Source: Adineta vaga
Lineage: Eukaryota > Animalia > Rotifera
Length of the DNA: 64,000 nt
Direction of reading: 5' to 3'
NCBI GenBank assembly: GCA_021613535.1
Contig: CP075497.1
Location: 2,542,001 to 2,606,000 of the forward strand
Of this stretch, positions 1 through 64,000 are shown piece by piece. The translations under genes were made by a program, and so were the position numbers. The notes below the pieces were generated by a model. The model had not been told where the DNA came from. It did no database searches and saw only the letters and a program-made list of their open reading frames with translations. How positions within the stretch are numbered: the first letter of the stretch is position 1; each line of letters opens with the position of its first letter.

Positions 1-1772
1 CTTGATCCATCGATATTAGATAAGAATAATATTCGTTATCATCGAATCATTCAACATCCAAATGAATTTGTTATTTTATCAGCAGGAACTTTAACACAAA
101 GTTTTGCTGAAGATGCCAGTTTGAGTGAAACAATTCCATTTGCATTACCTAGCTGGATCGAAGATGGTCATGCAAATAATTCAATAACTGCTTGTCAATG
201 CGATATATCTCGTCGTTCGTTATTTACAACATTTGATCCAATTCTATTTCGACAAGATCTTATAGCTAAATATATTCATACATATCTTAATCCAATTGCT
301 GACAGAAAATTACATGTTTTTACAGGTTGGATATGATTCTTGTACCGAATTTTGTTAACTATTATATCGATTTTTAGGAGATAATTATATAAATAATTCA
401 GTACTGCCAACACCACAAAGTACAGATAACAATGCATTGAATGGTATGTTTTATCTTATTATAATATGAAATGTTTTTGTATTGAATGAATACGAGATAT
501 CAACATTTAATAGGAAGATAAAACGTATCTATTGTTATTTAGATGATAGTGAACTATCAACTGATGCTATATTCTGTAACACGCGACAGCAAAGTTCGAC
601 GAATTTTGACACTTCATCAACTTCATCGTTATCACCATCGGATAGTGATATCCATTATGATAATCATTTGAATCTAGTGAATGATAATAATAATCAAATG
701 GAATGTCATATCGACGAGTAAGTCATATTTGTTTATGTTGATAGGATAATTTCTAGTATAGATTTAGGTTCAATCATTTTCTGAAAACATCGACTGACAC
801 AATAACTAATGATGAACTTCTCGATTTCATTTCAAATGATTTTTTATCTAATATCGATGAACGACTAAAAGCACTTTGGCAATCAGACTCAATGACAACT
901 GATCAAAATGATAAATCTAGTTTTACTGTGAACAACCAGACTTTCTCAGACGGAGATTTAATGAATATAGTACCCTTCAATTTCAATCCTATGATATCAA
1001 CTCATACTCAAACCGATATGTCAGATGAAACGGTAAATATATCATTGTCATCATCAGCATCATCACCGTGTTCGTTCACTGATAAAACTGAAAAACATGT
1101 CAGACTAGAGCGAACGAAAAATAATCGCAAAACACTTTTTGTCTCAGGATTGAGACATACTGTAAATGCTATGGATTTGTATACACATTTTATTGGTTGT
1201 ATTAAAGTGATATTAAAGCAAGCACGTAGCACTCCAGATGTCAAGTAAATGACCGGAAATTTTCTTTTCTCTAAAATAATATTCATATTTTTCTCTATTA
1301 GATATGCTATTATAATTCATCATTCAAATCGAACAGCTGCGATTAATCTTCGACGACCCATGGATGTGAATTTATTCGGTTCGAACTGTAGAGTTGAGTA
1401 TGCCGATACCAATGCAACTCGTGATAATAGACATCAGACCTTTGACAATAACAAAATCATCGTTCGTCGGATACCAAACAATGTTAATGAAACGGATTTA
1501 CATAATTTATTTGGTTCTTGTGAAATTGTAAAATATTGTCCAGCCATTAATATACCTTTTGCATCATCGAAGAATAACAGTAAAGATTACAAAAAAATCC
1601 TATTAGGGTAAGAATAATTCTTTTTCTAAGGAAGATTTCTAATAGAAATACTTTTTCTAGGTATGCACATATTCATTTTGATAATGAGAACGATGTTGAA
1701 TATGTAATTAATCATGTTGATCAATATCAAATTGAGGGACAACAATTAACGATTGATTTATTTCGTAATTAG
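1..1772 (+). CDS. JmjC-like (KDM4-type C-terminal half, apparently degenerate) + two RRM domain protein; 5' end outside window; multi-exon
   Basis: Frame 1 from base 1 reads LDPSILDKNNIRYHRIIQHPNEFVILSAGTLTQSFAEDASLSETIPFALPSWIEDG..CQC, resembling KDM4 'ISPxxL..I.F.RI.Q..GEF..T.P.GYHAGFN.G.N..ES.NFA...W..YG...C.C'. GT-AG introns join it in frame to RRM exons (KTLFVSGL; KIIVRRIP...GYAHIHF). Stop TAG 1770-1772. Confidence 0.7.
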
Positions 1773-2900
1773 TAGAAATTAATATGCAGGGTTGTAAAAT
1801 AATGATTAACCGTTTTTTTTTCGCTTATAATAAAATGTTATGTATTTACAAAGAAATCAATATGAAACGATGTAGCCAGATACTTGAGAAGTATGATTAT
1901 TTATGTAAAACTTTGATTTTCACTGGATACATATTTATAAGAGATTAACAATCAGATGTAAATGTCAATATATCTCATAACATTTTCACTGAAATAAAAG
2001 TCCATGTCGTATCATCTATTCGAAAATACAACGAAAAAATTACATATACATCTTTTATGTAATCAATAGAAAGAAGTGTGATGTTTTAAAATATCCTTGA
2101 AAATGTATAATGAATCAGTTTCATCTATTGATAAGAAAACATATGCGTGTGTTAAATTGAAAATATTCAAAATTATGACATAACAATCAGATAACAAATC
2201 ATCATATTCGATATATAAAATCTCAATTAACAACTATTTCTTTAAAATATTATGAAGTAGTTATCTAGATTGTCTTTGATATGAATCAATGAATGTACAT
2301 AGGTGAAGCAGTCAAAAAAAGATAACAAGTCTTGTATATAGAATGTTTTTTTTAGTTACTGAATAAGGTCGACTGATCGACTGTTTTTTTCTTCTTTCTT
2401 TTCTTCATACAAACGAAAATTCTTTCGATTCGTTCGTTTCTCGAAGAAGAAGAACAGAATACGAACAATAATAAGAAAGAACAAGGTAGTTTAGGTATGT
2501 TGAAAACTTCATTTATCACTATTACCAACGCGACTACAAACATCTCACTTTTCTTCTCTTTCGACATACGTGTAAATGTGATATGATTGAAATACATTCA
2601 ACTAACTGATGTGAAACTATTTTTTTCTTTTATCGTAGACATTTCCTTCAATATTGAAATAACAAAATACAAAGAATGATATATTTTAAGTAAGTTAATA
2701 ATATAAATATATATATAAAACTCTCTCACAAATACTTGACTTTTCAAGTTATTGTATTAAAATTAGAAAGAGTTTATTTTATACCATCGTTTATTTCCCA
2801 TCTCATAAAAAAAACTCTGTATTTTATGTAGATTTTTTCGATTAACGTATTCTTGCAAGATTTACCGCGAAGATGTTTGTTGATTATTCAATGAATACAT

Positions 2901-4133
2901 ATGTCAGTACAACGGCAACGAAGCACCTCGGTATTTGCTATTGATACCAAAAGAAAAAAATCTGAATCACTTTCTTCAACGAAATTTTATTTATGGATTA
3001 AAAACTCGAAAATTCCGATATATATTGGAGTGTTTCTTACTCTTGTTACTATTGTCTTACAATGTGTTGCATTTTGGACACCACATTGGAAAGAAGTGTC
3101 TTCAAAATCGCATTCGTTATATGTCGATGGAATTGATGCATTAATTCGAAATGATGTTTTAAAATATTACAATTCTGTTCATCGTTTTACTCATCATTCA
3201 TATGGTTTATTTCAACGATGTGAATATTTTCCTACTAATTTAACAAAACAATTAGGAACTACTCATCCTATTGATTTCAATAAGAAAAAGAAAATTTGCA
3301 CGAAAAATTTCATTCCTTCCTATACAGATGAACAATTCAATCAATGTCATAGTTTACAATATTATCGATTTTGTTCCAAAGAAAATAGAAAATTTTTCAA
3401 TATTAACAGTGATTATCTTTATGCAACATTTGATATTCACTATGTTTCTCAGAAAATAAACGATTTATCGTCGTCATGCAATTGTCAGTATCCAACTTAT
3501 GTCACCGTATGTTATGTACTTGAAATCTTTGCATTAATCTTTCTATCTCTAACTGCAATACTCTTTGCTATATTTCCATTTATGAAAACTCTTCAAGGTC
3601 GTCTAACAGTTAAATGTTTCGGTGTTTTATCATCAATATTTGCAGTGATTATTATTTTTATTAATTTAATTGTTGCATTAAATCATTTCGACTATGAATC
3701 AATAGAATATTTAAAAGCTATCGAAAAACATTATAATATAAATCAAATTTATAAGTTATCTCTCGATGCGAAAGTAGCGATTGATCGATTTCTTTCAAGT
3801 ATTCGTATTCAAACTGGGTATTCAACAATTATTGCCTGGATTGCTTTTGTTTTATCAATTATCGATGGAATATTAATCATGTCCACATGTAAAGTACGAA
3901 GTACACGTGATGAGACAACTGATAATGAAGACTCAATGAATAATCGATTTTCTGGTATTGACTCAGATTCAACAATACATACAAGTAATTCGAAAAATCA
4001 AGAATTTCAACCAACAACAAATTTATCAACAGAACAAGAATGTTTTCGACTGTTACCACCTACTATTACGATTACTGATGTTGATAAGCAGACATGTACT
4101 CCACATCGACTTCGTTTTGCTGATGGAACGTAA
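2901..4133 (+). CDS. Claudin/PMP22-superfamily four-TM protein, single coding exon
   Basis: 410 aa ORF with four hydrophobic segments. W...GLF..C signature (TPHW...YGLFQRC) in loop 1, and GYS..IAW before TM4. Confidence 0.7.
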   Translation: MSVQRQRSTSVFAIDTKRKKSESLSSTKFYLWIKNSKIPIYIGVFLTLVTIVLQCVAFWTPHWKEVSSKSHSLYVDGIDALIRNDVLKYYNSVHRFTHHSYGLFQRCEYFPTNLTKQLGTTHPIDFNKKKKICTKNFIPSYTDEQFNQCHSLQYYRFCSKENRKFFNINSDYLYATFDIHYVSQKINDLSSSCNCQYPTYVTVCYVLEIFALIFLSLTAILFAIFPFMKTLQGRLTVKCFGVLSSIFAVIIIFINLIVALNHFDYESIEYLKAIEKHYNINQIYKLSLDAKVAIDRFLSSIRIQTGYSTIIAWIAFVLSIIDGILIMSTCKVRSTRDETTDNEDSMNNRFSGIDSDSTIHTSNSKNQEFQPTTNLSTEQECFRLLPPTITITDVDKQTCTPHRLRFADGT

Positions 4134-4273
4134 AACATTTTTTCAGTTCTTAGAGAATTAGATATTTATTGAAGTTTTATTCTTCAAACTTTTTTCTTTC
4201 CTTTCCATTTACTCATTTTTATTTCCATGAATTTTCAAAAACAAAATAGAGAGAGAGAGAGTGAAGGTTCTGT

Positions 4274-4860
4274 TCAATCAAATCGATAACGTTTGTCAAA
4301 ACGATATCGTTTATTAATACCATCGAAATCTGATCGTTTGTCAAATCGATAACGTTTATCAAAACGATATCGTTTATTCAAATTTAATGAATGAGCATTG
4401 TCGTTGTCATGTTCGTTGGATTCGGTACTATCGAGTGTTGCTATGAGATCTTTCTTATCAAATCGATAACGTTTATTCATTTCAAGAGAATTGCCTTCCG
4501 AATTTACAGCAGAACTTTCCGTACAAACGAATAACAGTTGACTGCCAATCTAGAAAAATAGAAAATAAATTCAAACTAAACAGGAAATAATGAAACAATA
4601 TCGGAACACTTTTGTAATAAATAATAAACTAAGCTTGGGGCTTAAATTCTATCGAGCTTGTGACATTTCTTTGCAAAATTCTCCGTTACACCTACTAAAT
4701 TGACATAGATTAATAGGAACTTTGCTATGTGAATAGAGATTTGATAAGAAAATAAAGTTTTAAGAATTCGTTACGTTTTTGGAAAACATAAAATCATTGA
4801 ACGATTACTTACAATAACGATGGCGAAAAGAAAGAAGAAATTGCTTTGGACGAGTGTCAT
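4274..4860 (-). CDS. Neuropeptide precursor (signal peptide + 5 x YRFD + SDFDGIN), 2 exons, ~107 aa
   Basis: Exon 1 4860-4813 MTLVQSNFFFLFAIVI|GTAAGT; acceptor CTAG at 4550; exon 2 4549-4274 IGSQLLFVCTES...NKRYRFDKK...NKRYRFDKRYRFDKRSDFDGINKRYRFDKRYRFD*. Dibasic KR/KK sites flank the repeats. Confidence 0.85.
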
Positions 4861-5479
4861 TTTATTTCTAATTATTCGAAGATTTGTAAAATAAATTGAA
4901 GATAATTGTTAGTTGGCTTGGATTTGAATAGTAGGCGTTGATCGTCAACCTCTTTGTTCCTCCTGATATTATTGTTCTCAATGTGAAACACTATCACAAT
5001 AAAGCAACAAAAATATATATGACGAGCCAAAAAGAGAGAACTGAGTATTTCCGGATCTCTCTCTCTCTCTCTCTCTACGCGAAAGAAAAGAGAAAGAAAA
5101 AAAGAAATTTCCGTTCACATGATATGTATTCTCTAACATAGTTTGTCAGTAAAATCATCGGACGATTAGTACTATTGACAGATCGTGTTTAAGACTCGTC
5201 ACGTCTTATTAAACAATGTCATCATTTTTCACGCATGGATATCTATTGAATTTATCAAAAAAAAACAACAAGAAATCGATTCTTTAACAAAATCAAACCA
5301 AGATAAATCACTGAATAACACGAAATCTTATCATTGACATTTTTCTCTTCTCATGTCATGATAAACATAATGACACAAATATTACAAACGTTAAGAAATA
5401 GAAAAAATATTTTTATTTTGATAAGAATTCTTTGGAGAAAGAACAGTGTCATGTTGAGATCATTTATTTGACTTATTCC

Positions 5480-6175
5480 CGACATTGAAAATGCACCGTA
5501 TGATAATCCAATCATGAAAGGAACTGAAATAAACGAATAGAATCAGTATTCCATTTGTTTCTTGTTGAGCAACACTTTAAGGGACAGATAATTATTCTTA
5601 ATGTCCAATTGATAGAACATGTGATTGTAATCCACTGATTTTGATTGATTATTGCATCGGATCTACTGGACCTTTCCAACGACTTTGACATATTTATGGA
5701 GTCTAACAAACATATATAAATACTGAAAAGTTATCAGATGATAATATCTTTCTTTTGATTATTATTCCGATGAGGTAGTCTATAATTGCACTCAAAAAAT
5801 ATTTTCACAAAAATAACAACAACAATATTGACAAATCACTTGAAAAGTAATAAGAATATATTAGCTTCCGTATGAAACAGCAAAGAAAGGTTAAGAAGGA
5901 AGTTTGGAGATTATTCTTGCCTTCGGTTAGCTATCAATGTGAAGAAGTATATATATATATATATATTACACATGGATGTGTATGTTGTTGATCGATATTC
6001 AGTTACTCATTTCCGTAGTTAACTTGTTTTATTATTGATTTACACAAGAGATATGAAATTGTAGATGCTTCATAGTCGATCTGGATTAGAGCAAGACTAA
6101 CAGAATGAAATTCAATAATAAGAGCAGATGAGATGATGAGGATGACAAAGAAAATTATATCTATACAAATAGAAC
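5480..6175 (-). pseudogene. Decayed collinear duplicate of the DYNC2H1 3' end (pieces of last exons plus the long intron 8941-9273)
   Basis: Blocks match 8390-9270 in the same order: TATTGCATCGGATCTA.TGGACCTT (5650 vs 8888), CTTGAAAAGTAATAAGAATATATTAG.TTCCGTATGAAACAG (5839 vs 9034), GGAAGTTTGGAGAT.ATTCTTGCC, AGTTACTCATTTCCGTA. Large internal deletions remove most exon sequence. Confidence 0.85.
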
Positions 6176-7553
6176 CTGGAAGTTGAATTCAAGTGAAGTT
6201 TTCAATAAAAATGCCACTACATAATTTAAAAATGATGATTTATTCAAGGCTAAAATATTTTTCTAACTAAGGTCATTGAAGACGCAGAAGCTGAAAATGA
6301 AAAGAAATGAAAGAAGACGTCATCGATGACTGGACTAGTATTAAACCATGGTGTTTAGTAGTTTAAAGTGTGTAACATAAATTCATATCGTTGTCATTCC
6401 TTGATACAGGTTTTTACCGGTCTTTTTCTTATTCGACTTTTTTTCTGTATTCGGCGCGTATACGTTTGAATAAACCAAAAAGAATTCCAATAGATTTCAA
6501 AACATCTTTGGTATGTGACAATTCACTCTTATTAGATTTATTCAATGGATCATTCTATTTGTGTTTACACAGCGACAATTAAAACTACTGATTGAAAAAT
6601 GCTACATTTACAATTGTATGACTTTCAAGACCTTTCGCGCATTCGGATTTAATCTAGAGTGTTGATTTGAGTGTTAAATTAACTTGATCTCTATACCCCG
6701 AGGTTAATAATTCATTTTGAAATTACTAGAAAATAGTGAACTATGTATATATCATCTCTTCATTAATATTAAAACTAAAAAAAACACTCAAGAACTTTAG
6801 AAACGCTTGGTTTCATATTAATCATATAATTTCATGAAACTGTATTCAGGATTGAGAATTTCTACTTCGAGTTTCCTATTGATATCTTAAGTATTTTAAT
6901 TAAAAAATCCTTTTCTTGAGACTCCTGGATTGATTTCGCAGACTAAATTCATCTAAATATTGTATTCGAAAGATTATTATTTCCAATCATTTAACTTTCT
7001 TTGCGTGTTCATAAATTAGCATCGATCAAATATATTTGATACAATCCATATAAGTCATTTTAATCGTCTCATTTCCCTCATATCTTTTTTGTCAATCATA
7101 AAGAACCTCGAAACAACAAGTCGTTTGCAATTCTCTTGTATACACACATTATAGAACATCACTTTATCATCGTTGAAGTAAAATATATATTCACTCTCGA
7201 TTAACAATTATAGTTTATATGATGATAATTATATCCAACCTAAAGTTCAAATTATTCACAATCAATTAAGTTTATTTGATTTCTTTCGTTTACTTTTTAT
7301 CAGAAGAAAAATAAGAGTTCGTGAGCACGAAAGGGCATGGTCTACACGCACATGATGAAATGCGAACTATGCCAGAAGAAGTCATCAGGATTATAGAAAT
7401 TGTAATCTTGAGTCATGTTATTTAAAGAATATTAATCTTGTTTAATGTTAAGGGTGTGGATGAGGAAACCTAAAAGAAGAAGAAGAAGATGACACACTCA
7501 CCTTCTAGTTTATTATCACCAAAATAGTACGCCCGGAGGTCAATCAGTAAACC

Positions 7554-7618
7554 AAATTCGCAGTTGCGCATAGTTGCGTCGCAGCTTACTGCAATTATGC
7601 GCGACTACAGCGCAATTT
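7554..7618. repeat. GC-rich inverted repeat / hairpin
   Basis: AGTTGCGCATAGTTGCG (7562-7578) pairs with TGCAATTATGCGCGACT (7590-7606): 17 bp stem with three G-U pairs on the + strand, 11 nt loop. Confidence 0.8.
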
Positions 7619-7629
7619 GATTCGAAATT

Positions 7630-7920
7630 AAACCTATTGATAACCGAGTTTTTCAATTGTACAATGTTAATACATTTTCATCCTCGAAGTTCTTTTTCAA
7701 GAATATTATAAACATATTCTATGCAACCAATGTAAACCAATTTTTCAACACAATCTTTTGGTTCAATTCAATTATGATAAACGGCATTCAAAACTACTTG
7801 TGTTCGTTGATTAAGAGCTTGACCATCTTCAATGATCACACCCTATAAGTTATCAAATTTTCACCCCATTACTTTTTCTAAAATAGTTCCAATAGAATCT
7901 GCGTATCATTTATCCCGAAA
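7630..7920 (-). mobile_element. Degenerate Tc1/mariner-like transposase remnant (C-terminal DDE region)
   Basis: One frame with several stops: ..YADSIGTIL..GVIIEDGQALNQRTQVVL..IEPKDCVEKLVYIGCIEYVYNILEKELRG*KCINIVQLKN. Resembles the Tc1-type 'FQDD.A..HR' and 'D.xPIENVWxILK' motifs. Confidence 0.45.
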
Positions 7921-8322
7921 ATATGTTGACGATTACAGTTTTCATGAATTAGTTTGTTATAAATTAAAAACAAACGAGTAAAATTCCTTTTTTTTTCTTC
8001 AGCCAACATTCTGCATTGTTTCAATAGTAATTAACTATAATGCCTTGTGCAGTAACAAAAATATATCGACAAAAGAAAAATCTTTCTAAAATTTTCGAAA
8101 CATATCACAGTATTTTTTCTGTGTTCCACCAGAAGGATTAGTCATAGACCTCAAATCTTCTGATAATGTAACGCTAACTATGTGAAAGTTTTGAAAATTT
8201 CAAAAACAATGTCAACACTTCTGGAATATCTCTTGTTTTCCCTTTTCATATTTCACAATAAACATAGTGACATAAGCATTACAAACATTTATAAATAGAA
8301 CAAATCTGTTCGAAATTTGAGT

Positions 8323-24316
<15,994 letters not shown>

Positions 24317-24894
24317 GTTTGATATATAAAGAAAATTTTGTTCAGATTTTTGCAGCTGATTTATTTCATAGAAAGCGAACGTGTTTTTGTCATTGCTTAG
24401 TAACATACATAGCTATTGATGTGATGGACTAGCGACATCTATTGCTCATTCTTAATTGAATAATACTAATAATAATTGAGATTATTTTAAGAATGAAAGA
24501 ATATTTTCGGTGATTTGGAAATATGAGTTTTAAGCCATAGCTATTATCATATATTTCCCCACGAGGACGACATTCAAGAAATCAAAAGAATAAAGAGGCA
24601 GTTACTTGATTTTCTATGTTCTTTTAAGAAATCCGTGTGTAACTCGTTGCTGTTCGATGATATATTGAAGTTCCAATAGTAATGATACTAGTGGCATAAT
24701 CAGAATTTTTCAAATGACTATTTTTAATAACAAGGGGTGGGTCAGGTGAAACTAGCCTCTCAGTATTTCGGATAGTGACGATGGACAAACATATGATAGA
24801 TGCAATTGAATTAAGGGAGAAGCGTGACTTCGAGTTTTAAATACTTCATCTATATCCTCGACTATTCATTCAAGTAGGTTTAATAAAAGTACTG

Positions 24895-25533
24895 ATGATT
24901 TATTCAATAAGTATACTATCACCTAACCAGTTTACTCTTGATCAATGTAATTTAACTTATATAGGAAGTTCTTGCAATATTTCAAAAAACTTTTACAATA
25001 TTCAATCGTATCAAAATAACAGAACGTGTATCAATAATTCTAGTATTCTTTATGAATATTCTTGTATGTGTCTATCTCATTTGAATGGTAGCAATTATGA
25101 ATATGATCATCAACTGTGTAAAGCAGACAGTTGTCCCTATAATAGTATTTCTCTACAGATAAACCATGATATAAATATCAATCTATTTTTAGGTATATGT
25201 ATGGAAATAGACAGAACAAATTTCTATTGTAATTCTAATGAATACTTGATTATAAATATGCATGGCTTTATGGAACTTCTGGACGTGATTGTGAAGAAAA
25301 AGAGAGTAGTCTTATTGTTCATCAATATGTTGTCAAAAGTTATGCATATATTGCTATTCGTGCTATCTCATTAGTTATTGTTTTTATCGTGGTTTTCGAT
25401 GTATTAAAATATTTATTTCGAATGGATGTAAGTGGGAAAGAACGTGAACATATTCGATATAAGAATTATGAAAAGAAAGTAGACGATTTAAAAAAGACCT
25501 GAGATGAAAACTATATTAATTCGAACGTCATAG
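24895..25533 (+). pseudogene. Decayed EGF-repeat single-pass membrane protein
   Basis: EGF-like Cys spacing with several Cys lost (CNLTYIGSSC..NNRTCINN..YSCMCLSHLNGSNYE). A frameshifted continuation reads SGRDCEE...SYAYIAIRAISLVIVFIVVFDVLKYLF (TM) plus a basic tail. Confidence 0.6.
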
Positions 25534-25699
25534 GTTTAAAGATTTCTCACAGTTCTTATTTAATGAGTAACTTCTGAATCTATTTATTGTACTGTGATTA
25601 AATTTCAATTAAATATTTTTATCTTGATTTTTCTTTGTACATAAATACGTGTTCGATTGTGCTGTGGTTGTAACGAAGATGAAAGCTTAGGATATAATA

Positions 25700-25998
25700 A
25701 TAACCAATTCAGATCAAGCGGCAAGAATTCTTAGGGAAACGATGGTTCCTGTAGAACGGAACTGTCTTTTCGAGAATAACTTACTTGAAAAATAATGAAA
25801 AAAGAAATTTTTCGTTGATGAAAAATCATATTTTGGAATTTTTTCGAATACGAAAGTTCCAATTCGTTTCCGGCTGCCCGTATCTGTCACGGAAACAATC
25901 GGAAGGACCTCAGAAAATCGGTTCACTTCCAGCTGGACTACTGCTTCCATGTTTTGACGGGAACAGCTGCGGTTCTGGTCCGTACGACCCAATCTGGG
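25700..25998. repeat. GC-elevated non-coding element ending in ..CTGGG; probable non-autonomous DNA transposon fragment
   Basis: Abrupt rise in GC/CpG content and no credible protein. A second GC-rich fragment at ~26575-26676 also ends ..CCTGGG. Confidence 0.3.
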
Positions 25999-26214
25999 AA
26001 ACAACTTAAAGCAAATACCATTTATATAATTTTTCTTAAAAGACTATTCAGTTTTTAAGTATTAGATATATCCTGTACAGAAACAGCGTGGAAGAAAACA
26101 GTTCAAATTGAAGCAACTATTTTTCTATAATTCATCGTATATACTTTCATTTTTTTTCATTTTTTTAATAGATAGACTCAAAATTATATATAATATCGCT
26201 ACAAGAGTTTGAAA

Positions 26215-26560
26215 ATGTCACAATTCGAAGAAATTATTAATCTACTCGATGACGAAATAATAGTTTACGTGAAACGATTTCAATTAATTCGCTTTCTTGT
26301 ATGTCATTCGTCGATAAGATTTATATACATTGGATTATCACACTTATCTTACTGAACTTTGTTCAAAGTTACATAATAATTGGTACTTAGGCTGTTGCTC
26401 AAAGTCGATTGATCAATGTAAATGGCGAAGTCGAACATGTAAGTCATCTTGTTCTGTACGCAAAGATACTTTCTTTTCGGGAAGCAAACTAAAATTACAA
26501 CAAATATTAGATTTAATGATGTATCAGTATCAGGGTTTAGATTCTCATAAGTTCATTAAA
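26215..26560 (+). mobile_element. Merlin/IS1595(ISXO2)-like transposase N-terminal remnant
   Basis: KWRSRTCKSSCSVRKDTFFSGSKLKLQQILDLMMY matches the Merlin-type 'WRC..C....SIR..SFF..SKL.L..IL.L.Y.W' segment; truncated, no DDE domain. Confidence 0.6.
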
Positions 26561-26947
26561 GTATGTTCGCTATAAACAAGCGCCCTCTTTTTATCAGCCG
26601 TTCCATGCTCTATTCGATACGACGCCGGAAACGGTGCTCGGAACTATCGACCTGGGACCATTTCACAGCTATAAAAGCAAATTTCAGTCAGTGTTGTATT
26701 CATATCGTTGATCATCTGTTGTACTATTTAAAAGGGAAAACGAATCGTGACATTGTTCATTTCGGTAGAGTGAGCTAACGACAAAATTTTTGTTTCTTTT
26801 CATGAGTTGACGGTCGTTTATGTGAAATTCAAAGAAAGAATAAACAAATTAGCACCCGTCCGCATCAGATGTATACACAACTGTATCTACCTATATATTT
26901 ATTGCTCACAGTGTTCATAGTTGTTATTATCTATTCAAACCTATAGG

Positions 26948-27268
26948 ATGTGTCGTGTTCCATTAGGAAAAGAAGTACGAGACGTAAGTAAAATTTACTT
27001 TTTACTATGCGCAGCTTTCGATACCCAAAGATTTATGATGAAATAATATTTGAATTTATCTTAATAAAATGTTTGTTTATTTTAACGATGGCGTGCTTTC
27101 GCTCCACCACCACCTCCAGCGACAACAACAATTCCACCATCGACAACAAACTCGCCACATCCTCAAGATGCTAAATTTGGGTGGCCGAATAGTCGGCTTT
27201 TTCTGTTTTTTTCTGGCGTCAGTGTTTTTCTTAACGTGGCACTATTAGCTGCATTAATGAAAAAATAG
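26948..27268 (+). pseudogene. Small Pro-rich tail-anchored protein gene, copy 1 (splice acceptor reads AA instead of AG)
   Basis: Exon MCRVPLGKEVRD|GTAAGT (26948-26983). Exon 27086-27268 RWRAFAPPPPPATTTIPP...SRLFLFFSGVSVFLNVALLAALMKK*. It is preceded by TTTATTTTAA where copy 2 has TTTATTTTAG. Confidence 0.55.
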
Positions 27269-27339
27269 ATTTTTGTTTTTTTTGTATTAAAAATAAATTG
27301 AAATAGAATAGAGATTTCTTTTCGATGTGTTAGATGAAT

Positions 27340-30291
27340 CATCATCATCGTCATCATTTCCCATAGGCTCAGTGCCCGTTGGGGCTAACCATTTACGAGA
27401 TCAGATTTTTCCACGCCTGTCGGTCTTGCGCAATTCATAAAATTCGTCGGTAACATTTCATTTCAAATACCAACAGCTTTTTCCTGTCTGCTTCTTTTAG
27501 AGTCCATGTCTCCGAAGCGTATAGTAGGACACTGAAAACACACGTGGTTAGAATTCTTAGTTTGTTTTCTATCTTCAGTTTTGTGGCTGTTCCAAATATG
27601 CTTCAAAGAAGCTAATGCACCTGTCGCTTTTCCTACTCGCCTTTTGATTTCTTCTGAACAGTTATTATCCCAGGTGATTAAACTGCCGAGATATTCGAAT
27701 TTTTCTACTTTTTCTATGGTGTCGCCTGCTACCTGTATCCTATTTTCAATATTCCTGTCTCCAAATACCATAGTTTTAGTTTTATTTATATTTAGCATCA
27801 GTCCAGATTGCTCAGCTGCTGTTCTCGTTGGCTCAATTTGGCGTTGTAGTGAGCTAAGATCTTCATCTATGAGATCAATATCGTCTGCGAATCTTAGGTT
27901 GTTTATAAGTATTCCGCTGACATTGATTCCGCGGGTGTTCTGTCTCACCTGATCCATTACTCTTTCTAGATATGCGATGAAGAGGAGTGGTGACAAAGGA
28001 TCGCCTTGTCTTGTTCCTACGTCTGTTTGGAACTACTCGCCATAATCATTTCCAATTCGAACAGCTGACTGTGATGTTTCGTAAATGTTCTGTAGCAGCG
28101 TGACTATTTTTGTTTCTACACCATATTGGTTTTAGCATAGCCCAAATTATTTTATGTTTAATCGTATCGAATGCTTTTTGAAAATGAATAAAACAGCTGT
28201 AGATTTTTTTTCCCTGTCTTTTTGCTTTCTCAGCCAATAGTCTAAGCACCAAAATCTGAGGTACTGTACTTCTGTCTATCCTAAATCCTGCCTGTTCTTC
28301 TGAAAGGTACGGATCTAAGTAGCTTTTTAGTCTATTTAACAGTACAGTTAGGAATACTTTCCCTGTATGGTTGATAAGAGAGATCGTTCGATAGTTGGAA
28401 CAATTACTGAGATCTCCTTTTTTCGGTATGGGCACCAAGATAGATTTGCCCCATTCCTCCGGAATTGTGCCTTCATGCCATGCTTTGCTACAGAGCTGAT
28501 AGATTTGACGTGCTATAGTGGTTCTCCTCCAGCTTGTAGCATTTCTGCTGGAATTCCATCTGATCCTGGACTCTTATTTTTTTTTAATGCACGTATTGCT
28601 GTTTGGACCTCGGAGTACAGGATGTCCTGTGTATCTTGATCTGTGGGAGGGGCAATGGCTTCAAGTTCTTTTACCACCTCATCTCCACCACCAGGATCTT
28701 TATACAGACTGCTGCAATACTGTGTCCATCTGTCTTTGATGTCATCTTTTGACTGTAACATTGTTCCCTGCTGATCTCTTATCACATTCAGTCGAGGTAC
28801 AAATTCGTTTTTTAATGTTTTCAATAGGCTGTATGCTTCTCTAGTGTTTCGAATGTTTAGACCTTTATCAGCTTGCTCGCATTGATCTTGAATCCAATGC
28901 TCCTTATCTTGTCTTGCAGATTTCTTGGCTTTCCGACATGAGTCCTTATATTGCTGTGTGTATTCTATGGAAACGTTTTTCATCTGTTTTAGTTTGCGTT
29001 TTTCATCAGCTAGTTTTAGTGTATCTTCTGAAATCTAGGGTTTTGTGGTTTTTCTTTTTGCCGGTATTGTCATCTCTACTGCAGTTTTAATCGCTTCTCT
29101 TATTTTGTTCGCCTGAACTTCCAGACTGCATGTTGGTCTTATATCCTCCATGTTATTTAACAGTGAAGTACGGTATGATTGTCTTTTTTCTCATCTTTCA
29201 ATCGGTTCACATCAACTCTGCAGGATTGCGGGACTCTCTTCAACATTTTCTTGAGTCGCAGTTTGATATTACATAAGACTAGTGAATGATCTGAGCTTAT
29301 GTCTGCACTCTGAAATGATCGACAGTTGATGACCGACGTCTTCCATCTTCCTTGAATGAGAATTAGATCAGTCATGTTCTGGTGAATGCCAACTGGTGAT
29401 ACCCAAGTCCATTTCCTATTAGGTTTATGTTGGAACCTTGTATTACATATGTAGAGATCGTGTGCGGTCGCAAATTCTAGGACGCGTTCTCCGCGTTCGT
29501 TTCTATCACCATACCCATATTTACCCATAACGGATTTCCAATCTTCATTTTCGCTACCAATTTTAGCATTCCAATCTCCTGTCAAGTTGATTATATCCTT
29601 TTTATCTGTTTTTGTTATTGCTTTTTCAATATCGCTGTAGAATGCTTCAATATCCTCTTCTGATGATGCAGAGGTTGGTGCATATACATGTATGACTGTA
29701 ATTTTAAATGGTGCTGCATCGAATCGCGCCGAAATGATTCGTGAGCTTATTGGAGCATATCCTAATAATGCCTTTTTTGCTTGTGCGCTTAGTAAGAAAC
29801 CGACACCCCTCATATGTAGAGTCTCTTCTCCTGACCAGATGAAATCTTCATTCGTTGTTTCACCCTTTCCTATCCATCGCACTTCAGAAATACCAATTAT
29901 ATCATATCTGAAACGTTTCATTTCGTTTCGTAATAATTCCAATTTTCCAGCAGCCCACAGGGTCTGCACATTCCATGTTCCTATTGTCAAAGAATTTTTG
30001 GCAAGAGTGAGTTTTTGCGTGTTTTTCGTCGTTTTGTTCGTATGTAAGTTTTTTTCCAGTATCCAATTTTTCGACTCTGTCCTGATCACTCGACAGAGGA
30101 CGCGGACCTTGTTCACCCGGGCGACGTCCGAGCCGGTATGGTATCGTGCTAATGTCGTTCATGGTTAGTTTCTTTCGTCTTTTTGTTTTTACAGGCGGTG
30201 GTATCTGCACCCCTTCCGTCTAACGCTCCTCCTTTATCCGGACTTGCGACCGGCATAAAGACCACCGAATAGTAGTCTCTATGGTGGACTT
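27340..30291 (-). mobile_element. RTE-clade non-LTR retrotransposon (APE + RT), ~2.95 kb, inactivated, with 12 bp TSD
   Basis: APE motifs IGTWNVQTL, GISEVRW, GDWNAKIG, SDH. RT motifs NYRTISL, EEQAGFR, FQKAFD, RQGDPLSP, LRFADDI, FEYLGS. (GAT)n 3' tail at 27340-27357. TSD TGTTAGATGAAT at 27328-27339 and 30292-30303. Frameshifts, an in-frame TAG near 29036 and a 3' internal deletion. Confidence 0.95.
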
Positions 30292-30525
30292 TGTTAGATG
30301 AATACAAAGAGTGAAAACGCGAACGCATGCAAGCAGACGCCGTAAGAAGTGATGGTCGAGGCCACGAAAGAATCTTTCATTTCAAACGTGTCTATATTGA
30401 TTAAGAAGAGGAAAGGAAAAAGAGGTGTCATTCATATGCACATGCGCTATGAACCATTCTGTGTAATAGATAACAAATTCTCGAAAAAAAAGAAACGAAA
30501 AGTTTTCCATCATTTATGCACAAAT

Positions 30526-31113
30526 ATGCGCAGTGGAAGTGGATGCTGGTCAAGCTCAAGTGGTAGTGAGGATGACGTCCAAGTGTATGTAAGTACTTTT
30601 TTGACGCCTTATCACCCGCCCAATTACTGTGAATCAGATTGACAGTGACATATCGATATAGTAATATAAAATCTTTCATGAATACTAAAATGATTGGATA
30701 CTAGTCGATGCAATCACACATGACTGAACAAATCCTTTTAAAATACCAGCGCCGTGTAAGCGCGATATCTAATCATTTCAAAACTGACAAATCCTTTTAA
30801 AATACCAGCGCCGTGTAAGCGCGATATCTAATCATTTCAAAACTGACAAATCCTTTACTCATCAACTTTTCTTCTCCTCTTTTAATGAAATGTTTGTTTA
30901 TTTTAGCGATGGCGTGCTTTCGCTCCACCACCACCTCCAACATCAACAACATTTCCACCACCACCACCCCCAGCAACAATTCCAACGACTAATCCGCCAC
31001 ACCTGAATCATGCTGCATTGGATTGGACGAATAATCGTCCTCTTGTAATCGGAGCAGCAATTGGTCTTTTCTTGAGTGGGGCACTCGTTGCGTCTATTTG
31101 TTTTAAAAAATAG
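30526..31113 (+). CDS. Small (89 aa) Pro-rich tail-anchored membrane protein, copy 2, two exons; absent from the ORF track
   Basis: Exon 1 30526-30588 MRSGSGCWSSSSGSEDDVQVY|GTAAGT; acceptor TTTTAG|30907; exon 2 RWRAFAPPPPPTSTTFPPPPPPATIPTTNPPHLNHAALDWTNNRPLVIGAAIGLFLSGALVASICFKK*. Phase 0/0 join; the paralog conserves frame, TM and KK* end. Confidence 0.65.
30728..30856. repeat. Perfect 59 bp tandem duplication (~2.2 copies) inside an intron
   Basis: ACAAATCCTTTTAAAATACCAGCGCCGTGTAAGCGCGATATCTAATCATTTCAAAACTG starts at 30728 and 30787, with a partial third copy at 30846. Confidence 0.95.
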
Positions 31114-31699
31114 GATTTGTTTGTTTTGTTTTTGGTCTTGGTAAATAAATTAATTGAAATTGTGAGTAGAAATTTCTTTTTGGATGATTACAAAGAGACG
31201 CCGTAATGAGCGATGGTCGAGCCCATTAAGGAATTTTCATACGTAGCGAACTATGACGTAATCGAGGAGAAAGAAAATTTCTAATTTATATTCATGGGAG
31301 ATAAACAAAGAGAAGAAAAGCTTTCCATCATTTATATACAAATATGCGAAAATAATGACGACATCAATAAATTCAACAGAACAAGAAAAGAATAATTCAC
31401 TGTTGTTTTTTTAGAAGAAAAAAAGATTTGATCAGAATAGTGTTTGGAAGCATGTTTAAATAGTGAACGCAATGAAGATTAAATGACATGAAATGCTTCA
31501 TATATATAGTGATATGACTAGGATAAAATTCTTCATTCACATAATGGTTCAACATAATTTTCCTAAAAAGAAAATCAATCCATCAAATGATTACTAATTA
31601 GATGAAAAAAACTATACATACTGTAAACAAACCACGAATACCAGGTTCAATAACATCTTCAAACCGTCTATCATCATTTTAGCAACAATAAAAATGATT

Positions 31700-32110
31700 A
31701 TATCTTTACGGTTTGATTGTTGAGATTCGAATATATCGAACAAGTTTTTCTGGATTACTTGGTTCGATGAATAATGGTTGTCTTCCTAATGTTTTAATTG
31801 TTGTTAATGTACCAATTTCTCTTCGTGCAACTTTTTCTTTGTGTATATTCGTTTCTGATTCATTGAATTGAATCGATTGTAGATCTAATAATTGTGTTTA
31901 TTTGATATGCCATACTGGCAAACAAAAATGAGAAAAGTCCTTACTGTTTGAATAGCATAGATTTGTGTGTCTTCATAGAGACATATGATTTACCATGATG
32001 AGATGAATTCAAATAATTGTTTTCACAAAAATCAGTAAATTAAGCAAGATTGCCTTTGAAAAATAGTAATTCATCATTGAGAATGAATGCGAGATCGTAA
32101 TCGCCATTAT
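31700..32110 (-). pseudogene. ABI: Abl-interactor (ABI) pseudogene, N-terminal part, eroded by deletions
   Basis: Fragments DFCENNY, EDTQIYAIQ|gtaag, SMAYQIN..QLLDLQS and NIHKEKVARREIGTLTT...PEKLVRYIR match the ABI HHR region; frames are broken. Confidence 0.8.
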
Positions 32111-32330
32111 ACTGTGTATGTGTATGACCTCTTCGTTGAAGTAGAGGGCGTTCCATGTTAATGCATATATGTTTCAAATGTGTTCCTTATTCTGTTTCTA
32201 TAAAAGCCATAGTATATATTGATTTGATCTGTCTGCAAAAATGGCCGATACAGGCTGGTGTTCGACCGATATGGGCTATCGGTGCCTACCTTATTTTTTC
32301 CTTTATTTTTTTATTAAAATCTGGTAGCTA

Positions 32331-33610
32331 ATGCCTCGTCGATCTTCCAAAGCAACTCGTAACGGTGCTAAAAATAGTGCCGGTGCAGAATCTCTTCGTC
32401 TTGCTATCAAAGGTAAAACTAGAAGAAATATTTTTATCATTACATAAATTGATTGTTTTCTATTAGATTTTAGCGTTTATGATTATTCACGTTCTGCAAA
32501 AGATTCACCACAAAATAATCTCCGAACATCATCAAAATTAACTCGCGAATGTAAGAATATCATATTTGTTATTGTTTTGAAAATTGTTTATCAAAAGAAT
32601 TTTTCTTAGGTAAATCTTTAATGGATGAACAAGATTGGTATGAAAAAGATCTAAGTGATTTCGATGATCCACAATTATCCGATGAAGAACATGAAGGTAA
32701 ATTTCTTTTGTTTTTTTTCTATTTGATTTTTAGTCAAAATCATATTTAGCCCAACAACAATATATTCGATCAAAGCAAAAGCAACGAACGAAACAGATTT
32801 CTTTATTAGACAATTCTTCTGATTGGCAAGATTATCCACTTGATTTATGGTATATACTTGCAACCTATATTCCACCTGAAGATATTGGAAAATTTGCATT
32901 GATTTGTCGAGCATCAAATCATGTTGTTAATACTGTTTATTTCTGGATGCTTTTATTTCGAAAGTAAGAGAATCTATGAAGAAATTCGTTTTCTTGTCTC
33001 TAACCATTTTTTCTTTAGACATAATAAAATTGAAGCAAATAAAATCAGTCGAATACTTGTTCATGAACATCTTTCAATTGTTCGTACACATGTTATTAAA
33101 TCATTATATCAAGTTTATCCATTATTTCAAGATCGTTTCAGTCGAACTGATGTTATACAAAAAGATCCACATTTTCTACGTTTATCACGATGTGTACGAA
33201 TTTGGTACACCAAAGGTTCACCACCACCAACACAACGTGAATCCTATAACTATTATTTCGAATTTCGTTTTGATAATATTAAGCGAACCAAACAACAACC
33301 AATTCAAATTCAAGCATTATCACCAATTCTTCAAACGAATAATCAGTATATTATCGATAAAGATTGTTGTATATTACATTTAATTTGTTCCAATTTCGTA
33401 CCAATCGGTCCTTATATGGGAATGATCTTATCTCAAATAACATTAAACGTTAGTAGTGATTATCGTTATCATAAATTAAAAATGTGGTTTGATTCATCAA
33501 GACTATGTTTACAAACATCGAAGAAATACAATGATTCAGTTGTTATTATCGATCCTATTTTATGTTTAAGAGTTTACAATTGGTACAATAGTCCTGCTCA
33601 GTTCGATTGA
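32331..33610 (+). CDS. TMEM183: TMEM183-family protein (F-box-like motif), multi-exon
   Basis: Spliced reading gives DYPLDLWYILATYIPPEDIGKFALICRASNHVVNTVYFW, later F.PIGPYMGMIL...L..SSDYRYHKL..F and IDPILCLRVYNWY. Confidence 0.85.
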
Positions 33611-34070
33611 TTTTCATTTCTTCTGTGATCTTCTTCTTCTTTCTTTTTTTTCTTCTGTAACACAGTACATTTCTTTTTGATTCACTATTTATTTGCTTTA
33701 CTTATTTGTTTTGTCTTTTTGTAAATTATTTTACTATTTGTACAGGTGTAGGAAACTTTCAAATACTTGTTTTTTATCTGTGAAATTATGCCTTTTCTTT
33801 TCGTGTGGTTTGTTTTCGTATTAACAAGAAAAAAAATTCAGAGATTATTGATCAATAAATAACATTCACTGTTTAGAATCAAGACGAGTTTTGTGTCATA
33901 CTACTATCTTATTACCCCAGACTTTGCTTATATGTATATTTTGTTAGAATACATTTATATAAACAAGACAAAACGACAACACTGCAAAGAAAAACAAAGA
34001 ATGACTAGGTGACACTGTGAAGGAAAAAGATAAATTAACATTATTTTCTTTACAAAAAAAAGAAGAAGTT

Positions 34071-35685
34071 TTACTGCTGTCCAGTCAGTGATTGATTATC
34101 AAGCCAATGATGATGATGTCCAAATTCCATATTATTTCCATTTGCCACTCCTGCTGTAGTAATACCTGTTGTAACAAGTGTACAATAATCAAGTTCAGAT
34201 GAAGATGCATGATCATCGTTCATTGTAATTGAAGATGAGGAGGATGAAAAAGAATTGGTCGGAATTAATCCAGTCTGTGTTGAATACGATGATCCACGTG
34301 TTGGTCCACTAAGAAATCCATTAGGTTCAGGATAAGGAGAATCAAATGGAATTAATTCATTCGATGGTGGATGTGCGCCTCGAGATATAACATCAGAATA
34401 AACAGGATTATTATTATTATGAGTATGAGATAAAGAATCATCAGAATCATGTTCAGATAATTCTAGAAATATCACAAAATATAGAATTTTGTTCTTGATT
34501 CCTAAAGCAAAAGTTTACCATCATATGATACGGCAGTATCACCGTCGTTGCTTGTATCTTCATCTTGATGAATACTTTGATTTTTTCGTGTTTTCATTCG
34601 TGTGTTTTTTCGTTCGACTCCTCCATTACGTAAAACATTCGGCCATCGTCGACCCGAATCTTTTTTCAAACGTTTTTCTTTAGCTCGACGATTTTGAAAC
34701 CTTTTATAAGCGAAAAAAAAAGATAAAATTTTTCGTCATTTCAAATAAATTTACCAGACTTGTACCACTCGCATATCTAAACCAGTTTCTGCTGCTAACG
34801 TTTCTCGTACATGACGAGCTGGTTTTGGACTTGTATTATATGCTTGTTTGAGTATTTCTAATTGTTTTTGTGTTATAGTTGTTCGTGGTCGTTTATTTGT
34901 ATCATCAAATTCTTTAAGAAAAATTCAGATTTTCATGAAGAAAAACAATGAAATCTTACCTCTGTTTTTCAATGTTTCATAATCAATTTTACAAACAAGT
35001 TTTTGATCATCTATGAGATAAAACTCATCACCTGTATTCAGTTGTCGATGACAAATTAAACATGCAAAACAATGCAAATGATACACAAAATCACTTGCAC
35101 GTCGTACAACTTCCGAAGGTGGTATTCCACTTCCACAAGAAGCACATTTCGTACCAAATTTTCTATGAAAACAAAACGTAAGTATTCTTTACTTTTATTC
35201 GAGAAGAAAAACTTCTTAATTTACTTGAAAAAATCGTCTTTACAATAAACATTTCCATCTCTTGCATAACATTTATCAAATAATTTTCCGTGACATTCGG
35301 AACAATTTAAACATAACGAATGAAAATGATTTTCATTGACTTTAAAGACAAACTGATCACAGATCGGTAATGAACATACCGAACAATCATAAATGTTGAT
35401 CACGGCTCCTAAAACAGTCACAATATTTGAGAAGACAGTTGATGACATTTCAATTCTATCCAATCGGATTAGAATATACATATAATGTTGACATTAATCC
35501 GTTCTTTTTCTCTCTTCAGGAAATGATTGACATGAAATATTTGTAAAAATTCTTTCGATAAGAAGTATAAAAAAAGAAGAAGAGAACTTATTCATTTTAC
35601 CTGTTCGATGTTCATGTTCATGGTGCTGTTGTTCATTGTTATGTTTGTTTCCTAAGACGATATTTGTTTCATTATTAAAGGTCAT
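34071..35685 (-). CDS. LHX3/4: LIM-homeodomain transcription factor Lhx3/4 (Lim3)
   Basis: Two LIM domains (C..C...H..CL.C..C; [26 protein letters not shown]). Homeodomain [59 protein letters not shown]. First exon 35685-35601 is inferred from phase-compatible splice sites. Confidence 0.93.
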
Positions 35686-37739
35686 AATTATTAATTTTTG
35701 TCACGTTGAAATCAATCAATTCGTTTTCTCCTGTTTTATTCTTTTAAGAGACACATACACACAGTTATCTTCTTCGTTTCCGTCTTTTGTGCGCAACTGG
35801 AAAGCAAGACCAAACATGCAGTTGTTTCTTTTTTTTCTTTTCTTCTCGTCTTCATTCGTTCAGAAAAATCGATGTTGACCAATAAGGAAAAAGATATAAG
35901 AAAAAAAAACGTTGAACGACGACGGAAGAAAGAGGAGGAACTCGTTTTTCTCTTTTCTCATTGATCTTATTCGGTGAACAGACGCCCTCATTCCCTCCCA
36001 TTTGCAGATCGTTATCACTGACTCTGGCGTGAACTATCTCTCGGATCATATACACGCATGAACTAAATAAAAAAAAAAAGAAGAAGAAGAAAACTTTGTC
36101 GCACACGCGATTATGTTCATCCATAAAAAGAGATAAGATAAATCGAATAACTTTCGAACAGATGGAAACGAAAATTTTGGAACAATTCATGTTCGGAAAA
36201 TTTAACTATGGAAGAAGTAAATGATAACTAGAAAAGTGTTTTATGTTGATTTCCCCGGAGAATATTACACTCGTGTTAACACTTTAGTAATGGTGACGAT
36301 GATCGCATTCACACTTTTGTTTTTTTTTGTACTATATTCATACATTTATCTGTCGACATAAAACTTGCTAAACCCACTGATGACATTGCATGTTATAGTG
36401 CAGAAAAAGAAAGTCTTGTTCCCGTGCGATTGACGAAAGAGACGAAGTAAAAAAAGAAGTATGAGCATTGATCACGCTCTTCATCAAATTCATATTGTTG
36501 TTGCTCACACCTCACTGAACAAAAGAAAGAGAAAAGAGACGATAGTCCCCAGTGATTCCAATAGGTGGGCCAGAGTTACTTTATATATGAATAGTCAATG
36601 TATTACATGTTAATGTTTGGTTCTTGTCTGTTTCTTTTTCTCAATGGACTTGAATGCAGGTTAACTATTGAAAAGAAACAGAAAAAATGTATATATATAT
36701 ATATATGAATATAACGTTTCTTTTGCACTTTTCTATCAACTGTCATATTCAACATTGGATACAATAACCAGGAAGTTGAACGTTCTTCTTCTTCTTCTGC
36801 TTCTTTTTGTTTCAATAGAAATTGAATTAATCCTCAACTATTTTCTTTTTCACTTCGGTTTGATTGTCCATATCATGATCATCAGTGACATATTGTGACA
36901 ATCATCATTCGAATTTTCATCGATGCAATATGCTTTCTCGCTCTTCTCTTCCAGTCGTTCAATCTGCTAATTGCATCCTTTTTCTAACCAACAAGTGTGA
37001 AGCGCATGTCTCTATTATATGCAAGTCAATGAACATTCTTCGTCTTCTTTTCTTTCCACTCGTTTATTCTCGCACAGTTTATTCTCGTTGTCCATCTGCT
37101 AATCAACTAGTTCTAACTAATAGTAAGACGACGAAATATGAGAGCAGTCAAATGTCACCCGAAGCTTCTCCAGGTGCATTATAGTCGAAGAGAAAAGAAA
37201 TCTTTTTTCCGAAGGGCATTTAGACAGAAAAAGAAAACTATACGAATCACTTCATTGTCTTCATTCGAATTAATCAACACAAAAGACATCTCTTTAGTTC
37301 CATTGGCATTTACATTGATCTACATGTTAATCAAATAGTGATGAAGAAAAGACACAAAGTGGCACGAGAACGTGACAGGTTGCTCGCTCAGCATGACTTT
37401 TCTTTCTATTTAACATATGGATACGATTAGTTGCTACCGTCATTTTGTTTTGTGATCGATCAATATTAATTGCTCGATGATTTAACAAATTTTTTTCTTT
37501 ATCTTAGTGAATTCATATATATATTTTAAAATATAATGAGTACGAAATGAGAAATACAAAAGAAAAGAAAAAGAAAATAGCAAAGCTTCAGCAAAGATAT
37601 GTTTGTATAAAAAATAGCAAGACGTTTAACTACTTGAATTTGATCACCTAGAAGAGAATGAGAACAATAAGATAGAATTATGATTGATGATTGATTTACT
37701 TGAATAATACGAAGTAGATTGAAAGACAAGATCGATTGA

Positions 37740-39018
37740 TTAATTGTGAGTAGGAGGAAAATCGAGTAATGATTTACCTTGTTTCTTCCAAGAGGCAATA
37801 GATGCAATGACAATATGTTCACAATTTGCTTGATCGACAATCTATATGATAAATAGAAACAAAACAATGAGTTCATACATCAATCAAAGATGTTAATGAG
37901 ATTCTTAGATGATCAACAAACAAAATATTTTTCTCAAACGAATAATTCTTACTAGAAACCTAAAAAAAACTCGAAATTAAAGATGTTTTTAGGCTTTTTA
38001 ACTATATTTCAAGACCTAACTATGCACATTTTCTAATCATTTTCACCCTGTTCTTGAAAATAAAAGCATACTTTGAGATCAGTAAGATATTGTGTCATTT
38101 CTTTCGTTGAATATAAACTCAATAATTTCACTCGACAATGATGAAGTATATGTATTGTTAAGAAAACGAAGATATATTCACTACCAGCTAAAAATTTCTC
38201 CCAAATACTAAATAAGAAAAAAAGAAGTTCATTCAACATACACATGATTAAAAGAAAAATCTTTACTTTAATAAAGAAATATCATCTGTGATTAATTGAA
38301 AACCATCTTTGAGCCAATTTTCTGGTATATATGCAAAGATATTATGTGTATTTAAATGAAGTAATAATTTTGGTTCATAAAGAAATTCTTCTTGTGCCAT
38401 TTTACCCGCATGATACCGCTATTCGATATGAATAATTAAGATTTTGATTGAACGGAATGTTTTACTTACGTACGAGCAAAGGTAAACGTCGAGTTAGTTG
38501 AACAAATTTATCATAAATTTTACAAGTCATAAACCAACATTCCGCTGTAATTTCTACTCGCTGTTCATTATCATTATCAAGAAATGAACAAATGAAATTC
38601 GCAATTGATAAAAATGGTTCATATTCTTTCTAAGATCCAAATGAAAAAACAAAATTCCTGAACAATTGAATTTTCTTTAAAAAATCTTACTGTTGATGTC
38701 AGTGGAAGTTTAATTCCATGTGAATCTAAGCAATACATAGCAAGAAATTGTTGAGCAATGGGCGTATCACTTTGAAGTATTCACAAGTTGTTAACTAGAT
38801 TGAAGACGTTTGTAAATGTTACAATTAGCTTGATCAACATAGGCACGTGTGGAACGATAGGGAGACTTAATTCCTAATAGGATTTTCCAACAAAGTGGTT
38901 TAAGTTCTGCAAGAATGGAATTTTTTTGTACATGTTGTTTTAATTTTTCAATATGAATTGTGTCTGATTCAAGTAACTCTTTATAAACAGTCTGACTAGT
39001 TCGTTGTATTAATATCAT
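37740..39018 (-). CDS. TBC1D7: TBC1 domain family member 7 (TSC complex subunit)
   Basis: Short TBC-only protein: IEKLKQHV...LKPLCWKILLGIK.PY; IWEKFLAGSEYIFVF; final exon IVDQANCEHIVIASIASWKKQGKSLLDFPPTHN*. Confidence 0.75.
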
Positions 39019-39058
39019 ATCTAGAATATATAAAAAAACAAACAAATCTTTATTTTAC

Positions 39059-40855
39059 TTAATCAATTTCTTGAAAATTTGTCATCGGAGTTTTATCAAA
39101 CGGATGTTCAAGAAGATATTTTACAATTTGAAGAATCATATCATTCGATAGACTTAAAGTAGTTAATAAAGATTTTATAATTTTCGATTCAGTTAAATGA
39201 TTCATTAACATTGGTAGTTTGATGGTTAATCTAAATTATACAATTAATTTCATTGAAATTATTTACAAATACATACAAATGAAGAAGAAATATGATCATA
39301 ATTGTCCACTCATTTGGTTTTAATGTTATATTTTCACTGCTGAAACTAAATAGAAAACAAAATAATAGTTAATTTATGAAATATTCAGAATGAAATTACT
39401 TTAATGTGAGTAAAAATTCCGATAAAACTGATCGTACATCTCGTGCTATTGTTTGATTTGCTTCTTCATTGAAGACTTGCTTGAAACTATTGCAAAGAAC
39501 TTCGATGTTATAAAGGAAAGGAAATAACAAACCATGTCATGAGTTTTTCAGTAACAATTGATAAACGAATTGTTTGTTGAGAGTAGGCGTCAACTGGAGG
39601 TAATATTATAGCAGATGACGATGATGATGCTGTTTCCTGTTAAATACATTTATTACGATGAACGGATAGAAAATAAACCATACTTCAGTTATTTGTTCAC
39701 TTTTTCCAACAAAAAATTCTTTGACTTTAAGTTCATATTGAGTTTGTGTCGTTGTTTTTTGTAATTCTCCTATTGTTGGAAGTTTCTTTTGTGCACGAGC
39801 ATTATCCGATGACATGAGATCTTCGACATCAAGTTTGTTTACTAATTGTTGATATCGTTGAGGATCGAGTGGAATAGCAGATGTCATCGTATTATTTTCG
39901 AGATAATTCAAGCTTTTATTACTTAACCATTCATATAAACAAGTAATCACAAAATCTATTGTGGGATTATCTGTTCGAATAGAATCAGGTAAAGAGATTT
40001 CTTGAAGTTTTTTCTCGACTAAATTTGCTTTTGGAATTTGAGTAGCACGAGATTTATAGTATGCATCACGAGCTATTTGAAGTTTTTCAAATTCATCATC
40101 TTCATCATCCGATGACGAAGATGTTGAAGAACGACGTTGTGGAATTGATCGATTGTAATTTGATTGAGAGATGATCGTACTTGGGTCAGGATGATCTTTA
40201 CTGAAAATGCTTATAATGAGAGAAGAATATTTGTTTTTTAGAAGTTGATTTTACCTAAGAGATTCACGTGTAAGAAGATCAACTTGTAATGAATTCTGTT
40301 GGTCACGTGCCCAAACAGGTGATGAAGGAATTTGTTTTTCGAAATATTTCGATGCTTTGTAACAAAATACCGAACAAAAACACTAGAATTTCAATTAGCA
40401 CTTCGATGAAAAACAACTTAAACTCCTTCATACTCGTCTCTCTGTTGTATCGATTACTTTGTTGACTTTGACATTAATATAATATTGATGAATTGGAGTC
40501 TAAAAATAACGACATCATGTAGATAATTAACATTTGTTAGGCATCATCGTTATACATCTTTGGGTAGTAAATTAGAACAAAGAGGATAACCACATATATA
40601 TCTCAATGCGCGATCTTCATTCACACCTCGATATCGCTCTTGATCAATCAGAATAGCCTACAAGATATATGAATAAGAAAAAGCAAGAATTTCTGATACA
40701 TTATCTATTACCGCATTGATTAACGTTTCATTAGTTACTTTGTCTTCTTCAATTAGCGATATCGCTGTATTCATTGCTTTCTTTTCACATGCTTTTCGTT
40801 GTTCAATTTTAGTTCGGAATGCTTCAGCTTTCGATTGATCGGATGTAGTAGTCAT
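39059..40855 (-). CDS. RPAP2: RNA polymerase II-associated protein 2 / Rtr1 CTD phosphatase
   Basis: RTR1 zinc-finger motif EDRALRYICGYPLCSN...QYYIN..NKVID.TER..FCSVFCYKASKYFEKQI..SPVW.R. C-terminal FSSENITLKPNEWTIM..LL. Stop TAA 39059-39061. Confidence 0.9.
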
Positions 40856-40951
40856 CTGAAATAGAATTCCTAATTAGATCATGTTTATATAACAAAGAAA
40901 ATATCTGGATTTTTTTAAAATATCTATATGTATCACATAAGAATTTGAGAG

Positions 40952-43900
40952 TTACAATTGAATGGAAGGTAAAATACATTGAAGAGTAAAATATTCAGCA
41001 ACAATACAGATATGTAACATGCTATTGTTACAGAAATCTAAATACGAATGAATAGAGAAGAAAACGATGAATAGATTTTTACATACTAAAAACCATTTTT
41101 TCTGCATGAGGTTGTTGAGAATGTAATAATTGAGCAAATTTCTTTATATCTAAACGTACTTCCACTGCTCAATAGAATCTGATGATAATGTTGTATTGGA
41201 TTGCTGTGTAATTGGCAAACCCAGTTGAGAAAGATCATTACCATCATTATCTAAACTTCTCAGTTTATTTCTATATTTTAATTCCGAATCATCATCCTAC
41301 TTGGATCTTGTAGGCCAGTAAAGTAAGTTGCAACTTGAGCTGTATCTGTTTCAATTTTAACCGTCATATCACCGGATTTGTTTGCTTGTAAAGTCTAAAG
41401 AGAAGATGAATATGTAACTATGTGATTACAACTTACTACAAAATTACACATTGCTTTCATTCGATCGATGATATTTTTCAATGTTTTCAATTTTGGAATT
41501 GTAATTGTAATCTAAATTATTTATTTATTTAGACTGATATTAAAACAAGTCACATGATTACATAAGTGTTCTAAGTAGAATGTTTCTTTAGGGTGTATGT
41601 TAATATATGGAATGCCTTAGCAATTCTATATTACAACATTCTAACATATTGACCTTTCTATAAGTATTGACAATGATCATTACAATGAACAACAATCATA
41701 TTTATAGCGAGTACGAGAGAATGATATGGTTCATCGATTGAAAAATACAAGATGAACTCTAGAATGTTATCTTTTCCTTTTCTTAGTGCATTTCTTTGCC
41801 GACTTTTTCTTGCGGCATATTCTGCTAGTTTATTCTTTCTTTTTTTTTTCTCCACTTCATCATAAGAAAAAGCGAAGTACGGAAATCGATCTAATATTTC
41901 TTGTAATCCTTTTTATCATCGCGTCAACACTACTCCAGATAGTTTTAATTGAGATCAACTCTAGCAGCAAAAACAGAAGTTGTTTTCCTCGTTGACTTTT
42001 CTTTTCATTCATTTTCTTCCTTTTCCTTCGTTCTCTATCTCTAGACAGTCTTAGAAATCTGTCAATGATGAGTATTGACTTCGCTCTATACAAGCTTTTC
42101 TATCTGTTAGTCTATGTATGTAAGTGTATGTCTGTGTACTAGAGTTCTTTGCCTTAATATTCTTCATGTTCCCGTTGACGGTAATAATCCACTACCGCTA
42201 GTTTTCTTCTTATTCTTCTGTTCCTTTACAGTAACAAGACGCACATTGCATTTTCCCACTCCTCCTTTCATCATTTCTCTCTCCTCTCTCTCTCTCTCTC
42301 TGTTTCATGCGCTTTTGACTAGTGCACGTCGTTTCTGTTATGAAATAGTAAGCTGCATATTGCCGTACACACATTCATTATATAGTAGACGAAAGAAAGA
42401 GTTTTTTCCTTGTCGGTTAAGATATTACTAAATAGATAACGACAACAACAACAGAAAAAAAAGAAAAGTTTTTGTTCGTCGGTTCATCGAGTTGTATCTT
42501 ATTAGTGAGTAAGTCGTCTGAGTTGAGTTTGACTTAATTTTCTGCTTGAATAGAACATCTTAAGAAAATTATAGAATTGTTTGCTTTATTTTTGATGGCT
42601 CAGTAAATCGATAACATAGAAAATAAACGACAATAATCTTGAGTGTAATAGGAAACGTGACTTGCCTCACTTCAATAGATTGCCAAGGTCATAGAGACGT
42701 AAGAGAAGAAAATGATGATTAATACAATAGGGAAGGAAAGATCGAATCATCCGTAGTGACGTCAACATCAATCGATATGAGTATATATATATATATATAT
42801 AGATATTTAACAGAGCAATGATTTCTTAACAACGAGAATACACAGTAGTTCTTTGACTCTGCAAGATGTTGTTTTTTTCTTGTACGACTCTTTTTATTCG
42901 GTCTCGTTATAATGAGAGAGAAAACGTCGAGTCGAAGACTTTCAATCATTCTGGTATTCGAACTCAGTCGGATAACATGATGAATTACACGACCAAATAT
43001 TAATAGTCGGCACTTTTTCTTTTTCTTTTCTAGTATTATTATCTATTGTCATTCATCGTATTCGATGGATTGTTTTTTAAGAATATTGAAACTATGAGGA
43101 AGAATGCAATGGTGCATCGAAGTGCCTTTTTCTTCTTCCTTTCCTCTTTCTTCATTTCCTAATCATAATTTATTGTCGTCACTTCTTCTAACAATGACTT
43201 TCATTCTTAACATGATTAATTTATCATCATCATCCGTCCATACATCATCATTGTCAGCATGTTCACCATATTTCATTTCAACAAATATTGATATCCGTAC
43301 GACTCATCAATATATTCAACCATGCCCTGTATCAACACCTTGTCAATGTTTATGTGAACTGGAAAGTAAACGTTTATGGATTGATTGTTTTTATCGGCAA
43401 ATGAAAACTTTTCCCACATTTGTCAAAATTCCAACGAATAAAACACGAATCGAATGGAATATTGATTTAGCATTTAATCAATTTGATACAATATCAATGA
43501 ATAAACAACTCAAATGGATTCCTGATAATATGCATATAAGACATTTGGTTTTGTCAGGTTCATTAGCTTATGATCTTATTGTTCAATTGAATTTAACTCA
43601 TCGAAATCTAATTGATGTTTGGCCAAGTCCAACATTTATCCATTATTGATGATCAATGGTCGGATAATTACGAGACTGGTCAATCAGAAGAAGAGGTAAA
43701 AGAAATGTTTTCATCAAAATCACAATGAAATCTCGCTATTTAAACTAGGAAAATAAACAAATTCAAGAACTTTTCAAAGTCAAACGTTCACTTTCTGCAT
43801 CAATCATCGAACGAACACGTTTACTAACTGAATTAACTTTAAAATTACGTGAAAAAAGCAAACGTATCCTTACATTTAATCTATCTCTATCCGGTGAACC

Positions 43901-45662
43901 TCCACCAATTTCAAGTCTTTATCTTGATCATAATTCTCTTGATTCAATTCCTCTCCATGCTTTATATAATGCGACAGGTTTATATGAAATCTATTTATCA
44001 TTCAATAACATTGTTAATCTACCAGCTTATGCATTTGGATTTGCTCATCGTTTAACTCGAGTTGATTTATCCTACAATAGAATCATTTCAATTGATAATT
44101 CAACATTTCAACGACATCCAAATGCATTTGCTGGTCCATTTCTTATTGATTATCTCGATTTATCTCATAATCAAATCAATCTTTTAGAAGCTAATGTTTT
44201 TTCTTATCTAGTAAATTTACGTTTATTAAAATTAGAACATAATCAAATCCGTTCGATTTCTGCACATATATGGACAGGTTTATATCGTTTAAAATATCTT
44301 GATTTATCTCATAATTCAATTGAAAATTTTACTCAAGCTTTCTACAGTGGTTATTTAGATGAATTGAATCATTTAAAAATGACATCAAACAATTTAACTC
44401 AAATTGGTTCTTGTGAATTTTTATCTTTAAAACGATTAACGAAACTAAATCTAAGTGGCAATAATCTAACAACAATTGATACTTGTTCATTCTATGGTCT
44501 TCATCAAACAACGAAAACTTCGCCATTAAATGTTTATCTAAGTGCCAATCAACTTGAAACAATTCATCCGTGTACATTCAAAGATTTTGCAAGATCGACA
44601 ATTTATTTAGAAAATAATCCATTGATATGTAATTGTTCATTTAATTATCTTTTACAAAATCGACAATCCGTAGCTTATACAGGACAAGAATGTCGAGGTG
44701 GATTTGTATATCAAACCGAACAACAAATAAGTTTACCTGCTATTCGTAAAAGCAATTCAACATTAACGAAAAAAACGATCAATATTTCCAGAACATGTCG
44801 AGATTCATTTCAATTCTATAATGATTTATGTTTAAAACTTGATTGTCGAAATGAATGTGCAGCGAATGAACGTTTTATTATTCAAGTAACAACAATACCT
44901 ACACCAAATGGTACATTATATTTCTATCAACAAACATTTCTCTCGATGATTTTCATTGTTCTCATTCATTATAGTCGTTTTCTTATTTTCAGTTGTAATA
45001 TTTGTGATATATGAAAAAAAACAAACAAGGATAGTTTACTTACATCACATGGAGGAATATTTGGAGCTTGAAAATCGATCCTAAAAATAGATCATGCTGA
45101 TTTCTTTTCAAATGAGAAAATAGTTACCAATGTTTATGTGCAAGTAAATGAATAGGAATATCACATGAAAATTGTCGTTCAGTCATTGCTGAAGAAATCT
45201 AAAAAAGATGATCTTCAAATCTTTTTCTTTTTCAAGTTGAATAACTCACAACTTCTGTATCAATACTTAAACATGGATTATTATGTTTTTTAATTAGACG
45301 AAGTTTTAATAATCGAGCTTGTTGTGCTGGTTTGAGAGCACGTAGTAATTCTTCAAACATAATTTCAATATAAATTTCATTGGCTAATGCGGATAGACCA
45401 TCCATGATATAATCATCAAAGAATCGAATCGGATCAAGTTCAATCCAAAGTGATACACCACCACCGAATGATTTATCACCCAAAATTAGAAATAATTTAT
45501 CTGGAGTTAATCGAAGTACACCTGATTTAGCCATTTTTGAAACACCAGTTATAATCTCTGTAGTTTAAGACATATTTTATAAATTGTGTAAAGTAAATAA
45601 TTTGTCTTACTTGTGAATTTATTGATTGTGGTACTATTATGTAATTTAGCACGGAATTTCAT
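40952..45662 (-). CDS. HUS1: Checkpoint clamp (9-1-1) subunit HUS1, split by a 3.5 kb intron (41512-45043)
   Basis: 5' exons MKFRAKL...VLRLTPDKLFLIL...LWIEL...NEIYIE..L.RALK...L.LIKKHNNPCLS...CDIPI...DFQAPNIPPCD|. 3' exons |ITITIPKLKTLKNIIDRMK...QANKSGDMTVKIETD..QVATYF..L...VRLDIKKF...LQCILPSIQL*. Phase-0 join across the long intron. Confidence 0.92.
43104..45014 (+). CDS. Extracellular leucine-rich-repeat protein (LRRNT, ~10 LRRs, LRRCT, hydrophobic C-terminus), nested antisense in the HUS1 intron; apparent frameshift near 43629
   Basis: CP...PCQC.C LRRNT; repeated LxxLxLxxNxI (LDLSHNQI, LKLEHNQI, LNLSGNNL); NPLICNC LRRCT; intron 43696-43749; N-terminal hydrophobic stretch. Confidence 0.85.
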
Positions 45663-45698
45663 TTTAATGAGAAAGAAAATTGATCTAAAACATGAAAA

Positions 45699-47540
45699 TT
45701 AACCTAAATTTTGTTCGGTTTTATTAAATAATCGTGACCACCACGATGTATTGACAATATTTCGTTTAAAAACTCCATTTAAATAACTTTTCACAAGTCG
45801 AAAATCTTTTTGTAAAAAAGGTCGTGCTGCATTAACAAAATCAAAATCCGGATCAAGTTGTCTTCCAATGCCTTCAATAATAATCGTTCCCAATGCTAAT
45901 GTTGTAAAATTCGATTCCATTTGAATATGATATTTTTTTCCTAAATCCAATACATTCCGTAAAACAATTCCAACTTCAATTTGTTTCAATGGCGTATGAA
46001 GAACATTTTCAATTAGTACAGCCATTTCTTTTCGAAAACCAACTTTTGATTGTTCGTCAATTTGAGTTGCATTTGGCGCACGTTCAATTAATAATGTTGC
46101 TGCTTCTGTACTATCATAATTTGCAATTGCACGAAAGAGATCATAGAAATTTCTTTTATCATTTCGATTTAATGAAGAAGTTAAACCAACATCGAGAAAG
46201 ATGATAATAGGTTCATGTGGATCTTGTTCATTAAGACGAACAATAATATTTCCTGGATGAAGATCAGCATGAACCTTACGACGAATGAAAATAGAGAATT
46301 TAATACATTCAGTTGATTCTTTCTACTTACAAAATTATCTACGAAGAGCATTTTGAGATAAGCATTTACACCGAGATATGCTAGTTTCTTTCTCGTCTCT
46401 TTATCTTTACATGTTTCCATGAAATCATTTAATAATTGACCATGTTCATAGCTTTGAAAGAGAATATCTCGTGTCGATGGTAACGATGTATAAACATGTG
46501 GAAACTTAACATTTGATTGATATTTTTGAAAATTTCGTTCGAAAATTTCTAAATTTTTTGTTTCAATTATTAGATTTGTTTGTAATAACATATTTTTTGT
46601 AAATGCTTGAATATTATCTTCAATATTTAACCATTGAAATGTTTCTTTCGAAACAAGTTTTGTTAATAAACGTGTAAAAATATTTAAAATTTTTAAATCC
46701 GAATAAATTCTATTTTGAACACCTGGATGACGAACTTTCATAATTAAATCGAGATTACCAACCTTACATCGATAAACTTGAGCAATAGCACCACTTGCTA
46801 ATGGTTTCGAAAGAAATTGAGATGATGTCGACGATCGAACAATAATTTGATTATCTTTAAGTAATTTCCGTGTTGCAGATTCTGAATGTGCTGGTGCGTT
46901 TGAATGAAGTTCATTGAATATCGAGCAGAATTGAGCAGAGAAAAGATCAGGTCGTGTAGCCATCCATTGACCTAATTTAATAAAGCAGGGACCACAAAAT
47001 TCAAATGATCTAAAAAAATAATAAGAATATGTATCAATTGAGAATTCGATGGAGAAAATCTTACCGTCGTAGTGTATAACACCATCTTTCATAGAATTGT
47101 GGAGCAAATTTATCTTGGATAAAATAGAAGATTAGAACTGGTGTGAAGATAATAATGAGTTTTAATGTACGGAAAAATAAACGTATAGGAACGAGAAATG
47201 CTGATGCACGATTTGAATACAATTCTGAATTGAGTAATTGTTGTGTTTGAGAAAGAAGTATATCAAGTTCAGATTGAGATACAGATTCAGAATTTTCATC
47301 GAAATTTTCTTCCCTTCTATTTCTCTTATTCATCCATAAGAGATCTCGGAGATGATCTTCATAGATAACATAACCAATCGGTATACCAGCCGATACGATA
47401 GTGATCGTTAATGGCCAAAATCGACGATACCATGGACGTATTTGACCATGTCGTGGCAATTCTGATAGATAACGACGAGAATGTGAGAGAAGACCAAATC
47501 GAGAATGACGAATTAAGTGAATAGCTACTCGAGGAAACAT
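45699..47540 (-). CDS. ADCK2: aarF/ABC1 (UbiB) atypical kinase, ADCK2-like, with mitochondrial-type presequence
   Basis: GPCFIKLGQWMATRPDLFS, PLASGAIAQVY, MKVRHPG, LKMLFVDNF|VHADLHPGNI, FLDVGL, IEGIGRQLDP. Arg-rich N-terminus MFPRVAIHLIRHSRF. Confidence 0.85.
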
Positions 47541-48071
47541 AAATAAACGATAAAAATTAGCAATAAATGAATTTCTATCGCAATCACACCACATTTGATA
47601 GATAATTTTGGACCAATAGTGGTATTTAATGGATTAACGATACTTCCAGAAGCAATGATAGATGTCTGTGTCAGTCATCAAATCGAGCGTTAATACAATT
47701 CATTCGATTGATCTGCTTTCTCGTAGAATAGATGATGACTTAGACATGAAAAAAGCTTAACAATTAAATATTATTCATGAAGTATTGCTTTCTAGCTAAT
47801 TTTCTAAATCATATTTGATTTCTGATATTTCTCTATACGAAAATTTCATATTTTTAGAATAAAACAATTCGAAATAATTTAAATGTTTTCTTCTCTAATT
47901 CGAGAACACATCGGTTATTTTCTTCTTTTTTATCTCTTGCATTTGATGACCATAAAGTCGACAAAACAAGAACGCATACAACACAAATACAAAAAAAGAA
48001 AGATGGTAGTCATTATTGACTGTCTTGCTGAATAATTTGTTTGTTTGTGTGTATGTCTATTCGTATACTGT

Positions 48072-48832
48072 TTATTCTTCATCAGCATCTTCTTCTTCAT
48101 TGCCAGCTTTTTCACCTTTGCGCATATTTTTTCGTTTAACACGACCTAAATCAAATATTCATTTGTAAGACAAAAAAGAAATTGAACTTATTCAAGAATA
48201 ATTACCTGGTCGACCACCGCTGGATAATGGTGAACGAAGAGCAAAATCGATATGTTTTTGCGAATCAAGTCGAACAATAAATGATGGAATATTGACTACT
48301 TGTTTTCGGACACTATTCAACAAAAAAAAAGAAGATCAATAGATGTGAAAAGAAGATGGCCGACACTTACCGAATGTGACGTTGACGAATAAGTACACGT
48401 GCATGATGAATACTTTTGGCAAGAGCAAGACGTAAAAGTTGAGTTTGAAGACGTCGTTCCAAAAAGTCTTCTACTTTCAAACCCAAAACGTAATCGAGTT
48501 TCATTTTAGATTCATCAAGTACACCAATACGGACAAGACGACGAAGCAAAGCATTACCTAAAATTTGTTAAACATAAAAGCTTTTATTGAAATATTATTT
48601 TGTCCATTTTCTAACCTTCGAATAATCGTTTGGGTTCTTTTTCATCGAGTGTTAATAATTCACGGGCAGCTTTGCGAATTTTTGCCAATGTATAACGAAC
48701 ACGCCATACTTCACGTTTGTTTCGTAAACCGAATTTACCGATAAGTTCGAGTTCTTGATCGAGACGTTCTTTTTCATATGGACGACGAGGCGTCGAATAG
48801 GTCTTGTTGTATACAAGTGGAACGCGCGGCAT
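48072..48832 (-). CDS. RPS9: 40S ribosomal protein S9 (uS4)
   Basis: [30 protein letters not shown]; [23 protein letters not shown]; [17 protein letters not shown]; [18 protein letters not shown]; GRPGRVKRKN. Stop TAA 48072-48074. Confidence 0.98.
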
Positions 48833-49606
48833 ATTTGCCTGATGCGATCTAAAAAAAGGTAAATTAATTTATCGAATTTTTTTACATATGAAAATTCTGA
48901 TCCAATTCTTTCCTTTTTCGAATGAATAAATAAATGCAATAGACGAACAGTAACAAATAAACAACATCATCGTCTCGATTCTTCTCATTGGTTGATAGAT
49001 ATACAAGAACAGTCTAGCAAAAACTTGTTTTATTAACTAGAAAACCATGTTCAATCAAATAAAATCTTTCACTAAAACTTATATTCGATTATTAATATAC
49101 GATTAATTCAAAGAAGACCTTTTATAGATGACACTAGTTGTTTACGATAAATGCATCCACACGATTTTCAAAGAGTCCAATAGAAACTAAACAAGAATCC
49201 ATATGATTTCAACAACAGATAAAAGATAAGATAACCTCATTCGACAATGCTATCACTTGTTTTTTATTTACATGTTTTAAAAAACGGAAAGATATATATT
49301 CAGAAGAGTATTTCTAATGAGAATCTGGAGCAACGCATACGAAAGTGTACACTTTTTCAACTGTAGTTTATTCAAATTTTCGTATAATCATAAAAGAGAA
49401 TAAAAACAGAATTAAGTATAAACTTTTCGATATTTCATTTACATAGAAAGTCACTTTCCACATATATCCATCAAGAATTATTTCTGAGCAAACAACAGTG
49501 TAAATTCGATTTTATTAGTGTACTGTAGACTTTGTCCTATGCGTGTACATTCATCATTAGCAACATTGATTTAGAAAACTGACTAAACTATTCGTGTGAT
49601 CATGTT

Positions 49607-50573
49607 TCAAACATAACTTGCTTGATGAAAAGGATTTAATAACCAAACACCTTTTTGTGCCATTACTTGACAGTGTTTAACTTCAGATTGATTCTGTTTA
49701 GATGTCTTGGAAAAACGATAGGTTGAATTTTTTTCAAATTCTTCTTGTTTTATATGACGGAGTGATTGTAATAATGTATCACCTTGCCGAATAACTGACT
49801 GAAGGACCATTTGTAAAACATGAGCAGCATTTGTTAATGGAATATATTCTCCACCTAAACACAATTGAAATTACATTTTAGTAAACAAAACATTATTGAA
49901 AAGAAAAACTGACCGGTATTTCGAGCTATATAACTATATAAATGATCACAAATAGTAACCAATTGACCAACACCTATAATTATTAATGTAAGATTTTTAC
50001 TGACAAAAGCATTGGAAATTTCTCGAAGATCATCGCAAGCACAAGGATCATCATTATCATGTGTGTTCGATGAATTGATTAAATATCGACAAGGAACATT
50101 ATCGGTAATCAAAAAAACGATATTTTCATGACAACATTCCGATTGCTAGAGATAAAAATAATTCACATTATCAAAAAGAAAAGAATTGTTTCTCTTACCG
50201 TTGTACGCCATTGAAGACGGAGTGCAGCTCGTAAAATATCACCTAAATGATTCATGTGAGAAGTTTTCGTTGATAACAAAAACGATTCTTTACAGATAGC
50301 TATTGCTTCATTTTGAACATCTCCATGTTCCATGGATGTTTGATGAGCTGATAAATATTCTTTAAAAGTAATAATTGAATTCGTAAATGGATAAATTCTT
50401 TGTATGAGAGAATCATTTTCATATTTAAAATTCAATAAAGCCAAATGAGTATTATAGTCTTCTTCTATTAATGGATTAATAATAGATGAGATTAAATGTG
50501 TAACAGTTGGATTAAATAGATTCGTTGTTGATTTATCAACAAGAAGAAAAGCAATATCCATTGAATCAATCAT
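49607..50573 (-). CDS. vWA-domain protein, paralog A (degenerate MIDAS); 3' end uncertain
   Basis: MDIAFLLVDKSTT...PFT.SI..F..GDILRAALRLQWR|..IVFLITDNVPC...DPCACDDL...LTLIIIGVG...IARNTG|GEYIPL. Same intron positions as the neighbouring paralog. Confidence 0.7.
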
Positions 50574-51887
50574 TGAAGAATAAAACAAAAATAAATACAA
50601 ACTAAAAAACAAAGGATAAATGAAGTTTGTTTTTATACTCCCGATGATTCCGTCTCGACGACAAACTCATTAAGAAAAGGATACAAAAAGAAAACCGAAC
50701 GCAGATACAAAACCGTGAATATGACGAGAGTAAATGAGAGGAGGAAAGAAAATGAAAGAATAAATATAATAGGTAATAGTCATCCAAAGAAAGCAAAAGA
50801 GTTTGCAAATGTTAATAGAATCTACTAGAATAATCCTCATTCTAACCAGTATGGTCAGATATTCATCAGAACAGAAAGGCAAGCGTTACATCTGTTTCTT
50901 CTTTCTCTCTATATAATACATGACAAACATCAGCATCGTGTATATACACACATATGAATACGCTGACGATGTAAGCAGACTTTGTCATGCTTAACGAAAA
51001 TGATGCAATAACACATAGCTGGTACTTTCTTCTATGAGAAAGAAGAGAAAATAATATAAATGATATGATTTCAATAGAATTTCTTTGAATTTAAAATGTG
51101 GTAGGAAGAAGAATTGTGATATGAATCATATATCGGTTACTTGATTATTGCATATTCAAGTGTTCTTTTTATTATTTATGTAAAAAAGAGCAAGCATAGT
51201 TTTTGATTGTTTAAAAGTTGATTTAATCGATGAATCATTTTTTCACACACACCTCACCAAGAGAGTAAATCACTGGCACGCTTTTCTTATCGTCTATTTA
51301 GAACGGAAAAAGAATCAGTAGACAAGATATATACACAGCAAGTGTTCAATTACATTTGATTATTATCGATAAAAAGTCTTTTTTTTTATTTCAAAAGTTT
51401 CAAAATAGAATAAAATCATCGAAAAAAAAAGTTTTTTTTCTACTAATCTCTCTTTTGTTTAATATAATGCTGTTTTTGTTTTTTTTTCACGTTAAAATAA
51501 CTTCACAGATTCCACTAGAGAAGCTGCAAGTGCTAATTAATATCTCTAAAGATAGGCATGCAAACGAGAACATATGTAACGAAAAAAAAAGGTTAGAAAA
51601 ACGAACGTTCTACATATAATGATGGAAACAAAAAGGAGCAGACAAAAAATAAATGTTGTTTTAGTGCGCAAGTGAATGACTACTAGATCAAAAGAAGCGA
51701 AAGATACATCTTCTTGTTTAAATATACGAATTAAACATAATGAGTACATACACAAAACGGAAAGTAATGTAATAAGCTAATTTATAAGAAAAGAGAGAAT
51801 GACTTCGAGTACTTCTCTTGTAAAAAATAGAATAAACTAAAAGAGAAGTTAGATAACTAACGGATAAAAGTTTCATTATTTGTACTT

Positions 51888-53343
51888 TTAAAAAACTTCG
51901 TCATAATCGATTTCACCATCTGAATCACCATAATAAGAATTTGTATATGATGGTGTAGATACAGCATGAGTGAAACTTGTATCAGTTGATGCCGTCGTTG
52001 GCAATCGTGTTCGATAACCTTCATCATCAGTTACCGGTGTTGAAGAGAAAATGTTAATATCTGGAGCAGAGCGATGATATATCAGCTGAGTATTCGATGT
52101 CGTGGAATCGAACTTCCCATTGTTGTTTGGCCGGATATTTTCATCATCGACTTCACTGTCTGAACCCAAATCGAATGAATTTATAGGTCGTTGTGAATAA
52201 ATAGGACTGATTAAATTTGTATTGGGTGATCTCACCATCGTTGGCATTCGTGATCGATAATCGTCATCATCGGTTATTCCTAATGAAGTATAAGTGCTGT
52301 TACGTAATCGAGACCAAAGATCCACATAATTTGTACCTGGCGGTGGTGAACCTGGTTCTACATCTGGTTTCCAATTATTAGTTTCAACACTAACTTCATT
52401 AATCAAACGTTCATTCATACGATCGAGATATGGATAAAATAATCGTCGAATATCAGCGATTGTATGACAATATTTATACATTTCATCAGCCCATTTCACA
52501 GCAGTTGAATGAGAAAATAAAGAATCTCGTTCAATATCCATATGAACATCAAGACGACCAAATAATTGTCTGAATGTATTTTCTCCTAACATAGCATCCA
52601 ACATAAGATTTGGAAGTACACGTGCTCCATTAATAAATGGAAAATATTGACCACCTATAATACAATCAATAGAATATTTCATAATATGATAAGAGAAAAT
52701 AAGTACATACCTGTTTTTTTAGCCAGTGCATAATAAAAAGCATCACATATTACACTTGGTTCGATGCCAAGTACTACTAATGTAATATTTTTCTTTGCCA
52801 ATTCATCAGCCATCTTCCAAAGATCAGGACTATCACAAGGACATTTGTTACTAAGCAAATTGCACGGTGACCCATCTGTAATCAAAATAACCATTTTTTC
52901 ATGATATCGATGGTTGCTGTTCTGCAATGAAAACGAAAAAAAGTTATATCTAGAATGAAAGCTAAAATCAATGACTCACGTCTGGGCGCCAACCGAGTGA
53001 TATAGATTGGTCAAGTGCATCAACTGAAATAAAAAATTTATGAAAATGAAGATTCTAAATTTTTCATACCAATTGCTTTCTTTTCATCTGAATTATCTCC
53101 TGTCAGTGGACCAATGGGAATCCATTGTTCAAACGTGTCGATTGATGATGTAAATGGGTGTGAGTGTGTACGCCATTGATCACAGTGTGATTGAAATTTA
53201 ATCATTGCCGTACGAACACTACTTCCATGAACATTTGTCATTTGTCGTAAAGTCGAAAGCATGCTTCTACGAATTGGCTCAAGATGGAATGACATCGATA
53301 ATGAGCAATCGAGACAGAACGCAATATCAATACTAGTAATCAT
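51888..53343 (-). CDS. vWA-domain protein, paralog B (DxSxS MIDAS) with Ser/Thr/Asp-rich tail
   Basis: IDIAFCLDCSLSM...HPFTSSI...DAL....LGWR|..KMVILITDGSPC...CPCDSPDLW...LAKKNITLVVLGIEP...LAKKTG|GQYFP. Confidence 0.8.
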
Positions 53344-54569
53344 TCTCAATGCTCACTAATTGCGATTGTCGAACTAGAAAACAAAAACAGCGTGAATTTG
53401 TAGATATATCTAGAATAATTACTTACATCGTGAAATATTTTATGTCTATCTCGTCGTTATCATCCGTTAGTATGACCAGTAAAACGATGTTCTCTCCTGC
53501 CTATTATATAGCGATTGACAGAGAAGACGAAGAAAAACAGTGAAGAAAAGAATGAATCACTCCCTTGATTCCAGTCGAAATTGTCTCTTTGAACGAGATG
53601 ATAGTTTACGCTTACGTTGTAATGTTATACAAGAAAAAAAACATTCAAAAGAAAAGATGAAATATCATAGATGAGAAAATTACACAAAAATGTATAACAA
53701 TAATTTTTGGAACATATAACTCCGCAATGATCACTGCCTGGATAATTACAAATAAAAGAAAAAGAAAGAGAGATGGTTTCTTTTGAATGTGTCACATACC
53801 ATTCGAATGATTCAGTTTTACGGTAAAAGAATATTAATGGTCGTCATCAGCTTGTCACGATCGAAATATGGAAAAGAAATTCAATGAATCATCAGTATAA
53901 CCATCGAGGAAGAGTGGGGAGAAATATTTATAAGACCATTTGTGAAATTACTTCATTTTGTTTCTCTATTGAAATCTAATTGATGTTCTCTTTTATCGTT
54001 ATGTATTGGTCATTGATTCTTGAACCATTGAAATGTATGTCAACAGATGTAAAAATTTACATTATTTTCATATAATAGTTGACTATTATTTAGAAACTTT
54101 TGTTGACTATAGCCCATTCTTTCCAGTTGTCATCTATTATTTTAGCAGGTTTATTATTTCAATATTTCACATGCAACATTTGACGAAAACTTTTATCAGT
54201 ACCTGTCAATAGTAAGAAAAGATTTGTCATTACAGTAAATGAAATGTGAACAATGATGACTATCGATTGTAGTAATTCTAATTCGACTATTTAAACAATT
54301 GATAGGAATATTATGCAAAAGTCGAAATTATCGATGTTGTGAGTGAAAAGAACAAATCAGTAAAGATGATTTCATTTGAGTATATGTGAATGATTGATTG
54401 CTTTGCAATGCCTTTCCTTTTTTATTCTATGAGTTAGTTCGTGAAAGAACAACAACATCTATGCATGTTTCGACATTATCATTGATAAAATTTTCATTAT
54501 AGAAAAAGGTCATTTTCTTCTTTCATTGTAGACAGTCGTGTATGATTTTGTACTTAACATACTTGGACG

Positions 54570-56066
54570 ATGAAAATACCTCGCTGTTCGACAATATTTG
54601 TTTCAATACTTGTCACTTTATTTGTTGTTGGTTCATGGCTAAATTTATCAGGTGTATGGATTGAATTTCCATTAATCGTCAATCAACTACCAGAAGGATG
54701 GGGTTTACCAGCACGAATGGGTTTGATTTCTAATTTAGCGAATATTGGTGTAGTAATTATTGCTTTTATTCGACGATTTTCACATGGTCGTGTTGCTTAT
54801 GAAGTTCCTGTGAATATATTTATACTTAGCACAGGAACTGTTGTTCTTATTATATTAGCTTTTGTTTGGCATAAAACAACAACATTCAATGGAAGTGAAC
54901 ATTCGACATATTTAATGGGATTTTCTTTAAGTTTATCATTAGTTGATTGTACATCAAGTGTTACATTCCTACCATATCTAGATCGTTATGAACCTATATA
55001 TCTGAATGCTTATTTTTTTGGTGAAGCATTCTCTAGTTTATTTCCAGCTTTACTTGGTATTGCGCAAGGTGTCGGACAAACATCATGCATGAGAGGTGTA
55101 AATGGAACTTTAGTAGAATATACATCTCCACCTCGATTTTCTGTTCGAGTTTATTTCTTAGCATTGGCCGTGATTATGTTAGCTTCATTACTTTCATTCA
55201 TTACTCTATGTTCAATACGAACAGGTCGACGAAAAGATAGCATTTCAATAGATTCTTCCAATATTAAGTTCGTATGAATTTGTTTTAATATAATTTAAAA
55301 TTTGATTGATTTTAGAAAAAATGTACCTGTTTTGGAATTGTCTACAATTGAGAAAAAGACAAGTGCTAATGTAGAAGTTGATAAATTTAATACGACAATA
55401 GTGAATGATTATTCATTAACCAATAGAGAATTTTGGCTTTCCAAACATGGATCATATTTATTTCTTTGTTTTTGGACTAGTATTCTCATCATCGGTAAGT
55501 TTTATTCTATAACTCAATTTTATTACACGTATGAATCATCTTTGTTCTATAGGTGCATCTCCAAGTCTCCAAAGTATACATTTTAGTTATCACATCTTTT
55601 TCAAAACTTATATTTCCTTTTAGGTTATTCTCTATATCCATATTCTATTGAAGTTTATCATCATACAATAGTAGCTTGTCAATTCGCTTATCCTCTTATG
55701 TCTCTTCTCGGAGTATTTGTTTCGCATCTTCGATCTCGATACATTTATCTTCTCAGTATTGTTGGTACTGGTCTTTTTGGATATACATTTATTGTTGCTA
55801 AACTTTCACCATGTTCACCATTAGTTGGTCGGCTTATTGGTCGAATTATGATTAGTGTATGTTGGGTATTAAAATATTGTGTTTTATACTTTATTCGTAT
55901 TTTACTTGGTAATTACTTTGGACGTAAATCTGGTCATCGTGGTTTATTTTGGTTTGGTGTTTTAACACAAATAGGTTCATTAATTGGTGCTCTCATTATT
56001 TATTTATTCACTGAACATCTACATTTATTTCATGAACGAAAAATATGTGTTTCTTATTCATGTTAA
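54570..56066 (+). CDS. SLC52A: Riboflavin transporter, SLC52 family
   Basis: GSWLNLSGVWIEFPLIVNQLPEGWGLP, ANIG, CTSSVTFLPY, FFGEAFSSLFP.LL.IAQGVG..C, PRFS, PSLQSYS.YPY (via a 21 nt exon 55553-55573), SPCSPLVG, GVLTQIGSLIGA. Confidence 0.92.
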
Positions 56067-56200
56067 AACGTCTTAGCGACATCTATTAATTTTGTGCATA
56101 GAAAATAAAACTTCATAAAGAAAAAAAAGAGGCAATTGTCTAAGAGATTCTTATAAATAATGTCGGAATAGAATTGTAAAATACTCGTTTAGTTTACTGC

Positions 56201-57738
56201 ATGATGGTGTCTGCTGAGAATAGTTCTCTTGAATATCTTCGTAATTTAGGTAATTTATCTAATTTGCATTGTTATTTATGGGAATCTTACTCTTTTTTGT
56301 AGTTAATTATGATATTAACTCAATTTTATATGATGATACATTGATTTGTTCATTACCAAATAATACAGAAGTTGGATCATTTGAAGTAAAAGTCACGAAA
56401 ACAAATTATGGTGATCTTCAAGATTGCATTCAAGTCGTTGCTAATAGGTTTAAGAAAATCGTTTTTTTCACATAAAGTAAATCAAAAATATGTTATGATT
56501 GATTTTTAGTCAAGCAACTATTGATAATGTTTTATGCGGTACAACAGTACGAGCAGTTGTAACAAAAGAACTTGTTACTGTTCAACAAGAACATACTGAA
56601 TATGTTAAAGTATGTCGATTAAAAGGAGAGAAATCAAGGAAACGACAAAATTGTTCTATTTAGTTACCAAATCCCATTACTCGAATCGTTGATTTTATTT
56701 CTGAATCAGCAGATTATGTGATTACAATAAATAATGAAGAAGGCAAAGTATGTTTATGATAATATATTTTCTATAGGATTGAATACATATTCTATATTAG
56801 AATAAAACAACAGAAACAAAACGTATATCAAAAGAACAAGCACATGGATTGATTTTGGAAGGTAGAAAATATCTTCTCTTTCATAAAGATCAATATATAT
56901 TTTCATTAGGTGCTAATCTTATTCTACAACGTTTAATGATTCAACGTAATATGCCAGAAAAAGTAACATTACTATCACTAGATTCATCTTCAGAAATCTG
57001 TCGTAATGTTTATGTAAATGAAAAATTCTTACTTTTCTCGACCTGTTTTAACATATTCTAAATTAGACATCTCTGGGTCCTCAACAAATGAATATCAATG
57101 GAAAAGATATCGAAGCATGGGGAATTCAAAGACAAATACTTGAAACGAAACCAAATGTATTACCAGTTGCATGGCAAAGTTATTTCAATATCGATGGGTA
57201 AGGATTTGATACTTCTGAAACTACCGATCTTACTTATAAATCAATAGACGTCTTATCTCAAGATATCAAGTGGGTTCACCTATCAAAATGAAAACACAAA
57301 TCTTACCTACAACTGATGAATTTGGTAAACACTTTTCGTTAACATTATTCTCATTATCTCGTTCTTTCATAGATGAATATCTACCTAAACCACAGATATC
57401 AAGAAAACAACTCATTTGGGAAGAAGATCTAGAATTACGTTCCAAATTTATTGATCGACGAGTAAACTATTCATCATCTCATCAGTCTCTTTACTTTTTG
57501 TTTTGCTCTCTAGGAAGAATTAATTGATGATTACAAATCATATATCTATCATCATCCAGATATCACTGCACTCGTTTCGGATTTTCTTCAATCAGTTTTA
57601 ATAATGAAACCTGAAAATGTCATTGAATATGCTACAGAATTTTTCGCTCCATTCAATTCTCAAACTGCTGATCGTGCTTTATTTCGTTTTGCTGATGAGA
57701 AAATTCCTGTACCAAAACCGAATTTATCATTACAATAA
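56201..57738 (+). CDS. CATIP: Ciliogenesis-associated TTC17-interacting protein with C-terminal RIIa/Dpy-30-like domain
   Basis: GLILEGANLILQRLM; WGIQR; WQSYF..DG|.L..R.QVGSP; LIWEEDLELRSKFIDRR|EELI..YI..HP...ALVSDFLQ.VL..KPENV..YA.EFF.PF. Confidence 0.85.
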
Positions 57739-58308
57739 ATATCTTTCTTAGCTGCTTTTTTTTCTGTTTTATTCGACTTTATACGAAAGAAAAGAAAAAA
57801 CACATCGAAAATAGACAACATCAATAAGAAAAAACAAACAAACAAACAAACACTGCGCGTACATTTACGCACCTATGCTTTTGAATATATGTATACAAAC
57901 AGGTTCATCTTTGTTTGGAATTCTTGTTCATATGCATTTCGCAATAATATGAATTAAGATGATACTGTTTGTATAAGAGAAACAGAGAAGAAAAACAAAA
58001 AAGAAGGCATGTACAAAATACACGGTTGAGTTTTTATGTACAAATACGCCGACAGATACGAAACGGAAAAGAAAACACAACTACTGTTCTAATTACAAAA
58101 AAAGAAACAAATTTTTTTTTCTTATTTTGTTGTATGGAATAGAAAGTGAGTGAGAGAACGACTAGCAGATACACACACACACACACGCACACAAATGATT
58201 CTCGAGTAAAGAAAAAACAAAAGATTTGTTCAACATACAAAATCACAACAAGGAAGCACCCGCTGCTGACTAGAAAACATACCAATGAATAAAAGAGATG
58301 GTTTATCA

Positions 58309-61300
58309 TTAGTTTATTTCATCAGATATAAAAATCATTGGATAATTGTCAATGATCGCTTGAATTAATGGTTTTGTTTTTTGACAAGTTTGTTCAGCTG
58401 TACGTAAATCTGGAAATTGTGGTTGAAAAAGATTTGGCCACCATAAAACAGCTAAATTCGATGAATCCATATGAGTCGAAGCAGCATGTTGTGAAACACT
58501 ACAAACATAACAAACACTCTCCTCTTTTTCAATCCATACAAAAAGCTTTTCTTTCTGCTTACAAATAAAGATGTTTAAAAATGAATTTGATTGTACGATA
58601 TTTAAGTTCACTTGAACGAATAAACACTTTTCGTAATGGAATAAAATCCTGTTCACGTAACTGATCGACTGAAAAGAAAAGAAAAGAAAAGAAAAGAAAA
58701 GAGGTTATATTATTGTGACTTTTTTCCTCGAAGAATCAATATACTTGTAAGATTTTGACATTCTTCAAATAGTTCTAAAGACAAAAGTGGTTCATCAAGT
58801 TTTCTCATCATGTCTTTTAATGCAGTTGCTACTGCACTAGCTGGCACTTGTAATAGACGAAGATCATACGATGGATCTAAAATGAAATCAATAACAAAAC
58901 TTTCGTTTTTCTTTTCATCGATTGACATGAATATTTTTACCCTCTGTAAGTTTATTGATAACTAATTCAACCTGATTTTTATATCCAGATATTCGATAAA
59001 GTCCTTCGATACCTAATCCATATTCTTCAATAAATTGAATGCATTTTTCCATGAATAATGGTACACCTGATTCAGGAGATTGTACACAGCGACTTAAAGA
59101 TATACGAGCTGGACTATGTTGATGAGAATTTTCTACAGATGTAAGAAGAGATGAAGTCGTATGTGGAGGAGTTGAAGTCATTGTTGCTTTGAATGAAGGA
59201 ATCGGTGGTGAAGAAACAGATGTAACTGTTGTAGCAGGAGAACGAGTTTTTAATTCATTTTTCTGTAGATAAAAAGAAAAAAAAATAGAATTGTCAATAT
59301 TTAAACATCAACAAACAAAACATAATCAAATGAGTTTTCACTCCAGGTTCCAGTTTATTAATGCACGCACTATCAATAGCGAGTGCAATGTTAAAATACT
59401 CGATACTATGTAGTTCAAAACAAAACCCTCGGAGAAACTAACTTCTTTCATTAGCAAAACTAAATCATCTAACTATCAAAGAGAAACATACATCACGTCG
59501 TGCTTGAGCAAAATATTGTAATTGACGACGAATCCAGTTAGCTGTTGGTCGTTCTTCTAACTCTTCGATGGATGTATTCTAATAAAGAGAATAACCGATA
59601 AACTTTGATTCATGGCTATTTTTTTTTCAATTCACTTACTTTACTATCTTTTGTATAATCACCAAGACTTGAATCATCTTCGTTCGATATAACAATATTC
59701 GATGAGGATGATGGCTCAGGAGCAATACTAACTTGACTTTTATCTTTCGAATCTAAACGAAAAGAAATTATTTCAATTAATCACGAACGATGTACTTTGT
59801 TTTCTTATAGATCTGAATTTTCATACCCATTCGAGAATCAATTCCTGAATCTGTTTGAGTTTGATCATAAATAGCTTTTTTCCGTCGTTTAAAACTTGGT
59901 CGCCGTTTCTTTTTCGGATATTGTTGTTGTTGTTGTTGTGAACGTTTATCTTCATCGGCTAAAACTTCATCATCAGATCCATCTGAATAGTAACAAAAAC
60001 AAATCAATATTAATTGAAATGAAAGAAGTTTTCTTTACTTTTCTTTAATACTTCAGTACTCGATGCTAAACCTGTTACATCATTTTGTTTAGCTCGAACA
60101 CGTTTTGATTTTCGATCAGATACTTTTCTTTGTAAAGTAACAACATTTTGTTGTTGACTATTTGTTGGTGAATGAATATTTTGTAATGTTGTCGACGATT
60201 CACGTTGAGTTTTTAAACGTTCGTCACTTGAACTATCCACTGATGAATCAGTTGCTAAAAAAAAGAACAATAAGTAAAAGAAACATGAATTTTAGAAAAA
60301 AAACATACCTCGTGTTTGTTTTGATGAGTCTGTAATCGATTCTTCGACTGCACTACTATGATTTTGATGTTGTTGATGGCTTGTAGGCGGTGATGATGAT
60401 GAAGAATTGACGGGATGTATATCATCTGTATTATTATTTTTTAAAACCAATGATGTATCAATACGTTGTTGAATAGAAAGCGGTGTTATTATTGATTCAT
60501 TAAATTCGATGATTTCTGGTGTAGCTAATGGTACTTTAACATGAGCAGCAGTTCGATGTTTATATAAATGAAATTTCATATCGTCTGTTGTTGGTAAACT
60601 TGATGGGATTTCGTTTATTCGTCTACGTACTGTTAATGACTAGAGACAAAGGAAAGAGAGAAAAAAGTCTATCTTTCATAAAAAGTATTCTCGAGAAAAT
60701 TTTCTTTCTATTCGACGTACGTTTTCATTGCTAGGTGATGATTGGTAGCTGCTTCCATCGGCTAAAACAATAACAGAAGAATACTTATTACGATTAGATT
60801 TCGATGAATATACCATAAAATAGACTTGCTGAAAGCGCGAGGAGCAATAGCTGTGGTAGCAATAGCGACTTGTCAACAGTCAAAGGAAAAGAGAAATGAA
60901 GAGGGGGTTGTTACTTTTTCTTTTCTTTTCGATAACGAATGTCTGTGTTTATTATGGATAATAGGACTTATTCTTTGATTTTACTGAAGGCGTTAACTTT
61001 TTTACATTAGAAATTTGTTTGTTGTTTTCCAAAATCTCAGACATAGGTAAGAGTAGAGTGTAGATAGGTGAATGAGAAACACATCGATTGACAAAAACAA
61101 GTGATTAAACAAATAAAGAAAGCACAAGCACAACGATTCAAATCTACTTTACCGTTAAATGTTAAATAATTAACTAGAATAAATGAAATTATCACAGATA
61201 GATAGATAGATAGATAGATAGATACATTCTCAACTAATAGTTGGCTCTTTTTTTATTTAGTTATTTTTATTAAATCACTACAAACTATACACTAAGATTA

Positions 61301-64000
61301 CTTTTAGTAAAGAGAGTGCTTACTCGGATGTTCAATCAATTTAGCAAATCGCATACTGGTCGATTTCTTAAATTGTCCATCTAATATTGAAGATGTTGAA
61401 ACGGATGATGGAGAAAGTAAACCAAGATTTGTTACAGATGGATCGACAGGTGTAGTTGGAACTATTGTTGAATCAGTACCATTACTCGATATTGATAAAT
61501 GAGGAAATGAACGATAAGAAAAAACTAATTTAAATTCGAAAAAAAAACGATTCGTTGTGTTTTTTTATTAATTCTTAAAATAATCGATTCTTTTACTTTG
61601 TTCATGATTTGTTGGTGTTAATAAAGAAGGTCGATGTTTCGGTGAATGTTCATTTGATCGACTTGATAAAATTAATGAACCGACACGATCCTCCTCATGA
61701 TTATTAATCAATTGTTTTCGTGTACGATCAAGACTACATGTCATTAAATCATTAGTTGATGAATGAGTTGTTCGACTATAATAGAAATAATTAATTTAAT
61801 TTAAAAAAAGAAACAGATCTATTATTTACTTGAAATATGATGTAACACCTGCAAGAAGATCTTTATTTTGTTCGTAATTAGTATCAGTTATATTTCCATT
61901 TTTACCATTCCAACATTGTTGAAGAAATGAAACAAGATGAGCTATAAAAATCAAATCATTGGAAATTTCAAGACTTATGAAAAGAAAATGTCTTTACAAT
62001 CGACAAAATTTCGAATTGTTCCACTATGACATTGAATACAATAATCAGCTTGAAGATATTTCTTTATATTTGAAAGGCCCGAATCTTTTATACAACATAG
62101 AACATAGATTGGTGGACGTGGAATGATTGTTCCATTGATTTCTTGATTTTCATCCGCTTTTTTGGATAAATCAGTAGGTAATGTTCTCGAAAGATGTTTT
62201 TCCAAGTATCTAAACGGAAAAATTTCATTTGAATTTTTCAATTTTATTCAATTTTTACGTCATTGTATTGACTGCGGCTTTTCGATCTCGATCATAGAAT
62301 AAAATAAATCCATCAAAATCAGCTAATTTCACAGAAAATAATGAATGGAATGAAACAGGAATGAATTCAATCTGAAAATAAAAGATGAAAATTCACTTTC
62401 TTTTATTTTTGATCAATTACTTGTCGATTAAGATGATCGAGAGATGTTGTTATGAGAAATGATGTATCTCCATATTGATTCGTAGTTATTAAAGAAAATC
62501 GAGATGATAATTGAGAAATAAAAATTTCAACATCATTCGTTTCTCCTCCACACATAAAACAAAGAAGAATTCGAAGATCTGTTTGTTTATTCTTTGAACA
62601 TTTTCCTTCAACGGATAAAAGTTCTTCAATTGATAATCGAACTTGATTCATTGGAATTTCATTCGAAATATTATTATCAGACCTACAAAATCAACAAAAT
62701 TCTCCTCAATCCAATTAAAAATTGACCACTTACTCATTAGATGTTTGACAATTTACTTTCACAATTGGCATATCTAAACAAAAACAACGTATTTCGTTTA
62801 TCATCAACGAAATAAGTTTTTAATTGATACATACTATCAATATTAAGAGAAATCTTTTTCTGAGAAATATAATCTTCTAAAATCTCACGACCATTGAATG
62901 ACACAATAAGACAACCTAAATAACATTTCATTGAATTCATTTTCTAATGAAAATCTAGTTAACTAACCATCAATGGATTGAGTTTTGACATTATCTAATG
63001 TCCATAAATTGATTGCCAATGTATTCACTAATGATAAATCGTTCTAGAAATAAAAATCAGACATAGACAACTATAAGGGATGAAAACGTAGATTGAATTT
63101 TGATAGTTTCTCTATGACCTTTACAAAATCGTTCATTAATAATAGTACGCCACCTTGAGACTCACTTATACAGATGACCGAACGATTCATAGGGTAAATA
63201 AGCTCATCCTTCGGCATGTATGAGAAAAGAATGATTTTAACTTTGTAAAACAAACATAATTAAAAACTAATCAATGATTTTTAGACTTTTCAAGAAAAGA
63301 AATAGGTTTTATAAAATTCTTACCGAAAGATTTCGTAGATAGTTATTCATATCATTTTCACTTCCACAAAGTAAAATATTCCTAAAAGAAAAAGAAAATT
63401 CTCATCATCTTTCAATTCAATGCAATATCTTACTTATTAAGAGATTTTTTTGATGGTAATCGTGAGAAAAATTCATTCAATATTCGTACATCGGCACATG
63501 TTTCTTCCATTGGACATCCAATTTCAAATTTTCTTTTACTTAAATTTTCATTATCATTCGTTGTATTCGATTGAATTTTTCTTGTATAGGGACAAAAATT
63601 ATCATCAATATTAAAATTATTATTGAATAACGATATTGATGAAGATTTTCGTCGTTTGAACGAACGTTTACGTTGTTTGATCAAACGATTTAAATTTCTT
63701 ATTAATGGATAATAAATACAATCGTATAAAAAATGACAATGACACATGATTAATCGATGACGATCAGTTTCTCGATTATTCAATGCTTTATATCTTAAAA
63801 ATACAATTGAATATAAGTGATTCAAATTATTTATTTCACTTACCGTGAATCATATTTTATTTGTTGAATTATTTCTTTTTCAAATATATCATCAATGGTC
63901 AATGTTGTGACATTTTTATCATTAATTCCTTGATTGGTTGTTGCTGAATTCATTTTATGAAATGTATCAATAAAAATTTCTAAGGATTCAAATAATAATT
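58309..64000 (-). CDS. p190RhoGAP-like (ARHGAP35/ARHGAP5 family); 5' part outside window
   Basis: RhoGAP domain VPLFMEKCIQFIEEYGLGIEGLYRISG...MDSSNLAVLWWPNLFQPQF. Upstream p190-like motifs RYKAL...R.RLI..H..F.Y...CP....CAD and DLRILLCFMCG, SFHS...DGFILFY (pseudo-GTPase region). Confidence 0.82.
58672..58701. repeat. (AAAAG)n microsatellite forming the polypyrimidine tract of a minus-strand intron
   Basis: About 6 tandem AAAAG units directly beside the CAG acceptor. Confidence 0.9.
61197..61224. repeat. (GATA)n microsatellite, intronic
   Basis: About 7 tandem GATA units. Confidence 0.9.

What the first reader, a model, noticed from the sequence alone, without database searches (positions are those of the whole stretch)
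37740..47540. Candidate four-gene SL trans-spliced operon: ADCK2 > HUS1 > RPAP2 > TBC1D7
Seen: four unrelated housekeeping genes lie head-to-tail on the minus strand. Stop-to-ATG gaps are 36 nt (45698-45663), 96 nt (40951-40856) and 40 nt (39058-39019), too short for a 3' UTR plus promoter plus 5' UTR. Each gap has a T-rich tract and AG acceptor just before the next ATG: TGTTTTAG| 22 nt before the HUS1 ATG, TTCTATTTCAG|ATG for RPAP2, TATATTCTAG|ATATG for TBC1D7. PolyA-like hexamers lie just upstream: AATAAA 45725-45720 inside the ADCK2 CDS end, TATAAA in the HUS1-RPAP2 gap, AATAAA just after the RPAP2 stop. Established: this architecture defines operons in nematodes, tunicates and flatworms, and SL trans-splicing is known in bdelloid rotifers. 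Inference: one polycistronic pre-mRNA resolved by SL addition, possibly driven from RPS9 (531 nt further upstream). I do not know whether this cluster has been described.
Basis: partly seen in the sequence, partly recalled or inferred. Interest (0 to 1): 0.85.

Follow-up and report, generated by a model that had tools for sequence, protein, structure and literature searches.

The report
Spliced-leader operon candidate in bdelloid rotifer
Four unrelated housekeeping genes packed 36-96 bases apart in a bdelloid rotifer genome behave like a sea-squirt-type operon: RNA data show one message ending exactly where the next begins, and the rotifer spliced leader joined to the third gene's start codon. 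The papers I could search report no operons in this phylum.

Summary
ABC1/ADCK2-like, HUS1, RPAP2 and TBC1D7 lie head-to-tail on the minus strand with gaps of 36, 96 and 40 nt, each ending in a pyrimidine tract plus AG.

The genome (6 contigs, 100.8 Mb; the shape suggests Adineta vaga, but no tool named the organism) carries about 59 copies of the bdelloid spliced-leader (SL) exon.

Public RNA contigs show four things:
- SL sequence is fused to the RPAP2 ATG at the predicted acceptor.
- An ADCK2 message carries a poly(A) tail starting at 45684, the base after the predicted HUS1 acceptor AG, and a HUS1 contig starts there.
- Spliced contigs run across ADCK2-HUS1 and HUS1-RPAP2.
- No cis-spliced 5' exon joins either acceptor.

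Two intronless contigs from other lineages also bridge HUS1-RPAP2. Order, gap sizes and acceptors are kept in Adineta ricciae, Rotaria sordida and several metagenomic lineages. A conserved ~110-nt noncoding block lies upstream of ADCK2 only.

Not shown: a single promoter, SL on HUS1 letter by letter, and any RNA for the TBC1D7 junction. A link to RPS9 is unsupported.

The scan has reported similar SL operons elsewhere in this genome. The library I searched holds no report of rotifer operons.

The parts
47560..47680 (-). Conserved noncoding block about 20-140 nt upstream of the ADCK2 ATG. Candidate promoter or leader of the unit.
   Evidence: Blocks GACTnnCnnAGACATCTATC, ATCCAnnAAATACC, ATCCAAAnTTATCTATCA and GAAATCTCATCTATT are kept in 9 lineages including Rotaria sordida. 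No Rfam family matches. Its function is inferred.
45699..47540 (-). Gene 1: ABC1/UbiB-family atypical kinase (ADCK2-like), 3 exons.
   Evidence: Pfam ABC1 on exons 2 and 3. Spliced RNA contigs. Orthologues of 580-609 aa are annotated in other bdelloid genomes.
45663..45698 (-). Junction 1, 36 nt. Acceptor AG at 45686-45685. The ADCK2 poly(A) tail starts at 45684.
   Evidence: X5 contig 16 ends at 45684 followed by 11 A. X2 contig 11 ends at 45686. X5 HUS1 contig 12 begins at about 45686. X1 contig 2 runs straight across the junction. A pyrimidine tract plus AG|AT lies 12-25 nt after the stop in 10 lineages.
40952..45662 (-). Gene 2: HUS1, 8 exons. Introns at 45558-45610, 45199-45249, 45080-45126, 41512-45043, 41395-41436, 41251-41300 and 41038-41086.
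   Evidence: Pfam Hus1. All seven introns appear as joints in RNA contigs, and the 3532-nt one appears in all 4 runs.
40856..40951 (-). Junction 2, 96 nt. Acceptor AG at 40857-40856 abuts the RPAP2 ATG. This is the SL addition site.
   Evidence: X1 contig 1 (135 nt, depth 72) carries TACAACTTACCAAG followed by AG|ATGACT, which is the SL 3' part. X2 contig 6 runs uninterrupted across the gap. HUS1 contigs end at 40870 (X5) and 40905 (X1). tttcag|ATG is conserved.
39059..40855 (-). Gene 3: RPAP2 (Rtr1-type CTD phosphatase), 9 exons by my model.
   Evidence: PDB RPAP2 E 1e-08. The first three introns are seen as joints. Orthologues are annotated with PF04181.
39019..39058 (-). Junction 3, 40 nt. 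Candidate acceptor AG at 39022-39021, 2 nt before the TBC1D7 ATG.
   Evidence: ATTCTAG|ATATGA is invariant in 9 lineages including Rotaria sordida, while the rest of the gap diverges. No RNA was laid here.
37740..39018 (-). Gene 4: TBC1D7-like. In this assembly its first exon lacks one base at each of two sites about 13 nt apart (near 38796 and 38782), which gives an in-frame TAA.
   Evidence: PDB TBC1D7 top hits. Comparison with five relatives' 113-118-aa first exons. Orthologues of 291 aa are annotated downstream of RPAP2.
39959..45073 (+). Antisense LRR gene, not part of the unit. Its body (43034-45073) is nested in the HUS1 intron. In one contig its 5' exon lies at 39959-39988, inside RPAP2 exon 5.
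   Evidence: Contigs cover 43032-45073 with a + strand GT..AG intron at 43694-43746. The X2 loose end matches 39959-39986 with a CAG|GTAAAG donor and a TTTCTAG acceptor. The gene is nested in all relatives examined.

Best explanation
The four genes form a polycistronic transcription unit resolved by spliced-leader trans-splicing, of the kind with little or no intercistronic sequence.

Proposed mechanism:
- Transcription starts upstream of the ADCK2-like gene, probably at the conserved block 20-140 nt before its ATG, and runs through HUS1, RPAP2 and probably TBC1D7.
- Each downstream message gets its 5' end by addition of the single bdelloid SL (GCTTATTACAACTTACCAAGAG) at an AG 0-22 nt before its ATG.
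- Each upstream message is polyadenylated in the same short gap. At junction 1 this happens at the very base where the next exon starts.

Shown here: SL on RPAP2; the ADCK2 poly(A) site at the HUS1 acceptor; RNA that crosses junctions 1 and 2; conservation of the layout.

Inferred: a single promoter; SL on HUS1 and TBC1D7; membership of TBC1D7.
For: - The genome holds about 59 SL exon copies, each followed by a GTAAAT donor. The SL sequence was taken from PMC3795323.
- An RPAP2 contig carries 14 SL letters that run into AG|ATG at 40857/40855.
- An ADCK2 contig ends at 45684 plus an A-run. A HUS1 contig in the same run starts at about 45686.
- The 2484-nt X1 contig joins spliced ADCK2 to all HUS1 exons. 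The 937-nt X2 contig joins spliced HUS1 to spliced RPAP2.
- No joint enters either acceptor from an upstream cis exon in four runs.
- Intronless contigs L035 and L041, from two other lineages, carry HUS1, a 47-50-nt gap and RPAP2. L042 shows that the L035 gap is colinear with genomic DNA.
- Order, gap sizes (45-71 / 90-118 / 40-48 nt) and acceptors are kept in A. ricciae, Rotaria sordida and another annotated genome. More metagenomic lineages keep individual junctions.
- Strong noncoding conservation is found upstream of ADCK2 only.
- Ciona operons have the same poly(A)-at-acceptor boundary and also lack AAUAAA (PMC1488885).
Against: - All RNA evidence comes from assembled contigs, which can merge overlapping transcripts and cannot show a single molecule or a start site.
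- Junction 2 lies inside the intron of the antisense LRR gene, so unstranded k-mers from that pre-mRNA could supply the bridge in A. vaga.
- The SL letters on HUS1 were not displayed. Only 3 unaligned letters remain at that contig's end.
- Junction 3 has no RNA data.
- Contig depths suggest the RPAP2:HUS1 ratio swings from about 6:1 (X1) to about 1:6 (X5). The tool warns that depth is a poor measure.
- A 23-nt block invariant at synonymous sites lies about 42 nt upstream of the junction 1 acceptor, inside the ADCK2 coding end. It could be an embedded control element for HUS1.
- In Didymodactylos the HUS1-RPAP2 gap is 1287 nt.
Confidence: 0.68

Rival explanations
1. The genes are independent but extremely compact. 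Each downstream gene has its own promoter embedded in the 3' part of the upstream gene. It makes a short outron that is removed by SL trans-splicing. Bridging contigs are assemblies of overlapping but separate transcripts.
For: - Contigs cannot prove one molecule (tool caveat).
- The apparent RPAP2:HUS1 depth ratio varies about 40-fold between runs.
- An invariant 23-nt block (ACATCGTGGTGGTCACGATTATT) sits in the ADCK2 coding end about 42 nt before the acceptor.
- An antisense gene evidently starts inside RPAP2 exon 5, so promoters inside coding exons do exist here.
- Didymodactylos has 1.3 kb between HUS1 and RPAP2, so tight spacing is not obligatory.
Against: - At junction 1 the upstream poly(A) site and the downstream 5' end coincide, so both primary transcripts must cross the same base. 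One transcript is the simpler reading, as argued for Ciona in PMC1488885.
- Three independent data sets bridge junction 2 with fully spliced RNA on both sides.
- The only long conserved noncoding block lies upstream of gene 1.
- The invariant 23-nt block is unique in the genome and does not fold better than shuffled sequence.
Confidence: 0.2
2. The unit is shorter than claimed. ADCK2-HUS1-RPAP2 are co-transcribed, but TBC1D7 is separate, or is a decaying copy on this haplotype.
For: - No RNA was laid on junction 3.
- The RNA-derived contig L035 stops 13 nt after the RPAP2 stop instead of running on.
- The window's TBC1D7 first exon has two 1-nt deletions and a premature TAA.
Against: - The 40-48-nt gap and the invariant ATTCTAG|ATATG are kept in 9 lineages including Rotaria. 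That gap leaves no room for a promoter.
- HUS1 shows a similar frame-breaking difference that RNA from all four runs corrects, so the TBC1D7 breaks may be assembly errors or an allele.
Confidence: 0.08
3. The unit starts at RPS9, giving five genes.
For: RPS9 is co-oriented and stays adjacent in every long locus.
Against: - The spacer is 531 nt here and about 390-930 nt in relatives.
- It has its own conserved block next to ADCK2 and a separately conserved stretch right after the RPS9 stop.
- No RNA was examined there.
Confidence: 0.04

Closest known systems
Ciona intestinalis SL-resolved operons (Satou et al. 2006, PMC1488885)
   Same: - A single SL serves all genes.
- The upstream poly(A) site sits directly at the downstream trans-splice acceptor (junction 1 here: ...TTTTAG + A-tail, next exon from 45684).
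- The upstream cistron lacks a conserved AAUAAA.
- Members are unrelated housekeeping genes.
- The evidence is of the same type: a dicistronic cDNA plus an SL-bearing 5' end.
   Different: - Different phylum and an unrelated SL sequence.
- Junction 2 here keeps about 14-49 nt between the apparent HUS1 3' end and the acceptor.
- One member contains a 3.5-kb intron with an antisense gene.
Caenorhabditis elegans SL2-type operons
   Same: Co-oriented genes roughly 100 nt apart. Downstream genes are SL trans-spliced. The upstream gene is polyadenylated within the gap (general description in PMC1488885 and PMC7986045).
   Different: No specialised operon SL is seen. The RPAP2 contig carries the canonical SL. 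Genome variants differ by only 1-2 bases, and no separate SL2-like family was looked for beyond that.
C. elegans SL1-type operons and Oikopleura dioica operons
   Same: Very short or absent intercistronic sequence, and use of the general SL (PMC1488885).
   Different: In C. elegans this is a minor class whose upstream cistrons carry AAUAAA. Oikopleura gaps are 23-30 nt.
Chaetognath operons (PMC12460157, PMC2481426)
   Same: SL trans-splicing with operons of housekeeping genes and no operon-specific SL. Chaetognaths are placed with rotifers in Gnathifera in PMC12460157.
   Different: The SL sequences differ, and those papers consider the origin independent. No homology of the operons was tested.

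Membership tests
SL-resolved eukaryotic operon | Two or more co-oriented genes separated by very short intercistronic DNA | tested here: met
   Gaps of 36, 96 and 40 nt on the minus strand.
SL-resolved eukaryotic operon | Downstream cistrons receive the spliced leader at an acceptor in or at the end of the gap | tested here: inconclusive
   Met for RPAP2: SL letters are fused at 40857/40855. For HUS1, a contig starts at the acceptor but the SL letters were not shown.
SL-resolved eukaryotic operon | The upstream mRNA 3' end forms within the gap | tested here: met
   The ADCK2 contig ends at 45684 with an 11-A tail. HUS1 contigs end at 40870 and 40905, inside gap 2, but no tail is seen. The RNA-derived contig L035 ends 13 nt after the RPAP2 stop.
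SL-resolved eukaryotic operon | RNA continuous across cistron boundaries (polycistronic precursor) | tested here: inconclusive
   Spliced contigs bridge junction 1 (X1) and junction 2 (X2, L035, L041). Assembled contigs do not prove single molecules.
SL-resolved eukaryotic operon | One promoter upstream of the first gene and none for downstream genes | not testable with these tools
   Only indirect evidence: a conserved noncoding block upstream of ADCK2. No start-site or chromatin data were available.
SL-resolved eukaryotic operon | A functional SL RNA gene family in the same genome | tested here: met
   About 59 matches to the published rotifer SL. In every copy read, the exon is followed by a GTAAAT donor and preceded by a shared upstream element.
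Ciona-type operon without intercistronic sequence | The upstream poly(A) addition site coincides with the downstream trans-splice acceptor | tested here: met
   Met at junction 1 only: the tail starts at 45684, directly after AG 45686-45685. Junction 2 appears to keep a short spacer. Junction 3 is untested.
C. elegans SL2-type operon | A specialised second SL is used for downstream cistrons | tested here: not met
   The RPAP2 contig carries the canonical SL sequence. This is a single data point.

The most novel reading that the evidence does not exclude
Bdelloid rotifers use true operons of the Ciona type, where one message's poly(A) site is the next message's trans-splice site. This one has been kept since before Adinetidae and Philodinidae split. 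That would be the first documented operon architecture in phylum Rotifera. It would also raise the question of whether operons go back to the common ancestor shared with chaetognaths.
Probability: 0.6. Interest if true: 0.75.

Novelty: new member of a known kind. Interest (0 to 1): 0.68.

Why it matters
SL trans-splicing in rotifers has been known since 2005. A 2008 table lists operons in rotifers as 'not determined' (PMC2481426). [quoted passage not shown]

A conserved rotifer operon backed by RNA would add a phylum to the short list with SL-resolved operons. It would be a second, independent case of the boundary otherwise typical of Ciona, where the poly(A) site coincides with the acceptor. 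That bears on whether trans-splicing itself makes the upstream 3' end.

It also matters for annotation. Bdelloid gene predictions already fuse or split these genes: one Rotaria record has an ADCK2-HUS1 fusion, another has a HUS1-RPAP2 fusion, and HUS1 is split in two around the nested gene.

Tried and rejected
- **Paralogous copy.** I looked for a second copy of the cluster in the same genome. HUS1 exon 2 and RPAP2 exon 5 each match only their own locus, so no internal comparison was possible.
- **Pfam on short exons.** Single RPAP2 and TBC1D7 exons gave nothing. Solved-structure sequence searches settled RPAP2 and supported TBC1D7. A second TBC1D7 exon gave only noise.
- **SL-encoded N-terminal extensions.** I hoped to see them on HUS1 or TBC1D7 proteins from RNA assemblies. 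None turned up, and no SL letters occur in any fetched locus.
- **Invariant 23-nt block in the ADCK2 coding end.** I tested it as a general motif or hairpin. It is unique in the genome, with hit counts equal to the control, and its fold is no better than shuffles at z +1.1. Synonymous-site identity in the last 10 usable codons ranks 4th of 99 windows, which is suggestive only.
- **CAGACATCTATC as a common promoter word.** It occurs once in the window, which is within chance.
- **Rfam on the RPS9-ADCK2 spacer.** No match.
- **Metagenome scan with HUS1 exon 2.** It found only Adineta-like lineages at 85-94% identity. No monogonont orthologue of RPAP2 was found.
- This alignment included a junk row and is not used.
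Full report
**Observation.** The minus strand of 37740-47540 carries four genes head to tail.
- Gap 1 is 45698-45663 (36 nt), gap 2 is 40951-40856 (96 nt) and gap 3 is 39058-39019 (40 nt).
- Identities were checked exon by exon, by reference. ABC1 matches two ADCK2 exons and Hus1 matches HUS1 exon 2. The RPAP2 zinc-finger exon matches solved RPAP2 at E 1e-08.
- The TBC1D7 first exon has TBC1D7 chains as its five best hits, but only at E 0.03. The intact orthologous exon gives E 2e-06.
- The ADCK2 subfamily assignment was not tested.
- Full-length queries came only from intronless, RNA-derived contigs, by reference.

**Organism and spliced leader.** The window is G000:C6:2542001-2606000 of a 100.8-Mb genome in 6 contigs. 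The shape suggests Adineta vaga, but no tool named the organism.
- The rotifer SL consensus GGCTTATTACAACTTACCAAGAG (Table 1 of PMC3795323) matches 59 places with at most 2 mismatches, against none for the reversed control.
- In the copies I read, the exon is followed by GTAAAT and a conserved about 85-nt tail, and preceded by a shared upstream element. Many copies lie as divergent pairs about 154 nt apart.
- SL trans-splicing machinery is therefore present. None of these genes lies in the window.

**RNA evidence.** One stretch of 6000 bases (40300-46299) was laid, using Logan contigs of four runs from three studies.
1. A 135-nt contig of depth 72 (X1) matches 40737-40857 and continues with letters whose reverse complement is TACAACTTACCAAG. 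With the shared AG this reads ...TACAACTTACCAAGAG|ATGACT. That is the SL fused directly to the RPAP2 start codon at the predicted acceptor.
2. An ADCK2 contig (X5) ends at 45684 followed by eleven A. Another (X2) ends at 45686. The acceptor AG is 45686-45685, so the ADCK2 tail starts at the base where the HUS1 exon would start.
3. The HUS1 contig of the same run (X5, 997 nt) has 76 letters beyond the first intron, so it starts at about 45686. Three further letters do not fit the genome. This is what an SL end would give, but the letters were not shown.
4. A 2484-nt contig (X1) runs from ADCK2 exons through gap 1 and all HUS1 exons to 40905. A 937-nt contig (X2) runs from HUS1 exons through gap 2 into spliced RPAP2.
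5. All introns inside the laid stretch appear as CT..AC joints, including the 3532-nt HUS1 intron in all four runs. No joint brings an upstream cis exon to either acceptor.

The tool warns that contigs show neither single molecules nor starts, and that depth is not a measure of expression.

**Other lineages: layout.** Protein fragments of TBC1D7 exon 1, HUS1 exon 2 and RPAP2 led to genomic loci from other bdelloids.
- The order RPS9 > ADCK2 > HUS1 (with the antisense LRR gene in its large intron) > RPAP2 > TBC1D7 > LIM-homeobox is kept in three places: an Antarctic metagenome lineage (L013), three NCBI assemblies (L024-L026), and Rotaria sordida (L036, L037). Adineta ricciae (L040) keeps the same order, but its contig begins at ADCK2.
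- Gaps are 34/97/41 nt (L013), 67/118/48 (L024), 45/90/40 (A. ricciae) and 71/116/46 (R. sordida).
- Within the gaps, the sequence is diverged except next to the acceptors.
  - Junction 1 has a pyrimidine tract and AG|AT 12-25 nt after the ADCK2 stop in ten lineages.
  - Junction 2 ends in tttcag|ATG in five of six lineages and also has a CTTTGTTAYAT-like word about 35-40 nt upstream.
  - Junction 3 has an invariant ATTCTAG|ATATGA in nine lineages.
- Annotators fused ADCK2 with HUS1 in one Rotaria record and HUS1 with RPAP2 in another (P0160). This is a typical symptom of such spacing.
- In Didymodactylos carnosus, HUS1 and RPAP2 are adjacent and co-oriented but 1287 nt apart. A tgttttag acceptor lies 13 nt before the RPAP2 ATG.

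**Other lineages: independent RNA-derived contigs.**
- L035 (2317 nt, JGI) is intronless. It carries a complete HUS1 (291 aa), a 47-nt gap and a complete RPAP2. It begins G|ATTTT..., as expected for the junction 1 acceptor, and ends 13 nt after the RPAP2 stop.
- L041 (2032 nt, another JGI sample) carries the last 228 HUS1 codons, a 50-nt gap ending tttcag|ATG, and RPAP2.
- L042 is genomic DNA of a lineage close to L035 and shows that the gap is colinear with the genome.
- With the X2 contig, three data sets therefore hold cis-spliced RNA that is continuous across junction 2.

**Head of the cluster.** The 160 nt before the ADCK2 ATG contain four blocks conserved in nine lineages including Rotaria. 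The spacing does not preserve a reading frame, and no Rfam family matches. This is much stronger noncoding conservation than in any of the three gaps. I read it as the control region or leader of the unit, which is an inference. RPS9 lies 531 nt upstream here and about 390-930 nt upstream in relatives, and the stretch right after its stop is separately conserved. Nothing ties RPS9 to the unit.

**Mechanism.** The most likely reading is one primary transcript from upstream of ADCK2. It is cut into messages by SL addition at each acceptor, with polyadenylation in the same gap.
- Junction 1 has the Ciona-type boundary. In Ciona the upstream poly(A) site and the acceptor coincide and AAUAAA is usually absent. 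Satou et al. argue that transcripts of both genes must then cross the boundary, so a given molecule may yield either the upstream or the downstream message (PMC1488885).
- Here the AATAAA in the ADCK2 coding end is not conserved, which fits that picture.
- Junction 2 seems to be processed less efficiently, given the recurring bridged contigs.
- Junction 3 is inferred from conservation only.

**What argues against it.**
- Contigs may merge overlapping transcripts.
- Gap 2 lies in the intron of the antisense LRR transcript, whose reads could supply bridging k-mers in unstranded assemblies.
- Apparent depth ratios between RPAP2 and HUS1 differ widely between runs.
- A 23-nt block invariant at synonymous sites sits about 42 nt before the junction 1 acceptor. 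It is unique in the genome and not a notable hairpin.
- These points keep alive the rival that downstream genes have embedded promoters and short outrons.

**Known or new.** In the library I could search, rotifer operons are 'ND' in a 2008 table (PMC2481426) and 'have not been reported' in 2021 (PMC7986045). A 2025 paper mentions rotifers loosely among lineages with trans-splicing and operonic transcription, without data (PMC12460157). Searches for newer reports found none. Subscription journals are largely outside that library.

Other agents of this scan have reported SL operons at other places in this genome. I treated those as leads only, and the evidence here is from this locus. I file this as a new member of a known kind.

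**Limits.** Read laying and the look-up of sequencing runs allow one call each, and the operators capped the stretch at 6000 bases. As a result, junction 3, the TBC1D7 frame breaks and the ADCK2 5' end were not examined with RNA.

Noticed in passing
window 41161-41170 (HUS1 exon 7): RNA contigs of all four runs carry one extra base at 41167/41168, plus a C>T change at 41168 (41163 in X6), relative to the assembly. With it HUS1 reads in frame (...SIETVEVRLDIKKF). The assembly as written is frameshifted. This is either an assembly error or a defective allele chosen for the haploid reference.
   Followed up: partly
window about 38796 and 38782 (TBC1D7 exon 1): Two single-base gaps 13 nt apart relative to five related lineages. 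They give an in-frame TAA after codon 74, whereas relatives have an open 113-118-aa first exon. No RNA or DNA reads were checked here.
   Followed up: partly
window 39959-39988 (+) and 43034-45073 (+): The antisense LRR gene nested in the HUS1 intron has, in one X2 contig, a 5' exon inside RPAP2 exon 5 (donor CAG|GTAAAG). It is spliced over about 3 kb to 43034. Its pre-mRNA therefore overlaps, in antisense, the RPAP2 5' half, junction 2 and the HUS1 3' exons. Other contigs start at 43021-43042, which suggests a second start.
   Followed up: partly
window 45731-45753 (-), ADCK2 coding end: ACATCGTGGTGGTCACGATTATT is identical in ten lineages, including at four synonymous sites. Among these is the codon TCG, which I would expect to be rare in so AT-rich a genome (codon usage not measured). 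It contains a 6-bp inverted repeat (ATCGTG/CACGAT). It is unique in the genome, and its function is unknown.
   Followed up: partly
window 47940-48010 (-), just after the RPS9 stop: A roughly 50-nt stretch (TTTCTTTTTTTGTATTTGTG.TGTATG.GTT.TTGTTTTGTCGACTT) is nearly identical between the window and L013, although the surrounding spacer has diverged. It may be an RPS9 3' UTR element or a small RNA. No Rfam match.
   Followed up: no
G000 C1, C2, C5, C6 (for example L002, L004, L008): SL RNA genes often sit as divergent inverted pairs with the two SL exons about 154 nt apart, and in clusters (for example C5:9.88-9.93 Mb and C5:10.91-10.93 Mb). A recurrent variant has A instead of C at SL position 10 (TTAAAACTT).
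   Followed up: no
window 40891-40901 and the same place in L013, L018, L024, L036, L040: A CTTTGTTAYAT-like word is conserved about 35-40 nt upstream of the junction 2 acceptor, in otherwise diverged spacer. It is a candidate 3'-end or trans-splicing signal. One HUS1 contig ends about 20 nt downstream of it.
   Followed up: no
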